A stretch of 64,000 nt of DNA from Candidatus Hermodarchaeota archaeon (GCA_048885525.1 JBHLLP010000008.1:32001-96000), one strand, 5' to 3'. Positions 1 through 64,000 are shown, counted from the stretch's first letter. Numbers and translations are program-made. The notes: generated from the sequence alone by a model not told the origin.

Positions 1-969
1 GAGAACACCATATGATTTTAAATATTCAATTTGATTCTTAGGGGCACAAGCACAAGAAATCATATCTAAATTAATATGAAAAACACTACCTTTATGAAAT
101 TCACCTTCATGATTATTTACAAAAATCCTAGAGCCCATGGTTCCTAGTTCTTCAGCGGAGAATTGACAAAACCAAATATTAAAGTTATCAAGTAGGTAGT
201 CTTTAAAATATTCACTTAGTTCAAACACTACTGCCATCCCGGAAGCATTATCTAAAGCTCCTGGTGACTTATTATGCGTATTTAAAAACATCAAAAACAA
301 ATTTGAAATTGATATGAGTATGGTAAAGATCCAAATACCACTCCCTATGATTAGAAGATTTACTTCAATTACGGTAAAAACGTGAAAAAATAAAATTGTA
401 AAAAAGCCACTAAGAAAAATTCCACTATATAACCAGACTCTATAAAAAAAAACTCTCCAATAAGTTTTAAAAGATTGAGATTTGGAATCTAAATGAGCAG
501 AAATAATTATATTACCCGCAATATTGGATAGTAAATTTTTTGCTGGTAATTTTACAAAGACATTAGTTGCTGAAATTGTTTTCCCATAATATTCTCCCCA
601 AAAACCCGGATGTTCAGGATGTTTTAAACCTTTAATAATTAAAAAAAATATTAATGCCATAATTACACATATAATAATTGTATAAAATATGTTTATATAC
701 GTAAACATCAAGATAAATAGCGAAAAGGTTAAGTTAATAACCATTATTAATTTTATAAGTGTAGTAGAGTAGAAATCAGAAAACTCAAAAGAATTTTTTT
801 GAATTTGCTTCTCTTTAAATCCAATATTTTTAAAAGTCTTTATTGTTAATTCAACAGCTTTTTTTTCTCCACTTGTTCCAGCAAGACGAGGAAAGCTGAA
901 ATTTTTAACATAATCAAATAAACGATCAACATTAAACAAAGTTTCTCTAATAGAATTCCCAGATTTCAA
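1..969 (-). CDS. Membrane-embedded M28 family metallopeptidase (3' end beyond window)
   Basis: Not in the ORF track; hand-translated from TTG at 969: MKSGNSIRE..FSFPRLAGTSGEKKA..IISAHLDSK..PGALDNASG..FSAEELGTMGS..NLDMI. M28 Zn-binding motifs with hydrophobic inserts. Confidence 0.85.
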   Translation of the reverse strand, partial: MKSGNSIRETLFNVDRLFDYVKNFSFPRLAGTSGEKKAVELTIKTFKNIGFKEKQIQKNSFEFSDFYSTTLIKLIMVINLTFSLFILMFTYINIFYTIIICVIMALIFFLIIKGLKHPEHPGFWGEYYGKTISATNVFVKLPAKNLLSNIAGNIIISAHLDSKSQSFKTYWRVFFYRVWLYSGIFLSGFFTILFFHVFTVIEVNLLIIGSGIWIFTILISISNLFLMFLNTHNKSPGALDNASGMAVVFELSEYFKDYLLDNFNIWFCQFSAEELGTMGSRIFVNNHEGEFHKGSVFHINLDMISCACAPKNQIEYLKSYGVL

Positions 970-1061
970 CTTTTATCAAAAATAATTACATATTATGATT
1001 AAATATTGTAAATTTTCATTATTATATTGAAAATAGTTGTTTCTTGATTTTTTTTTATGAC

Positions 1062-1667
1062 TTAACTCATATCTTTTAGCCTATTCATAATAATTTTTTG
1101 AATCCTTTCTTGAACAAATTCTATTATATCATCAGAACTGATAATGGAGTACCCATTTTGTTTAGCACGTCTGGTATAAAGATCTCTTGCTTTATCTAAA
1201 AAAGAAATATCCTCAAATTTTTCCCAATCTTGAATTTCTTTTCTTTCTAATGCCGTTTTTGGATCAATATCTAAAATAATTGTTATATCAGGGAGGTCTA
1301 CAAATTTATTTATTTCTATAATCCATTCAACAGAAATCTGATCTGATTGTATCGATTGATATACGATTGAAGATTCTAAATAGCGATCAGATATAACTAT
1401 ATATCCCTCTTCGAGCTTTTTCTTAATTTCATTATGAAAATGTAAGTTTCTGTCAGTAGCAAATAGTAATGCATCAGTGGCTGGTGGTACATTTTCATCT
1501 TTTAAATATTTCCTTATTAATTTACCAATATCACTTTCAGATGGTTCCTTCGTCAAATAAACTTTAAATCCTTTACTTTCTAAAAATCCTTTAAGAAGGT
1601 GACTATGAGTGCTTGTACCTGATCCATCTATCCCCTCCAATGCGATAAATAAAGATGTTTGCTTCAA
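1062..1667 (-). CDS. tmk: Thymidylate (dTMP) kinase
   Basis: FIALEGIDGSGTST P-loop, TKEP, VISDRYLESSIVYQ, PDITIILDID. Confidence 0.93.
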   Translation of the reverse strand: MKQTSLFIALEGIDGSGTSTHSHLLKGFLESKGFKVYLTKEPSESDIGKLIRKYLKDENVPPATDALLFATDRNLHFHNEIKKKLEEGYIVISDRYLESSIVYQSIQSDQISVEWIIEINKFVDLPDITIILDIDPKTALERKEIQDWEKFEDISFLDKARDLYTRRAKQNGYSIISSDDIIEFVQERIQKIIMNRLKDMS

Positions 1668-1868
1668 ATTAGTTCGAAAAATTAATTATATTTTAGCTAA
1701 ATTTCAACTAAGATTTAGTAAATTATAATCAATAAAGACTCATTTTTTTTATTTTTAATTAACTCAATTTATTAAGAATTTAACAAATTGAGACACTATA
1801 AAATATTGAAATAAACTCTTATAAAATCCCACCACAAAAATTAAAATGAATAAATTGTCTTATTAAAA

Positions 1869-2258
1869 ATGAAAGAAATGGGTAATAAAAAGAGATTTGC
1901 ATATTGTAAGAATTGTGAAAAGGAAATTTTCAAGCCAAAAAGAAAATCCATAGAGAATATGTACATTAATATCTGGATTCTTGCTATTATTTCTTCATTG
2001 GGTTTTGCACTAGCACCATTTCTTATTTATCGATATGGGATTTTGAAAAGAGATATCTGTCCATATTGCCATAATCACCTAAGCTTCTACAGTACTCGTG
2101 AAGAAATTCCAGAACCTAAAACCCAAATTGTGCGAATACTTCAAAAAATTGAAGATGAAAAAAAAGAAAAAGAACAAGTCTATTGTCCGTATTGCAAACA
2201 AGAAATAATGAAAGATACAGAAATTTGCCCTAGTTGCGGTGCTCAACTAATAGAATAA
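1869..2258 (+). CDS. LITAF-like zinc-ribbon membrane protein with C-terminal zinc ribbon
   Basis: CKNC - hydrophobic stretch - CPYC, then CPYC..CPSCG. Confidence 0.7.
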   Translation: MKEMGNKKRFAYCKNCEKEIFKPKRKSIENMYINIWILAIISSLGFALAPFLIYRYGILKRDICPYCHNHLSFYSTREEIPEPKTQIVRILQKIEDEKKEKEQVYCPYCKQEIMKDTEICPSCGAQLIE

Positions 2259-2334
2259 AAATTTATATTAATAAAACTATTCATTATCTTAAAGTCTAAA
2301 GCAATTATAAAAAAATAATTTAAAATCACTGAAA

Positions 2335-2712
2335 ATGACAACTAAAAATCCTACGGGATATTGCAGCCGTTGTAACCAAAATGTCCTCTTAAAACGTGAG
2401 GATATTGATACGTGTCTTGCTATAATACTACTGATCTTTACTGCTGGAATTGGTTTATTAATATATTTAGCTTGGTATTATTCACGCCCAGAAGAACATT
2501 GCATTCATTGCGGGGCAAAGATAACTCCTTTTCAAACGCAAAGCCCATATTCATCTCAACCTCAAACCCAACCACCTTCTTATTCAACACCCTTAAATGT
2601 ATCTGAAGAAGTAACAGGAGCTAGAGCTAATTTTTGCGCTTTATGTGGAGAAAAACTAGATCTAGGCATAAGATTTTGTCCGAACTGCGGGAGTCAAATT
2701 ACAGAAAATTAA
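2335..2712 (+). CDS. LITAF-like zinc-ribbon membrane protein, P/Q-rich linker with PPSY, C-terminal zinc ribbon
   Basis: CSRC - LAIILLIFTAGIGLLIY - HCIHC; QPPSYS; CALC..CPNCG. Confidence 0.72.
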   Translation: MTTKNPTGYCSRCNQNVLLKREDIDTCLAIILLIFTAGIGLLIYLAWYYSRPEEHCIHCGAKITPFQTQSPYSSQPQTQPPSYSTPLNVSEEVTGARANFCALCGEKLDLGIRFCPNCGSQITEN

Positions 2713-2755
2713 ATATTTAAGTTTTTTTCTTAATAACTTTATTTTTACATTTCAC

Positions 2756-2780
2756 TTTTAAAAATTGGACTCCAATTTTT
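2756..2780 (+). promoter_or_regulatory. TATA-like box overlapping palindrome AAAATTGG-ACT-CCAATTTT (motif copy 1 of 3)
   Basis: TTTTAAAAATTGGACTC also occurs on the - strand at 39752-39768 (identical) and 38330-38346 (1 mismatch), each upstream of a gene. Confidence 0.55.
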
Positions 2781-2844
2781 TTTAATTCGATTAAGATCTC
2801 CTAGAAATTAAAAAAAAAAACATTTAATTTGGAGTGATAGAAAA

Positions 2845-3213
2845 GTGTATTGTCCGAAATGTAATACAAATGTATATACAAAAAAAAATGATTTTAATAT
2901 AGGTTTGGCGATTTTTTTAGCTATATTCACTGGAGGTATCGGTCTCTTAATTTATGTTGCGATCTATTTAGACAAGGAACATAAACCTCGATGTATACAC
3001 TGTAATAGTGTCTGTTATGAACAAAAAGAAATTAATCACCCAGTTTCAAGTTACCAAGTTATAACTACATCTCATCAGTTAGGTAATCAAAAAGTTATTT
3101 TAGAATCACAGAAAGTTGAGGACAAAGCAACTTTTTGTTATAATTGTGGATCTGAACTAGATCAGAGTGAAAATGCTAAATTCTGTGCACTTTGCGGAAG
3201 TTTAATCAATTAA
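2845..3213 (+). CDS. LITAF-like zinc-ribbon membrane protein, paralog of 2335-2712
   Basis: CPKC - LAIFLAIFTGGIGLLIY - CIHC; CYNC..CALCG; GGAGTGA RBS, GTG start. Confidence 0.72.
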   Translation: MYCPKCNTNVYTKKNDFNIGLAIFLAIFTGGIGLLIYVAIYLDKEHKPRCIHCNSVCYEQKEINHPVSSYQVITTSHQLGNQKVILESQKVEDKATFCYNCGSELDQSENAKFCALCGSLIN

Positions 3214-3224
3214 AGTTCATTTTT

Positions 3225-4133
3225 TTATTCCTTTTTTTCTTTTAAAATTTTCATGAATTCATAAAAATATTTATATGAGTTTTTAAAATGGTTATCTTCC
3301 TTCGAATATTCCAAGCCTTCAGTAAAAAGTTTTGTAAAGCCATTTAAGTCTTTATTTTTAATTACAGCCTTATATTCTTTGACTAAATCTTCGAATATAT
3401 CTAAAACTTTAAGAAATTCCTTATTTTCTATTTGAATTTCTCCGAACATTTCCATTTCTCTCTGAATAATACTTTCAGAAAAAACTTTTTGCAATAAAAA
3501 AGTTGTACCGGTATATAATGTCAATTCATTTAATGGTTCATTCATTCTTTTTAAAAGATTTAAAAATAAGATATTGAACATATGTGGTACTCCTAAGGTT
3601 AAAGCAATCCGAGAATCATGGATATCAGGTGTAGTTTCAGTAAGAATAAGTCCATCAGATCTAAATATTTCTAACAGTTCATTAACTTTTTCATCGTATT
3701 GTTCTGTTCCGCCAATTCTTAAAATGATCATTACATAGTTTTTCATCGTTTTTATTCCTGGTCCAAACATCGGATGAAGGGATAAACAGTTTATAGGATA
3801 GATCTTATGAATTTCGTTTAATATTTTATGAATATCTTTTTTTAAGGACGTAATATCAAAAAGTAATGAGTTTTCTTTCATCATAGGTGCGATTTTTTTA
3901 ATCATCTCTGGGGTAGATTTAATAGGGACTGAGATCATCACTACATCTGCATTTTCAACACTTTTTTTAAGATCTAGTTTATATTCAACCCCTAAAGTTT
4001 CAGCAACAGTCTTCAATTTATTTTCATTTTGAGCAAATAGTGTAATTTTAAATCCATGTTGATTAAAATATCTAGCAAATACTTTACCCATTCCCCCTGA
4101 ACCACCAATAATAGTTAAATTTTTATCCAACAT
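3225..4133 (-). CDS. tyrA: Prephenate/arogenate dehydrogenase
   Basis: IIGGSGGMG Rossmann motif, DITSLK, SLHPMFGP; start trimmed to MLDKN. Confidence 0.9.
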   Translation of the reverse strand: MLDKNLTIIGGSGGMGKVFARYFNQHGFKITLFAQNENKLKTVAETLGVEYKLDLKKSVENADVVMISVPIKSTPEMIKKIAPMMKENSLLFDITSLKKDIHKILNEIHKIYPINCLSLHPMFGPGIKTMKNYVMIILRIGGTEQYDEKVNELLEIFRSDGLILTETTPDIHDSRIALTLGVPHMFNILFLNLLKRMNEPLNELTLYTGTTFLLQKVFSESIIQREMEMFGEIQIENKEFLKVLDIFEDLVKEYKAVIKNKDLNGFTKLFTEGLEYSKEDNHFKNSYKYFYEFMKILKEKKE

Positions 4134-4137
4134 TATT

Positions 4138-5001
4138 TCACCCCAGAAATTCAATAACTTTAGTTCTCATCAAATTAATATTTGGTTTTCTATTAGTCCA
4201 CCACTCAAATGCTATAGCACCCTGATTAACTAGCATATTTAAACCCTCTAATATTTGACATCCTTTTTCAGTCGCATCTTTTATTAATTTAGTATTTAGA
4301 GGATTATAAACTACATCAAAAACAAATAAGCCTTCATGTAAAAAATCAGCAGGTATTGGAGATTGATCAATATTTGGATACATTCCTAGAGGTGTAGTAT
4401 TGATCAGGATGTCAGCTTTTTTAGATTCTTGCTTCAAAATGCTAATACTATTACTTTTTCCTTCAATTTTATTATTAAAATATTTATTAATTTCATTCGC
4501 AAGTTTCACAGCCTTTTTTTCAGTTCTATTTGCGATCACTATCTTATTTGCATCTTCAGCCATAATATAAACTAAAGCTCTCGCTGTTCCCCCGGCTCCT
4601 AATAGTAAAATGTTTTTTCCTTGAATTGTGTATCCTGCATTTAATAATGCATTCATAGCACCCTCTGCATCTGTATTTCTACCAATAAAATATCCTTCAT
4701 CATTTTTTATAGTGTTTACAGCACCAATTTTAAGTGCTAAAGGATCAATTTCATCTAAATATTTCATGATCTCTTGTTTAAATGGAAGTGTTACATTAAT
4801 TCCAATGATATTGAATGCTCTGAAACCCTTCATAGCAAATTTCAAATTAGAAGGAAAAATATTGAATGCTAAATAAACATAATCAAGGTTAAATTGCCTT
4901 AATGCTGCATTATGCATTATCGGGCTCATTGAATGCTCAATTGGATGTCCAATAACACATAATATTTTTGTATTAGCTGTTATAGGATTTTTCTCTGTCA
5001 T
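4138..5001 (-). CDS. aroE: Shikimate dehydrogenase
   Basis: GHPIEHSMSPIMHN, GINVTLPFK, GAVNT, NTDAEG, GAGGTAR; start trimmed to MTEKN. Confidence 0.95.
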   Translation of the reverse strand: MTEKNPITANTKILCVIGHPIEHSMSPIMHNAALRQFNLDYVYLAFNIFPSNLKFAMKGFRAFNIIGINVTLPFKQEIMKYLDEIDPLALKIGAVNTIKNDEGYFIGRNTDAEGAMNALLNAGYTIQGKNILLLGAGGTARALVYIMAEDANKIVIANRTEKKAVKLANEINKYFNNKIEGKSNSISILKQESKKADILINTTPLGMYPNIDQSPIPADFLHEGLFVFDVVYNPLNTKLIKDATEKGCQILEGLNMLVNQGAIAFEWWTNRKPNINLMRTKVIEFLG

Positions 5002-5107
5002 CTTTAAACATTTTATTATAGAATTAAAAATTAATAATATGTTTAACATTTTAATTATTTTATAATTATATTACTGAAAAAATAAAGATATGATTAATAA
5101 TTGAATC

Positions 5108-5671
5108 ATGAAAAAAATATCTCTTAGTCCAAAAATCTCTACTTTTCCAATGCCTGCTGCAGTCATTTCTGTAGGAATAGGGGAAGACGCGAATTTAATA
5201 ACTTTGGCCTATGTTGGAAAAGTATGCTTTAATCCCCCCATTATTGCTGTTTCTATCCAACCTAAGCGGCATTCTTATCAATTAATTGAAAAACATGGTG
5301 AGTTTGTAATTAATTATCCTACTATACACCAATTAAGAGAAACTGATTATTGTGGTACGCGTTCAGGACGAGAAGTTAATAAATGGAAAGAATTAAATTT
5401 AACCAAAGAACAAGCATCTATAGTAAAAGTTCCAATGATAAAGGAGTTTCCATGGAACATGGAATGTAAGGTATTAAAAAGAATCGAATTTGGATCACAT
5501 GTCAGTTATTTTGGGAGGGTGGTTGCTACTCATTCTGATCCTAAGTATGTTAAAAATGATGCACTAAATCCAGAAGAATTCAACTTCCCAGCATATATAG
5601 CGGGTAATTATCTTGAACTAAAAAAAGGTGCTATAGGAAAACATGGATTTTCAGAGGAATCGTGCCTTTAA
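5108..5671 (+). CDS. Flavin reductase-like FMN-binding protein
   Basis: FPMPAAVIS, GEFVINYP, DYCGTRSGR, MECKV..GSH. Confidence 0.85.
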   Translation: MKKISLSPKISTFPMPAAVISVGIGEDANLITLAYVGKVCFNPPIIAVSIQPKRHSYQLIEKHGEFVINYPTIHQLRETDYCGTRSGREVNKWKELNLTKEQASIVKVPMIKEFPWNMECKVLKRIEFGSHVSYFGRVVATHSDPKYVKNDALNPEEFNFPAYIAGNYLELKKGAIGKHGFSEESCL

Positions 5672-5717
5672 AGATACAAAAATAAACCAAAAAGTAAACT
5701 AATGAAAGTAATAAAAT

Positions 5718-6248
5718 ATGTCTAAAGATTCAATTGCTCTTATTGGTTTTATGGCTACCGGAAAATCAACTGTAGGTAGAGCGTTAGCTCAATATCTTGG
5801 TGATGATTATAAATTTCTTGAAATTGATCAACTAATAGTTCAAAAAACTGGTAAATCAATTCCACAAATTTTTGAAGAAGAGGGAGAAAGTAAATTTAGA
5901 GAATATGAAAGTTCAGTTTGTAAAGAAGTCTCTGAATTAAACAAAGTCGTAATTTCATGTGGGGGTGGAGTTGTTTTAAATAAGCTCAATATTGAAAATT
6001 TGAAGAAAAATTGTTATATTGTCCTATTAAAAGCTAATTTCGAAGAAATTTACAATAGAATATTAGAAAATGGAAAAGAAGCAAGACCAATTGTTAACAA
6101 GGAAGATACTGAAAGAGAAATAGTAAAAATTCTAAATTTTAGAAAGCCCTATTATGAAACAGCAGCAGAGATTGTTATTGACACCTCTGAAAAAAGAATT
6201 CAAAATATTGTTAGAGAGATTGTTATAAAAACCCAATTAAAAAGCTAA
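5718..6248 (+). CDS. aroK: Shikimate kinase, bacterial AroK type
   Basis: IGFMATGKSTVG, IFEEEGESKFREYE, SCGGGVV, RP, RKPYY. Confidence 0.92.
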   Translation: MSKDSIALIGFMATGKSTVGRALAQYLGDDYKFLEIDQLIVQKTGKSIPQIFEEEGESKFREYESSVCKEVSELNKVVISCGGGVVLNKLNIENLKKNCYIVLLKANFEEIYNRILENGKEARPIVNKEDTEREIVKILNFRKPYYETAAEIVIDTSEKRIQNIVREIVIKTQLKS

Positions 6249-6307
6249 ATTTAAATTCATTCACTCTACTAAATATTTAAAGTATTTAATATCAGAGTTA
6301 AGGTAAT

Positions 6308-6507
6308 ATGACAGAATTTAAAAGAGTTAAATGTCCCCAATGTGGCAATGAGAATCCACGTATGCTTCATGAGGAACCAGATAAGAGTAATGTGCTTTTC
6401 TATAGTATAAGTATTGCTATTTCAGCATGCTGCTGAAGCAGGGTACTCCGGTTTATTCAAAAAGCATAAAGTGTGGAGGATGCGGAAATCTCTTCAAAAA
6501 GGACTAA
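6308..6507 (+). CDS. Small zinc-ribbon protein (56 aa after splicing); join(6308..6408,6438..6507)
   Basis: Spliced translation MTEFKRVKCPQCGNENPRMLHEEPDKSNVLFYSMQGTPVYSKSIKCGGCGNLFKKD*; the two CxxC knuckles share a frame only after removing 29 nt; AAGGT RBS just upstream. Confidence 0.75.
6409..6437 (+). other. Putative 29-nt bulge-helix-bulge (BHB/BHL) intron in an mRNA
   Basis: Central helix UAGU/GCUG, 3-nt bulges AU^A and AA^G, intron helix AGUAUUGCU/AGCAUGCU; carries the in-frame TGA of the unspliced frame. Confidence 0.65.
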
Positions 6508-6601
6508 ATTGTTAAAGCATAATCAAATTTATTATTTTTCTTATTTTTTTATTCTAATTTACAATTCCAATGAAGAAGATTTTCAATGTTATCTTAAATG
6601 A

Positions 6602-7150
6602 TTAAAGACCAAAAGCAGTTTTTATGCTATTTAAATTAAAAATTGTGGTGTCAAACATTGTATACTTTATATTTTCTAATTTCAAATTTGGTTCAATCAT
6701 TTCTAAGAATTTTCCTTTGAGATTTCTCTCATCTGGAATATAATCAGGATCGTTTTTATGAAAAAGGAATACAAATTTAGCGTCAGGGCTGTATTTTTTA
6801 ATCAAGTTAAAAACACCTCTAAAGTACATCACCGAAGGAACAAGACGGTAGTAATCCTGAATATCTACCACATAATAAAAGAACGAAATTGTTTGAAAAT
6901 ATCTTTCAGCATTCAATAAGTAATCATTACGATATGATTCTTGTCCTCCAAAATCCCAGATCTTAGTTTCTTTCTTAAAAAATAAGACAGTACTTCTTTC
7001 TATACCTTTTGTTGGATTCATACTGGGAGGTTTATTAGGTGCTTCACTAATTTTTCCTGTAAGAACATCCAGTATGGTGGTTTTTCCAGCATTTTCCATA
7101 CCCATGATTACAAGCTTTATTGGTAGTTCTTCATCTTCTGGATTATTCAT
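6602..7150 (-). CDS. Small GTPase, Rag/Gtr- or Arf-like Asgard family
   Basis: G1 GMENAGKTT, G2 PTKG, G3 WDFGGQ, G4 HKND, G5 DTTIF. Confidence 0.9.
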   Translation of the reverse strand: MNNPEDEELPIKLVIMGMENAGKTTILDVLTGKISEAPNKPPSMNPTKGIERSTVLFFKKETKIWDFGGQESYRNDYLLNAERYFQTISFFYYVVDIQDYYRLVPSVMYFRGVFNLIKKYSPDAKFVFLFHKNDPDYIPDERNLKGKFLEMIEPNLKLENIKYTMFDTTIFNLNSIKTAFGL

Positions 7151-7248
7151 GATTATTTCATCTTTTTAATTAACTTCATTTATTTTTAAAAAATATTATT
7201 GAAATGAATGAATTTAATAATATATTTAAATGATTGATAAAAAAGTAA

Positions 7249-8142
7249 TTAGCTTGATAATGTTGACGATTTTGAAAGAATATCTGAAAATTTATTCCAA
7301 AACTTTTCTATATCCCATTTCTTCCGCTTTTTATAGAGAGTTGATAATTCTATAAAGATTTGTTTAAATTTCAAAGATTGGAAATATGTGATGGATGATG
7401 CGAGAATTGAAAACATATAATCCTTCCTTCCACCTCTATAATCTTCATGGGGATAAGAATCAAAAAATATATATGCCATAATATTATAGTTTTTTAAAGG
7501 TATTAACAACCCTTCTCCACTTAAAATGGCATCATGACCATACATAGCTTTAACTCCATCGTAGAGTTGATCACTAATACTATTGAGCGAAGATTCTAAT
7601 ATAGTATCTTTAGGGAAATGATTTACCTTTTTTGGACCTATCACATCATCCCAATGTACTTCGATTAATACGATTAGATCTCCAGCTTTTTTAGGAACTA
7701 ATTGTTCTGTGATTTCATATGAAGAAAAAATCTCATTGATTTTTTCATTAATTAAATTAATTGTTTTATTACGTTTAATTTTACCAAAAACAATTGCTAA
7801 GAAATCTTCTTCATTAATTGGTTTTGTAAGATAATCATCTACTCCAAGCATCTTTCCAAATCGAACATCTTCAGGAGAATCAAGAGCAGATAAAAAGATG
7901 AATGGTACTTGACAATAAATCGGGTTATTAGAGACCGCCTCAAAAAAATCATAACCGTTCATTTCTGGCATCATAATATCACTAATAATAAGATCAGGGG
8001 AATCTTTCAACTCTGAAAGAACTTTTCGCCCCTCTTTTCCGTTTTCGGCCGTAATAACTTGGCAATCATTAAATTCTAACATCATTTTAAGATATTTCAA
8101 GATATTAGGGTCATCCTCAACCAAGATTATTAAAGGTTTCAT
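7249..8142 (-). CDS. Response regulator: receiver domain plus C-terminal uDENN/longin-like domain
   Basis: LVEDD, SDIMMPEMNG, FLSA, YLTKP; C-terminal VHWDDVIGPK..HFP; start trimmed to MKPLII (GAGGG RBS). Confidence 0.8.
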   Translation of the reverse strand: MKPLIILVEDDPNILKYLKMMLEFNDCQVITAENGKEGRKVLSELKDSPDLIISDIMMPEMNGYDFFEAVSNNPIYCQVPFIFLSALDSPEDVRFGKMLGVDDYLTKPINEEDFLAIVFGKIKRNKTINLINEKINEIFSSYEITEQLVPKKAGDLIVLIEVHWDDVIGPKKVNHFPKDTILESSLNSISDQLYDGVKAMYGHDAILSGEGLLIPLKNYNIMAYIFFDSYPHEDYRGGRKDYMFSILASSITYFQSLKFKQIFIELSTLYKKRKKWDIEKFWNKFSDILSKSSTLSS

Positions 8143-8227
8143 TTTTTTTCCCTCTTGAATAATATTGAAATTTAAATCTTTATTAAATTTAAATGTAACA
8201 TTAACTTTGTAACAAGAGGATGTAGCT

Positions 8228-9886
8228 ATGCCCTGTACAGGTGAAGAAATTGTGATGATTTGGGATCCCTTTGAACGATTTTTATGGGGGATTGCAATAA
8301 TTATAGCATTAGTATGTGGAATATATTTTATAAGAATAGCTAAAAGAAGAGAAGTCTTTAATGAAAGAATCATTATGCTAGGACTAGCAAGTTTACCTCT
8401 CGGATTTGCATTTAGTTTGTTTTTTACTTACTTTCAAGTTCTTCAAGTTCAAGGAGATTTTAGTAACAATATTTTTTGCGGGAATTATGAAAACTTTATT
8501 ACACAACCATATGAACTTTTTGGAAAACTAAGTTATATCTCATTTGGAATAGGAGGCACGGTCTTTGTATTAGCCTTTGAAATTATTATAAAACGCACGA
8601 AATATATTATCACTATTATATTCTTAATCATAATAGTAATAATAATTATTCCTCTCGATTTTGAAATAACAAGAAGGGTATTTGATTATCCACTAATACT
8701 CGCATTAGTAATTTCTATTCCACTTATATTATTTCTTTATACAAAATGGTCTAATCTTGAGTTTAAGGCTGTTTCTTCGTTTTTATTATTTGGATTTCTC
8801 TTATTCATGATCTCATTAATACTAGCTCATAGAAGGCATAAAATGCTTGATGTTTACCCGTTATTTTTGAGTCCGTTTCTTTTTATATTAGGTTGCGGCA
8901 TCATCGTATTACCAATAATTATTAATCCTACGAAACTTTCTCGAGCTTTAACTTATTGGGTATTATTAGCAATTTTTAATATGCCTATACATATAATTAT
9001 ATTAATTATTGATATTATCAAAAATCTACAACCTTTCTTAATACTTGAATTTCTTGGAGCTATAATATATGTATACGCGTTGTTCTTTTTTATAATAAAA
9101 AATATAAAATCTGATATAATTTCAGCGAGACAAGAAACACATAAAGTTGAAGAAGATTTTAAAGCTGATTTTTTAGCAATGTTCACTAGACCACAACAAG
9201 TTAGTTTTTTAGCTAGTATAAGCCACGAATTAAGAACTCCATTAACCTCAATAATTGGTTTTACAAGAACGATACTAAGTGGAAGAGCGGGGGATATTAA
9301 TGAAGAACAAAAAAAACAGCTTAATATTATTCTAAATAGTGCAAACCATTTACATGAATTAATTACTGATGTAATTGATATGACTAAAATAGAAGTTAAC
9401 AAATTAAACATAAAAAAAGAGAAATTTGATCTCGTAGAAGAGCTGATAAAAATTAAAGAAATATTTAATGTAGTTTCTGATGAGAAAGGGCTTGAATTTT
9501 TAATGGATACGCCTGAATATCTTACAATTTATAATGATAAAAAAAGAATAACTCAAATTTTATTGAACCTAATTGGAAACGCTGTAAAATTCACTGATAA
9601 AGGCAAAATTTCTATAAAAATTCGATTATCAAAAAGAGAAATTGCCATTTCAGTTAAAGACACCGGTCCGGGAATAAAGCAGGAAGATTTAAAAAAGTTA
9701 TTCAAACCGTTTAGCCGAATTCTCGAAACTGGGAAACCTAAAGAGGGAAGTGGTCTAGGACTTCATCTCTCTAAGAAATTAGCGAATCTACTCGGGGGAG
9801 ATATATTAGTAAAAAGCAAATCCGGGAAAGGAAGCACATTCAAATTAATTTTAATAAGAGAGAATAGTCGACAAAAAAGTAATTAA
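8228..9886 (+). CDS. Multi-pass (about 9 TM) sensor histidine kinase
   Basis: SHELRTPL H-box, NLIGNAVKFT, DTGPGI, FKPF, GSGLGL; start may be near 8252-8255. Confidence 0.92.
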   Translation: MPCTGEEIVMIWDPFERFLWGIAIIIALVCGIYFIRIAKRREVFNERIIMLGLASLPLGFAFSLFFTYFQVLQVQGDFSNNIFCGNYENFITQPYELFGKLSYISFGIGGTVFVLAFEIIIKRTKYIITIIFLIIIVIIIIPLDFEITRRVFDYPLILALVISIPLILFLYTKWSNLEFKAVSSFLLFGFLLFMISLILAHRRHKMLDVYPLFLSPFLFILGCGIIVLPIIINPTKLSRALTYWVLLAIFNMPIHIIILIIDIIKNLQPFLILEFLGAIIYVYALFFFIIKNIKSDIISARQETHKVEEDFKADFLAMFTRPQQVSFLASISHELRTPLTSIIGFTRTILSGRAGDINEEQKKQLNIILNSANHLHELITDVIDMTKIEVNKLNIKKEKFDLVEELIKIKEIFNVVSDEKGLEFLMDTPEYLTIYNDKKRITQILLNLIGNAVKFTDKGKISIKIRLSKREIAISVKDTGPGIKQEDLKKLFKPFSRILETGKPKEGSGLGLHLSKKLANLLGGDILVKSKSGKGSTFKLILIRENSRQKSN

Positions 9887-9951
9887 TATTTATGCTTTCT
9901 TAAACTAAATTTTAACATTAATTTAAAACTAATAAAATATACTGAGAAGTT

Positions 9952-11073
9952 ATGAAAAGTCTCTCTAAAAAGGTTCTTTATCTTACAGCTGTTCTATTTT
10001 CATTCACAATTGTGGTATTAATCCTAGTATTAGTAATAATTTTTCTATATATCCATGAATGGTTACCAAATAATGTTGGTATGCTACTCATATTTTTAAT
10101 TTCGATTTCTGTATTTATAGGAGCATTTTTTTATATGAAATTTTTTTTAAAGCGCATATTCGAACTAGAAAGGCTTTCATTTTTTATCAATCTTTCAATT
10201 GCTAATTTTTCATTAATAATCTCTGGAATAACATTAGTAGGGCTTCTATATATTCCAATAAATAAACCAGGTTGGTTTATTTGGGGAATTCTAGTTCCTT
10301 TTTGTATAACTATATTAATTGTAGCATTAGTTTCGATAATTTATGATTTAATACAAAACTTAAAACTAAATGAATTAGATAATTTAAAAAGTATGTTTAT
10401 AGCAAGTACGAGTCATGAATTAAGAACCCCATTAACTTCAATAATAGGTTTTACAAGAATGATGTTGACAGGTTGGGTAGGCGAAATAAATGAAGAACAA
10501 GAAAAACAACTAAGAATTATTTTGAAAAGTGCAAATCTTTTGCATAAATTAATTGATGATGTTATAGACGTTACTAAAATTGAGGCGGATAAATTAGATA
10601 TAAGAATAGAAGAATTTAATCTTGTAAAAGAAATATTAACTTTGAAGGAAACATTTAATGTTGCAATAGAAGAGAAGGGTCTTGAATTCATTATAGATAT
10701 GCCAGAACATCTTATACTTTTTAATGATAAAAAGAGAATAAAGCAGATTTTAGTCAATTTAATTGGAAATGCTATAAAGTTTACTGAAAAGGGAGTTATT
10801 TCAATAAAAATTCATAAAATTAATGGAAATGCTGAGATATCAATTAAAGATACAGGTATAGGAATAAAAAAGAAAGATCAAGAAAAACTTTTTAAACCAT
10901 TCAGTCGAATTACAGAATCTGGAAAATATGAGGAGGGAACAGGTTTAGGACTTCATATATCAAAAAAATTGGCTAATCTATTAGGAGGAGATATATTCAT
11001 TGAAAGTGAATTTGGAAAAGGAAGTACTTTCACATTATCATTGAAATTAAAAAGGGAGGAAATTTCTGAATGA
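9952..11073 (+). CDS. Sensor histidine kinase with about 4 TM
   Basis: SHELRTPL, NLIGNAIKFT, DTGIGI, GTGLGL; kinase core very similar to upstream kinase. Confidence 0.92.
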   Translation: MKSLSKKVLYLTAVLFSFTIVVLILVLVIIFLYIHEWLPNNVGMLLIFLISISVFIGAFFYMKFFLKRIFELERLSFFINLSIANFSLIISGITLVGLLYIPINKPGWFIWGILVPFCITILIVALVSIIYDLIQNLKLNELDNLKSMFIASTSHELRTPLTSIIGFTRMMLTGWVGEINEEQEKQLRIILKSANLLHKLIDDVIDVTKIEADKLDIRIEEFNLVKEILTLKETFNVAIEEKGLEFIIDMPEHLILFNDKKRIKQILVNLIGNAIKFTEKGVISIKIHKINGNAEISIKDTGIGIKKKDQEKLFKPFSRITESGKYEEGTGLGLHISKKLANLLGGDIFIESEFGKGSTFTLSLKLKREEISE

Positions 11074-11432
11074 AAACTATCCTAGTTATTGAGGATAATG
11101 AGTCGAATATATATCTCATTAGTTTTATCTTAGAGAAACATGGATATAGGGTATTACAAGCATATAATGGTAAGGAAGGTTTTAAGATTGCTTTGGAGAA
11201 AAAACCAGATTTAATAGTCATGGACTGGCAGCTTCCAGATATAGATGGTATTGAATTAACAAAAGGATTAAAAAATGATAAAGATCTTAAAGATTGCCTG
11301 ATTCTTTTCTGTACGTCAAGTGTAATGAGAGGAGACAGAGAAAAAGCATTAGAAGCAGGCGCGGTAGCATATATTGAAAAACCCATAATTCCAGAAATTA
11401 TTATTGAAGAAATTGAAAAAATTCTCCAATAA
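11070..11432 (+). CDS. Single-domain response regulator (DivK/CheY-like)
   Basis: VIEDN, MDWQLPDIDG, YIEKP; ATGA overlap with the kinase stop. Confidence 0.93.
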   Translation: MKTILVIEDNESNIYLISFILEKHGYRVLQAYNGKEGFKIALEKKPDLIVMDWQLPDIDGIELTKGLKNDKDLKDCLILFCTSSVMRGDREKALEAGAVAYIEKPIIPEIIIEEIEKILQ

Positions 11433-11486
11433 AATTACATTTTCATGATATACCAATTTATTGAATTATCTACTAGATTGTTATTT

Positions 11487-12692
11487 TCACATTAAAGATA
11501 AAACAATCTTATTCTGCGCTTTTAACATATCTTCCATAATAAGCTCCATAGCATCCTTAATATCGGGATTGTCTTCTGGAATACTGCGCTTTGCATTCAC
11601 ACTTGCCATTAAGACTTCATTTAATCCCCGTAAAATCATATCAGGGCTGTACCAGGGGCGTTTCGATGCCCACCATTGCTGACAGCTATGAATTCCCCGA
11701 TCTAACAAGTTTCTTGCATTATCGAAAATCTGTCTTTTATCGTCATCCATACCTTCTCGATACTTGTTTGCTAAATGAATCAAAGTAAGGGCATACATAA
11801 AAAATCGATGTTGTTCAAGGTGAATTTCATTGTTAGGATCTTGCCAAAGAGGAAACGGAACATCATGAGCGATATCATACGGCATTGTAGACCAGCTGGA
11901 ATCGCGTGGAACTTGTGTAAATCCTTTAGGAAACCTATCCACTATTTCTGAGACAGAGTATAATTTAATATCATCTCTAAGTGGCACAGCATCAAACAAT
12001 GGGATTAAGAAATCCGTTATAGCATGCTTTACATGGTGACCAAAAGTTTCGCCATCAAGACTAAGAATTACATATTGTTCCTCCGAAGTTCCCTTATATT
12101 TTAGTCTATTGGCAAAGGCTTCGATATTGTTAATTTTATCAAAGGCACAATCGATTGAGACATAATCATCACGAAACAACACTCTTAATCCATTTGGATG
12201 CACTGATATATGGTTCGTCGGAAATTCTGGCAATGTATTAGCAATTCCACTCATAATCATCCAATCAAACCCTAGTTTTTTAACAGCCTTAAAAACTTCT
12301 TCAGAAACAGCCATTTCTGGTGGGAAAAATCCACGAGGATTATATAGCTTCCCAAAAAAATGCCGATTCGTTTCATCATTTAATTCTATTTGACGCTTAA
12401 TTTCAGGCTCGGGAATGAGGGGAAGTAGAGGATGAAATTTCCCAGAACCTGTGAATTCGATCTGTCCTTTAGAAGCTAATGTAGTAATTGCTCCAATTAA
12501 ATCATCATATCTAAAATCATGCAATTGCTCAGTCAGAGTCGCATTAATGTTTAACGTAATCTTAGCTTCTGGATGATCTCTCAGAGCTTCAATTATTGGT
12601 CTATAAGATTCATTTACTATTTGCTTAACTACTGCGGGAATTTGAACTGGAGGTTGATAAATATGAAATAAAAAGGCGAAATATACTACCAT
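11487..12692 (-). CDS. Glycoside hydrolase family 57 protein
   Basis: FHIYQP, ESYRP, HPLLPLIP, FFPPEMA, LDGETFGHH. Confidence 0.9.
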   Translation of the reverse strand: MVVYFAFLFHIYQPPVQIPAVVKQIVNESYRPIIEALRDHPEAKITLNINATLTEQLHDFRYDDLIGAITTLASKGQIEFTGSGKFHPLLPLIPEPEIKRQIELNDETNRHFFGKLYNPRGFFPPEMAVSEEVFKAVKKLGFDWMIMSGIANTLPEFPTNHISVHPNGLRVLFRDDYVSIDCAFDKINNIEAFANRLKYKGTSEEQYVILSLDGETFGHHVKHAITDFLIPLFDAVPLRDDIKLYSVSEIVDRFPKGFTQVPRDSSWSTMPYDIAHDVPFPLWQDPNNEIHLEQHRFFMYALTLIHLANKYREGMDDDKRQIFDNARNLLDRGIHSCQQWWASKRPWYSPDMILRGLNEVLMASVNAKRSIPEDNPDIKDAMELIMEDMLKAQNKIVLSLM

Positions 12693-13104
12693 ATTATAAT
12701 TTAAAAAATACCCTTTTTTAACCTTTATAGTTCTAAATTTTCAAGATGATGAATTTAATAAGTAACAGCAAGGAAATCATAGATTTCTCTCATTTTTCTA
12801 ATATTTATTTGTCTTGGTACTGTCAAAAATCGAATAATGAAAAGAGAGGGTAGGTGCAGAAATGCTAAGTAGGAGTGTACCCATTTGACCATGATTAATA
12901 CCCACTATTTTTGATCAATTTACCCCTATTTTTACAAATTTACCATTATTATGATAAATTCTCTACTAAATTGAAGAGAAACATTTTTATTCCGGAAAGC
13001 AACAATTAACCAGTAAGAGATGAATTTTTATTATTTTGGCGAAAACAAAACGAGAAAATTTTAATTACAAGTTTAAAACCATAAAAAGATCAAGAGGATG
13101 AAAT

Positions 13105-13317
13105 TTGGAAAAGATACGAAAAGCGTGTTTGATACTTCTAATTGTAGGTTTGGTAATCATTATATTAAGCCTGAGCATTTTTTTACCTTTGGCAGCTCCA
13201 GGTGGTAGTTACTCGTGGTATTTGTTGATTATGCCGTATTGTTTGATTCCCGGCATTATTCTAACGATAATTGGGCTGGTAGGTTTAGTGATATCAGTAC
13301 TACGTAAAAAAAAATAA
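13105..13317 (+). CDS. Small 2-TM membrane protein
   Basis: Two hydrophobic helices, GAGGATGA RBS, TTG start; tandem paralog follows. Confidence 0.7.
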   Translation: MEKIRKACLILLIVGLVIIILSLSIFLPLAAPGGSYSWYLLIMPYCLIPGIILTIIGLVGLVISVLRKKK

Positions 13318-13364
13318 TAAATAGCACAAGATGGCGAATTATAAAACGATTGAGAGGATAAAAT

Positions 13365-13601
13365 TTGGAAAAAATACAAAAAGCAGGATTGATACTCCTA
13401 ATTGTAGGTTTGATAACCTTTTCAATCTGCCTGTGAATTATTGAAACCCACCACGGAGCTTGGGAGATGATAATGAATTGGGATTTTTTTGGTTGGACTG
13501 GGATGATTCATATACAGGCTTTTATTTTTTTTATTATCGGCATTATTCTAATGATAATGGGATTAATTTTTCTAATAGTTGGACTGTTGCGTGCTTCTTA
13601 A
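13365..13601 (+). pseudogene. Tandem paralog of the 2-TM protein with in-frame TGA at codon 24 (nonsense change or recoding)
   Basis: MEKIQKAGLILLIVGLITFSICL*IIETHHGAW..IIGIILMIMGLIFLIVGLLRAS; both ends align to 13105-13317; RBS region duplicated; TGA at 13434-13436. Confidence 0.65.
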
Positions 13602-13611
13602 TCATATATTC

Positions 13612-14355
13612 TTAACCTAATAAAGCATAGATTTCTTTCATTTTTTTGAAACTAATTTGTCCTGGTGCAGTCTTTTCTTCTAATGATGCATAAGTTAAAA
13701 AGGAACCAGTAAGAACGCACATAATTCTTGAGAAGATACCTAAATCTCCCATACAGAATGAGATAATTTTTTGATTGGAATTAAATAAATCTTTACAAAG
13801 TTTTAATGGTACTAAGTTATCCTCAAATTTTTGAGCTGTAAAAATAACTTTATAGATAACATCCTCAAATATTTTTGAATCTAAAGATAATTCTTGTACC
13901 AATTTTTCATTAAAATTTTGAACTATTTCAAGGGATTTATCAAAAGCCAATGTATTTTCAAAATTATGGTATGAAAAAATTATTCTTACTTCATTTTGAA
14001 GTGCTAATTTGATAAGCTCATCTAAATTTTTTTTTTCTGTATTCATCTCTATATCAAGATAATCGGGTTTAGTCTCTATAAGCAATTTCAAGATTTTAAA
14101 GCGCTCTTTTTGACTTATGTTAAGTTTACCACCTTCAGATGAGTCTCTCAAGGTGAAGATAACAGCAATATTAGGTTTAATAATATTTAATAAATCTATT
14201 ACGAAATCGAACGAAATTTTTTCAATATTAGAAATATAGTCAAACCGTAATTCAATTAGGTTAGGTTTAGATTTTATTGTTTTATCTATGATTGGTCTAA
14301 CTTCTTCAATATTTGCATATTTAATAGGTATTGGGATACAGAGATTGTATTTCAT
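13612..14355 (-). CDS. aroD: Type I 3-dehydroquinate dehydratase
   Basis: IELRFDY, FTLRDSSEGG, YLDIE, SYHNF, FCMGDLGIFSR, TAPGQ. Confidence 0.93.
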   Translation of the reverse strand: MKYNLCIPIPIKYANIEEVRPIIDKTIKSKPNLIELRFDYISNIEKISFDFVIDLLNIIKPNIAVIFTLRDSSEGGKLNISQKERFKILKLLIETKPDYLDIEMNTEKKNLDELIKLALQNEVRIIFSYHNFENTLAFDKSLEIVQNFNEKLVQELSLDSKIFEDVIYKVIFTAQKFEDNLVPLKLCKDLFNSNQKIISFCMGDLGIFSRIMCVLTGSFLTYASLEEKTAPGQISFKKMKEIYALLG

Positions 14356-14382
14356 GATTTAAAATGAAGTTGAAAAAAAGTT

Positions 14383-15036
14383 TTATATTTCGATAATTTT
14401 CTTGATATCTTCCTCAGAGAAACTCAGAGTATCTGTAGCGTCAACTTTTTTTAGTTTTCCTCTTTTCTTATAATACTTAATAAGAGATTTAGCATTTTTT
14501 TCATAGGCATCTAACCTATTCTTTAATGTTTCTTCGTTATCATCGCTTCTTTGCTCAAATTTAATATCAGCACCGCATTTATCACAAATTCCTTCTACCT
14601 TAGGGGGGAGTGTGTATTTATTGTATATTTCCCCACAATTTTTACAACCATATCTGCCTAAAATTCTTTTAAATATAATATCACGAGAGACTTGAAGTAA
14701 AAGAAGTAAATCTATTTCAGTTATATTTGTTAATGCTTCTGCTTGAGGTATTGTTCGAGGAAATCCATCCAGAATAAACCCATTTATTTTAACATCCTCT
14801 CTATTTAATCTCTCTCTAACCATTTCAATAGTAACATCGTTGGGTACTAATTCTCCCTTATCCATAAAGCTTTTTGCTTTTAATCCTAATGGTGTTTCGT
14901 TTTTCAAATTTTCCCGAAATATATCGCCAGTACTAATATGCACGATTTCAGGTGCTACTTTTTTTATCTGCCCGGAAAAGGTACCCTTACCTGCTCCGGG
15001 TGGTCCAAATAATATTAATTTTTTCATCTTAGTCAA
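14383..15036 (-). CDS. adk: Adenylate kinase, bacterial type with Zn LID
   Basis: GPPGAGKGT, HISTGDIFR, LDGFPRT, CKNC..CDKC, RSDD. Confidence 0.95.
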   Translation of the reverse strand: MTKMKKLILFGPPGAGKGTFSGQIKKVAPEIVHISTGDIFRENLKNETPLGLKAKSFMDKGELVPNDVTIEMVRERLNREDVKINGFILDGFPRTIPQAEALTNITEIDLLLLLQVSRDIIFKRILGRYGCKNCGEIYNKYTLPPKVEGICDKCGADIKFEQRSDDNEETLKNRLDAYEKNAKSLIKYYKKRGKLKKVDATDTLSFSEEDIKKIIEI

Positions 15037-15115
15037 TTAGTTTTATTTATAATTAGTAGATAATTTAATTGGACATTAATTAAAATTATTTTGTCTAAAT
15101 ATGTTTTAGCAAAAT

Positions 15116-15703
15116 CTATCCTGTAAAATAAGAATTTTCTATTTTCTTTACCAAATATTCCACCAATCTTTTTTCTCTTAGGTTGAATAAACTGGTGAAA
15201 TCTGTTTTTATTGAAGACCCGTAGTATGAATTTCCGAAAAAAGTAGAAGTTTTTTGAATTGAATCTATTAATAATTTTTTATTTCCAATATGAAGATATA
15301 GAGAGATATCATTGATAATCAATATTGAAGTAGGATTTTCATTGAATAAATTTAGTATTTTAAAGGTTTTTCTATAATTTTTGCAAGCATATTCGTAAAG
15401 CTCTTTAGCATTTCTTGCATTAAGACGGGGTGGGATAATTTCTCCTTCAAAATAGAAATTTTTACATATTGTACTATTTTTATAAAAATCCTCAATTTTA
15501 CCTCCAATTTTCATATTTTTAAAAACTTCTTGAGGTGGAGCAAAATCTAAAATACTGATTTCCTTTGGATCTAAGTTTTTCGTTTCTATGAGAAACTGAA
15601 CAAACTTTGCCGTGTTATATGTTTTTTTAGTATCAGTTTCACCATAAAGTAGAGTATGATGTCCAATTAAGCTCTCAAAAGTTATAGATGAATTGAAGTT
15701 CAT
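15116..15703 (-). CDS. Hypothetical protein with degenerate P-loop
   Basis: TLLYGETDTKKT Walker-A-like, ILIINDIS Walker-B-like. Confidence 0.55.
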   Translation of the reverse strand: MNFNSSITFESLIGHHTLLYGETDTKKTYNTAKFVQFLIETKNLDPKEISILDFAPPQEVFKNMKIGGKIEDFYKNSTICKNFYFEGEIIPPRLNARNAKELYEYACKNYRKTFKILNLFNENPTSILIINDISLYLHIGNKKLLIDSIQKTSTFFGNSYYGSSIKTDFTSLFNLREKRLVEYLVKKIENSYFTG

Positions 15704-15729
15704 AAGTATTATTAATTATATAATGAGTT

Positions 15730-16305
15730 TTAAATAAAATCCTCCCATGAAATTTTTGCTTGGTTTAGAACTATTAGGATAATGAATCCCATAATTGAAC
15801 CTGGTATACAACTTAACGCAAATAACCACCAAAATGTAAAAAGACTTTCTATAGATAAAATATTTCCAGATATTAAATGTCCAATAGTACCTCCTAGAAA
15901 TATAGTTCCCAGTGGTTCTGTAAAAGCAGCTAGTTCCACATATTTAGGAAATTTTTTACGCAAGAAATAAGATACAATACCAACAACAATTGCTCCAGTT
16001 ATACCCCCATGAAAAGCATGGATTGTTCCAATCTGAAACGAAAATCGTAGTATAGCAATACCTAGTGCAGTTATACATGAAAAAATTAAACCAATTAAAA
16101 CTCCAGTTAAAGCATTAATGAGGTGTGCAAATGGATTTATTTTTGTACCAAATATGTAGAAATATCCAAAAGGATTAAGATAACTCAAAACTAATCCGAC
16201 TGCTATAAAAATACCCGAAGCTGCTATTTTTTTATTTATTGTAGTACGTATTATTGTTTTTTCTTTTTCAGTATTGTATGGTTTTGGTTCACTCACATTT
16301 CTCAC
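15730..16305 (-). CDS. thiW: ECF transporter S-component, ThiW family
   Basis: PFAHLINALTGVLIG, ILR..GTIHAFHGG, EPLGT; about 5-6 TM. Confidence 0.8.
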   Translation of the reverse strand: MRNVSEPKPYNTEKEKTIIRTTINKKIAASGIFIAVGLVLSYLNPFGYFYIFGTKINPFAHLINALTGVLIGLIFSCITALGIAILRFSFQIGTIHAFHGGITGAIVVGIVSYFLRKKFPKYVELAAFTEPLGTIFLGGTIGHLISGNILSIESLFTFWWLFALSCIPGSIMGFIILIVLNQAKISWEDFI

Positions 16306-16497
16306 TAGAATTTATCAATCTTTCTTATATTATTAATTTTTTTTATAATTATTTTTAATTTAAAAGAGTTAACAGTAATATTCTATAAACCTTGATGTAA
16401 GATCCAAGAAATTAAAGAGTTTTAATCTATTAAAATATTTAATTTAAATATCATCAGTAAGAAGTTTTTTACTCTTTCAAAAAATTGTAGAGATATA

Positions 16498-17172
16498 ATG
16501 AAGATTGGGAATAATATAATAAAACCGACAAAGATTATCTGCATCGGGACTAATTACATGGATCATATTAAAGAAACGGGGTTAAATGTTCCAAAAGAGC
16601 CAGTTCTTTTTCCAAAAACATTGAATTGTTTGATTTCAGATAAAGAACCGATTATCTATCCTAAATTTTTATATAACCAACGTAAATATAATAGAGTGGA
16701 TTATGAAGTAGAACTGGCGTTTATTATAAAAGATAAATGTAAGCATGTTCCAATAGATGATGTATACAACTATATTCTTGGATATACAATATTTAATGAT
16801 ATTACTGCGCGAAAAATGCAAACGAAAGATATAGTTTCTAAATTACCTTGGTTTCGTTCTAAATCATTTGATACTTTTGGGCCAATTGGTCCAAGAATAG
16901 TTGAAACTAATGAAATCAAAGATCCACATAATTTAAATATCGAATTAAAATTAAATGGAGAGGTTAAACAATCATCTAATACTAAACATTTATTATTTAA
17001 AATTCCTGAACTCTTGGAATATATTTCAATATTTTTTACTCTTGAACCTGGAGATATTATAGCTACAGGTACACCAAGTGGAATTGGTTCTATACAACCG
17101 GGTGATATAATTGAAGCGACAATTGAAAAAATAGGAACTCTTACAAATAGAGTTGTTTTAGAAGGTGGATAA
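16498..17172 (+). CDS. Fumarylacetoacetate hydrolase family protein
   Basis: KIICIGTNYMDH, DYEVELA, NDITAR, SKSFDTFGPIGP, GDIIATGTPSG. Confidence 0.92.
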   Translation: MKIGNNIIKPTKIICIGTNYMDHIKETGLNVPKEPVLFPKTLNCLISDKEPIIYPKFLYNQRKYNRVDYEVELAFIIKDKCKHVPIDDVYNYILGYTIFNDITARKMQTKDIVSKLPWFRSKSFDTFGPIGPRIVETNEIKDPHNLNIELKLNGEVKQSSNTKHLLFKIPELLEYISIFFTLEPGDIIATGTPSGIGSIQPGDIIEATIEKIGTLTNRVVLEGG

Positions 17173-17174
17173 TA

Positions 17175-17852
17175 ATGAATATTAAAATTGGAGATAGATT
17201 TATACAACCAACCAAAATTATTTGTTTAGGACGAAATTATATTGAACACGCTAAGGAGATGAAAGCAGAAGTACCTAAAAATCCAGTATTTTTCGTGAAA
17301 ACTGTTAACACATTGGTGACTGATGGGAATCCAATTATTTATCCTAAAATATTGTATGGTAATCCAGAATATAATCAAGTGGACCATGAAGTTGAATTAG
17401 CATTTATCATTTCTCAGACATGCAAGAATGTTCAAATTGAGAATGCATATGAATATATCGAAGGTTATTCTATTTTTTTAGATATAACCGCTAGAAAAAT
17501 GCAGATAAGTGATAGAAATGTTAACTTACCTTGGTATAGAAGTAAAAATTTCGATTCATTTGGACCTATTGGCCCGAGGATCGTTCCTTTTAGTGAAATT
17601 GAAAATCCTCATAATTTAAATATTGAATTAAAAGTTAACGGAGAAGTTCGTCAGCAATCAAATACTAAATATATGATTTTCAAAATTCCCGAAATTCTCT
17701 CGTATCTCTCCAAATTTCTTACATTATTCACGGGAGATATTGTTGCAACTGGTACACCAAGCGGAGTAGGTCCAATTCATCCAGAAGAACTGATTGAAGC
17801 ATCAATAGAGCAAATTGGTTTAATAACACATAAAGTAATATTGGAAGAATAG
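17175..17852 (+). CDS. Fumarylacetoacetate hydrolase family protein (tandem paralog)
   Basis: KIICLGRNYIEH, DHEVELA, DITAR, SKNFDSFGPIGP, GDIVATGTPSG. Confidence 0.92.
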   Translation: MNIKIGDRFIQPTKIICLGRNYIEHAKEMKAEVPKNPVFFVKTVNTLVTDGNPIIYPKILYGNPEYNQVDHEVELAFIISQTCKNVQIENAYEYIEGYSIFLDITARKMQISDRNVNLPWYRSKNFDSFGPIGPRIVPFSEIENPHNLNIELKVNGEVRQQSNTKYMIFKIPEILSYLSKFLTLFTGDIVATGTPSGVGPIHPEELIEASIEQIGLITHKVILEE

Positions 17853-18065
17853 TATTAAATAATTGAATTTCTTATTTTTTTTTCTTTTCGTCATATATAA
17901 CAACCTAGGATTTTTTAATAGAATGATGGGTGTAAAATACGGAATACCTAAAATAGCTGTCGAGATAAGTGCAGCAGATTTAATAAGACGAAATTATGAA
18001 ATTTCATCAGAAATGATCAAATTTAACAGTTAAGATTTAATAAGGAAAACTATTATTTTATCATA

Positions 18066-18251
18066 ATGAGCTTAGAAATTAGTGATGAAACCAAGAAACA
18101 AATTTTCGAATTAATATCAACTCCAGGAATTGAGATTGATGATATTATCAAAAAAGTAAACTTAGATTGCGATACTATATTGAATATTTTATCTGAGGAG
18201 TATTTAAAACATGATTTAAATCATGGCCGTAGGCTATGTTGTAGGTTTTAA
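18066..18251 (+). CDS. Small hypothetical protein, HTH-like, ending RRLCCRF
   Basis: Isolated 61-aa ATG ORF with protein-like composition. Confidence 0.6.
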   Translation: MSLEISDETKKQIFELISTPGIEIDDIIKKVNLDCDTILNILSEEYLKHDLNHGRRLCCRF

Positions 18252-18455
18252 ATTACTTTTAAATTAATAAAACTTTTTAATTTTCTTTAATTTATTAAAA
18301 CACTAAGTTCAAAAAATATTATCCTAAAAAACTTAGGACGCTAATTAATGCGGTTTCAATATAGATTATATATTGAAATAGAAATTAAATTTATTGCGTT
18401 CTTTGATTTTAGATATTTTTTAACTATAATAGAATAAGAAAAACAGTGAGATTGA

Positions 18456-18950
18456 GTGAGTGAAAAAGGAAAAGTTGTTGTAAAAGCGTTGGTAACTGGG
18501 GGAAGTGCTAGTGGTGGCCCTCCAATTGGTCCTGCTGTTGGTCCCACAGGCATAAACATTAAAGACGTAGTAGATGAAATCAACAAGCAGACAATGGTAT
18601 TTAGGGGACTTACAGTACCTGTTAGAATTGAATGTAATCCAGAAACTAAGCAATTTGAGATTTTTATTGAAACCCCTTCTACAGCATCATTATTACTAAA
18701 GGAAGCTGGTGCTGAAAAAGGGAGTTCTGCTTGTTCAGAAACAAAAATAGGAAATTTGACACTTGATCAAGTTCAAAACGTAGTAGATGCAAAAAGAGAT
18801 AAGTTCTTAGATAAGACGTATAAGGCGGCTTTAAAAACCGTTTTAGGAACTGCTTTATCAACGGGATTAACAGTTGAAGGAGAAGATCCGAGAATAATTC
18901 AAAAAAGAATTAGTAATGGAGAATATGATGATAGAATAAGGGGTGAATAG
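18456..18950 (+). CDS. rpl11: 50S ribosomal protein uL11
   Basis: GGSASGGPPIGPAVGP, TPSTASLL. Confidence 0.95.
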   Translation: MSEKGKVVVKALVTGGSASGGPPIGPAVGPTGINIKDVVDEINKQTMVFRGLTVPVRIECNPETKQFEIFIETPSTASLLLKEAGAEKGSSACSETKIGNLTLDQVQNVVDAKRDKFLDKTYKAALKTVLGTALSTGLTVEGEDPRIIQKRISNGEYDDRIRGE

Positions 18951-18956
18951 TAAAAC

Positions 18957-19685
18957 TTGAAAGTGGATGACAAATTATTAAAAAAGTCTTTAAATGCTGC
19001 TATAGATTTTTCTGTAATTAGAAAAAAAGGATTTAAAGATAAAGTAAGAAAATTTGATGAGTCAATTGATCTTATTATCAACATTAAAGATATTAATCTA
19101 AATGATCCTAAAAACAGGATAGATAAGGAAATCATTTTATCAAATGAAGTAATTACAACTGATAAACCTAATATTTGTGTAATTGCTTCAGATGAAATTC
19201 TACTCGAAGCGCAAAAATTGGGCTTAGAAACTCTTGATTTAGACGGTTTAATTAATTTAAATAACGAGGAGAAAAAATTTAAGAAAAAATTTGCGAAAAA
19301 GTATGACTATTTTGTTGTAGAAGATAAAATGATGAGGGATGTTGCTCGTTATTTAGCAAGATTTCTTGGACCTGTTGGTAAAATGCCAAAACCTTTCCCT
19401 ACGGGATATGGAATCATTACTAGTCCTGATGATTTAAAGGTGGCTTATGACAGATATAAAAGGGTAATTCGAATTCAAATGAAAAAGCACCCAATTATAT
19501 TCACTAAAATTGGTAAAAAATCTATGGATCAACAAAAATTATATGAAAACTTGAAAACAGTTATAAATTTTATCGCTGATCAAATGCCACATAAGTTTAA
19601 CAATTTTAAATCAATGTATCTTAAATCAACAATGGGAAAACCCATAAAAATAACAGAAGATTTTCTTAAAAGTATTGAGGCGTGA
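18957..19685 (+). CDS. rpl1: 50S ribosomal protein uL1
   Basis: RKFDESIDLIIN, LGPVGKMPKP, YLKSTMG. Confidence 0.95.
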   Translation: MKVDDKLLKKSLNAAIDFSVIRKKGFKDKVRKFDESIDLIINIKDINLNDPKNRIDKEIILSNEVITTDKPNICVIASDEILLEAQKLGLETLDLDGLINLNNEEKKFKKKFAKKYDYFVVEDKMMRDVARYLARFLGPVGKMPKPFPTGYGIITSPDDLKVAYDRYKRVIRIQMKKHPIIFTKIGKKSMDQQKLYENLKTVINFIADQMPHKFNNFKSMYLKSTMGKPIKITEDFLKSIEA

Positions 19686-19689
19686 AAAA

Positions 19690-20583
19690 ATGATAAAAAA
19701 CAAACACATTCCAAAATGGAAATCAGATGAGATTGATCATTTAATGGATTTATTTAAAAATTATAAGAATGTTGCGGTAATAGAAGTTGCTCATATTAAT
19801 GATACGCAATTTCAAACTATGAGGAAGATTTTAAGAGGAAAAGCGGTATTTAGAATGTCTAAAAAGTCACTTCAATTACGAGCAATACAACATTTTAAAA
19901 AGGAATCTAAGAAGGAAAATCTAGATGAATTTGCAGAGCATATACCTGGTCAATCAAGTTTAGTTTTTACAAATATAGACTTATTTGAATTAAAAAAGAT
20001 ATTTCTTGAAAATGAGTGGATGGTTCCCGCGAAACCAAATGAAATTACTCCCGTAGACATATGGGTACCTGCGGGCGATACAGGGTTACCTACAGGACAA
20101 GTTATTAGTGAATTAAATATGACTTTAAGATTACCAACGAGAATTATGAATGATACCATACATATTCGTGAAGATACAAGAACGCATAAAGCAGGTGAGT
20201 TAGTCACTGTTAAACAAGCAGCAGTTTTGAAAAAATTAGGAATTACACCCATAGAATCATTGATTAAAATTCATTTTGCTTGGCGCGATGGTGAAATAAT
20301 CCCAGTTGAAGTCTTATATATGGATATGCAAAAATTTAAACAAGATTTTGCTAGAGCTTATCAAGAAGCACTTGGAGTTTTATTCAAGATGCCCTTTTTC
20401 TTAGAAGACATGACTGAAGAATATTTTCGAAAAGCAACATCTGAAGCCAATTTAATAAATTCGATTATCTTTGGAGAGGATATTCAAGTTTCTGACAAAG
20501 TTGAGTCCAAAATTGAAGAGAAAGAAACCGAAGAGGAAGAAGAAGAGGGAGAATCAGTTGGCATTGGAGGATTATTTGGATGA
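19690..20583 (+). CDS. rpl10: 50S ribosomal protein uL10 (P0)
   Basis: IPKWK, MRKILRG, VPAGDTG, acidic tail ending GIGGLFG; start trimmed to ATG 19690. Confidence 0.95.
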   Translation: MIKNKHIPKWKSDEIDHLMDLFKNYKNVAVIEVAHINDTQFQTMRKILRGKAVFRMSKKSLQLRAIQHFKKESKKENLDEFAEHIPGQSSLVFTNIDLFELKKIFLENEWMVPAKPNEITPVDIWVPAGDTGLPTGQVISELNMTLRLPTRIMNDTIHIREDTRTHKAGELVTVKQAAVLKKLGITPIESLIKIHFAWRDGEIIPVEVLYMDMQKFKQDFARAYQEALGVLFKMPFFLEDMTEEYFRKATSEANLINSIIFGEDIQVSDKVESKIEEKETEEEEEEGESVGIGGLFG

Positions 20584-20654
20584 TTTAAAATTTTTATAAA
20601 TTCTAATTAAAAATAGAAAGATAATGTTAAATAAATAAAAAGAGGTTAGAAAAT

Positions 20655-20945
20655 ATGGAAAGTATTTACGCTGCCTTATTATTACATAAAGCAGAAAAAA
20701 AAATAAACGAAGCAAATTTAGAAAAAGTTTTGAGCGCAGCAGGGGCGAAGGTTGATAAAAATGAAATAGCCAAGCTTATTGCTGGATTGAAGGAAACAAA
20801 TATTGAAGAAATAATAAAGTCAGCTGGTGCAGTATCAATAGCAGCAGCTCCAACTAGAGATGTTATTAAGGAGACTGAAGATAAAGCGAAGAAAAAAGAA
20901 GAGAAAGAAGAAGAAGAACCTACGGGTATTGGTTCACTCTTTTAA
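20655..20945 (+). CDS. rpl12: 50S ribosomal stalk protein P1 (L12)
   Basis: IYAALLLHKA, VLSAAG, acidic tail GIGSLF. Confidence 0.95.
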   Translation: MESIYAALLLHKAEKKINEANLEKVLSAAGAKVDKNEIAKLIAGLKETNIEEIIKSAGAVSIAAAPTRDVIKETEDKAKKKEEKEEEEPTGIGSLF

Positions 20946-21221
20946 CCCAGCAACTGAATTAGAACGACGGATTAATTTCAAAAAACTGTTTGTAAATTTG
21001 AACCAGATATAATGAATCATTAATTTAAAGATAAAATTTCAATGTTTATTATTTAATATTTTACTATTGTGCTAAGATGTTGTTAAAAACGTTAAATTTG
21101 AATCATAAACTTTTTTTAAAATTCATTTTTTTTTATATTACATTTTAAATTAAAGATTTTAATTTAAATAATTTAAAAATTTTTCTCAAAATACGAAAAA
21201 AACTCACGCGGTTGATTAGAT

Positions 21222-22700
21222 ATGGCTGGAAAGTTCCTAAGATTCTTCTCACCATTCGTAAAGGCGATGCCAGAAATCAAACAACCGCAGCGTGAAGTTA
21301 CATTTAAAGAAAAATTTATTTGGACTGCTCTTGTTCTCATCATTTACTTGATATTAAGTAATATTCCTTTATATGGAGTAGAACTAGAAGAATCAACTGA
21401 TTATTTTTATTGGTTACGAGTCATTTTAGCAAGTCAAAGGGGAACGCTGACAGAATTGGGCATCGGTCCAATAGTCACGTCTGGTCTTATTATGCAATTA
21501 CTTTTAGGCTCTCGGATAATTAATGTGAATATGTCTGATCCATATGATAGAGCTATGTTTAGTGGAGCGCAAAAAGTACTTGCAGTGTTTTTAACAATCT
21601 TTAACGCTGCAGCATATATCCTGGGAGGTGCATTTGGGGCATTATCTGAAATTGGTGCTTTTGGAGCAGTTTTTATTTTTATTCAATTACTATTCGCCGG
21701 AATAATTATAATATTATTAGATGAATTACTACAAAAAGGATGGGGTCTTGGGAGTGGAGTCTCCTTATTTATAGCAGCGGGTGTTGCGGGCCAAATTTTT
21801 TGGAATGCTTTCAGTTTCGTCCCTGCTCCTGATGGTGTTTCGAGAGGTATTGTCATAGCTTTCTTTTCTGTGATATTTGATGGAGACGCTAGCACAAATC
21901 TAGATATGCTTTTATTACGTGGCGCCTATCCCTCATTAATAGGAATAATTACTACAATTGTTATATTTTTGATGGTGATTTGGTTTGAATCTACCCGAGT
22001 TGAGATCCCGCTTGCATATCGTGGTTATCGAGGATTTAAAGGAAAATATCCTATGAAATTACTCTATGTCTCCAATATTCCGGTAATTTTGGTTAATGCA
22101 TTATATGCTAATGTTTTATTCTTTGGACAACTTTTCGCTGGACCTTATTCAGGAGTACGAGCGAGTAATGGAGGACTTATTCAGGATTTTTGGGTCGATT
22201 TAATAGGAAGATTTCGTATTGAAGAAGGGACTGGTCCTGTTGCAGGAAACCAACTCGTACCAACATATGGCTTAATTTATTTACTTACTCCACCGTTGGG
22301 AATTGATCAAGTAGCCTCAGATCCGTTCCGAGCAGTTTTTTATCTGTTAGTATTTGTCTTTCTTTGTATAATGCTCGGTCGTGTTTGGGTTGAAGTTTCA
22401 GGTCTCGCTCCACGGGACATTGCGAATCAGATAATAGATTCAAAAATGCAAGTTCCTGGATTCAGAAGTTCATCAAAAATTATTGAGAGAATTTTGAAAC
22501 GATATATACCAACGTTAGTGATATTGAACGGAATCATTATAGCACTGCTGAGTTTCACAGCAGATACTCTAAGAGCATTAACTTCAGGTACAGGGCTTCT
22601 AATATCAATAGGAATAATTCATAATTATGCCGAGACAATATCGAAAGAGCTCGCGGCGAGTCAATATCCTGGCATGAGAGCAATGCTTGGAATGGATTAG
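21222..22700 (+). CDS. secY: Preprotein translocase SecY/Sec61-alpha
   Basis: GTLTELGIGPIVT, DELLQKGWGLGSGVSLFIA, YPMKLLYVSNIPVIL, GFRSS, RYIP. Confidence 0.97.
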   Translation: MAGKFLRFFSPFVKAMPEIKQPQREVTFKEKFIWTALVLIIYLILSNIPLYGVELEESTDYFYWLRVILASQRGTLTELGIGPIVTSGLIMQLLLGSRIINVNMSDPYDRAMFSGAQKVLAVFLTIFNAAAYILGGAFGALSEIGAFGAVFIFIQLLFAGIIIILLDELLQKGWGLGSGVSLFIAAGVAGQIFWNAFSFVPAPDGVSRGIVIAFFSVIFDGDASTNLDMLLLRGAYPSLIGIITTIVIFLMVIWFESTRVEIPLAYRGYRGFKGKYPMKLLYVSNIPVILVNALYANVLFFGQLFAGPYSGVRASNGGLIQDFWVDLIGRFRIEEGTGPVAGNQLVPTYGLIYLLTPPLGIDQVASDPFRAVFYLLVFVFLCIMLGRVWVEVSGLAPRDIANQIIDSKMQVPGFRSSSKIIERILKRYIPTLVILNGIIIALLSFTADTLRALTSGTGLLISIGIIHNYAETISKELAASQYPGMRAMLGMD

Positions 22701-22859
22701 TTAAGATAATTTCTTTTAGAAATGGTAATACTGCCAATTTTATGAATTTGTGTCAAAAATGTTAATTATTATTGGTATCTTTAAAACTTATAGAAATATT
22801 TTATAAAAAAAACCTTATCTGAAAACTTTATTACAATTTCACTATAATTAAATATTGAT

Positions 22860-23462
22860 ATGTTCGCTATAATATATCAAAATGCATTTTTGGATTTAAT
22901 TACTACTCCTCCCGGGTCAATGATATTCGTTTTACTGTTATCTTTAACAACAGCATTGATAAGTACTCTATTGACAAAGTGGTTGGTAGACACTGAAGAA
23001 ATAAACCGTAAACAGACGCAAACCAAAATTCATGAAGAAGAAAAACAGAAGATCATTGAATTGGCTGAAATTGACCCCGAACGTTATAGAAAAGCTCGAA
23101 AAAGATGGGAACGCAAAGATGCTATGATAAAAAAGTCTCAACAGAGGATGGCACTTCAAAGGATGAAACCAACATGTATAACCTTTATTCCGATGATTAT
23201 TATTTTTGGTGTTGTAAATACATTGTTTAGAGGGGCTCCAGTTGCACTCAGTCCTATGCATGCTAATGATATTCCTTTGATAGGTAATTTTATCAGTGCT
23301 GGTAATGTTTGGATAAATTTTACAGCATGGTATTTTTTATGTTCCTTAGGAATTAATACACTCACACAAAGATTGCTGAAACTTCAGTCACAAGCTTCAG
23401 GGGGCATGGGAGGAATGTTCGCAGGCCAAAAGGCAAAAGCTTTAGAGTTTCCAGATGTTTAA
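22860..23462 (+). CDS. DUF106 / EMC3-TMCO1 (Oxa1 superfamily) membrane insertase
   Basis: TM - coiled coil - MKP..TFIPMIIIF - WYFLCS; typical position after secY. Confidence 0.88.
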   Translation: MFAIIYQNAFLDLITTPPGSMIFVLLLSLTTALISTLLTKWLVDTEEINRKQTQTKIHEEEKQKIIELAEIDPERYRKARKRWERKDAMIKKSQQRMALQRMKPTCITFIPMIIIFGVVNTLFRGAPVALSPMHANDIPLIGNFISAGNVWINFTAWYFLCSLGINTLTQRLLKLQSQASGGMGGMFAGQKAKALEFPDV

Positions 23463-23466
23463 AAAG

Positions 23467-23566
23467 CGCAGCTGATGGGATTTGAACCCATGAGTGCATT
23501 GCACACTGGCTTTCTGGGATAAATTCCGCTCCAAGCCAGCGCCGTACCAGGCTAGGCTACAGCTGC
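23467..23566 (-). tRNA. tRNA-Ser(GGA) with 17-nt intron at 37/38 (23512-23528)
   Basis: Acceptor GCAGCTG/CAGCTGC, G73, long variable arm, GTTCAAATC T-loop, anticodon stem CTGGC/GCCAG, BHB helix UUGG/CCAG. Confidence 0.9.
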
Positions 23567-23619
23567 TAAAAAAATTTTTATTTATTTTTGAATTTATTAT
23601 AACTCACTACTTTTTTAAA

Positions 23620-23892
23620 CTATTTTATTGGGATAGAAACAATTTCTTTCATTTTCTTTTCTAATTTTGCTTTTTTAATCGCTGCTTCTATTTCCTCATG
23701 CGAAGCTCCTTTTTTAATTTCTACAATTTCCTTGATTGGTTCGATGTGTTTATAGTTTACTCTTCTTCTTCGGACTTTTAATCCATCAATAAGAAGGTAA
23801 TTTTTATCGATAATATCAACAACTACACAGTGATATCCCGCTTCTCTTCCCATAGTCTTTACGCATAATCTTCCAATATCATATACACTCAT
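23620..23892 (-). CDS. rpl14e: 50S ribosomal protein eL14
   Basis: GRLCVKTMGREAG..VVVDIIDKNYLLIDG..VRRRRVN..HIEP; start trimmed to MSVYD. Confidence 0.95.
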   Translation of the reverse strand: MSVYDIGRLCVKTMGREAGYHCVVVDIIDKNYLLIDGLKVRRRRVNYKHIEPIKEIVEIKKGASHEEIEAAIKKAKLEKKMKEIVSIPIK

Positions 23893-24032
23893 ATAATTTG
23901 TCACCAAATTACTTTTAGATACCAATTAATTACTGGCAATGATAATTATCCAGTAAACATAAATAATTTTTAGTAATTTTAAAAATAATTACAAAAATAA
24001 AATTTTTATGTTTTTCAAAACATAAAAGTGAA

Positions 24033-24566
24033 TTATAACTTTTCTAAGGTATTAAGAATTTTTTCTGCGATTTCCTCAACTGTAAGGTTTTCTGTATTTA
24101 TTATAAGGTCATATATAATATTTAAATTCTTTTGATCACTCAAATCAAAACCATAAAGATTTTTAAATCGTTCTAATTCTGATTTTTCTCTCAATTTAGT
24201 CTCTTTTAACTTTTTTTCATAATTAGTATTATCTCTTTCAGCCATCCGTTTAACTCTGATTTCGAGAGGGCATAATAATAAGATTTTAAAATTGGCTTTA
24301 GATTTTAGAAGATATCCACTTAATTGGCCATCAATAATTACATTTCCTCTTTGAGCAATTTCATTTATTTTATCATCTAGTTTTCTATCAATATTTGGAT
24401 TTTTTTCTACATACTTAGTAAATTCTTCTAAAGTCATATTCATTTCTTTTGCTAGATCTCTAAAAGCTTGACCCGTACTATAGAATTGGATGCCTAAGTT
24501 TTCAGCAATTAATTTTCCTATTGTAGATTTTCCAGTTCCATGCAGTCCTGAAATGGTTATAATCAT
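24033..24566 (-). CDS. cmk: Cytidylate kinase, archaeal type
   Basis: ITISGLHGTGKST, FRDLAKE, IDRKLD, YDLIINT; between eL34 and eL14. Confidence 0.93.
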   Translation of the reverse strand: MIITISGLHGTGKSTIGKLIAENLGIQFYSTGQAFRDLAKEMNMTLEEFTKYVEKNPNIDRKLDDKINEIAQRGNVIIDGQLSGYLLKSKANFKILLLCPLEIRVKRMAERDNTNYEKKLKETKLREKSELERFKNLYGFDLSDQKNLNIIYDLIINTENLTVEEIAEKILNTLEKL

Positions 24567-24669
24567 TTTTTTGGATATTTTAAATTTTAATATTTATTCA
24601 ACTAAAAAATATAATATTTATGATTTTTACTATTAAATCAAAATGATTATGAAAAAAATAAGAGTTTTG

Positions 24670-24939
24670 CTATTCTCTCCAAACAGCTTCTTTTATTAAA
24701 GTTTGAAGACAATTTGCGCAATATCTTCCACTTTCCAATCTATTCGCCCTTCTTGAAGTCATTTGCGTTTTAACCATTTTTGAAGGTCGTAATCTAGGAA
24801 TAGATTGAATTGGTCTTTTACAAATCGCACAATTTGCTCTTTTGGGTTTTCTTCTCCAATAATGAGTGACATTTCGGTTTCCTGGTGTGTTTAATTTTTT
24901 CCTTGCTTGAGCTTTGGATCTTAATCCGGGACGTGTAAT
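24670..24939 (-). CDS. rpl34e: 50S ribosomal protein eL34 (ATT start; missed by ORF track)
   Basis: (M)TRPGLRSKAQARKKLNTPGNRNVTHYWRRKPKRANCAICKRPIQSIPRLRP..YCANCLQTLIKEAVWRE*. Confidence 0.92.
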   Translation of the reverse strand: MTRPGLRSKAQARKKLNTPGNRNVTHYWRRKPKRANCAICKRPIQSIPRLRPSKMVKTQMTSRRANRLESGRYCANCLQTLIKEAVWRE

Positions 24940-25027
24940 TGCGATTACCTTTTGTATTTTTCAAATTACTAATTAAATTATATGATGTTAAATAACAGAA
25001 AAAATATTAATTTTATCATTTCAATTA

Positions 25028-25648
25028 TTATTTAAGATTTAACCTATGTTGAAATTCTTTAAATATTTGGTATAAATCATCTATTAATTTTTCTTTTAAT
25101 TTAGTATTAGATGTAAGTTCATCAATTTGATTTATAATATTTTTTTGTATTAACCTAACCTTTTCTAACAAATTATCTAATCCGGGAAATTTACTTAAGT
25201 TGTGTATCAATTCATCAAATAAATTAAAAATCAAGTCTTTTTTTATTAAACCCTCTAAAGTTAATGCGTCCATAATAGTTATAAAAGAGGAGGTTATTTC
25301 AGAGGTAATACCCGGTAATTCTAAGAAAGTATGATTTTTTTTGGTGATATTTTTATCAGATAAGTTTAATGTAGAAACTCTGTTTATGAGATCTAATGCT
25401 GAGTTATATTCTTGTGATAGATTCATTGTTTTTAAGAGATCGGGTAGAGGAATTTTTTTTTCTTTTAATATAAAATTTAACTTTAAAAGATTGTTCATCG
25501 CATTTTTTAAAGCCTTTCTGAAAAAATTATCATTTACTATCCCTTTTTGATACTTATTATTCAAATTTGTTATTGATTTAACTAAAGCAAATAGTTCAGA
25601 TTCAATATTGAATTCTATATCTGAGGTGTTATTATTATTCTCTACCAT
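25028..25648 (-). CDS. Vps28-like (ESCRT-I) protein
   Basis: ESELFALVKSITNLNNKYQKG resembles Vps28 N-helix; ITSEITSSFITIMDAL resembles the Vps28 C-domain; start trimmed to MVENN. Confidence 0.72.
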   Translation of the reverse strand: MVENNNNTSDIEFNIESELFALVKSITNLNNKYQKGIVNDNFFRKALKNAMNNLLKLNFILKEKKIPLPDLLKTMNLSQEYNSALDLINRVSTLNLSDKNITKKNHTFLELPGITSEITSSFITIMDALTLEGLIKKDLIFNLFDELIHNLSKFPGLDNLLEKVRLIQKNIINQIDELTSNTKLKEKLIDDLYQIFKEFQHRLNLK

Positions 25649-25712
25649 TTTAAATTTAAATATGTAAAAAAATACAATTTTTATATAACATTCGGAGTAA
25701 AAATTAATAAAT

Positions 25713-26615
25713 CTAACCAAATAATGATGGGCGTAAAAAATAGAATATAATCGCAACTATTATTCCAATAATTATTGTAGGGATTAATACTCGTGTGGTA
25801 GAAGAATTACTTAATTCTCTTATAGCGAGGGTCATCAAAATAGGGACCCATGATGCAATAGCTATTGCATCAATGATATCTAATGCTGCCCAAGTTCTCG
25901 CATTGAATAATTGATCAATATTAACAGCATCTACAGTTGGAAATCCAACAAGTATAATTAAAATCTTGATAGCATTTAATAATAAGAAAGGTGTGAATGC
26001 ACATAACATCATTTTAAATTTGTATGAGCCTTCTAGTTGTAACATCGTGCCACCTTTATAAATACTAAATGGGCTTATTTCTGTTTCTTTAAATTTTTCT
26101 TTTTGTTCTTTTACTCCTCCAAAACGTTTTTCTAGTTTATCTGTGAATCCTACTGCATAATTAGCACCTTTAGTAAATAACCATATTAGAATTCCAAAAA
26201 ATATAGTTTGAAAACAAAATCCGAATATAAAAAATGCTCCAAAAAAACTAAAACCATATAAAAAATGAAGAAGTGATAAGGGTGGAGCACCAGCAAATTC
26301 AAAATGAGAAAAGAAGGCTAAACCCATTAGTCCATATAATAATGAAGAAAATAATAAAATTAGCCATCCAGGTGCTTTACTTCTTTTATGGTTAATATCA
26401 AAAAAAGCCTTCGGAGGGTTCACGAAAAGATAAAGAATCTTCAAATACAATGGGTATGGAGTTGTCCATTCTGCTTCATATCTCCTAAAAAATCTAATAT
26501 TTTCAATCTTCTCGGTTTTTAATCTAATACCACAAAAATTGCATGCAAAACTATCAGCACTATTTTCATTTCCACACCTAGGACAACGTTGAAACGCTGC
26601 AACTGTCTGAGACAT
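25713..26615 (-). CDS. Zinc-ribbon plus Yip1-like multi-pass membrane protein
   Basis: CPRCG..CNFCG; LFVNPPKAFFDI; about 5 TM. Confidence 0.7.
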   Translation of the reverse strand: MSQTVAAFQRCPRCGNENSADSFACNFCGIRLKTEKIENIRFFRRYEAEWTTPYPLYLKILYLFVNPPKAFFDINHKRSKAPGWLILLFSSLLYGLMGLAFFSHFEFAGAPPLSLLHFLYGFSFFGAFFIFGFCFQTIFFGILIWLFTKGANYAVGFTDKLEKRFGGVKEQKEKFKETEISPFSIYKGGTMLQLEGSYKFKMMLCAFTPFLLLNAIKILIILVGFPTVDAVNIDQLFNARTWAALDIIDAIAIASWVPILMTLAIRELSNSSTTRVLIPTIIIGIIVAIIFYFLRPSLFG

Positions 26616-26737
26616 TTTTACAAGTAAGGTTTATTAATTTCTATAATAATCATATAATAAAATAATCTTATAAAAATTTCTTCAATTTTTAATCTTCTCG
26701 TAGTATTACCTATCTTTAAATATCAGTTTTTATCTAA

Positions 26738-27799
26738 TTATTGGAATTCTATAATAAAATGGTTATCTTCTTTTATAATTTTATATTTCCTTCTTAAGAA
26801 AAATTTAATTAGTTCTAGATTAGTTTGCGTATGACTTGTAACTTTGAGTACTTTTATTCTTGAGGCTTCCTTAACAAAACCCATAAAAGCTATTAATTGG
26901 TCACTTAGATAATTGTCTATGGGAATTTCTTTTTTAATGTATTTAATTAGTTCATTCGCAGCGATTCTACCGAGATCTTCCGAAATAATCTTCCGTTCAC
27001 CGAGAATGGTTCCAGATGAAATTATAGCACCTGTATCAGTATTCGCCCAAAGATGAAGACCTACTCCGGGACTTAATGAATCTACATAATTATTATTAAT
27101 CTTGACATCTATTTTAAGTTCTTTTTTCAATTGTTGTTGAATAGATTTTTTTATTCTTTCACCAACTTCTTTTTTTTTTAATTGATAAGTAGTAATTATT
27201 TCACCTTGAACTAAGTCAATATTTCCTAATTCAGTTAAATTTATAGGTTTAATATTGTTTTTAGAAGGATAAAGAGTACATTTTACAAGAGCGCCTCCTT
27301 TAGGGTAAAAACCATGTTTTTGTATATCAATATCAATTTTAAAACCATGAGTTCTAAAAATCTTATAAGTTACTTCTTTAAGATAATTAAGGCTCGGAGC
27401 ATATTTGCCAAAAGTTCCCCCTCCATTTACAAAAATCTCAATCTTTTCTGGGTTATTGAATCCTAAACATGCAATTTGAATTGGTTGGAGTAATAATCCT
27501 ATATTTCCAGCAGTCCCAACCTCAACCGTGATTTTGCTTTTTATTAATTGATTAGGATATAATGTAATCTCATTAGTTCCAACAATACAATCTGATAATG
27601 TACTATTTGTTAATTCTGATAAGGTTTTTAATCCTAGTAAATGTTGTAACCTTAATCCTGGTTTAGATCTATTAGCCCTTATATTTTTTATTCGAATTGG
27701 GCGCTGGAATAATATTGAAAATCCTGCTGCTATTCGAACAATTGAGCCTCCACCTTCTCCAAAGGAACCATCAATTTCTAAATGTTGATCTAATGGCAT
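26738..27799 (-). CDS. rtcA: RNA 3'-terminal phosphate cyclase
   Basis: IDGSFGEGGG, IRANRSKPGLRLQHL, GFYPKGG, YLSDQL, TSHTQTN. Confidence 0.95.
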   Translation of the reverse strand: MPLDQHLEIDGSFGEGGGSIVRIAAGFSILFQRPIRIKNIRANRSKPGLRLQHLLGLKTLSELTNSTLSDCIVGTNEITLYPNQLIKSKITVEVGTAGNIGLLLQPIQIACLGFNNPEKIEIFVNGGGTFGKYAPSLNYLKEVTYKIFRTHGFKIDIDIQKHGFYPKGGALVKCTLYPSKNNIKPINLTELGNIDLVQGEIITTYQLKKKEVGERIKKSIQQQLKKELKIDVKINNNYVDSLSPGVGLHLWANTDTGAIISSGTILGERKIISEDLGRIAANELIKYIKKEIPIDNYLSDQLIAFMGFVKEASRIKVLKVTSHTQTNLELIKFFLRRKYKIIKEDNHFIIEFQ

Positions 27800-27805
27800 A
27801 GAGTA

Positions 27806-28930
27806 TTAACTTTCTTCGTTTAAAGATTTAATTCGATTAATTCCATTAAATTCTTCAATTAAATCAACTACTTCTTTTGGTACTAATCTTTTCCATTTCT
27901 TGTTATTATTTTTAATTAGATATCTAATATTGTTACCGTTGAATTGTTTTTTAAAAATGGCAATCTTTTTTTCGACTCTAATTCCATTATTATAAAACAA
28001 TTCTCTCACCCAATCACTATTTGAAAAAACTGAATTAAATTCACCCACAATAGAGATTACATGATCTACCCATTTTTTCGCGTTAAAAATATCTGGAATA
28101 TAATATATTTCATATCTCTTTTGGGAGATATTTCTTTTTTTTAAAGCGGCATTGAGAAATTTTTTTCTTTCTTCGCTACTAAATGGATCATTTACTGTAT
28201 TAGATAACTGAGAGCTTCCCATACCAATTTTAACTTTTTTAAAAGACTTTAAAATTTCTCTAATAACATAAATATGACCATGATGCAAAGGTTGAAATCT
28301 TCCAATAAATAAAGCAATACTATATTCATTTTTAATAGATGGTTCTATTTTTTTCTCGAAGAGAGAAGAAATATTTGTTTTTAAGAGTTTTTTCCAAATT
28401 TTTTTTGAGTAATCTATATATTTCTCAGTTTCTAACAATTTTTCAAGTTCATCTTTATTATAGAATCTACTAAATCTAACATCTAATTCTTCAGGATCCG
28501 GATTTAAAGGAATATTATTATCGACAATACCCAAAAAAATGTATGCTACTTCATCACCTTCAGTGTTTAAATCATAGAATTGAACTTTTCGAATATCTTT
28601 AGGAGAAATTCCAAATTCTTCCTTAAGTTCTCGTAATGCATTTTTCTTTATTTTATTTAGATCTAAGTATTTTGTCCAAGATATATGCCCTGAAGATGAG
28701 TCGGTAAAATACTCTGGGAATTCTTTTTTATTTTTTCCACGTTTTTGTATCAAATATGAAATTGCTCCATCTGGGGATATCGATAATATAAAAAATCTTG
28801 TAATTAAATGACTTATGTTTTTCTTATGGGCTTCTGTTCTTTCCATCGGAAAAACATATTTAGAAATCTGGCCAGATTGTAAAAATTTTTTGTTTTCCTT
28901 TTCAATACAAGCCAATATTTCATTATTCAT
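27806..28930 (-). CDS. Fusion of N-terminal Nudix domain and C-terminal NMN adenylyltransferase (NadM-like)
   Basis: IQKRG..SSSGH..ALRELKEEFGI; FIGRFQPLHHGH, GSSQ, DPFSSEER, LVPKEV. Confidence 0.88.
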   Translation of the reverse strand: MNNEILACIEKENKKFLQSGQISKYVFPMERTEAHKKNISHLITRFFILSISPDGAISYLIQKRGKNKKEFPEYFTDSSSGHISWTKYLDLNKIKKNALRELKEEFGISPKDIRKVQFYDLNTEGDEVAYIFLGIVDNNIPLNPDPEELDVRFSRFYNKDELEKLLETEKYIDYSKKIWKKLLKTNISSLFEKKIEPSIKNEYSIALFIGRFQPLHHGHIYVIREILKSFKKVKIGMGSSQLSNTVNDPFSSEERKKFLNAALKKRNISQKRYEIYYIPDIFNAKKWVDHVISIVGEFNSVFSNSDWVRELFYNNGIRVEKKIAIFKKQFNGNNIRYLIKNNNKKWKRLVPKEVVDLIEEFNGINRIKSLNEES

Positions 28931-28946
28931 AATTAAACACTTGTCT

Positions 28947-29777
28947 TTATAATTTTAAGACTAAAATATCTCCTATCTCAAACCCTAATTTCTCAGACGC
29001 ATCCCCTTGATTAATAGAAAGTTCAAGAAAGCCTGTTGAACCAGGAAGAAATAAAATTGATTCAAGTGGGACTTTTGAAAAGTGTGAAGTGAAGAATCCT
29101 TTATGTAATTTTTCTCTTATTTTAACTCTAATCTCTGAACCTTCATGTAATACAAAATTACTATTTTGAATTCTATTATCTGCTAATTGAATATTGGTTA
29201 TTCCATTACCAAACGAATCAATATATTGAATCGCACATTGAATAACTTTTTTTTTAACATCAATATCATATGTAAGTTTATATTCTTGTAATTTATTAAG
29301 ATTAAAAATAGGACCAAATTTTTTCAATGGAATACCAGAAATTAAATGTGCCGCTATAGGGGCCATAATATCTCTTCCATGAAATGTACTTGAAATTGGT
29401 TTTTTAAAAAATTCATCATTTTGGACTTCTATACATTCTGAAATATTATTGATAAAAAAATCAGAGAATATTCCATTATTAGGGCCTATAAAATAGTGGT
29501 TTGATTTTGTTTTTATTATTAAAATTTCTCGCGAACTTCCAACCCCTGGATCAACTACGATTATAAAAACGGTTCCTTTAGGAAAATACAGATAAGTTGT
29601 TTTTAATATATATGAAGCTTCAATTATTGAGTATGGAGTAATTTGATGTGAAACGTCTATTATTTTAATATTAGGATTAACATTTAGTATAACAGCTTTC
29701 ATACTAGCTATATAATGCTCACCTTTTGCACCGAAATCTGTAATTAAACCTATTATTTTTTGATTGAAATCTACCAT
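28947..29777 (-). CDS. SAM hydroxide adenosyltransferase (DUF62, chlorinase/fluorinase family)
   Basis: LITDFG, VVDPGVGSSR, GPNNG, STFHGRDIMAP, IDSFGN, GFLELSINQG. Confidence 0.92.
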   Translation of the reverse strand: MVDFNQKIIGLITDFGAKGEHYIASMKAVILNVNPNIKIIDVSHQITPYSIIEASYILKTTYLYFPKGTVFIIVVDPGVGSSREILIIKTKSNHYFIGPNNGIFSDFFINNISECIEVQNDEFFKKPISSTFHGRDIMAPIAAHLISGIPLKKFGPIFNLNKLQEYKLTYDIDVKKKVIQCAIQYIDSFGNGITNIQLADNRIQNSNFVLHEGSEIRVKIREKLHKGFFTSHFSKVPLESILFLPGSTGFLELSINQGDASEKLGFEIGDILVLKL

Positions 29778-29838
29778 TTCGAGAAGAAAATAAGGAATTT
29801 GATAGGGAAATATTTATGAAAAATAAAGCAACTGGAAT

Positions 29839-30744
29839 TTATTTATTTTTTCTATATTTCTGATCGATTTTATAAAAATCTTCTAATGCCTTTGATTTTA
29901 ATCTATATTCCTCTTCTTTATCGAATTGGATTAATTTTTTAGAAATAATACCTGCTCTTCTATAATATGTATAGGCTGTATGAAAATCTTCATTTCTAAG
30001 AGCATTCCTGGCTTCTTGTATAATTCTTTCCCTTTCTTTTGATAGGTCAGGAATTCTTTGAGAGAAATCACCTTTTTCTTTAAGTGAACTAGCTATATCC
30101 ATTATATAGAGACTTTCTGCGATTTCTGCTGCTTTATTGTAAAATTTGGCTGCTTTTTCATAATCTAAAGCTTTTATTGCTTTTTCAGCCATTTTATAGT
30201 TTTCCGAAATTTTGTTATGTTCTTCATTTTCAATTTTCTCTAGAAGTTCTTGAGCGATTTTTCTTTCTTTTTTTTCACCGCTAAGCATAAATTTAGTGAT
30301 GTTAATAATACTATCTTTTAAGGCTTCAGGTTGAAGAATATCGATTAATGGTTCTAAATGCTCCAAATACACATCCTTCAATATTATTTCAAATTCTTCT
30401 CTAGATTTCTTAAGAATATTAAGACTTGGAATTTCAAAAGATTCTGCTGCTTCTTTAAGAGATGAACGAAATTTCTCTGGTTTATCATTTTCATTTAATA
30501 ATAACCCTATTATAATTCCAGAGGCTCTCCGGGATATTTTTCCTTTGAAATTGTAAAGATATGAAAAAATTTGAAGATCCTTTATTTTTAACAAATTATA
30601 TTCATTTTTTGAATGGTCAAGATTTAACCTAAGAAATAAATCATTTGAAATTTCAAAATCGATTTTACCTTCTTTAAAATAATACCCCATTACCTTATAA
30701 TCAGAATCGGTTGGAAGTAATATTACAAAACAACCTGATGGCAT
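29839..30744 (-). CDS. Hypothetical: possible longin-like N-domain plus helical TPR/SNAP-like repeats
   Basis: Beta-rich N-terminus (IIIGLLLNENDKPEKF); KAAKFYNKAAEIA and AYTYYRRAG helices. Confidence 0.5.
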   Translation of the reverse strand: MPSGCFVILLPTDSDYKVMGYYFKEGKIDFEISNDLFLRLNLDHSKNEYNLLKIKDLQIFSYLYNFKGKISRRASGIIIGLLLNENDKPEKFRSSLKEAAESFEIPSLNILKKSREEFEIILKDVYLEHLEPLIDILQPEALKDSIINITKFMLSGEKKERKIAQELLEKIENEEHNKISENYKMAEKAIKALDYEKAAKFYNKAAEIAESLYIMDIASSLKEKGDFSQRIPDLSKERERIIQEARNALRNEDFHTAYTYYRRAGIISKKLIQFDKEEEYRLKSKALEDFYKIDQKYRKNK

Positions 30745-30816
30745 TAGAAATTATACACCTTTTTGTTTAATTTTATTGAATTAGCATTAAAATCAAGATA
30801 AAAAAATTTAATAATT

Positions 30817-31248
30817 TTAAGATTGACTTGCACTAATAATTCTATTAGTTTCCTCTCGTATTGAAGAGATTATGTTTAATAGTTGAGCATAATATAAATT
30901 GTCTGCTACTGCTTTTGAAGCTTGTCTGATAATCTCTATAGCTTTCTTTTCTTCTTCAGTTATAACTTCGATAGCTTTTTTATCCCAAAGCTCTTTAATT
31001 TTTTGATTAAAATCATCTGAAAGTTCTTGCAAACTTTTACCAGATTGAACTCTGAATTGTTTTAAAACTTCTACGATTAATCTTATATTTTCTGTCATTG
31101 CAACTGTCTGCTCAGAAAAACTTTGACTCATTTGGTTAATTGCACCCCTCATTTGGTTAATTTGAGCGATAGTCCCGTCTAATGAAGCCATAATTTGATT
31201 TATTTTTTGAATCATTTCTTCAAGTAATTGTTCTGCCAATTCACTCAC
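30817..31248 (-). CDS. Hypothetical coiled-coil protein
   Basis: Heptad-rich 143 aa; GGTGA RBS. Confidence 0.65.
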   Translation of the reverse strand: MSELAEQLLEEMIQKINQIMASLDGTIAQINQMRGAINQMSQSFSEQTVAMTENIRLIVEVLKQFRVQSGKSLQELSDDFNQKIKELWDKKAIEVITEEEKKAIEIIRQASKAVADNLYYAQLLNIISSIREETNRIISASQS

Positions 31249-31270
31249 CTAATTTTAAGATTAAGATATT

Positions 31271-31684
31271 TCATTCTAACACTTCTTCTTCTTTAATAGA
31301 TTGTTTAAGGCTCTTAACAGAATCAATCGCTTCTGATAATAACAAATTTACTGTATCTTGATTAAGAACACTTTCAGATAATTTAGAAAAATCCTCAAGT
31401 TTTTTAATAAGATTAGTTAGAGCATCTAATCCTAAACCTTCTTGAATTACATTTAATTCTTTAGTTGTTCCTTCTCCAATCTCTTTTACTACATCAATGT
31501 GTTTAGTTTGAGTAACTTTAATTTCATTAGAAAATTCTACCAATTTTCTTGTTAGATTTGCAATTTTGTCTTCTATGTTTTGATTAAGCAAATTAAGAGA
31601 TTCATTTAGTTGTTGAATTGATTGACCTAATTGAGCTATTCTCTTATAGATATTTTGAAGCAGATCTGTTAACATTTCAGCCAT
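31271..31684 (-). CDS. Hypothetical coiled-coil protein
   Basis: Heptad-rich 137 aa. Confidence 0.65.
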   Translation of the reverse strand: MAEMLTDLLQNIYKRIAQLGQSIQQLNESLNLLNQNIEDKIANLTRKLVEFSNEIKVTQTKHIDVVKEIGEGTTKELNVIQEGLGLDALTNLIKKLEDFSKLSESVLNQDTVNLLLSEAIDSVKSLKQSIKEEEVLE

Positions 31685-31836
31685 AGCTATTCAGCTTTTT
31701 TAAATTTTTTTTACTAATATAAAAATGTCTCTTTTTATCACTTCAATTATTAATATAACAGATTACACCAATAAAAAAATTTTTATCTTTTTTCTGATTT
31801 AATTAGTTTATAATAATTTCATATTTTCATTTATTT

Positions 31837-31981
31837 GGGCCATTAGCTCAGCTTGGTTAACAAGTTTTTGTTGCTTGGTCAACAAGCGCAGGTCTTATAA
31901 ATGACCATCGGACATACATAAAAAACATTTGTCCGAAAAAGTAAAAACCTGAGATCCGGGGTTCGAATCCCCGATGGCCCA
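31837..31981 (+). tRNA. tRNA-Ile(TAT) with two introns (21/22: 31860-31883; anticodon loop: about 31901-31946)
   Basis: Acceptor GGGCCAT/ATGGCCC, A73; anticodon stem CAGGT/ACCTG, loop CT-TAT-AA; T arm CGGGG-TTCGAAT-CCCCG; first intron forms a strict BHB. Confidence 0.85.
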
Positions 31982-32139
31982 TTTTATATAAAGTATTTAA
32001 GTAATTGTTTCGAGATTTGATATATAATTCGTGAAACATCTATTTTACGTCTTTTTATATATACTGAGATAATATCTCTTTAAATGATGAGAATGAATTA
32101 TTTTAAAATAAAGAAGAATATTTCTTGAAGGAATATTTA

Positions 32140-32820
32140 TTATTTATCTAGAAAGGAACTAATTAAGTCAAGAAGCCATTTCTTTATTTGCGTGAGGTTT
32201 TTGAGAAGACCGGGGACAAGATTTTGAGGGAAAGTATGTTCTTGTTCTAACCTTTGAGCAGTTTCCATCCATTTATTTAAAGCTAATTGTACTAGACTAG
32301 CACCTTCAGCTTCCATGAATATTGGGACGACAGCTGCAGATTCTCTAGCATCCCCAATAGCGAAATAAATTCTTCTATTTATCCCTTTGAGCAATACTAA
32401 ATTTGCACACTCATCAAGTTTTCTCTCAACTAAAATACTTTTCAAAATCTGAGTTTTCAATTCTCCATCCTTTGAAGCAAAATTTGCTTTTCTTTTTTTA
32501 AGTAATGGTTGAATTTCTGTTATAACTTTATCGCCAGTAGTTCCTTCGCTAAAATATTTAGTAATTTTTAAAGAATTTTCTAAACCTTCTATTGCTATAA
32601 ATTTCTTGTCATTTGAATATAAAATAGCTTTTGAACCCCCTTGTTCTTCACTTGAAGATTGTTTTATATAGATATTTCTCATAGTCACAGAATTACATGA
32701 GTGATAAGCTATTTCAAACAATTCTCGAGGAATTAAAGGACTATATGGCTCTTCTATTTGTTTGAAAGGCCATTGAGAAATAATAACATTATTAAATTGG
32801 TTTAATAGCCGATTTTCCAT
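32140..32820 (-). CDS. Hypothetical protein
   Basis: 226-aa ORF, GGGAT RBS, no recognised motif. Confidence 0.7.
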   Translation of the reverse strand: MENRLLNQFNNVIISQWPFKQIEEPYSPLIPRELFEIAYHSCNSVTMRNIYIKQSSSEEQGGSKAILYSNDKKFIAIEGLENSLKITKYFSEGTTGDKVITEIQPLLKKRKANFASKDGELKTQILKSILVERKLDECANLVLLKGINRRIYFAIGDARESAAVVPIFMEAEGASLVQLALNKWMETAQRLEQEHTFPQNLVPGLLKNLTQIKKWLLDLISSFLDK

Positions 32821-32943
32821 TATGAATCCCTTTCTATCGATTTAGTATTGATCGTATAATTTTTATTAAAATATAGAACTTCTAGTTTTTATTTATTTTT
32901 ATTTCTTTTTAGATAGAATATTAAAAGATATGTATTAAATTTA

Positions 32944-34308
32944 TTATTCTACTATTTGTTTATACGCTTTTTCAAATCTCTCGATAGCTAAAATGATATC
33001 TTTTTCTGATGCTCCGATTGCAGCATTCATTACAATATAAGGGGTAGGATAACTACTACAACATGTTCCAAATGCATTTTCTTTTGGATTGTATACTCTT
33101 GGTCCCGTAACTCTTAAGTTATACAATGCTCCACCAAGGGCATATAATTGTTTTTGATTCAAATTTTGTAGGGACAGTGCTACAGCAACTGGATTATAAA
33201 TGTCAAGAATTCTCTCATTTATATCACCAGCGATTTTTTTTAGTTGTCTTTCAAGTGTCTTACGATTTTGTTGCTGTTCTTTAAGTAGTTTTTGATAACC
33301 CTCTAATCCAATCGATAACATTGATATTAAGAAGTTTACTATTGGAGTAGCTGAGGCACGTCCAGCATATGATTCGCTGATTTTAATTATATTTTCTTTT
33401 GATGGTGATGCAATTACAGCACCACCAACTGGTGTGAGAAAATTTTTATCGGTTGATTGGATTATAGCATCTACTCGCCCGGCATCAATCGCAGATCTAA
33501 TCAATTTCATCCATTCTGAACTTTGGACACCATATGCATTAATAACGATATGAACAAGATCATTTTTTTGAGCGAATTTACTGATTTCTTTAATATCATC
33601 ATGTTCTCGAGGAGGAAAAAAGCTGGTAATTGAGATGATGGCAAAGCAGTTATCATTAAAATTATTTTTAATATGTTCAATTGGAATCCTGACCGCATCT
33701 CCAAAAATCTGTCCAGGTATAATCTTTGATTTAAGACCGATTAAATCAATCGATTTTAAGAGAGATTTATGATCTATTTGTGGAACTAAGACTGTTTGTT
33801 TATGATTTAAATTAGCTTTACTTGGATCTGATTTTAAAGCACTTAATGTTAATGATAAAGACATTCCGGTACATATTGGAACTACAATTGCATCCTTAAT
33901 ATTTGGTAATCCAGTATTTCTTAAAATATTACAAGCTAAGTAATTCGAAAGTGTATACATTATTGATGCACCAGGAGCTTTCGGTTGAGGTGCTGTTAGA
34001 AATCCGCTTCTTCCCACTCCATGGCAGAATCCTGACGATGTTCTTAAATGTAATTTTGAAGCAATTCTTGCTTCTCGTTCCCCTACTCTAGCGGCATTAC
34101 TATCTTTATCTGTATCCATATGCGAGAGAGTTTGAAGTAAGAATTCAATTTGTTCATCACTCCAAGGTTTATTAGGTACCGATCTTTGCTCAAATAAAAC
34201 TTTTATTGGATTTAAAAACTCATTTAAAACAAGCTGGCCTCGATTAAGCATATTTTCGGGAATATTTGAGCTTTCAAAAAATTTAATAATTTTATTAAAG
34301 TCTACCAT
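32944..34308 (-). CDS. spcS: O-phosphoseryl-tRNA(Sec) selenium transferase (SepSecS)
   Basis: MDTD, VGEREAR, HGVGRSG..QPKAPG, GRVDAIIQSTDKNFLTPVGG, YAGRAS; directly downstream of tRNA-Sec. Confidence 0.96.
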   Translation of the reverse strand: MVDFNKIIKFFESSNIPENMLNRGQLVLNEFLNPIKVLFEQRSVPNKPWSDEQIEFLLQTLSHMDTDKDSNAARVGEREARIASKLHLRTSSGFCHGVGRSGFLTAPQPKAPGASIMYTLSNYLACNILRNTGLPNIKDAIVVPICTGMSLSLTLSALKSDPSKANLNHKQTVLVPQIDHKSLLKSIDLIGLKSKIIPGQIFGDAVRIPIEHIKNNFNDNCFAIISITSFFPPREHDDIKEISKFAQKNDLVHIVINAYGVQSSEWMKLIRSAIDAGRVDAIIQSTDKNFLTPVGGAVIASPSKENIIKISESYAGRASATPIVNFLISMLSIGLEGYQKLLKEQQQNRKTLERQLKKIAGDINERILDIYNPVAVALSLQNLNQKQLYALGGALYNLRVTGPRVYNPKENAFGTCCSSYPTPYIVMNAAIGASEKDIILAIERFEKAYKQIVE

Positions 34309-34341
34309 TGAAAACGCAACATGATTAGATTTATAATAGAT

Positions 34342-34434
34342 TGGCGGCCCTTGAGGGGAATCGAACCCCTATCCCTCCGCAGGATAGCTGGGTTTGAAGC
34401 CCAGCGTCAGAGACCACTCCAACCGTCAAGGGCC
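34342..34434 (-). tRNA. selC: tRNA-Sec(TCA), 9/4 fold, CCA encoded
   Basis: 9-bp acceptor GGCCCTTGA/TCAAGGGCC, 7-bp D stem with 4-nt loop, GCTGGG-CTTCAAA-CCCAGC, long variable arm, 4-bp T stem, G73-CCA. Confidence 0.97.
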
Positions 34435-34524
34435 ATAATAATAATTCTTTCTAATTCAAAATATATATCTTTTTAAAAGAAGTTTTTGGTTATAACCGAT
34501 GAAATAAAACAATTTGGAAAATTA

Positions 34525-35739
34525 TTAAAAAAAATCTGACACTTTTTTCCCTTCTTCAAAAATAGCATTAGCTTTTTGCATAATATCGGGAATATCTATT
34601 TGTTGTGGACACTTCTCAAGACATTCTCCACATTGAATACATAATGCGGCAGCTCCATCTACTTCGTCTCCGCGAGATAATCCTTCTTCGAAAGCTTCTT
34701 TAGTTTTTGCCATCCTATCATAAAAGAATGAAATTCTGTCTTTACGTTCCTCTCCCCAATATCCTAAATCATTTAAAAACCTAAACACCCAGGGAATAGA
34801 AACACCATTAGGACAGGGTAAGCAATATCTACAACTTGTACATGGCACAAGATCATATTTATCATAAGCATTACGCAATTCATCAATGGTATGCAGTTCA
34901 ACTTTAGTTAAACTATTGCTTGCAGATTTATGTGCTGATTCGATATTTTCTTTAACTTGTTGCATATTGCTCATACCACTTAACACAACCGATACTTCAG
35001 GATGGTTCCAGACGAATTGTAAAGCCCAATCAGCCATAGTTCTTTTAATATTCGATCTATTTAAAATTCTTTTTATTTCAGGTTTTGTATTTAATTTTTT
35101 CTCCGGGATCGCTAACTTACCACCTCTTATTGGCTCCATAATAATTAAAGCAATACCTCTACTACCAGCAAATTTAACTCCTTTTATGCCTGCTTGATAA
35201 TTCACATCAAGATAGTTATATTGAATTTGACAACAGTCCCAATGATAATAATCGATAATTTCTTTAAATACTTCAAAATTATCATGAAATGAGAATCCAA
35301 TATATTTAAACAGACCGTTCTCTTTTGCCTGTTCCATTTTTTCAATTAAATTTAATTCCTTGATTTTATCTAATCGATTTTTATTTAAACCATGGAAGAA
35401 ATAGATATCTGGATTTGTTTGTAATCTCTGAATTTGTTCACTAAGAAGTCTATTAAAGTCCTCTCTTTTCTTAACTAACCATAATGGTGATTTTGTCGTA
35501 AGATATACTCTCTCTCGATATCCTTCTTGGAGTGCCTTCCCCACAATTACTTCGCTTTGCCCATTATGATAAGGATATGCTGTGTCTATATAATTTACTC
35601 CATTCTCAATAGCATAACGAATCATTTTTATTGCCTCCTCTTCATTAACCGTGTTTTGATCAATCATAGGTAGTCGCATAGCACCAAATCCCAGAACCGA
35701 TACTTCCCATTCAAGGGATCCCATTTTTCTGTATTTCAT
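34525..35739 (-). CDS. Aldo/keto reductase with C-terminal 4Fe-4S dicluster
   Basis: LGFGAMRLP, NYIDTAYPY, GFSFH, MEPIRGG, CTSCRYCLPCP, CIQCGECLEKCPQ. Confidence 0.92.
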   Translation of the reverse strand: MKYRKMGSLEWEVSVLGFGAMRLPMIDQNTVNEEEAIKMIRYAIENGVNYIDTAYPYHNGQSEVIVGKALQEGYRERVYLTTKSPLWLVKKREDFNRLLSEQIQRLQTNPDIYFFHGLNKNRLDKIKELNLIEKMEQAKENGLFKYIGFSFHDNFEVFKEIIDYYHWDCCQIQYNYLDVNYQAGIKGVKFAGSRGIALIIMEPIRGGKLAIPEKKLNTKPEIKRILNRSNIKRTMADWALQFVWNHPEVSVVLSGMSNMQQVKENIESAHKSASNSLTKVELHTIDELRNAYDKYDLVPCTSCRYCLPCPNGVSIPWVFRFLNDLGYWGEERKDRISFFYDRMAKTKEAFEEGLSRGDEVDGAAALCIQCGECLEKCPQQIDIPDIMQKANAIFEEGKKVSDFF

Positions 35740-35937
35740 AATAGTTTTATTAATTTATTCCGTAATTTCTTATATATTGTATTTCAATTAATTGTGTAGA
35801 TATTATAAGTTTTAATAAAAGCTCTTTTTTAAAATAAGAGTAATTTAATTAACGAATTACTAAAAATTTGGAGAGTTTTTCTTTTTATAAAGAGCAACTG
35901 TTACTTTTTTTATTAATAGTATCAAAAGTGAAAATTT

Positions 35938-36090
35938 ATGATTAGTGATTCAAATTTAGTATTTGATTTACATATAATCGAATGTCCCTTTTTTCCATCA
36001 TGTGAACTGCCAAAAATACAGTTCTTATGTAAAATTCCAAATTGCAGAAATTGTCCAGACTATATTTCTAAATTAGAAAAAATTAAATAG
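35938..36090 (+). CDS. Small Cys-rich protein (50 aa)
   Basis: Hand translation MISDSNLVFDLHIIECPFFPSCELPKIQFLCKIPNCRNCPDYISKLEKIK*. Confidence 0.6.
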   Translation: MISDSNLVFDLHIIECPFFPSCELPKIQFLCKIPNCRNCPDYISKLEKIK

Positions 36091-36106
36091 TAATTCTAAT
36101 AGATTT

Positions 36107-36829
36107 TTAAAATTTACTATTAATTTGGTCTCTATATTTGATATATTCTTTAATTAATTTAATTTTATCAAGTTTAAATCTTTTTAAGTTAAGTTCTGAG
36201 AGATTATAACCATAAACTTTCTCAATAAAATTTGAAATCATATAAGCTGTTGCACCCCATACTGTAAATATTTTTCCGTTTTCTTTTTTTGTATAATTAA
36301 AATAAAAGATAGGAAATTTACTCCCAGTGATGTCAACAGCTTGTTCTCTAAAATTAATCTTATTTGTAAAAAAATCAATTGGGATTCTTACAATTTCTTG
36401 AACTTCTCTATCATCTTTTATTAACTTTTGATTTTTATCAATAATTCCAACAAAGGGAGTGATAATATATCTTGTCATCGTAGGAAAATCATCAAGACAT
36501 CCAATTATTTTTATATCTTCACGTGATATTCCTATTTCTTCTTCTGTTTCTCTTAATGCAGTATCTTTTAAGGAATTATCTAAAAAAGGGTCAAATTTTC
36601 CTCCTGGAAATGACATTTCACCTTTATGTCTTGAGCCCTTATTTGATCTATGAATTAAAACTAATTCATATGGTTGATCTTTGTAGGGTATGATTGAAAA
36701 AAGAACAGCTGAACTGGTGAAAAATTTATCTTTAATAGAAACTCTTTGAGGTGAATCACATAAATATAAAGATTTTTTGATTAAATTTTCATTGAAAATC
36801 AAGCTAGCTCTATTCATTTGTTCTAGCAA
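36107..36829 (-). CDS. Nudix CoA pyrophosphatase (NudL-like)
   Basis: SAVL, HKGEMSFPGG, ALRETEEEIG, ITPFVG, VWGATA. Confidence 0.9.
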   Translation of the reverse strand: MLEQMNRASLIFNENLIKKSLYLCDSPQRVSIKDKFFTSSAVLFSIIPYKDQPYELVLIHRSNKGSRHKGEMSFPGGKFDPFLDNSLKDTALRETEEEIGISREDIKIIGCLDDFPTMTRYIITPFVGIIDKNQKLIKDDREVQEIVRIPIDFFTNKINFREQAVDITGSKFPIFYFNYTKKENGKIFTVWGATAYMISNFIEKVYGYNLSELNLKRFKLDKIKLIKEYIKYRDQINSKF

Positions 36830-36902
36830 AAATTTTAAGATAGTAATTATTTAAAAAAACATAATATTCTATCATAATAAAGTTTTTAGCAAGTGTTTTA
36901 AC

Positions 36903-37202
36903 GTGAAACTCCCGAAAGAGCTTAGAGATAAAGGAGAATTAAGTGGATCAACTAAAAATAGAAAGTGTTCAATAAAAGATTGTAGTGAATTTGCTATTCG
37001 TTCGCTTTCAGAAAGTTCTTGGAAATTATATATTGAAAAAGCAGGCTTAAAATATAATAAAAATGCACGACATAAGATTTATTTGTGTAAAATCCATTAT
37101 AATCAATCAAATAAATATAGAAAATCACAAGAAAAGATATTTCAGAAAAAAGGATTTTTAGATAATTCAATTGCAGTTAAAAAAGGCAAATGGGATTATT
37201 AA
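36903..37202 (+). CDS. Small basic hypothetical protein with Cys/His motif
   Basis: CSIKDC...YLCKIHY. Confidence 0.65.
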   Translation: MKLPKELRDKGELSGSTKNRKCSIKDCSEFAIRSLSESSWKLYIEKAGLKYNKNARHKIYLCKIHYNQSNKYRKSQEKIFQKKGFLDNSIAVKKGKWDY

Positions 37203-37324
37203 GGAATCATAACCATTTGTTCATAAATTGAATTTACTAAATAATATTGTCCTTGAATAATTCCAATAGTTAAAAGCGATAATCCAACAAGTAAAATTAT
37301 AATTGCAACTAATTTATTTCTCAT
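37199..37324 (-). CDS. Single-TM microprotein (41 aa)
   Basis: MRNKLVAIIILLVGLSLLTIGIIQGQYYLVNSIYEQMVMIP*; co-oriented downstream of 37376-38257. Confidence 0.5.
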   Translation of the reverse strand: MRNKLVAIIILLVGLSLLTIGIIQGQYYLVNSIYEQMVMIP

Positions 37325-37375
37325 ACTTCTCGTAACTTTAAATATTTCTTAATAAAAATAGTTTAACAATTAATT

Positions 37376-38257
37376 CTATTTTGTTAATTTTTCCAAAGTA
37401 CTAATTTTTGTATTAATCTTTTTCAATTTAAGGTCAAATTCCTTATCTTTTTTATTATAATCATCTTCTGTAATCTCTTTTGCATGATATCTACCTTTAT
37501 TAAGCTTTCTCTCTCCAGAAATTTCTGCTTTTTCTAATTTTAAATCTTGAATCCATAATTTCATTCCTTCAATTAGGTCTTCTGTTTCACTTTCTAAATC
37601 AATTTTTTCTTGTTTATATTTTTCTCTTAATTTCTCAAAAGTTTCTTTATCAACTTTATGCAATTTATGCTCTCTTGATAAATTTTCAAGTTGAAAAATT
37701 TTAGTGTCAATGTCATCTTGAATTCTTTGAACAATGAAAGGTTCTTCTAAGTTCTGCTTAATTACATTCTCTTTCTCTTTCAATTCACTTATTAATGTTT
37801 TTACTGCCTCTAATTTTAAATTTATTTCTTTTTTAAATTCCATATCATAATCATACCGTTCATCTTTTGTTGATTTTGAAATTTCAGTCAATTTTTCAGC
37901 AAGGACTTCTTTGTTTAATTGAATATCGTTATATTCAATATAATAAACCAATTGTTCTTTTACTTCTTCTGGAAGAGGCTTGATTTCTTTTTTTTCTTTT
38001 GCCTTTTTGGCTTTCTTCTTATCTTTTTCTGCTTCTTCCATATCAAAAATTTGCTGTTTTTGTTCCTCTTCCCTCTGTTGGATTTCTTCTACTTTTTCTT
38101 TAACTTCTACTTTTTCTTCTTTTTTTACTTCTTCTTTTCTATCTAAACTTTTTGCTGATTTAGGGATATCAGTGAGCAAGGGTTTACCACAAATAATACA
38201 GAACTTATCTGTTTCTTTTACAGGGTTACCACAATAAGGACAAAACTTGGGGCTCAT
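37376..38257 (-). CDS. Zinc-ribbon plus long coiled-coil protein
   Basis: CPYCG..CIICG, charged linker, heptads; GGTGA RBS. Confidence 0.75.
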   Translation of the reverse strand: MSPKFCPYCGNPVKETDKFCIICGKPLLTDIPKSAKSLDRKEEVKKEEKVEVKEKVEEIQQREEEQKQQIFDMEEAEKDKKKAKKAKEKKEIKPLPEEVKEQLVYYIEYNDIQLNKEVLAEKLTEISKSTKDERYDYDMEFKKEINLKLEAVKTLISELKEKENVIKQNLEEPFIVQRIQDDIDTKIFQLENLSREHKLHKVDKETFEKLREKYKQEKIDLESETEDLIEGMKLWIQDLKLEKAEISGERKLNKGRYHAKEITEDDYNKKDKEFDLKLKKINTKISTLEKLTK

Positions 38258-38329
38258 ATCTTCACCATTTTAAAGATGTCTTATTATTCTTTATTTAATT
38301 AAAATAAAACTTTAATTATAAGTCTATTA

Positions 38330-38346
38330 GAGTCCAATATTTAAAA
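38330..38346 (-). promoter_or_regulatory. Motif TTTTAAATATTGGACTC (copy 2 of 3)
   Basis: 72 nt before the 38257 start, same spacing as copy 1. Confidence 0.5.
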
Positions 38347-38484
38347 GAATTATGATGTCAGTATTCATTTCTCTTACTGTTTAATTGTTAAAAATCTGAA
38401 AATTATATGAAATTTCTAACATAAAATTAAATTTTGTAGGTAGACCTAATGATTGGATATATACTTCTTTTGAGAGATTTAACA

Positions 38485-39669
38485 CTAACCTAGAACACGT
38501 TTTGCGTAAGGAATTTTTCGAAAGATGAAATGACTAAGGAAGAAGCAGAGAGGCACAGCAATTAGAGAAACAATGATAAATTTTACTACAGTTGGGATGG
38601 TTATTGACAAAAAGGCTACATTAAGTGCAATAAGGACTGGTTGGTGTATTATGTAAACGGTAAATACATTTGTAGCTAAATTTTTATATAAACGCCCCTG
38701 ATGAGTAATTAGTTCCCGAAACATATATATTAGCCAAATTGGAATCCCTATCAAAAGAATTGATTCCCAGATGGTATATGTTAATGCTTGCCATGTAAAT
38801 CCTCCTTTAAAGACGTCGTAATTTCCATTTTCCAATGCCCCTCCTAACAATAAAATGATCGGGGCAAGAATGATCATAATAAGAGATATGATCCCCCACT
38901 TTCGGGCATGTGAATTAGATATCCGGCTAAACCAATCCCCCCTATAAGCTAATATACCGCAGTAAAAGGAAAATATATAATGAATAATATGGGCGAATTG
39001 AATAAAAAAATACCATGTATCTACCGGGAAAAATAGCCGAACCAAAAAGTTTAGAAATGATAGAATCCCAATAGAGAGAATTATTACCCTACTAGGAGGA
39101 AATTTATCTCGAAATATATGAATAGATTTTTGTGGAAAATATCTATCTGTAAACACTCGGAATAGCACATAAACTCCTGCAAAAATCAATAAAACCAATA
39201 AAAACCAAAGATGCCCGAAATTGAGATTAAAATTTGTATATTGGTATTGTAGGACCTCCAGGAAAGACCAACTCTCAGTACTATCTACTGCAAAATTTAG
39301 TAAGATGTAAAAGTTAATCGGTCGGATTATAATGATTAACAGAACCAAAGGAATCCCTAAACGGATCAACCGATCTTTGAGAAATTTGAGTGACCCTTTT
39401 TCTTCATAGGATCGAGGAGTGAAATACCCTGCTAATAGAAAGAAGGCAGACATAAAGAATGATTGATTAATAGCATTAAATAAGGTAAAGATGATGGGAC
39501 TGATGGAATCAGACGCCCCTTCTCTTATTGCCCAACCACCACTTCCACCGTATGCGATAGCAGCATGATGAACAATCACTAAAATCGTTAAAAATATACG
39601 TAATTTATCCAAGTAAAAGAGTCTTGTTTTTATAGATGGTATTTGTATTTCTTCTTGTATTTGTTTCAT
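38485..39669 (-). CDS. Acyltransferase family 3 (OpgC/MdoC-like) membrane protein
   Basis: RLFYLDKLR..LVIVHH, FFMSAFFLLAGYF, DRLIRLGIP, GHLWFL, VYIIHQP. Confidence 0.92.
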   Translation of the reverse strand: MKQIQEEIQIPSIKTRLFYLDKLRIFLTILVIVHHAAIAYGGSGGWAIREGASDSISPIIFTLFNAINQSFFMSAFFLLAGYFTPRSYEEKGSLKFLKDRLIRLGIPLVLLIIIIRPINFYILLNFAVDSTESWSFLEVLQYQYTNFNLNFGHLWFLLVLLIFAGVYVLFRVFTDRYFPQKSIHIFRDKFPPSRVIILSIGILSFLNFLVRLFFPVDTWYFFIQFAHIIHYIFSFYCGILAYRGDWFSRISNSHARKWGIISLIMIILAPIILLLGGALENGNYDVFKGGFTWQALTYTIWESILLIGIPIWLIYMFRELITHQGRLYKNLATNVFTVYIIHQPVLIALNVAFLSITIPTVVKFIIVSLIAVPLCFFLSHFIFRKIPYAKRVLG

Positions 39670-39751
39670 GAAAATATCAAAACTTTTAGTTTAGAAAATT
39701 ATAAAATAACTTACTTGCTATTTTCAATTCAAATTATACTTAAGATTAAAG

Positions 39752-39768
39752 GAGTCCAATTTTTAAAA
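39752..39768 (-). promoter_or_regulatory. Motif TTTTAAAAATTGGACTC (copy 3 of 3)
   Basis: Identical to 2756-2772; 82 nt before the 39669 start. Confidence 0.5.
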
Positions 39769-39845
39769 TTCCTTATATTGAATTGTATTTTTAATCAAAT
39801 TCAATAACAACTTATAAATTTACTTCATATTTAATGTAATTAGAG

Positions 39846-41264
39846 ATGGATATTGAAAATAAAATCCCAATACACATTGGATTATTTGGGCATATTGACT
39901 CTGGGAAGACAGCAATAGCAAAAGTAATTAGTGAAATAATTTCTACAGCTGGTATTGATGCACATCCCCAGAGCAAAGAAAGAGGGATAACTATAGATTT
40001 AGGTTTTACAAGTTTTTTGCTGGATAAATATCTAGTTACCTTAGTGGATGGTCCTGGTCATGCAGATTTAATAAGGATTAGTGCTTCTTCAATAGAAATT
40101 ATCGATTGCGCTTTAATTGTTATAGATATTAATAAAGGGCCTCAAGTTCAAACGGGAGAACATCTTATTATGATCGAATCGCTTGAAATCGATAAAATCA
40201 TTGTTATTCTCAATAAAATCGATCTTTTTACTGGAAACCTTGAGGTAGAAATAAATAAAACAAGGGAATTTTTTAATTCAACATCTTTTGGCTATGATGT
40301 TCCAATTTTTGCTATTTCAGCAAAAAAAGAAATAGGTTTTGAAGAATTAAAGATTGGGATATTAGAAATGATTAATTCATTGAAAATTGATAGAGTTACT
40401 GAAGGTGAGGTCATTATTCCCATTGATCATCATTTTCCAATAAAAGGTATGGGATCAATTTTAACAGGTACAATGTTAAATGGAATCTTAAAAATAAATC
40501 AAAAGCTCGAAATATTACCAGTAAAAGTATCCGGTAGAGTCAAAAACATTCAGATATTTCACCAGAATGTCGATACTGCAAAAGCAGGTGATAGGGTTGG
40601 GATTAATATAAAAAGATTGGATTTGAAAAAAATATATCGAGGTTGTTATGCAACAAATAATCCTGATGCTTTTGAGTATTGCAATACTATTGAAGTAAAA
40701 ATAAATAATAATAGGTTATTCAAACCAAAAACTAGTTCTGGGACTCAAGTTCATATTACAATTGGAATGGTAACTATTACGGGTTATATTTATCCATACT
40801 ATGAATTGGATGGAAAAAAAATTCAAACTTCAGTTTCAAATAGAGATCAAGGATTTAAGGCAATAATTTTGTTCAAGGAAAAAGTTTTAATAAGAAAAGC
40901 AAGAACAATTATGTTGTTAAGTCGATTAGATTTACCTCCAACTACCTTAAGAATATTAGGATCAGCAGTATTATTGAAGATATATAAAGATCCACCTTTA
41001 CTATATAAACGCAAAACAAAAAAAGGCATAATTAAAAATCCAGACCACCCTCAAGGAATTGTCTGTGTAGGGTTAGCACAAAGCGTTACTGGTGCCAAAA
41101 AAATTGTTGGTAAAAGTTTAGAACATCCTTTTACAAAAGTTTTAAACACTTTTGGTAGTAAAGGAGCAGTTATTGTTGGTATTAAAGAAATAGAAAAAAA
41201 AGTAAACAAGGGAGATCCCGTGTTTCTGAAAGAATTAAGAAGTTTTCAACTAAAAAACATTTAA
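39846..41264 (+). CDS. selB: Selenocysteine-specific elongation factor SelB (archaeal/eEFSec-type)
   Basis: GLFGHIDSGKT, ERGITIDLGF, DGPGH, QTGEH, NKID, IDHHFPIKGMG, AGDRVG, LSRLDL, FGSKG. Confidence 0.92.
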   Translation: MDIENKIPIHIGLFGHIDSGKTAIAKVISEIISTAGIDAHPQSKERGITIDLGFTSFLLDKYLVTLVDGPGHADLIRISASSIEIIDCALIVIDINKGPQVQTGEHLIMIESLEIDKIIVILNKIDLFTGNLEVEINKTREFFNSTSFGYDVPIFAISAKKEIGFEELKIGILEMINSLKIDRVTEGEVIIPIDHHFPIKGMGSILTGTMLNGILKINQKLEILPVKVSGRVKNIQIFHQNVDTAKAGDRVGINIKRLDLKKIYRGCYATNNPDAFEYCNTIEVKINNNRLFKPKTSSGTQVHITIGMVTITGYIYPYYELDGKKIQTSVSNRDQGFKAIILFKEKVLIRKARTIMLLSRLDLPPTTLRILGSAVLLKIYKDPPLLYKRKTKKGIIKNPDHPQGIVCVGLAQSVTGAKKIVGKSLEHPFTKVLNTFGSKGAVIVGIKEIEKKVNKGDPVFLKELRSFQLKNI

Positions 41265-41295
41265 ATGCTCAAAAATTAATATTATCTTAACAGAG

Positions 41296-41739
41296 GTGTT
41301 TAAATTGGAAAAAGCTAATGATTCTGAAATTGACATCAATCAAGATATTCTAGATGAATTAATGCGAGCTTTGGAGAGGTTAGAAGCTTCAACCGATTTG
41401 GAAGGAACAGCTGTAGTTTCAAAAACTGGATTAAGAATTGCGAGTTCTGAAACTGCTGATGTTGTTTGGGATATTTATAGTGCTAGTCCAGCTACCCTAA
41501 TTTCCTTAGGTGAAAAAATTAGCCAAGGTTTACAACAAGGCGAATTAAGAGACATTGTCATTAGAGGAACTAAAGGTTATACAATAATATTAGTCGGATC
41601 AGCAGAAAATAATTTTATGTTATTTACCAACTGTAAAAAGGGGTATAAGTTAGGATATTATTTCCATAAGATTAGAAAATCTTTTAGAGAAATGGAACCA
41701 GTTTTAAAGAAAATTGAGACAAAAGATATAACTTATTAG
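41296..41739 (+). CDS. Roadblock/LC7 domain protein
   Basis: LEGTAVVSKTGLRIAS, SLGEKI..LQQGEL..IVIRGTKGYTIIL. Confidence 0.88.
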   Translation: MFKLEKANDSEIDINQDILDELMRALERLEASTDLEGTAVVSKTGLRIASSETADVVWDIYSASPATLISLGEKISQGLQQGELRDIVIRGTKGYTIILVGSAENNFMLFTNCKKGYKLGYYFHKIRKSFREMEPVLKKIETKDITY

Positions 41740-41806
41740 TAAAAACTTTCTTCTATCTTGTTTCTATACTAAATAGAATAAAAAATAATGGAAAAACCAT
41801 TTTATT

Positions 41807-43612
41807 TTACCCAAAAATCCATTTGACAACATCACTATTCTTTAAATTATATTTATTTGCTGAAACTCCAGGAAATTCATCATTAATAGAATAACGCCAA
41901 TTCCCACTTCTATAATTAATACTCTCCACGATAATTCCCATATCACCGTAATCAGTGATTTCTACCTTACAACATTTTGTTAATGCATCATAAGCAGTAG
42001 TATTGTAATCAGTTAACACAATATTTTCCCACGTATTAACTGTTCCATTTCCATAATCAACAATTAGGGTTATATCTTGGACTTCTTTTAAAGGTTCATT
42101 TACTTCACTAACCTCTATACTTGAGGTAAAAACGAAAAAGGCCGCAAAACTAGCAATAGCTAAGATGCCAATTATTATATATTTATTAAATTTCATGATT
42201 TTAGGTTTAAACCTTGATATAATTAGAGATGCTAATATTAATGTTAAACTTATTAAAGCAATACCTATATATGGAAGCAATTTTACGAAAAAGTTATCTG
42301 ATTGGGTAAATCTATCTTCTGAAGATTCCCATGGAATATAACCATTAATTACCATCTCAATTAAATAACTTCCTACTGAAGTATTAGCCCAAAGTAAAAG
42401 TCCACTCCATTTTTCATAAATCATTTGTGTCTTTTGTCCTCCACCAATTTGTTCAAATGATATCTTAAGGGTTGATAATGTTTCTTCAAGAGAAACTAAT
42501 CCATTTACAAATCCTGATCCCTCTTGTAATGCAAGATTCTTTACTTTTGTTAAATTGTCGATAATTTGTATTAGAAAACCAGATTGGAAGTTATTATATC
42601 CAAGTGTGAGAGCCCATCCTAATTCACTATTTGATCTATTACTTAGTGTGAAATTTGTTAATAAAATACCAGAAATGTTCTCAGCTATTTCAATATCAAA
42701 CCAAGGGATAGGATCATCTATAATATTACCCCAATCATTTTGATCTTTATTAAAATAGCCTGTAATATTGATAGAAATTTGACCTCCAAGATTAGTTTTC
42801 CAATCACCTTCATAGGAGTTACCCGGCCATGCTGTAAAATTATACCACCCAACAGCTCCTCCAAATTGAAGAACATTATATTCAAAGTTCGAATTATAAT
42901 CTAAAGTGAAGTTTAATGATTGGATTTCAAGTAAAAATCCAAATATACTAGTTTTTGCCCAGACTAATAAGCCCGTCCACTTATCATATAAAAATGATGT
43001 TTTTTGATCACCATTAATTTGTTCAAATCCAATATATAAGAAATTATATGTCTCTTCTATATTAATATCTCCTATAATGTCATATATTCCTCCAGGATTT
43101 GCTTGACTTATAGCCAACTTTTTAATATTTGTCAGATTTTCGTTTGGTATTAAAAATCCTGGTTGAAAATTGTTATATCCAAGTGTTAAGGCTCTCGCAA
43201 CTTCACTGTTGGATTTATTAGTTAATGTGAAGTTTGTGCTAAGAATTCCTAGATTATTCACATAAATTCCAACATCGAACCAGGGGATTGGATCTTCGAA
43301 TACATTTCCCCAATCACCAGGATCTTTATCATAAAAACCTGTGAAATTTATATTAATTTGACCATCAATGTTAGTTCTCCAATCTCCTTCATAAGAATTA
43401 GGCCATGGAGAAAAATTATACCATGAAGCAGAGTCTCCGAACTGTTTAACTTCATATACATAAGTATCATTGAAATTAAGATTCTGACAATATGAATTAG
43501 GAATAGCTTCTACAGCTCTAACAACCGGGATTGAACCTGAATAAATTAATTGAATAAAAACTATAAGAAAGATAAGATATGTTGTTTTTTTGGAGTCGGT
43601 CATCACGTTCAA
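41807..43612 (-). CDS. Surface glycoprotein: signal peptide, two ~190-aa repeats, 2 TM, C-terminal DUF4430/transcobalamin-like domain
   Basis: ITLIVDYGNGT..TTAYDAL..GIIVESIN..WRYSIN..VSANKY.LKNSDVVKW; many N-X-S/T sequons. Confidence 0.75.
   Translation of the reverse strand: MNVMTDSKKTTYLIFLIVFIQLIYSGSIPVVRAVEAIPNSYCQNLNFNDTYVYEVKQFGDSASWYNFSPWPNSYEGDWRTNIDGQININFTGFYDKDPGDWGNVFEDPIPWFDVGIYVNNLGILSTNFTLTNKSNSEVARALTLGYNNFQPGFLIPNENLTNIKKLAISQANPGGIYDIIGDINIEETYNFLYIGFEQINGDQKTSFLYDKWTGLLVWAKTSIFGFLLEIQSLNFTLDYNSNFEYNVLQFGGAVGWYNFTAWPGNSYEGDWKTNLGGQISINITGYFNKDQNDWGNIIDDPIPWFDIEIAENISGILLTNFTLSNRSNSELGWALTLGYNNFQSGFLIQIIDNLTKVKNLALQEGSGFVNGLVSLEETLSTLKISFEQIGGGQKTQMIYEKWSGLLLWANTSVGSYLIEMVINGYIPWESSEDRFTQSDNFFVKLLPYIGIALISLTLILASLIISRFKPKIMKFNKYIIIGILAIASFAAFFVFTSSIEVSEVNEPLKEVQDITLIVDYGNGTVNTWENIVLTDYNTTAYDALTKCCKVEITDYGDMGIIVESINYRSGNWRYSINDEFPGVSANKYNLKNSDVVKWIFG
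42335..43471 (-). repeat. Two-copy internal domain repeat (approximate limits)
   Basis: WYNF..WP.NSYEGDW.TN..GQI.IN.TG...KD..DWGN...DPIPWFD and ALTLGYNNFQ.GFLI each occur twice. Confidence 0.85.
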
Positions 43613-43648
43613 TTAATATATTTTATTTTTAATGAATAGTAATAATTA

Positions 43649-43673
43649 ATAGGTTAAGTTTCCTAGGAAACTT
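43649..43673 (-). promoter_or_regulatory. Putative operator TAGGAAACTTAACCTAT overlapping perfect palindrome AAGTTTCCTAGGAAACTT
   Basis: 17-mer (43649-43665, - strand) identical to 45067-45083 (+); palindrome 43656-43673. Confidence 0.65.
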
Positions 43674-43851
43674 GTACTAGTATTTATAAATATAGGATCT
43701 ATTTTTAATATTTTGATCTTGCGATAAAATATTTAAATTCAAATACCAATGATCAATTATCACGAGAAAACAGAGAAAATTGAATTAAGAATGATAAAAT
43801 CTGAGGAACATCGCCAAAACTTATTAAACCTTGCAAGAAGGCTCTGTTACT

Positions 43852-43998
43852 ATGAAAGATACAGTTACAATTAATACTAATAGTTGCTTAGGATGCGGTT
43901 AATGTGCACTGAAATATCCAAATAGTGCAATAACTATGAAATGTCTCGAAAGAGAAGAAGTTCCGCTTAAAAGAGAAGCGATTGAAATTGTGAATTAA
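43852..43998 (+). pseudogene. Degenerate 4Fe-4S ferredoxin-domain fragment
   Basis: MKDTVTINTNSCLGCG*CALKYPNSAITMK..: TAA at 43900 inside CxxCxxC; fourth Cys replaced by Tyr. Confidence 0.7.
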
Positions 43999-44020
43999 AA
44001 AAATTCTTTTTATTTACTTA

Positions 44021-44485
44021 TTAGGGAAGTTGTTTATCTGCAATTTTCTTTTTTAAAATCCAAAGTGCTTTAGACCAAGCATTTTGAAAATAATTTCGAG
44101 CTTTATTCCATTCAGAACCATTTCTCCAACCAGTATGGAATAAATATATAAATGTCTTATTTGAATTAGAATCATTTTGAAAAAGAAACACAATAATATG
44201 TGTAAGAGGATCAGCAGAATTCATAAAAGATTCAAAATCAGTGGGTCCTTTCCAGTTAAATGAAATAAATTTATTTCTATCAATGCCAGTAATTCTGCAT
44301 CCAATTGTGCTATTACTTTTTCGATCTTCAGGTACCCAAAATAGTTCATATTTTCCCCCAACTTCAGGATTCACGTCTGCTTTTACTGTTAACCAATTCT
44401 CCAAGTAATTATTATCAATAAACATAGTAAAGGCAGTTTCTATATCGCAATCTATTTCCTCTTTAATCAATATAATATTTTCCAT
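44021..44485 (-). CDS. SRPBCC/AHSA1-like domain protein
   Basis: LENWL, ADVNPEVGGKYEL, ISFNW, LFHTGW, YFQNAW. Confidence 0.85.
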   Translation of the reverse strand: MENIILIKEEIDCDIETAFTMFIDNNYLENWLTVKADVNPEVGGKYELFWVPEDRKSNSTIGCRITGIDRNKFISFNWKGPTDFESFMNSADPLTHIIVFLFQNDSNSNKTFIYLFHTGWRNGSEWNKARNYFQNAWSKALWILKKKIADKQLP

Positions 44486-44597
44486 TCTTAGTTAACATCT
44501 ATATTATTAATTATAATTATAACAAAAAGTTATAAAGTATTATAAAGTAACAAACATTGAGACTATTTAAACCATATACTAACAAATTGGTAATATT

Positions 44598-45014
44598 GTG
44601 AGAAAAATGGAAGTTTGGGAGGATTTGAGTAATATGAAGAATTGCCCCATAGAAGTAGCTCTTAATTATTTAGGAAAGAAATGGACTATGCAAATAATTA
44701 GAGATTTATTTAAAGGTAAGAAAAGATTTTCAGAATTTTTAAAGGCAAATCCGCAAATTAGTACAAAAATGCTCTCATTGCGATTATCAGAACTACAGGA
44801 TTCGGGATTAATTAAGAAGAGCGTTCTTTCAACTACCCCTATACGAGTTGAATATTCTTTAACACAAAAAGGGAAAGCTCTCAATAAAGTTCTTTTTCAA
44901 TTAGCTGAATTTTCTCTAAATAATTACCCAAATGAAGTATATTATAATAAACCAAAATCAATCGAGGAAGATTTACTGAATCTAAAAGTTTTTTTTAATG
45001 GGAATAAATATTAG
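44598..45014 (+). CDS. HxlR family winged-helix transcription regulator
   Basis: CPIEVAL..LGKKWT, KRFSEF, ISTKMLSLRLSEL, RVEYSLTQKG. Confidence 0.92.
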   Translation: MRKMEVWEDLSNMKNCPIEVALNYLGKKWTMQIIRDLFKGKKRFSEFLKANPQISTKMLSLRLSELQDSGLIKKSVLSTTPIRVEYSLTQKGKALNKVLFQLAEFSLNNYPNEVYYNKPKSIEEDLLNLKVFFNGNKY

Positions 45015-45066
45015 AAATTCACCATTTTTAATCTCAATTCTTGAAGAGTAGAAGTCTTAAGATCTA

Positions 45067-45083
45067 TAGGAAACTTAACCTAT
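45067..45083 (+). promoter_or_regulatory. Putative operator TAGGAAACTTAACCTAT
   Basis: Identical to the site upstream of the DUF4430 gene; TAGG-N8-CCTA symmetry. Confidence 0.65.
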
Positions 45084-45139
45084 AAGTTTAAATTCTTATA
45101 ATCATTACATATCGAAAAGATAATTAGACTGAGACTAAA

Positions 45140-45784
45140 TTGGAATTAAAACCTGAAGCAGATTTAACAAATGAAAACATTGAAATATTAGAAACTGAGC
45201 AAGAAAGAGTTAAAGATACAATATGGTTTAACCGGAGCTCTTTCCGAATTGCCCTAATCAGTACTTTTACAGCATTAACGATAGTTTTAGGGTATTTGCT
45301 AATACAATTGCCTAATATAGAGTTATTTACTCTAATGATATTCTTATCTGGTTTTATATTAGGGAAAAGAGATGGAATGATAGTTGGACTTTTAAGTTCT
45401 TTCATTTTTTGTTATTTTAATCCTTTCGGTTCTTCTCCTTTACCACTTTTAGCATTCCAATTAATCTATTATTCAATAACAGGATTATTAGGAGCTTTTA
45501 CAAGTAATCTTTTACAAAATAAAAAATTGTTCAAATATGAAGAAGATTTTTATAATTTTCGTGTTATGGTATTATTTGGTACTATTGGTGCTTTGATTAC
45601 TATAAATTTTCAAATTTTTTCTACAATAATTCATGTTTTATCATTTTTAGGAACTTTAAATGAATTTTTACCATATTTTCTCTCAGGATCAGTATTTACA
45701 ATTGTACATATTATTGGTAATACACTTGGATTTATTTTTATTTTACCAGGGTTGATTCAACTAATAAACAAGATGCTTCATTAG
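45140..45784 (+). CDS. ECF transporter S-component, CbrT-like (probably cobalamin)
   Basis: RIALISTFTAL, LPNIELFTLMIFLSG..G..DG, FQLIYY, HIIGN; about 6 TM. Confidence 0.7.
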   Translation: MELKPEADLTNENIEILETEQERVKDTIWFNRSSFRIALISTFTALTIVLGYLLIQLPNIELFTLMIFLSGFILGKRDGMIVGLLSSFIFCYFNPFGSSPLPLLAFQLIYYSITGLLGAFTSNLLQNKKLFKYEEDFYNFRVMVLFGTIGALITINFQIFSTIIHVLSFLGTLNEFLPYFLSGSVFTIVHIIGNTLGFIFILPGLIQLINKMLH

Positions 45785-45798
45785 AAATGGTTAAGAAT

Positions 45799-45936
45799 TT
45801 AAAAAATAGCGAGAAATGCAATTGTTGATGGCAACATCATTAGAAGAATAATTATTATACAAATTAATAAGCAGGTGTTCCTCTTCCTTTTCTGTTCATT
45901 ATTATCATCCACTTCATTCAGATGTTCTTTCTCCAT
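45799..45936 (-). CDS. Tail-anchored-type microprotein (45 aa)
   Basis: MEKEHLNEVDDNNEQKRKRNTCLLICIIIILLMMLPSTIAFLAIF*; co-oriented after uL15. Confidence 0.55.
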   Translation of the reverse strand: MEKEHLNEVDDNNEQKRKRNTCLLICIIIILLMMLPSTIAFLAIF

Positions 45937-46008
45937 CTTAATATCTTTTAAATAGATGTAATTTCAATATAATTAATAAGAGAGGAATATTGATAACTTA
46001 TAATTAAT

Positions 46009-46497
46009 CTATTCTGATTGGGTTAATAATGTAATCTTTCCACCAGCAGTTTCTACTTTTTCAATAGCTTTTTTTGACGCTTTATTAACAGTTATATTAA
46101 TTGTCCTATTAATTACGCCACGACCTAGTATCTTCTGAATATTTATGTCATTTAAATTAATATTGTAAGTATTTCCAGATTTGGAAGCTTTTTTGTTTAA
46201 AACAAAATTTTCAATATTTAGGTCTAAATCTTTAACGTTAATTGTATTAACTTGATAAATTCTAACAATATCTTGCGGTCTTTTAAAACCTTTTTTTCCA
46301 ATATCCCAATCTGGGTCTGGAAATCCGAGTTCTTTTTGTTTTAAATAATAACTTTTTTTGCTTTTTTTCCACTGAGTAGTTTTCCCTCTACCAGCACGCT
46401 GTCCTGTTTTTCTATGTTGCCCTACTTTCCCATAACCACGAGTCCGTCTTCCTCTCATTTTTTGAACTTTTTTAGGAAATTTTCTAGTAATAATCAT
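46009..46497 (-). CDS. rpl15: 50S ribosomal protein uL15
   Basis: KMRGRRTRGYG, GKKGF, KILGRG, ASKKAIEKVETAGG. Confidence 0.95.
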   Translation of the reverse strand: MIITRKFPKKVQKMRGRRTRGYGKVGQHRKTGQRAGRGKTTQWKKSKKSYYLKQKELGFPDPDWDIGKKGFKRPQDIVRIYQVNTINVKDLDLNIENFVLNKKASKSGNTYNINLNDINIQKILGRGVINRTINITVNKASKKAIEKVETAGGKITLLTQSE

Positions 46498-46508
46498 CCA
46501 CCTTTTTA

Positions 46509-47033
46509 TTATAACATTTTATGAATTAATTCATTAATATATATACCAAGATTACCAAGTGTTCCCCCTTCATTGTAATGTTTTTTAATAGTCCCTCTAT
46601 GTCCTTTTCTTGGAGGGTGTAATCGGAAAACTGGTTTAATTTTATATATATCTCTTTCTCGATATTGTATTTCTCCATTTAATAATGCTTTTGCGAATTC
46701 TCTAAAATTTTTATATTTAGTTAAATTTCTAATATGCTCTTCTGTCAGTGATTTATTACCTTCTATTTTTCCTCTTACTCTTAGCAATCTAATTAATGTT
46801 TTTTCATCAACTTCTCCGTATGCAATATAGTCCTTACATTTAATGAGCATTCCTTCATAAGAGGGATTACCCCATATAAGCACTCCATGATTTACTTTAT
46901 GCATTCTTAACATCTTTAATGTATCTAATATTTTACCCCTCATTCCTGGGGCACCTCTGATACGAACTGCAAAATATAGTTTATGTGTAACTTCTGATTC
47001 TTTCATTTTTGATTTCTTTTTTGCCATAGACAT
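46509..47033 (-). CDS. rpl30: 50S ribosomal protein uL30 (archaeal long form)
   Basis: AVRIRG, TLKMLRMHKVNH, KPVFRLHPPRKG. Confidence 0.95.
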   Translation of the reverse strand: MSMAKKKSKMKESEVTHKLYFAVRIRGAPGMRGKILDTLKMLRMHKVNHGVLIWGNPSYEGMLIKCKDYIAYGEVDEKTLIRLLRVRGKIEGNKSLTEEHIRNLTKYKNFREFAKALLNGEIQYRERDIYKIKPVFRLHPPRKGHRGTIKKHYNEGGTLGNLGIYINELIHKML

Positions 47034-47050
47034 TTAAGCACCACTCTTTT

Positions 47051-47680
47051 CTATATATTAAAGTTATATTTATGCGCTTGTTTGAGTGCATCAAATGTTG
47101 CTTTAACTAAATTTTCACTTGTTCTCGTGTCTCCAAAAGTCTTGCTCCAAATATCTTCAATCCCACATAATCTTAAAACAGGTTTTACTTTATCTGCACA
47201 TGCTAATCCAACCCCAACAGGGGCAGGAATGAGTTGGATTCTGACTGAACCACACTTTCCTTTAATTTTAAAAGGAATACTATGAGTTCCTCCACAACCA
47301 CACTCTTTACTTCCACAACCTCTTAAAACTGGAATCACTGAAAGTTTTGCTTTATCAATAGCTTTTCTTATTGCTGGTCCAACTTCACGGCTTTTAGCTG
47401 AGCCAATTCCTACAAATCCATCAGCTCCAACAAGGACTACGGCTTTAAATTTCGATCGTTGTCCGCTTGCAGTCATTTGTTGCACCATCTTTATATCTGT
47501 TACATGTTCAGTTAATTGTGGTAAAAGGATATTTATAATCTCTTTTTCCTTAACAACGATATTATTCTGAAATATTTTATCCAAAGTAATTAATCCTTGT
47601 TGGACAAGTTCACCCAACTTGGTTTTAGGAATCCATTCTTCATCAATATTTCTTAGTCGACTCATTTTTTTTACACTCAC
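47051..47680 (-). CDS. rps5: 30S ribosomal protein uS5
   Basis: WIPKTKLG, GPAIRKA, RGCGS, HSIPFK, LIPAP.G.GL. Confidence 0.96.
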   Translation of the reverse strand: MSVKKMSRLRNIDEEWIPKTKLGELVQQGLITLDKIFQNNIVVKEKEIINILLPQLTEHVTDIKMVQQMTASGQRSKFKAVVLVGADGFVGIGSAKSREVGPAIRKAIDKAKLSVIPVLRGCGSKECGCGGTHSIPFKIKGKCGSVRIQLIPAPVGVGLACADKVKPVLRLCGIEDIWSKTFGDTRTSENLVKATFDALKQAHKYNFNI

Positions 47681-47682
47681 TT

Positions 47683-48273
47683 TTAAGCTTTATTTTCAAT
47701 CATTTTTAAGGAATTCGCAAATATTTTGCTTAAATTTAGTGGATTTAATTTCTTCTTTAAATAACCTGAGAATATTTGTTCATATTGCTCTGGTTCATTT
47801 GTTTTTAGATTTTTCGCATAATTTTCAATATGAATACCCTTAATTCTTTCATCTATACCTTCTGGAAAAAATTCCTCACGATAAGGAATATTTATTCCTG
47901 TGTCTATTATTCCTTTACAAGCAGCAAGGACACGATTTCTATGGTAAAAAATACCTAAATCAAATATAGCTTCTTGGATTTTTTTTGCTTTTGCTCTTAA
48001 TCCTGCTAAATAACCTGTTAAATAAGCTGCAGGAATGTTTCCACTATTTGCAGTCCAACCATATTTTGAGGTTAATTCCTTAGAAAATGCAGAAACTAAG
48101 ATATTGTCTCCACCAAATTTGGACTGAGTAATTTGAACTTGTATATGATCATTTGATGCTCGAATAACTACCCTTAATTTTCTTGATTTTAACAACTTTA
48201 ACCTCTTATGATAATCGGTTTTCCCATCATGACGTCTTCGAAATGATCTTTTATATCTGGGACCTCTCGTCAA
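47683..48273 (-). CDS. rpl18: 50S ribosomal protein uL18
   Basis: FRRRHDGKTDYHKRL, GNIPAAYLTG. Confidence 0.96.
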   Translation of the reverse strand: MTRGPRYKRSFRRRHDGKTDYHKRLKLLKSRKLRVVIRASNDHIQVQITQSKFGGDNILVSAFSKELTSKYGWTANSGNIPAAYLTGYLAGLRAKAKKIQEAIFDLGIFYHRNRVLAACKGIIDTGINIPYREEFFPEGIDERIKGIHIENYAKNLKTNEPEQYEQIFSGYLKKKLNPLNLSKIFANSLKMIENKA

Positions 48274-48275
48274 TT

Positions 48276-48731
48276 TTAACGTCCTCTTCTTATTAATTCT
48301 TTTTCTTTAATATATCTATTCAACTGAGCAACACTATTAAACATTCCACCTTTCGCATTCTTATATAATTTCCGATAATTCGATGTTGTTATTAATTTTC
48401 TATCTCTAAGTTTTTTCAGCTCTCGCCTAATTGGTCTAATACGTTTAATCCAAGCTCTTTTCTTTGGAGTTCTAGCATATTTAGTACCCTTTCTTTTTCC
48501 TAAACCCCTAGCTCTTCCTTTTTTCTTCCTCTCATGTCTAATGAGTTTTCTATGCTTTGAGATGCCCTTCTTATATTTTTTCTGGATTACTCCTTGTTTT
48601 ATCAGATTACGAATATCTTCTCGAGTAATTGCTAGGGAAATATCTTCAATTAAATAAGGATCAAAAAAAACTCTATTTTCTCCGCATTTAAGAATATCAG
48701 CGGCCATCCTTCTTTGTGGTTTTAAATTCAC
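48276..48731 (-). CDS. rpl19e: 50S ribosomal protein eL19
   Basis: QRRMAADILKCGENRV, AITREDIR, GKRKG, AKGGMF. Confidence 0.96.
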   Translation of the reverse strand: MNLKPQRRMAADILKCGENRVFFDPYLIEDISLAITREDIRNLIKQGVIQKKYKKGISKHRKLIRHERKKKGRARGLGKRKGTKYARTPKKRAWIKRIRPIRRELKKLRDRKLITTSNYRKLYKNAKGGMFNSVAQLNRYIKEKELIRRGR

Positions 48732-48732
48732 T

Positions 48733-49224
48733 TTAATCTCCCTCTAAAGAGTCTTCTAAATCATCAATTTCTAAATAATCTTCACTATCAATATCAGAAA
48801 TTGGAGCTTCAATCATTGCTTCTAAACTTTCAATTTCTTTTTGTGATATTCCAAGATTTAAAATTTTAAAACCTCTTTTTTGACAATAATCAATAAGAGC
48901 TATGCGCTTTTTAGCTCCCAATTTACCAGAAATTTTGATCGCATTAAATTTCTTGTTTAAATATTTTAAATCTTGTACTGTAGTAACTCTCACCTCTTTA
49001 TACCCAGATGGATGTAAATCCCTTACTTTTTTTGGGTTTCGATATCCTACTGTTGGAGATTTAACCCCAGATTTTTTTTTCTCTCTTGTTTTTGAATCAA
49101 TACCTCTTGATTTTCTCCAAGAATCTTTTACTCTTTTATATCTCCACGATTCAACTCGTCTAAATGAAGGTCTACTTTTATTCCGCATTTTTCGAAGTTC
49201 CATTAATCTTTTATCCTGTACCAT
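48733..49224 (-). CDS. rpl32e: 50S ribosomal protein eL32 with acidic C-tail
   Basis: PSFRR, WRKSRGIDSK, VGYRNP, LHPSG. Confidence 0.95.
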   Translation of the reverse strand: MVQDKRLMELRKMRNKSRPSFRRVESWRYKRVKDSWRKSRGIDSKTREKKKSGVKSPTVGYRNPKKVRDLHPSGYKEVRVTTVQDLKYLNKKFNAIKISGKLGAKKRIALIDYCQKRGFKILNLGISQKEIESLEAMIEAPISDIDSEDYLEIDDLEDSLEGD

Positions 49225-49239
49225 GATAATTACCTCAAT

Positions 49240-49818
49240 TTAAGTTATTTCCCAGATAATCTCATCTCCAAGCATTTTTTTGTACAGATAGACGCCATCC
49301 TGAAAAACCCTCGGATCTTTTTTTCGTATACGGCAAGCTCTTTTGACATTAGCAGCTGCTTGTCCTAATGCTTCTTTATCTGGTCCTATAAAGAGTAGAT
49401 CATCTCCTTTTATTTCTACATTTACATTCTCAGGATATATTGCCTTTCTAGGAGCTCGTTCTCCCAAGAAATTTACAATCTGAATCTCTCTTTTATCTGA
49501 ATTCACTTCACAATTACAAGGAAAATGTGAGTAGCAAATTTTTGATACATATTTATAATTCGTTTGGACACCTACAATTAAATTATTAATGATACTAACA
49601 ACAGTTTTAATTAAGGCTAAGGTTCCACTTTTTGGAAAGTTAGTTGAAAAAATAATTTTATTCCCCTCAATTGAGACTTTTATTCCTCTTACATGTGAGA
49701 AATCTTTTGTAATATCACCATTTGGTCCTTTTACTCGAATATGATGTCCTCCTTCTAGTGTAACTTTGACACCTTCAGGGATTTCCAATTCTTCTTGAAA
49801 GAATGCTATTTTTACCAT
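49240..49818 (-). CDS. rpl6: 50S ribosomal protein uL6
   Basis: IPEGV, VKGPNG, YSHFP, NFLGE, KDPRVFQDGVY; start trimmed to MVKIA. Confidence 0.96.
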   Translation of the reverse strand: MVKIAFFQEELEIPEGVKVTLEGGHHIRVKGPNGDITKDFSHVRGIKVSIEGNKIIFSTNFPKSGTLALIKTVVSIINNLIVGVQTNYKYVSKICYSHFPCNCEVNSDKREIQIVNFLGERAPRKAIYPENVNVEIKGDDLLFIGPDKEALGQAAANVKRACRIRKKDPRVFQDGVYLYKKMLGDEIIWEIT

Positions 49819-49840
49819 TTTATATTCACTCCTTATTAAT

Positions 49841-50224
49841 TTAATAGATATAACATAAAGTATGACCACCTATATGCTTCTCTTCTGCTTCACTCATTGT
49901 CATTATTCCTTGATTTGTTGTCAAAACTATTATCCCTAAACCAGGAGCAGGTAATAGGTTTCTCTCTAAGTTCTCAAATTGAGAAACTTTATAATTCAAT
50001 CTCATTAATCCTGCACACTCATTAATCTTACCTAATAAAGCTATTTTGAATTTACCTTGTCTTCCATCATCGTATCTCTCGAATTCTCCTATGTAAGCAT
50101 GTCTCTGAAATATTCGAAGAATTTGTTGAATAACTGTTGAAGCTGGACTGATTATCACTTCTTTTTTCCGTGCTCTTTCTGCATTTTTGAGAGCACAGCA
50201 AGCATCTGATACAACATTAACCAT
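49841..50224 (-). CDS. rps8: 30S ribosomal protein uS8
   Basis: KNAE, YIGEFE, LLPA, LTTNQGIM, IGG. Confidence 0.96.
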   Translation of the reverse strand: MVNVVSDACCALKNAERARKKEVIISPASTVIQQILRIFQRHAYIGEFERYDDGRQGKFKIALLGKINECAGLMRLNYKVSQFENLERNLLPAPGLGIIVLTTNQGIMTMSEAEEKHIGGHTLCYIY

Positions 50225-50261
50225 AGATTTTCACATCTTTATTTAATTATTTATTAAATTC

Positions 50262-50411
50262 TTACTCAAACCTTTTAAATCCAATTTCTTTTCCTATTTC
50301 ATAAAAACATCTTCTACAGATATATAATCCATAACGCCTTATTATTCCTCTGTGAGTATGACATCTTCTGCACTCTCGCTGACCTTTACCGTAGTGTTTA
50401 CCTTGTGGTAT
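50262..50411 (-). CDS. rps14: 30S ribosomal protein uS14 (ATA start; missed by ORF track)
   Basis: (M)[48 protein letters not shown]; between uL5 and uS8. Confidence 0.95.
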
Positions 50412-50430
50412 CTTTTTTCACCTTAATGTA

Positions 50431-51024
50431 TTATATAAACTCTAAATCCAACTTTTCTACAATTTCAATTCCGAATTTTTGAGTTAAAAAATATTGGGCT
50501 TCTTCTCTGGATATATAATGATGTTTTGGAACTTTAGTGCGAGCTTTTCTTCTAAATTTTACTCTCATCCCAGGTCGTACTATTCTGCCTACACAATCTA
50601 AACCCCATATACCAATTGTATTGTCATATTCAATACCAGGAATAGATATATGTTCTGTTATTCCAAAACCAAAATTTCCATAATCATCAAAACTTTTTCT
50701 TAAAATTTTATTGTTATTTACAATTATTAATTTTTTAAGCAATTTTTCCCCATTTTGACCCCTAACAGTTATTTTAGTTCCAATAGGGCGTCCTTTCCTT
50801 AAATTAAATTCTTTTACATTTGTTTTTGAAAGAGTTTTAATTGCTTTTTGACCTGTTATTGTTTCTAGTACAGCAACGGCTCTCTCCAATTCCTGTCCTC
50901 CTACCCCAACACCTATATTTAATACCAACTTCTCTAAATATGGTTTTTTCATAGGATTTTTCCAATTTTCTTCATATTTTTTTGAGAGAGCATCTGGAAT
51001 TTTCTTTTTTATTTTAGTAGACAT
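50431..51024 (-). CDS. rpl5: 50S ribosomal protein uL5
   Basis: NPMKKP, KLVLNIGVG, GTKITVRG, GNFGFGITEHI. Confidence 0.96.
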   Translation of the reverse strand: MSTKIKKKIPDALSKKYEENWKNPMKKPYLEKLVLNIGVGVGGQELERAVAVLETITGQKAIKTLSKTNVKEFNLRKGRPIGTKITVRGQNGEKLLKKLIIVNNNKILRKSFDDYGNFGFGITEHISIPGIEYDNTIGIWGLDCVGRIVRPGMRVKFRRKARTKVPKHHYISREEAQYFLTQKFGIEIVEKLDLEFI

Positions 51025-51053
51025 TTATTTTTCACTTAACTTTTTTCATTATT

Positions 51054-51812
51054 TTAATTATTTTTTATACTAGGTAAATCAATTTCAGAACTATTTTCTC
51101 CAATAATAAAAGTATAATCATATAGAGTTTCTGTATGTTCTCCATTATGTTGAATAGAGACTGTACTTGCTTTAGGTCCAAAACGTTTTAATATGTTTAT
51201 AATTTTTCCAACTTGTCCAATATTTTTACCTGACATAATAATTGCAATATTATTTTCTTTAAATTTCAAAACTTTATTAATTTCTTGTTCAGGAATAGAA
51301 ATCTTAAGAACATCCATTCGTTTATAAATATCTTCTTTAGGATTTCTAGGATCTTGAACTTTAATTAAAATATTTCTTCCATCATGTAAGTTTAGTTGAA
51401 TGTGACCTCCCTTTATTGTAGTTTTATTATTTATTCTACATAATTTAAAAATACTTTCTTGTTCAGAAATTTCATGCAAAATTAAGCCATGTTGAGAATC
51501 TGGGAGGACCCTATAATGTTTTTGCATTTTTTCAATTGATAATACATCCATTAGTCCTACTGGGAATGATATATTCTTCACAATTTTCCCATCGATTTTA
51601 AAGTAACCTAACCCAATTAACTTTTTCGCCTCTCTATAACTATCAACAATTTTGAGAAGATCTCTAACAATATGAAGCAATGTTAGGCAAATCCTACTAG
51701 GATGAGGTCCTGGAGATGGTTTAATGAAAAATTTTCCATGCTTTCTTTTAATTTGCAGAAATGAAGGTGTGTTAAGCCTTTTTAATACTTTTTGATTACC
51801 GTGACGAGTCAT
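51054..51812 (-). CDS. rps4e: 30S ribosomal protein eS4
   Basis: LKRLNTP, PSPGPH, FPVGLMDV, QLNLHDGRN. Confidence 0.96.
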   Translation of the reverse strand: MTRHGNQKVLKRLNTPSFLQIKRKHGKFFIKPSPGPHPSRICLTLLHIVRDLLKIVDSYREAKKLIGLGYFKIDGKIVKNISFPVGLMDVLSIEKMQKHYRVLPDSQHGLILHEISEQESIFKLCRINNKTTIKGGHIQLNLHDGRNILIKVQDPRNPKEDIYKRMDVLKISIPEQEINKVLKFKENNIAIIMSGKNIGQVGKIINILKRFGPKASTVSIQHNGEHTETLYDYTFIIGENSSEIDLPSIKNN

Positions 51813-52245
51813 TTTTTTGTTTTTCCTCCTCTTTATTTTTTTTTGGAGCTGTCAATCCTTCTTCATAAAATCCATATAAAGCTTTTCTTTCTATCATATT
51901 CGCGCGCCATGGGTCCATTTTCTTTTCTTTAGTAAACTTAGTAATAACTAAGTTTGCTATATGAATTGCAGGATGAAATTGAGTACCATCAGTTTTTTCG
52001 AAAGTACATTCTTTTATCTTACATCTTAAATTTCTTGTAATCTCAAGAACCTCACCTTCAAAATCTTTAAATTCACCTCTACATACTCTAACCTGATCAC
52101 CAACTCTAAGCGGAAGTCTTTTTATCCCATATTCATCACGAAGAAAATCAGCTAATCTAGTGCTAAGCAATTTTGAGCGATGATGGTTATTATGATTATA
52201 GAGAGCTTTCCTTTGTTTTCTTGGTTGTTTTGATTTAACTTTCAT
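51796..52245 (-). CDS. rpl24: 50S ribosomal protein uL24
   Basis: SKQPRKQRK, LRVGDQVRVCRG. Confidence 0.95.
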   Translation of the reverse strand: MKVKSKQPRKQRKALYNHNNHHRSKLLSTRLADFLRDEYGIKRLPLRVGDQVRVCRGEFKDFEGEVLEITRNLRCKIKECTFEKTDGTQFHPAIHIANLVITKFTKEKKMDPWRANMIERKALYGFYEEGLTAPKKNKEEEKQKNDSSR

Positions 52246-52259
52246 TATTAGACCTCATT

Positions 52260-52685
52260 TTATATTATTAATGAAGAGATTGATGCAAGTCTAGGAAACA
52301 TTTCTGCTGCTTCCCGCGCTATTGGTCCTCGAATTTCTGTAGCTTTTGGATCACCTTCTTTTGTTACAATAACCCCAGCATTATCTTCAAAACATAGTCT
52401 TGTGCCATCTAGTCTTCTATAAATCATTTTTTGTCTAACTATTACTGCTTTAACTATATTTCCTCTTAATTCAGGTTTTCCCTTTTTTATTGTAACTGTG
52501 CATACACTTCCTACAGAAGCTTTAGGTAATCTTCTTAATCGTGTCTTGAAACCGTCTACATTAATAATTTGAGCTATCTTAGCACCTGAGTTATCTGCTA
52601 TAATAATTTTTGATCCATTACATAAACCATAACTGGTGCGAGACTTAGTATATGTTTTTCTCCCTAATTTTCTTCTCGTTCCCAT
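52260..52685 (-). CDS. rpl14: 50S ribosomal protein uL14
   Basis: ADNSGAK, KKGKPELR, AVIVRQ, FEDNAGVIV, GPIAREAAE. Confidence 0.96.
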   Translation of the reverse strand: MGTRRKLGRKTYTKSRTSYGLCNGSKIIIADNSGAKIAQIINVDGFKTRLRRLPKASVGSVCTVTIKKGKPELRGNIVKAVIVRQKMIYRRLDGTRLCFEDNAGVIVTKEGDPKATEIRGPIAREAAEMFPRLASISSLII

Positions 52686-53038
52686 TATTCCGCACCATGT
52701 GAAATTTTTTCAAGTACAATAAACGCTTTTGTTTTAGAAATTTTACGAGATTCTCCAACTCTTACTAAATCTCCAATTTCAATTTCATGAATTAAACAAC
52801 TTGGTAAATGACAAGCTAACCGCATATTACGGCGCTCATATCTTTGATACTTTTTAATGAATTGAACATAATCACGTTTAATTATAACAGTATTTCTTGT
52901 TTTTTTACTAACTATAATTCCTTGTGTAATTTTTCCTCTAATTCGTGTGTTTCCGTGATAGGGACAAGCTTGGTCTTTACAATCTTCAGCTTTAATTTTG
53001 GGAGGAATAACACCAGGAATACCAATATTTTTACTCAT
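52685..53038 (-). CDS. rps17: 30S ribosomal protein uS17
   Basis: CPYHG, KKYQRYERR, ESRKISKTK. Confidence 0.95.
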   Translation of the reverse strand: MSKNIGIPGVIPPKIKAEDCKDQACPYHGNTRIRGKITQGIIVSKKTRNTVIIKRDYVQFIKKYQRYERRNMRLACHLPSCLIHEIEIGDLVRVGESRKISKTKAFIVLEKISHGAE

Positions 53039-53346
53039 TTTTTTGACCTTCTCCTCTTTTTTAAACTCCTTAACCTATTTACAGGAAGTCCAACAATCTT
53101 ATTCCCTTGAACTTCTAAATAATAATCATCTTTTTCATTATTCTGGTAATTTGAAATTTTAAATCTAAATATATATTCTTTTTTAACATACTTCTTTATC
53201 TTATTATCCTTTTCAGTAATTAACAGATTTCTTGTTTCATCAATTACAACGCCTATGTTTGAGAATTTTTTATCATATGACTTGCGTTTAGCATAGGTAT
53301 TAAAGCCTATAAGATCATGATATATTAAATACTTTAAACTAATCAT
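53035..53346 (-). CDS. rnp1: Ribonuclease P protein component 1 (Rpp29/Pop4)
   Basis: HDLIG, GVVIDETRN, FRF, V.G..IVG.P..R; conserved position. Confidence 0.88.
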   Translation of the reverse strand: MISLKYLIYHDLIGFNTYAKRKSYDKKFSNIGVVIDETRNLLITEKDNKIKKYVKKEYIFRFKISNYQNNEKDDYYLEVQGNKIVGLPVNRLRSLKKRRRSKK

Positions 53347-53543
53347 AATTTTTCCTCCTTCATCACTGTTAGAATTCTGGCTATTTGTTTTTTTAATAAT
53401 TTTGCTTTGGCTGGATTATCAGAAAGCCCTCCACCAGTTTGCATTGAATATAACATCATTAACTCCTCTCGTAACTTAATTAGATTTCTCTCTCTTTCTC
53501 GTTCATCCATTTCTCGAACTTTTTTTGCTGTTATAATATCCAT
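53343..53543 (-). CDS. rpl29: 50S ribosomal protein uL29
   Basis: VREM, LREEL, NPAK..LKKQIARILTV; start trimmed to MDIIT. Confidence 0.92.
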   Translation of the reverse strand: MDIITAKKVREMDERERERNLIKLREELMMLYSMQTGGGLSDNPAKAKLLKKQIARILTVMKEEKL

Positions 53544-53571
53544 CTCATACCACAATATTGTGTTATTATTT

Positions 53572-54360
53572 TTATTTTTTCTCTGATTCCGCTTGTTCAC
53601 CTTCAGTATCAGGAATCAACGAAATCTCGGAAATTTCTTCCTCATCAACTTCATCAAGTAATTTCTTATCCTCCTCGCTTAAAACGCCTTCTTCTTCTTC
53701 GATCACATAATCTGCTCGCGTTTTCTTTAATTTTACCTCCATTTCTGTTTGAGCTTTTGTTAAAAGATCATCCTTTATTTTGACATCATCTCCCATTTTA
53801 ACATTAGCTCGCATTATTTTCACTATTACCCCTAAAACCCCAGATTTCTGTATACATTGAGCTACACCTTTATCAACTGCTGCTGCAGGTTGTCCCGATT
53901 TGGACATTGTTCCTGCTCTGAATATTTGTGTGCGAGCGCGTTGTGAAGTAACCTTCCCAGAAACGATTATCTCTACACCACGTGCCCCAGCATCCATTAC
54001 TTTTCTTAATATATAATAACCCGCTCTGCGATAATGGCGTCCTCGATCTAATGAATATGCTAATCTTTCTGCCATTATTTGAGCATCTAAATCTGGTTCA
54101 GCGACCTCTTCCACTTCAATTTGAGGCATTTCCAATCCGAATCGGTCTTGTAGAACATCTGTAATTTCTTGAATTCTCTTTCCCCCTTTGCCAATTACTA
54201 ATCCTGGACGAGAAGTTTTTAATGTGATTCTTACCCCAAGAGGAGTACGTTGTAACTCAACGCCAGCAAATCCTGCACGAACTAACTCTGAACGTAAGTA
54301 TTCATTAATTTGCATTAATTTAATACCTTGTTCAATAAAATTTTTTACTAAAGGACTCAT
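53572..54360 (-). CDS. rps3: 30S ribosomal protein uS3 with acidic C-tail
   Basis: RPGLVIGKGG, GARGVEIIVSGK, GVLGVIVKI. Confidence 0.96.
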   Translation of the reverse strand: MSPLVKNFIEQGIKLMQINEYLRSELVRAGFAGVELQRTPLGVRITLKTSRPGLVIGKGGKRIQEITDVLQDRFGLEMPQIEVEEVAEPDLDAQIMAERLAYSLDRGRHYRRAGYYILRKVMDAGARGVEIIVSGKVTSQRARTQIFRAGTMSKSGQPAAAVDKGVAQCIQKSGVLGVIVKIMRANVKMGDDVKIKDDLLTKAQTEMEVKLKKTRADYVIEEEEGVLSEEDKKLLDEVDEEEISEISLIPDTEGEQAESEKK

Positions 54361-54408
54361 TTTTTCTCAATAATCATAAATTTTAGATATCTTTTTTTAT
54401 TTATTTTG

Positions 54409-54888
54409 CTAACTTGGAAATTCGTAAATTGCAATTTCTATATGTGAAAGATGTTTAAATCTTGCTGAGCTTCTGCCGTGTGCGCGTGGGATATATCTCT
54501 TAATTATTCTGCCCATATGTGTTGCTGCATGAATAATCCTACATAAATCAAGATCTAAACCTTTATATTCTGCATTTGATTCAACTGATGTGAGAATTTC
54601 ATAAATTCTAGCAGCAGCTTTTCGAGGGTATCTTCCAGCATACCATTTAAATTGCTTTAAATCATTCTTATGGGCAACTTTTTTTTTATGTCTTCTAAAA
54701 GGAATTGATTGTTCCATTCTGATTACTTTTTCTAAAAACGTTTTTGCTTGATCAATCTTCATTCCTTTAATTACAGCACAAACTTCTCTAGCGTGTTTTG
54801 GTTTAATTCTAATATCCCGCCCCGATGCTTTTGCTAATCTATCTGCATCATATTTCTGTTCTACAAAAGAATAACCCCACGTAGGCAT
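54409..54888 (-). CDS. rpl22: 50S ribosomal protein uL22
   Basis: GRYPRKAA, NAEYKGLD, PRAHGR, SHIEI. Confidence 0.96.
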   Translation of the reverse strand: MPTWGYSFVEQKYDADRLAKASGRDIRIKPKHAREVCAVIKGMKIDQAKTFLEKVIRMEQSIPFRRHKKKVAHKNDLKQFKWYAGRYPRKAAARIYEILTSVESNAEYKGLDLDLCRIIHAATHMGRIIKRYIPRAHGRSSARFKHLSHIEIAIYEFPS

Positions 54889-54914
54889 TTAATCTCAACT
54901 CAGTTTATTTATTA

Positions 54915-55490
54915 TTATTTCAATGGAACATATTTAGAACTTCTTGTAGCTCCGATCCCAGGTGAACCATGTTGGACTCTTTTTCGAGTTAATGAGAATT
55001 CACCTAAATAATGACCAATCATTTCAGGTTTTATATCAACTACTTCAAAAATTCTCCCATTATATACTCCAATTTTTAGACCTACCATTTCAGGGAATAT
55101 AATCATATCTCTTACATGTGTTCGTGTAAGCAAATCTTTTCCTCTTTTTTTAGCCCTATAAGCCCTTCTTAATCTTTCAAGTAACTTTTTTTGTCTTGGA
55201 GGTAAACCACGTTTTAATGAACGTCGTGCTCTTGCGGGTAATAGTTGAATAAATTGATCCATGTTCATTTTCTTTAACTCCTCTAATGTATATCCTCTAT
55301 ATTTGAACCTTAACCGATCTAACTCTACTTCGGTGTCAATATCTCCTTCTTCTTCTAAATCTTCTTCCTTTTCCTTCTCAATATCAGTTTCTATCTCTTT
55401 CTCAGAATCTGAACCTTTTTCTAATTCACTATTCAATTCTTCCTCTAATTTTTCTGATCCTTTTTCATCAGATTGTTCATCCGGAGCCAT
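54915..55490 (-). CDS. rps19: 30S ribosomal protein uS19 with acidic N-terminal extension
   Basis: [47 protein letters not shown]. Confidence 0.96.
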
Positions 55491-55718
55491 TTTTTAACCA
55501 ATCTATTTATTCCATTTATATTATTCTTTAATTTTTTTCTTATCTAAGATATTACGGTAAGGTTTGTAGTGTTGTATTAAATTTTAACTTTTAGGTTAAG
55601 TTAGCAAAAATCATAAAACTTATAAGTGTTAGATGTAAATTTGAAGGTATTTTCATGTATTTTAGTGTTTTGAATAAAAAAACGATTTTTGTCTACTTCC
55701 TTTAAAATTAAAAAGGAG

Positions 55719-56393
55719 TTATTCATATTTATTTGGATTAAAAACGCGATTTATATCACGCTCATCAAATAATCCATTCCAACTTTCTTTAAGAATCACA
55801 AATTTATTTTTTTCTTTATTGGGATTAATAACAGAATGATAAGTATTTATGGGGTTTTGAAATATTGTCCCAGTTTTAACAAAATAGTACACTCTATCCC
55901 TATTAATAATAATAGGTTCACCCTCCAAAATTTTCCATACTTCATTTCTATATTGATGTAACTGAATTGAAAGCCCATATTCTGGACGTACAAAAATTAG
56001 ATTATAATTTGGATAAGAAAATTTAAAACTATACCATTTTGGTAGGGTATCTATATAGCCTTTGGGAATATTATATCTTTTTTTAAATATTTCTGGACTT
56101 AGAGGTATCTTTTGTGAAGATTCATATTTAAATGGATCATAAATTATTAAATGGTTTGAAATATCTTGGTTATAATAGAGATCAAGTGGACAATTTCCAT
56201 TATTTATTATCATGTAAAAAGAGCCTGGCTTAATTAATAAATCTGAACGCGAAATCCCTTCAGTTTTAAAATTTATACCGTTAATTAAGAAAATATTGTG
56301 AAAATTTTCCTTATCAACTTCAATTTTTAAATTTTTTGGACCATTTTTTCTAAAACCTGTACTTCGTAAGGCACCTATTTTTTCATGAATCAA
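55719..56393 (-). CDS. Cupin (mannose-6-phosphate isomerase type II-like) domain protein
   Basis: LSIQLHQYRNEVW, HSVIN, FDERDINRV. Confidence 0.65.
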   Translation of the reverse strand: MIHEKIGALRSTGFRKNGPKNLKIEVDKENFHNIFLINGINFKTEGISRSDLLIKPGSFYMIINNGNCPLDLYYNQDISNHLIIYDPFKYESSQKIPLSPEIFKKRYNIPKGYIDTLPKWYSFKFSYPNYNLIFVRPEYGLSIQLHQYRNEVWKILEGEPIIINRDRVYYFVKTGTIFQNPINTYHSVINPNKEKNKFVILKESWNGLFDERDINRVFNPNKYE

Positions 56394-56409
56394 ATTTAAT
56401 ACTCCTTCA

Positions 56410-57375
56410 TTACTCCCTTAAATTTAATTCTCTTACTCTCATTCGAATTTCATTTAGAAAAGGCATTGAATCTTGGGCCCCTTTTCTCGTGACTGCAATT
56501 GAAGCTGCTATATTTGCGTATTTCGAAGCATCTAAGACTGAATTACCTTTACTTAACATACTTGCCAAAACCCCAACAAAACAATCACCAGCTCCAACTG
56601 TATCCACAGCTTTCACTTCAGGTGCTCTTACTTCGAAAAATTTTTCAGTTTTTTTTTCAAAAATTATACATCCTTTACTTCCTAATGTTGTTATAACATA
56701 TTTTATTCCTAAGTTTGCAAGTTGTTTTGAAATATGAATAATTCTTTGTTTTCCCTTCTCTTTTAAATTCTTGAACCCTAATAAAGAATATAAACGATAG
56801 AGTTCACCCTCATTTGGAATAATTATATCAATTTTTTTTAAAATATCAATTGGAATGTTTTTTAGTGGAGCTGGATTTAGAATTTTAATTACATTACCTT
56901 CAGATGCGATTGAAAATATTTCTTTAATAGTGTTTATTGGGATTTCCATCTGGACAACAACTGAATTTGCATTTTTAATGACGAGGGATCTAGCTATAAT
57001 TTCTTCAGAATTCAGTTTAAAATTTGCTCCTGGGGCTACGCTTATCATATTTTCTCCATTTTCGTCAATTAATATAAAAGCCACTCCGCTCGGTTCTTCC
57101 GAATCTCTGATAATGTAATCCATATTAATACCTTCATTTTTTAATCGAGAAACCATCTGATCCCCAAATAGATCGAGACCGATTTTCCCAATATAAAAAG
57201 TTGTAGTTCCCGATCTCACAGAAGCAACTGCTTGATTTGCTCCTTTTCCACCAAGGGTTTGTTTAAATACTCCTCCTGTAACTGTTTCTCCAGGATTTGG
57301 AAGTCTCTTAGAATAAATATTTAAATCCATATTACTAGAACCAATTATAAGCACATAATTAGTTTCTTCAGACAT
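56410..57375 (-). CDS. rbsK: Ribokinase (PfkB family)
   Basis: GSSNMD, GGKGANQAVA, LNPAP, PNEGE, VDTVGAGDCF. Confidence 0.92.
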   Translation of the reverse strand: MSEETNYVLIIGSSNMDLNIYSKRLPNPGETVTGGVFKQTLGGKGANQAVASVRSGTTTFYIGKIGLDLFGDQMVSRLKNEGINMDYIIRDSEEPSGVAFILIDENGENMISVAPGANFKLNSEEIIARSLVIKNANSVVVQMEIPINTIKEIFSIASEGNVIKILNPAPLKNIPIDILKKIDIIIPNEGELYRLYSLLGFKNLKEKGKQRIIHISKQLANLGIKYVITTLGSKGCIIFEKKTEKFFEVRAPEVKAVDTVGAGDCFVGVLASMLSKGNSVLDASKYANIAASIAVTRKGAQDSMPFLNEIRMRVRELNLRE

Positions 57376-57510
57376 AAGAGGTACCCTTATAATTAGCGAT
57401 TCTTAAAATTTTTATTATCTCTTTATAATCTATTTATGGATCATCATAATATTTTATTTACGATCCTCTAGTTTTTGATCGAATGGTTTTAATTGAATAA
57501 TTTTTTAAAA

Positions 57511-57545
57511 ATAATATTAAGCATAATTCACATGCTTAACATTAT
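57511..57545. promoter_or_regulatory. 14-bp inverted repeat between divergent genes
   Basis: ATAATATTAAGCAT-N7-ATGCTTAACATTAT (13/14 match). Confidence 0.45.
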
Positions 57546-57596
57546 AAAGAATTAATAATGTTAAATAAAATAATAAAAATCTAAAAGGTTATAGCC

Positions 57597-57911
57597 ATGG
57601 CTAAGGATAAAGTTATTGGAGCCATAGTAATGATTGTTGGCATTCTCATTGCGATCATCTATACCATGGGGTCGATTGTAGATTTATTGTTTGACACAAT
57701 CTGGAATAACCCAAATTGGGATTCATGGATTAGAATCTTTGGAATAGACTGGCTTGACTGGAAACTGTTTGTGGTCGCACCTCTTTGGCTTTTAGTAATA
57801 CTTATTGCTATCATAGCTATTTGGATTGGTTATAGTATGTTAACTACCCCTGCGCCCGTTCCACTTGAAGAATTAGAGGAGGAATTAGCTGCAGAAGAAG
57901 CCGAGGAATAA
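57597..57911 (+). CDS. 2-TM membrane protein, DPM2-like
   Basis: DKVIGAI..IIYT..VVAPL..WIGYSMLTT; pattern resembles recalled DPM2. Confidence 0.6.
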   Translation: MAKDKVIGAIVMIVGILIAIIYTMGSIVDLLFDTIWNNPNWDSWIRIFGIDWLDWKLFVVAPLWLLVILIAIIAIWIGYSMLTTPAPVPLEELEEELAAEEAEE

Positions 57912-57961
57912 GTTATAATACAAATTTTCTTTTTTTTATTTTAAATTTTATTTGAATTATA

Positions 57962-59086
57962 TTAATTTAAACTTTCCTTTAATTTAGACATTCTAATTGT
58001 TCCATCATCATGGCAACTAAAGATTAATTTCTTTTCTTTTAGAAATTGAATCATATTTATACAGGAATGATATTTTTTAATACATAATATTTTACCTGTT
58101 TTTTCTTCAATAATGAGGAGCTCTCCTCTAGTAGTGCCAGCAAGAATAAATAAATTATCCTGATTTACTATAATTCTTAAAACCTCAATATTAAATCCTA
58201 TAGTTTCCCAAATAACCTCTAGAAATTCATTTAAACAAATTATATTTGAAGTAAATTCAATTTTTTCAATTGGTACTGCATCATTAAGATAATCAAAAGA
58301 ATAAGAACTAACGAGAAGTTTATTATAAATCAAGTATGGATAAGAGATGCATTTCCAAACATAATTATTGAATTCTTTTGTTTTAATTTCATTTTTTGAT
58401 TTCTTATTTATAATATGTAATTTCTTGTCATCTCCTCCACAAATTACTAATGTACCTTTAATTGTATTCATATAAGTAATAGATCGTAGTTTATTAGAAT
58501 ATTTTTTGTACCATAAAAGTTTTCCATTGGTTCCGTTAAAACTTCTGATAGTTCCATCATTTGCGCAGGCAATTATTTCTTTTTTAAGTCCCATTTTATC
58601 GTTCATAAAAATAATCATCTCTCCTATTCCCTCTTCAAAAACTTGACCCCAAATTAAATTACCAGTAAATGGGTCTAAAATCCTTAAAGTTTTATCAAGA
58701 GAACACGCAATTACTTCAATTATTTTATCATTATTTATATCACCAATAATTATTCCACTAATAGAGGAATCAAATTTATGAGCCCATAAAAGCTCAAAAT
58801 TATTTTTTGCATTAGGTTTAAAGACTCTTAATAAGCCATCCATTCCACCAAGAATTATTTCATTTTTTCCATCATTATCAATATCATAGACTTTTAAATG
58901 CCAAATCGGTAAATCTTTCGAAATTGTCTTTTCATGAAGTAATTTGCCAATAAGGGATATAACCAACATAACTCCATTTCTAGTATAAGCCAAAATCTCA
59001 ATTTGTCCATTACCATCAATATCAGCTAATTCAATTCCTAAAATCGGTAAATTATATTTGAAATTCCAAAGTTCTTTAACTATCAA
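57962..59086 (-). CDS. Beta-propeller protein with FG-GAP/WD-like blades
   Basis: DIDGNGQIEI, DIDNDGKNEIILGGMDGLLRVF, GDINND, DGTIR. Confidence 0.8.
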   Translation of the reverse strand: MIVKELWNFKYNLPILGIELADIDGNGQIEILAYTRNGVMLVISLIGKLLHEKTISKDLPIWHLKVYDIDNDGKNEIILGGMDGLLRVFKPNAKNNFELLWAHKFDSSISGIIIGDINNDKIIEVIACSLDKTLRILDPFTGNLIWGQVFEEGIGEMIIFMNDKMGLKKEIIACANDGTIRSFNGTNGKLLWYKKYSNKLRSITYMNTIKGTLVICGGDDKKLHIINKKSKNEIKTKEFNNYVWKCISYPYLIYNKLLVSSYSFDYLNDAVPIEKIEFTSNIICLNEFLEVIWETIGFNIEVLRIIVNQDNLFILAGTTRGELLIIEEKTGKILCIKKYHSCINMIQFLKEKKLIFSCHDDGTIRMSKLKESLN

Positions 59087-59259
59087 CGTGAATCGATATC
59101 ATGAAATTAAAAGATCTAATTTAAATTTTTAAAATAATAAGTAATTGATAACTTTTCTTAATAAAAACGAAATTTATATTTTTTCTATTATTATCAAAGT
59201 TAGGATTATTATAAAATAATCAAATTACAGAAATAAGAACTGAAAGGAGTCAAAAAACT

Positions 59260-59457
59260 ATGTCATTCGATATAAAAATCGATATGGATGCCTGTACTGG
59301 ATGTGGTACATGCTATGAAGTGTGCCCTTCTGAATGTTTTGGTGAACCTGAAGGTGGAAAAGTACATGTTCTTGAAGAAAACAGGGAAGATTGTGTTGGT
59401 TGTAGAGCTTGTGAAACTCAATGTCCTGAAGAGGCAATAGAAATTATAGAAAACTAA
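59260..59457 (+). CDS. 2[4Fe-4S] ferredoxin
   Basis: CTGCGTCYEVCP and CVGCRACETQCP; AAGGAG RBS. Confidence 0.95.
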   Translation: MSFDIKIDMDACTGCGTCYEVCPSECFGEPEGGKVHVLEENREDCVGCRACETQCPEEAIEIIEN

Positions 59458-59690
59458 GTTTTTAGAATCAGTAATTATTTTTTATTTTTTTCATTTTTTC
59501 CTTCTACTAGTTTTTTTAAAGTTTGTAAATCGTAAAACAGAAACATGATGCTTACTTTTATAAGAGATGTAATATTCTTTAATCTAATTTAACTTAAACT
59601 TACCATCTTACTTTCTCTAGCATTAATAATAGATTATTAGAGGAGTAATTATAAATAAAAAGAAATTTATAGTATTTTAAACAAAAAAGA

Positions 59691-60818
59691 TTACCATAGT
59701 AATATCCTGCCACACTTTTTGCATATTCCCTCATTCACTTGAGTATTAAGGCAATTTTCATGATACGGTGCACTACAAGCTTGACAGCCATATATTTTTC
59801 CTGTATATTCAGTAAAATCAAAACCACAATAAACACAGATACTAGTAAATGAGAAATCAGAACTATTAACATTTAATTCAATTATTTGAGAAGTTTCTGT
59901 CAAACCACCTCCTCCAATGGCTGGTGCTAAATAACCATTTTGTTGAGATGATGATACCCATTGTTCTTCTAAGGGAGGTTGATAATTCTGCTGTTGAGGT
60001 TGAGGAGTTTGCCAATTAGAAACATATTGAGATAACGACGTTTTTGAAAGACCCATTTTTTGAGATATTTTCTCATCTAAAATATTAGTCAAAATTAATG
60101 CAGAAGCATATTTCCCCTTAGCTCCTCCTTTTTGTAAATGAGTATGACTGATCATATGAATTACTCGTCCACCTCTTTTTCCATAATTAAACTCGACAAG
60201 TACAGGAGATTCTCCCCACTTATTTTGAATTTCCCACGAGTTAATTAACACTCTAACGGCCTCATGATTTATAACTTGTATTGGGAACGAACGCGTTTCT
60301 AACCACCACCGAAATTCACTTTTTTTTGTGTTCTTAACCGTCTGTTTTTGCCACTTACTTTGTTGAATTTCACTTAGGACTCCTTCTAAGAAGGGGTGGT
60401 TTGGTTCAATAATTTGACAAGCAACGACAGCATCAGCAGTTTTTGCGTGATTCCAACGTATATAACCAGGAAAAATATTTTCAACGATACTACGTAGAGC
60501 CCAATCAGTAGTTATTAACCATCCCCCATTCATTACAAAATCTCTAATTTTTGGATGAGAAGCATATGGGATATCACTTCCTGGACACCCTATAAGTACA
60601 ACATCATACTCAGACAAGTCTTCTTTTATAATTTCTTTCTCTTTTACTACTTTCTTTAAGGATGCATACATATGTTCAATGACTTTTTTTGGTTTCTCAT
60701 ATCTTCCGCTAACAGCTAAAACTTTTCCATGTTTTTCAACAGCTTGGACCACATCTTTTTTATTTAGTGTTTCCATTTTGCGTTTCTTGACTTCCGAATA
60801 TAAATCTTTCCAGCTCAT
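59691..60818 (-). CDS. Glutamine-amidotransferase-like fold plus C-terminal RING/PHD-like finger
   Basis: DLSEYDVVLIGCPG..FVMNGGWLITTDW..GGRVIH; CVYC..CQAC..YHENC..CKKC. Confidence 0.65.
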   Translation of the reverse strand: MSWKDLYSEVKKRKMETLNKKDVVQAVEKHGKVLAVSGRYEKPKKVIEHMYASLKKVVKEKEIIKEDLSEYDVVLIGCPGSDIPYASHPKIRDFVMNGGWLITTDWALRSIVENIFPGYIRWNHAKTADAVVACQIIEPNHPFLEGVLSEIQQSKWQKQTVKNTKKSEFRWWLETRSFPIQVINHEAVRVLINSWEIQNKWGESPVLVEFNYGKRGGRVIHMISHTHLQKGGAKGKYASALILTNILDEKISQKMGLSKTSLSQYVSNWQTPQPQQQNYQPPLEEQWVSSSQQNGYLAPAIGGGGLTETSQIIELNVNSSDFSFTSICVYCGFDFTEYTGKIYGCQACSAPYHENCLNTQVNEGICKKCGRILLW

Positions 60819-60914
60819 TTGATAAGCCTTTAAATAAAGTTATAAGGAATTTAGTGTTATTTTATAATTATTATAAATGAATCAATATATATATTTTGAT
60901 TAAAAGGGATAGTT

Positions 60915-62411
60915 TTGCTAGATTTAAAAGATTTAGGGCAACCCAATGAATTTTGGGAATATTTCGAAAAAGTTTCTAAAATTCCTAGATGTTCTGAGCA
61001 TGAAGAGAAAATTAGGTCTTTTATAAAGGAGGAATCAGAGAGTTTGGGTTTTAGAAGTAAGATTGATTCAACTGGTAATTTAGTAATCAATATTCCTTCA
61101 AACTTAAAGCAAAAAACAAAATGTGTTTTGCAATGCCATATGGATATGGTTTGTGAAAAAAATGAATCTATTGTACATGATTTTTCAAAAGATCCATTGA
61201 AATTAAGCATTGAAGAAATAGATAATGAAAAATGGCTCACAGCTGAAGGAACAACTTTGGGTGCAGATAATGGAGTAGGAATATGTTACATATTAACTCT
61301 AATGAAAAAAATTCAAAAAGGAGAATTAAATTTTAACTCTTTAGGATTGGATTTATTATTTACTATTGATGAAGAACAAGGTCTTAGAGGTGCATTTAAA
61401 ATTAAAAAAGATTTTTTCGATGGAAATTATCTGATCAACCTTGATTCAGAAGAAGATGATGCGGTGACAATAGGATGTGCTGGAGGGCTTGTTCATTTTA
61501 TCGAAATAACGAAAGATACAATAGATTTAAACCAAAACATTGAAAAATTCGTACCAATAAATGTTTTTGTTTTTGGTTTATTAGGAGGACATTCAGGAGT
61601 GGATATTCATTTAGGGAGAGGAAATGCTTTAAAAATAATGGGCCAGCTTCTATGGAAATTAAATCAAGAATTTTTAATTCATCTTTGTTCAATTGATGGA
61701 GGAAACCGAACTAATGCTATACCTAGAGAAGTAAATGCCATCCTTTATGCTGAAAAAGATAGATATAATGAGATACTATCTTTTATTAATACTACTTTTA
61801 ATGATATAAAAGTGATTTTCAATGGAGTCGAACCCAATTTAGAACTTTCAATTGAGCAATTAGATAAGTATAGTAATTTTAAGGTTTTATCAAAAAAAAT
61901 TCAAAATAAATTATTGGATATTATTTACTTAATACCTAATGGTCCTATATCGATGCATCCCCGAATTGAGGGTTTAGTGTTTACATCAAGTAATTTAGCG
62001 ACGATAAAAACAAGAAAAAATGATATAGAAATCAAAATAAGTCAAAGAAGTTTAAGTGAATATTTTAAAAATGTAATATGGGAAAAGACAAAAGCATTAC
62101 TAGATATAAGTGGTTTAAACATTAATATTAAAAAAGATTCTGATTATCCGGGATGGACACCGAATTTTAAATCCACACTATTATCACATTGTAAAGAAAT
62201 ATATAAAAACTTGTTTCATAAGGATATAAAAATTAAAGCTATTCACGCTGGTTTAGAGTGTGGAATTTTAAAAAAGAAGTTTCCTCAAATGGAAATGATT
62301 TCAATAGGACCGAGAAACGAGGGTGCTCATTCACCAGATGAACGATTACTTATTAAATCTGTAGAAAAAGTTTGGAAATTATTAATAAGTTTAATAAAAA
62401 AATTAAGTTAA
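60915..62411 (+). CDS. pepD: Aminoacyl-histidine dipeptidase (M20)
   Basis: LQCHMDMVCEK, TTLGADNG, TIDEE, NLDSEE, GGHSG.DIH, IHAGLECG, HSPDE. Confidence 0.95.
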   Translation: MLDLKDLGQPNEFWEYFEKVSKIPRCSEHEEKIRSFIKEESESLGFRSKIDSTGNLVINIPSNLKQKTKCVLQCHMDMVCEKNESIVHDFSKDPLKLSIEEIDNEKWLTAEGTTLGADNGVGICYILTLMKKIQKGELNFNSLGLDLLFTIDEEQGLRGAFKIKKDFFDGNYLINLDSEEDDAVTIGCAGGLVHFIEITKDTIDLNQNIEKFVPINVFVFGLLGGHSGVDIHLGRGNALKIMGQLLWKLNQEFLIHLCSIDGGNRTNAIPREVNAILYAEKDRYNEILSFINTTFNDIKVIFNGVEPNLELSIEQLDKYSNFKVLSKKIQNKLLDIIYLIPNGPISMHPRIEGLVFTSSNLATIKTRKNDIEIKISQRSLSEYFKNVIWEKTKALLDISGLNINIKKDSDYPGWTPNFKSTLLSHCKEIYKNLFHKDIKIKAIHAGLECGILKKKFPQMEMISIGPRNEGAHSPDERLLIKSVEKVWKLLISLIKKLS

Positions 62412-62480
62412 TATATAAGAATTAGTTAAAAAACCTTTGAAAAACTTAATAAATTTGATTTAATAATAATTTCATAGTAT

Positions 62481-62987
62481 ATGCAAAAAGATACAACTAA
62501 GAAAGAAGAAATTATCGGGTCAGAAACTGTTTTAGAAAAAATTAAAAGCAGAACCCCATGGATTTTTGGAAAATCACTTAGGAAACCCAAAATTAGTTTC
62601 CCTAAAATGAGGCTTCCACGAATTTCCCTTCCAATGCCATCAAGATCTTTAAGTATTGTAATAATCTTTATAATGTTGTTTGTTTTGCAGACAGGAGTCG
62701 TTTATATCCTCGTTCGAGACCCTCCTGCCCTAGGGGCTAATTCTGCTGGAGATCCTGTATTCATCTTTAACAATATTCATGAAAGTTTTATTATCGAAGG
62801 AATAATTGCTTCTATATTAATATTTTTTTGCTCAATGGGATTTATTTTATTATATCAAGCATCTAAATATGTATATAATAAAAAGATGGCAATTTGGATT
62901 TTATTAATTGGTGTTTTGATGATTATTATAACCTTTATATTGCTACAATATATACTATCCGTGAAAACAGGAACAACTCAAATTTAA
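62481..62987 (+). CDS. Oligosaccharyltransferase accessory subunit, DC2/OSTC (OST3/6 TM-domain)-like
   Basis: MPS..TGVVY.LV.DPPALG..PVF..FIIEGIIAS..MGFILL; 3 TM. Confidence 0.75.
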   Translation: MQKDTTKKEEIIGSETVLEKIKSRTPWIFGKSLRKPKISFPKMRLPRISLPMPSRSLSIVIIFIMLFVLQTGVVYILVRDPPALGANSAGDPVFIFNNIHESFIIEGIIASILIFFCSMGFILLYQASKYVYNKKMAIWILLIGVLMIIITFILLQYILSVKTGTTQI

Positions 62988-63008
62988 TTGCAAAGATAAA
63001 AAAGAGAT

Positions 63009-63998
63009 TTACTTAAGTTTACAAATTTTTAGTTCATCATAATCTACAATAATTTTATATAAACCTTTCATTTTTTCATCCAATTCAGGATCTCTAGTAT
63101 CTATCCGTAATATTTGATTAGCTATAGTTTGTAATTTAAATTTAGTTGCAACTATAATTAAATCTTTTAAACTTATTGCCTTCAATACTTTTGGTGAGAT
63201 TTGTAAGTTTCCCCTTCCAAAAAGAAATCCTTGTTGACCTATTAAGGATATGATAATTTTTACTTTTCTTTCTTCAAGAATTTTGAGAATTTGTTGTTCA
63301 TTTAAATCTTGGGCAATAACCTTCTCATTAAGTAATAGATCTATTCCCAAAAGCGTTTTTTTCTGATATAATTGGTCGGTAATTGCTTTAACCGTAGTTC
63401 CAGGACCTAATAAATAATAGATATCTTTCTCAAGAATTTCAATAATTCTTTTTGCTATTCTTTCTTGATTATCTAAATCTGAGGTAGGACTACCAATTTT
63501 TGAGGTTTGGTAAAATTCTGGAGTATAAGGGATTAGGAGATATCCATATAATTTTGAAATTAAATTTCCTTTTCTGTATTCATTTTCATTAATATCTAAG
63601 ACTTCCGATTCTCTTAAGAAAATTTCACCACATAAAAACTGTATTATGATAGAGCTTGCTGCTTTAGGATTAATAGAAAAGACACTGGAAAAGATTTTAA
63701 CTCCAGCAGGTATCCCGAGACAAGGTTTTTCATTACCAACCACTTTTAAAATATCTCGAGCAGTACCATCACCACCTACAAAGATTATAAGTTTTAATTT
63801 TTTTGATTTCTTCATAATTTCCGCTGCTATTTCAGTATGGCGAGATGTTGTATCTAAAATATTTTTTATCCTTGAAAAAGCGGGATGTTTGACACAAACA
63901 TATTCAAAATTCATCTCGTTTAAAATATTTTCACCCATGCTTCCTGGACATGTGACAAATTTTAAGTTTGTTTTTATTGATTTCAGTTCATTTAATAA
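63009..63998 (-). CDS. ATP-NAD kinase-like family protein (5' end beyond window)
   Basis: FVGGDGTARD, LGIPAGVKIFSSVF, GPGTT, KTLLGID, GFLFGRGNLQ; frame open to the window edge. Confidence 0.88.
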   Translation of the reverse strand, partial: LLNELKSIKTNLKFVTCPGSMGENILNEMNFEYVCVKHPAFSRIKNILDTTSRHTEIAAEIMKKSKKLKLIIFVGGDGTARDILKVVGNEKPCLGIPAGVKIFSSVFSINPKAASSIIIQFLCGEIFLRESEVLDINENEYRKGNLISKLYGYLLIPYTPEFYQTSKIGSPTSDLDNQERIAKRIIEILEKDIYYLLGPGTTVKAITDQLYQKKTLLGIDLLLNEKVIAQDLNEQQILKILEERKVKIIISLIGQQGFLFGRGNLQISPKVLKAISLKDLIIVATKFKLQTIANQILRIDTRDPELDEKMKGLYKIIVDYDELKICKLK

Positions 63999-64000
63999 AG

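What the first reader, a model, noticed from the sequence alone, without database searches (positions are those of the whole stretch)
6308..6507. Candidate tRNA-type (BHB) intron inside a protein-coding gene, with a competing fold
Seen: the frame from ATG 6308 carries one CxxC (CPQC) and stops at TGA 6434; a second knuckle (KCGGCG) lies downstream in another frame. The RNA can fold as a 4-bp helix UAGU(6403-06)/GCUG(6432-35), two 3-nt bulges AUA(6407-09) and AAG(6436-38), and an 8-bp intron helix (6410-18/6424-31). The exon-exon helix is imperfect. Established: archaeal EndA cuts after the 2nd nt of each bulge, and cbf5 in Crenarchaeota is the classic mRNA precedent. Applying that rule removes exactly 6409-6437 (29 nt), creates an ATG across the junction and gives a clean 56-aa zinc ribbon (..FYSM-QGTPVY..). 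The cut sites from the fold and the frame restoration agree. A mutually exclusive hairpin UUCAGCA-UGC-UGCUGAA (6421-6437) would disrupt the BHB. Inference: regulated non-spliceosomal mRNA splicing in an Asgard archaeon, conceptually parallel to HAC1/XBP1. The non-canonical tRNA intron in this window implies a relaxed-specificity endonuclease. I know of no description of this case but could not search.
Basis: partly seen in the sequence, partly recalled or inferred. Interest (0 to 1): 0.92.

Follow-up and report, generated by a model that had tools for sequence, protein, structure and literature searches.

The report
tRNA-type mini-intron in Asgard zinc-ribbon gene
A 29-base insert shaped like an archaeal tRNA intron splits a tiny zinc-ribbon protein gene in 35 related Asgard (Lokiarchaeia-type) species, and comparison with uninterrupted relatives indicates that the tRNA-splicing enzymes cut it out of the mRNA, a kind of splicing published so far for the coding part of only one archaeal gene (cbf5).

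Summary
Removing 6409-6437 (29 nt) joins AU+G into an AUG codon and gives a 56-aa, two-knuckle zinc ribbon.

Evidence for a real intron:
- All 21 uninterrupted homologues found read ..YYSMQGTPVY.., exactly the predicted junction.
- Thirty-five species of the window's genus carry an insert of exactly 29 nt at this site.
- The bulge-helix-bulge (BHB) fold is 94% paired across them. Nine of 14 pairs show two-sided changes (0/500 shuffles).
- Exon 2 is under the same purifying selection as exon 1 (pN/pS 0.15 vs 0.13), only in the spliced frame.
- The genome encodes two EndA paralogues and RtcB.
- Three further BHB inserts interrupt the same small gene at other sites in single species. One is a recent copy of intron 1.

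No RNA data were available, so splicing is inferred, not seen.

That hairpin shows no covariation and is broken in 9 of 34 distinct sequences.

This scan has already noted similar mRNA introns elsewhere in this genome and in other Asgard genomes. My own genome scan recovered two of them, in AMP phosphorylase and a JAMM protease.

Verdict: a new member of a known kind, of high interest.

The parts
6308..6408 (+). Exon 1: ATG to the first two bases (AU) of the split Met-34 codon. It encodes MTEFKRVKCPQCGNENPRMLHEEPDKSNVLFYS plus AU.
   Evidence: The N-terminal 33 aa are 80-94% identical to homologues. pN/pS is 0.13.
6409..6437 (+). 29-nt BHB intron. Its length is 3n+2, and the unspliced frame stops at TGA 6434-6436.
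   Evidence: It is exactly 29 nt at the same site in 35 species. It is absent from 14 loci of the same genus and 16 loci of other genera, all of which read AGY/TCN-ATG-CAR.
6438..6507 (+). Exon 2: the G of the Met codon, then QGTPVYSKSIKCGGCGNLFKKD and TAA.
   Evidence: pN/pS is 0.15 in the spliced frame against 2.9 and 1.06 in the other frames. The G at 6438 is invariant in all 35 species (column 47).
6403..6406 (+). Central 4-bp helix H, 5' strand (exon, UAGU). It pairs with 6432-6435.
   Evidence: 99.3% of cells are paired across 34 distinct sequences. Most species have CAGU/GCUG. The Ser codon is AGU or AGC in 35/35 intron-bearing alleles, but TCN in 14/30 intron-less ones.
6432..6435 (+). 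Central helix H, 3' strand (intron, GCUG).
6407..6409 (+). 5' bulge AUA. The inferred cut lies between 6408 and 6409.
   Evidence: The first two bases (AU) are invariant. The third varies among A, G and U across species, as expected for an intron base (columns 16-18).
6436..6438 (+). 3' bulge AAG. The inferred cut lies between 6437 and 6438.
   Evidence: The last base G is invariant and the middle base varies among A, G and C (columns 45-47). Only this pair of cuts yields AUG.
6410..6418 (+). Intron helix h', 5' strand. It pairs with 6424-6431, with one bulged base. The loop is 6419-6423.
   Evidence: Seven of 8 pairs show changes on both sides, for example G-C/A-U at 19-40 and C-G/U-A at 26-34.
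6424..6431 (+). Intron helix h', 3' strand.
6392..6401 (+). Exon-exon outer helix, 5' strand. Two registers are possible: the canonical one 6400-01 with 6440-41, or a 7-bp helix 6392-98 with 6440-46.
   Evidence: Pair 9-50 reads C-G 25, U-G 6, U-A 2. The 7-bp helix is 93% paired, and pair 3-53 reads G-C 15, A-U 7, G-U 4, U-A 1 at synonymous sites. The two registers cannot be told apart here.
6440..6446 (+). Exon-exon outer helix, 3' strand.
6420..6438 (+). Rival hairpin (UUUCAGCA-UGC-UGCUGAAG). It is mutually exclusive with H and h'.
   Evidence: It is the MFE of 6390-6450. It shows no covariation and is 74% paired.

Best explanation
The gene at 6308-6507 is a split gene for a 56-aa zinc-ribbon protein of unknown function.

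Proposed mechanism:
1. The primary transcript folds around the insert into a bulge-helix-bulge motif. This consists of a 4-bp helix H between exon 1 and the 3' end of the intron, a 3-nt bulge on each strand, an 8-bp intron hairpin, and an exon-exon helix.
2. The host's splicing endonuclease cuts after the second nucleotide of each bulge, at 6408|6409 and 6437|6438. The genome has two EndA paralogues, which fits the broad-specificity (alpha-beta)2 type described for Asgard archaea.
3. RtcB joins the exons. This creates the AUG codon for Met-34 and puts the second CxxC knuckle in frame. The 29-nt intron is probably released as a small circle.

Shown here: the anatomy, its conservation and covariation in 35 species, selection on exon 2 in the spliced frame, the identity of the predicted junction with intron-less orthologues, and the presence of the enzymes.

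Inferred: that cutting and joining actually occur in the cell, and which enzymes do it.

The intron is old within the genus and has been lost precisely at least once or twice. The same small gene has been invaded again at three other sites in single species. One of these inserts arose by copying intron 1 to a second site that offers the same exon word, CAGUAU.
For: 1. Junction. The spliced 56-aa query finds 21 full-length homologues (55-62 aa, and one of 96 aa) from Lokiarchaeota/Promethearchaeota assemblies. All read ..YYSMQGTPVY... It also finds 7 clusters of 42-44-aa truncated forms ending YYSI...

2. Distribution. Of 49 loci examined in the window's genus, 35 have an insert of exactly 29 nt at the same place. 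The other 14, and 16 loci from other genera, have Ser-ATG-CAR.

3. Structure.
- BHB fold: 94.3% of cells are paired, 9 of 14 pairs show two-sided changes, and the covariation score is 0.279 against 0.168 for shuffles (0/500). Sliding the partners collapses the pairing to 14-54%.
- The BHB fold with the outer helix is the MFE in 26 of 35 species.

4. Cut sites. AU at the start of the 5' bulge and G at the end of the 3' bulge are invariant, while the intron-side bulge bases vary. Shifting the cuts by one base would give AAG or AUA instead of the invariant Met.

5. Selection. Exon 2 has pN/pS 0.15 in the spliced frame, like exon 1 at 0.13. The unspliced tails are not conserved as peptides (26 different tails of 2-9 residues).

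6. Exon codons fit the helix. Ser is AGU in 34 and AGC in 1 of 35 intron-bearing alleles. Gln is CAG in 32 of 35 intron-bearing alleles against 9 of 30 intron-less ones.

7. Machinery. The genome has two PF01974 EndA genes (104 and 70 bits) and one RtcB (571 bits). Asgard EndA is reported as (alpha-beta)2 with the L1 loop (PMC5829648).

8. The insert is real DNA. Contigs from four other runs span it without gaps.

9. Further BHB inserts in the same gene, each restoring the frame by the same cut rule:
- L040:222-252, 31 nt
- L014:1655-1684, 30 nt
- L054:423-454, 32 nt

10. Same genome. My motif-plus-ORF scan recovers 30- and 31-nt BHB inserts that restore DKHS|TGGVPGNK (AMP phosphorylase) and HSHPGF|KVMMSHID (JAMM).
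Against: - There is no RNA evidence. No RNA run holds this locus. The one scan of metagenome contigs for the junction word found only multi-gene DNA contigs of intron-less alleles.
- In the window's own sequence helix H is weak (2 G-U of 4 pairs). The base pair next to the 3' bulge on the exon side is an invariant A.C mismatch, so the 3' site is a relaxed BHB, not a strict one.
- The rival hairpin is nearly isoenergetic in this species.
- The 35 species are kin, so shuffle statistics overstate independence.
- The protein's function is unknown. No Pfam family passes its cut-off and no significant structural match was found.
Confidence: 0.85

Rival explanations
1. Regulated splicing. The intron is real, but a mutually exclusive hairpin (6420-6438) competes with the BHB fold and gates splicing, in analogy to HAC1/XBP1. 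It is an add-on to the best explanation, not a replacement.
For: The hairpin is the MFE of 6390-6450 at -16.5 kcal/mol. The BHB fold of 6392-6453 has -15.6 kcal/mol. The six-pair core UUCAGC/GCUGAA can form in 25 of 34 distinct sequences. The hairpin-loop bases U30 and U31 are 90-100% conserved. In several of the 9 species whose MFE is not the BHB fold, the MFE contains this hairpin.
Against: There is no covariation: 1 pair with a two-sided change, which 360 of 500 shuffles reach. The central C-G pair is lost (C to A) in 9 of 34 sequences from at least three lineages. The 3' arm is already constrained by helix H and the bulge, so its conservation needs no second explanation. For the same reason the covariation test has low power here.
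Confidence: 0.1
2. Translational recoding. The ribosome reaches exon 2 by a -1/+2 frameshift, or by hopping over the insert as in T4 gene 60, without any RNA processing.
For: The two frames overlap in the window (6406-6434), so a single shift could join them. A hairpin follows the site.
Against: - There is no X XXY YYZ slippery heptamer in columns 12-47 of the alignment, and no matching take-off and landing codons (inspection).
- In some species the overlap shrinks to a few bases. In L010 and L022, by inspection, stops lie at nt 12-14 of the 32-nt Ser-to-Gln gap in the exon-2 frame and at nt 16-18 in frame 0.
- Substitutions in the insert follow base pairing, not codons. The unspliced tails are unconserved.
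- A shift or hop would not produce the invariant Met. It would also not explain the invariant AU...G or the fixed length of 29 nt.
Confidence: 0.03
3. A broken or split gene. The insert is a decaying insertion in a pseudogene, or the two halves are made as separate peptides.
For: Gene callers annotate only the 42-aa ORF (P0023-P0029). The window has an ATG at 6427 in the exon-2 frame.
Against: - Both halves are under strong purifying selection in 33 species (pN/pS 0.13 and 0.15).
- All four cysteines are kept in all 35 species. The two species with further BHB inserts in exon 2 (L014, L040) keep them once those inserts are removed.
- The insert length never varies.
- The in-frame ATG before exon 2 is absent in most species, for example L008, L012 and L022.
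- A half zinc ribbon with one knuckle cannot bind zinc on its own (established knowledge of the fold).
Confidence: 0.02

Closest known systems
BHB intron in the cbf5 (pseudouridine synthase) pre-mRNA of Crenarchaeota (Watanabe 2002; Yokobori 2009, PMC2738675)
   Same: Both are short introns inside a coding sequence that fold with the flanking exons into a relaxed BHB motif. In both, the predicted cut lies between the second and third bulge residues. Both are ascribed to a hetero-oligomeric splicing endonuclease, and both show gain and loss among related species.
   Different: The gene is a 56-aa zinc ribbon, not cbf5, and the phylum is Asgard/Lokiarchaeia-type. The intron is only 29 nt. The same gene has three further intron sites in single species, and one insert is a copy of another. 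Splicing here is inferred from comparison, whereas cbf5 splicing was shown by cDNA and in vitro cleavage.
Archaeal tRNA and rRNA BHB introns, including the non-canonical and multiple introns of Thermoproteales and Asgard tRNA genes (bioRxiv 10.64898/2026.10.13.758758; PMC5829648)
   Same: The motif geometry is the same (3-nt bulges, 4-bp helix H, cut inside each bulge). The machinery is presumably the same (EndA and RtcB). Gains recur at sites whose exon sequence can complete the motif.
   Different: The host RNA is an mRNA. [quoted passage not shown] The Asgard tRNA-intron preprint does not mention mRNA (0 occurrences of 'mRNA').
Haloferax volcanii EndA substrates outside tRNA and rRNA (5' UTR BHB, PMC7714728)
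   Same: An mRNA is cleaved by the splicing endonuclease at a BHB motif.
   Different: Here the reading frame depends on excision.
HAC1/XBP1 unconventional splicing (Ire1 plus tRNA ligase/RtcB)
   Same: Both are non-spliceosomal excisions of a short intron that change the reading frame, followed by ligation with a tRNA-type ligase.
   Different: The nuclease and motif differ (Ire1 cuts twin 7-nt loops). No evidence of regulation was found here.

Membership tests
Archaeal BHB intron (EndA substrate) | [quoted passage not shown] | tested here: met
   H is 6403-06 / 6432-35 and the bulges are 6407-09 and 6436-38. H is 99.3% paired in 34 distinct sequences.
Archaeal BHB intron (EndA substrate) | Flanking intron helix h' next to the 5' bulge | tested here: met
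   The helix has 8 bp, and 7 of its pairs show compensatory changes.
Archaeal BHB intron (EndA substrate) | Flanking exon-exon helix h next to the 3' bulge (strict hBHBh' form) | tested here: inconclusive
   The adjacent pair is an invariant A.C mismatch, followed by 2 bp. Alternatively a 7-bp helix lies across a 4x4 loop and is 93% paired. This fits a relaxed motif of the kind (alpha-beta)2 enzymes accept (PMC5829648).
Archaeal BHB intron (EndA substrate) | Cutting after the second bulge nucleotide yields the functional product | tested here: met
   The predicted product matches the invariant YSMQG of all intron-less homologues. The rule itself is taken from PMC2738675.
Archaeal BHB intron (EndA substrate) | The host encodes the splicing endonuclease and an RtcB-type ligase | tested here: met
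   Two PF01974 loci (G000:C2:50632-50856 and C9:105848-106096) and one PF01139 locus (C56:14072-15379), all above the curated cut-offs.
Archaeal BHB intron (EndA substrate) | Excision observed in RNA (junction reads, circular intron) or cleavage shown in vitro | not testable with these tools
   No RNA run holds the locus. The junction-word scan found only DNA contigs.
HAC1/XBP1-like regulated unconventional splicing | A conserved alternative RNA state or sensor nuclease that gates splicing | tested here: not met
   The rival hairpin has no covariation and is broken in 9 of 34 sequences. I did not search the genome for Ire1.
Programmed -1 frameshift or translational bypass | A slippery heptamer, or matched take-off and landing codons at a conserved place | tested here: not met
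   Neither is present in columns 12-47 of alignment A1 (inspection).

The most novel reading that the evidence does not exclude
This genus is a lineage in which BHB micro-introns actively spread through protein-coding genes. They would copy themselves into new sites that offer the exon half of the motif.

Support from this work:
- The 31-nt second intron of G073 aligns over its whole length with intron 1 of the same gene (30 matching columns of 37-38 nt including the shared exon word). No shuffle of 2000 reached the intron-only alignment score.
- It sits after the same exon word, CAGUAU.
- It is absent from the sister species.

With four intron sites in one 56-codon gene and further BHB-split genes in the same genome, the closest archaeal relatives of eukaryotes would have genuinely mosaic, splicing-dependent protein genes and a working mechanism of intron gain.
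Probability: 0.4. Interest if true: 0.9.

Novelty: new member of a known kind. Interest (0 to 1): 0.75.

Why it matters
Published work confirms endonuclease-dependent splicing inside an archaeal coding sequence only for cbf5 of Crenarchaeota. PMC2738675 states that no other gene had been confirmed.

This case adds an Asgard gene for which 35 species give covariation-grade evidence. Splicing appears obligatory for making the protein, and the intron has been gained, lost and duplicated within one genus.

Three consequences follow:
- Gene callers systematically truncate such genes. Here they call a 42-aa ORF.
- Synonymous sites in the flanking exons are constrained by RNA structure.
- The origin and spread of introns in the archaeal relatives of eukaryotes becomes directly testable, with one small transcript and two recombinant enzymes.

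Tried and rejected
- RNA evidence. The look-up of sequencing runs listed no RNA holder.
- Junction word. One (L112) is the multi-gene DNA contig of P0003 already fetched as L080. The other is 12.7 kb long and was not examined further. I read both as intron-less alleles, not cDNA.
- P0003. This protein is 93% identical to the spliced product of L016 and looked like a possible spliced transcript. Its 8 contigs, where long enough, carry neighbouring genes on both strands (aroK, flavin reductase, DHquinase). It is therefore genomic.
- Intron family in the own genome. Covariance model R1, built from the 35 introns, finds only this locus in the own genome (65.9 bits; the next hit scores 17 bits, E about 0.9). 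The intron is not a repeated sequence family there.
- Genome-wide count. A motif-plus-ORF scan gave 315 'rescued' junctions with the canonical cut against about 297 with a decoy frame. With stricter limits the counts were 63 against about 60. Gene boundaries swamp the signal, so the number of mRNA introns in this genome cannot be estimated this way. Only two hits were recognisable by restored textbook motifs.
- Function of the protein. Pfam gives only sub-threshold generic zinc-ribbon hits. The AlphaFold model (pLDDT 84) has no Foldseek PDB match below E = 0.36.
- Broken aroK. The aroK ORFs directly upstream in L014, L030, L032 and L033 looked broken and might have held more introns. In fact an intact aroK lies 0.7-0.9 kb further upstream, and L030 also has a decayed partial copy.
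- Direction of gain and loss. The neighbour-gene (aroK) tree is rooted only at its midpoint, so the order of gain and loss is not settled.

Full report
**Observation.**
- The ORF from ATG 6308 carries CPQC and stops at TGA 6434-36 (42 aa).
- A second frame, open from 6406, carries QGTPVYSKSIKCGGCGNLFKKD and stops at 6505-07.
- The proposed helices, the two 3-nt bulges and the rival hairpin are all present.
- The single sequence is not convincing alone. Helix H has two G-U pairs. The fold of 6390-6450 has z = -1.3, and its MFE is the rival hairpin.

**Homologues settle the junction.**
I searched the protein collection with the 56-aa product obtained by removing 6409-6437.
- It returned 21 full-length proteins of 55-62 aa (one of 96 aa), some labelled Lokiarchaeota or Promethearchaeota. 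Every one reads ..VLY[YF]SMQG.PVY...
- It also returned 7 clusters of 42-44-aa proteins that end ..YYSI(S/G).... These are the same interruption called as a truncated ORF in other assemblies.

**Distribution.**
The window is G000:C8:32001-96000. A search of 154 genomes of the order with the 33 N-terminal residues found the gene in 124, almost all in one family. I read 70 loci.
- In the window's genus, 35 of 49 loci have exactly 32 nt between the Ser and Gln codons, that is AU + 29 nt + G.
- The other 14 loci of the genus, and 16 loci from eight other genera, have Ser-ATG-CAR.
- Five further loci from other genera did not match my motif pattern and were left unresolved.
- The upstream neighbour aroK is shared by intron-bearing and intron-less loci alike, so these are orthologues.
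- DNA contigs from four other runs of two studies span the insert with 0 gaps and 1-2 differences. None skips it.
- One contig of an intron-less relative in the same sample diverges from the window exactly after 6408.

Misassembly is therefore excluded.

**Structure.**
Alignment A1 has 35 sequences (34 distinct) and 62 columns. Column c corresponds to window position 6391 + c.
- The BHB fold is 94.3% paired.
- Nine of 14 pairs show changes on both sides. Examples are G-C/A-U at 19-40 (23 and 9 sequences), C-G/U-A at 26-34 (27 and 5), and U-A/A-U/C-G at 21-38.
- No shuffle of 500 reaches the observed values.
- Sliding the 3' partners by 1-3 columns drops pairing to 14-54%.
- The hairpin loop (columns 28-32) varies without compensation.
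- AU at the start of the 5' bulge and G at the end of the 3' bulge are invariant. The intron-side bulge bases vary (A/G/U and A/G/C). This is what the cut rule 'after the second bulge nucleotide' predicts (PMC2738675). A shift of one base either way would give Lys or Ile instead of the invariant Met.

The exon-exon helix has two possible registers.
- The canonical register has an invariant A.C mismatch followed by U-A and C-G. The C-G pair covaries with U-A in two species.
- A 7-bp helix 6392-98 / 6440-46 is 93% paired. One of its pairs covaries between the third positions of a Val and a Gly codon: G-C 15, A-U 7, G-U 4, U-A 1, unpaired 7.

With this exon context the whole h-B-H-B-h' fold is the MFE in 26 of 35 species, including the window's own at -15.6 kcal/mol.

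**The rival hairpin.**
The fold proposed as a competitor is 74% paired. It has one pair with a two-sided change, which equals the shuffled mean (360 of 500 shuffles reach it). It loses its central C-G pair in 9 of 34 sequences.

Its 3' arm is already fixed by helix H and the bulge, so the test has little power. Even so, nothing speaks for selection on this fold. I therefore keep 'regulated splicing' as a low-probability add-on.

**Selection.**
- Across 33 intron-bearing species, exon 2 has pN/pS 0.15 in the spliced frame, against 2.9 and 1.06 in the other frames. Exon 1 has 0.13.
- The unspliced continuation gives 26 different tails of 2-9 residues.
- Most species have no ATG in front of exon 2.

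This rules out a pseudogene and makes separate translation of the two halves unlikely. The invariant AU...G, the fixed length of 29 nt, helix-type substitutions in the insert, and the lack of a slippery site or matched hop codons argue against recoding.

The exon codons also bend to the helix.
- Ser is AGU in 34 of 35 intron-bearing alleles and AGC in one. In intron-less alleles TCN occurs in 14 of 30.
- Gln is CAG in 32 of 35 intron-bearing alleles, against 9 of 30 intron-less ones.

These species are kin, so these counts are only suggestive.

**Machinery.**
- The genome has two EndA catalytic-domain genes (104 and 70 bits; open frames of 205 and 212 aa) and one RtcB (571 bits).
- Asgard EndA is described as (alpha-beta)2 with the L1 loop that confers broad specificity (PMC5829648).
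- A tRNA at 23467-23566 (-) has a 20-nt stretch where the model expects 3 in the anticodon loop, plus a second 12-nt insert near the variable region. The enzyme of this organism therefore already handles non-canonical sites.

**More introns in the same gene.**
Three single species carry a further insert at another site. Each has BHB geometry, and in each the same cut rule restores the frame and the conserved sequence.

| Locus (genome) | Length | Split codon | Helix H | Spliced sequence |
|---|---|---|---|---|
| L040:222-252(-) (G073) | 31 nt | Tyr, U\|AC | CAGU/GCUG | ..PVYSRSVKCGDCG.. |
| L014:1655-1684 (G090) | 30 nt | AA\|A | UGCA/GGCA (3 of 4 pairs) | ..VYAKSMKCGDCG.. |
| L054:423-454 (G079) | 32 nt | AA\|A | UUAU/AUAA, AAA bulges, 8-bp hairpin | ..VYKTLLKCGNCG.. 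|

The G073 insert aligns over its whole length with intron 1 of the same gene (30 matching columns of 37-38 nt including the shared exon word). No shuffle of 2000 reached the intron-only alignment score. It follows the same exon word CAGUAU, and its sister species lacks it (100/100 support on the aroK tree). It is a recent copy.

**History.**
On a tree of the neighbouring aroK protein (44 rows, midpoint root), intron presence needs at least two changes. Intron-less groups sit among intron-bearing ones. This fits one old gain with precise losses, but without an outgroup the direction is not settled.

**The protein.**
- No Pfam family passes its cut-off. Only generic zinc-ribbon hits appear.
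- The AlphaFold model (pLDDT 84) has three strands at 20-32, 38-46 and 52-54. The intron site (Met-34) falls between the first two.
- No PDB match lies below E = 0.36. The nearest are TFIIS/Rpb9/Rpp21-type ribbons.
- A paralogous ribbon forms the C-terminus of a two-gelsolin-repeat protein in the same genome.

Function remains unknown.

**Context and novelty.**
The full-text searches found no paper that describes BHB introns in Asgard protein genes.
- Yokobori 2009 states that splicing was confirmed for no archaeal gene other than cbf5.
- The October 2026 preprint on Asgard tRNA introns does not mention mRNA.

This scan has found the same thing before on other DNA. It holds many unchecked notes in this genome and 120 notes in at least 65 genomes, and some follow-ups report RNA support. 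I tested part of this myself. A motif-plus-ORF scan of the whole genome could not separate signal from gene-boundary noise (315 against about 297 decoys). It did recover two of the noted cases by their restored textbook motifs, DKHS|TGGVPGNK and HSHPGF|KVMMSHID.

**Verdict.**
This is a real, conserved, structure-constrained BHB intron in an mRNA. It is very probably spliced by EndA and RtcB (confidence 0.85). There is no support for regulation through the rival fold. It is a new member of a known kind. Its interest is raised by the depth of the comparative evidence, by four intron sites in one 56-codon gene, and by one clear case of intron duplication.

Noticed in passing
L040:222-252 (-), genome G073: A second BHB intron of 31 nt lies in the same zinc-ribbon gene, inside the Tyr codon of PVY. 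It aligns over its whole length with intron 1 of that gene (0 of 2000 shuffles reach the score) and follows the same exon word CAGUAU. The sister species G085 lacks it. This looks like a recent intron duplication.
   Followed up: yes
L014:1655-1684 (+), genome G090; L054:423-454 (+), genome G079: Two more single-species BHB inserts (30 and 32 nt) lie at other sites in exon 2 of the same gene family. Both restore the frame and the conserved KCGxCG knuckle under the same cut rule.
   Followed up: yes
G000:C6:109044-109073 (+) and G000:C7:62562-62592 (+): My genome-wide motif-plus-ORF scan recovered a 30-nt BHB insert that splits DKHS|TGGVPGNK (AMP/thymidine phosphorylase motif). It also recovered a 31-nt insert that splits HSHPGF|KVMMSHID (JAMM motif). 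These are further mRNA introns in the same genome, as earlier notes of the scan had proposed.
   Followed up: partly
window 23467-23566 (-): A tRNA (47.6 bits) has 20 nt where the model has 3 in the anticodon loop, and a second 12-nt insert before the T arm. ARAGORN missed it.
   Followed up: partly
window 34342-34434 (-): A tRNA-Sec gene (ARAGORN; Rfam 63.6 bits). The organism probably makes selenoproteins.
   Followed up: no
L002:640-1647 (+) = G000:C25, and L003:1459-1656 (+) = G000:C59: Paralogues of the zinc ribbon. One forms the C-terminus of a 335-aa protein with two gelsolin repeats (PF00626, E = 4e-28). The other is a free 65-aa protein. This may be a hint that the ribbon family is linked to the Asgard actin-regulation set.
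   Followed up: partly
L014, L030, L032, L033 (genomes G090, G062, G072, G080): In these four species aroK lies 0.7-0.9 kb further from the zinc-ribbon gene than elsewhere. L030 also carries a decayed partial aroK copy with in-frame stops between the two genes.
   Followed up: partly
window 6408, run X2: A 1023-nt contig of an intron-less relative in the same sediment sample matches the window up to 6408 and then continues GCAAGGCACC... Intron-bearing and intron-less species of the genus therefore coexist in one sample.
   Followed up: no
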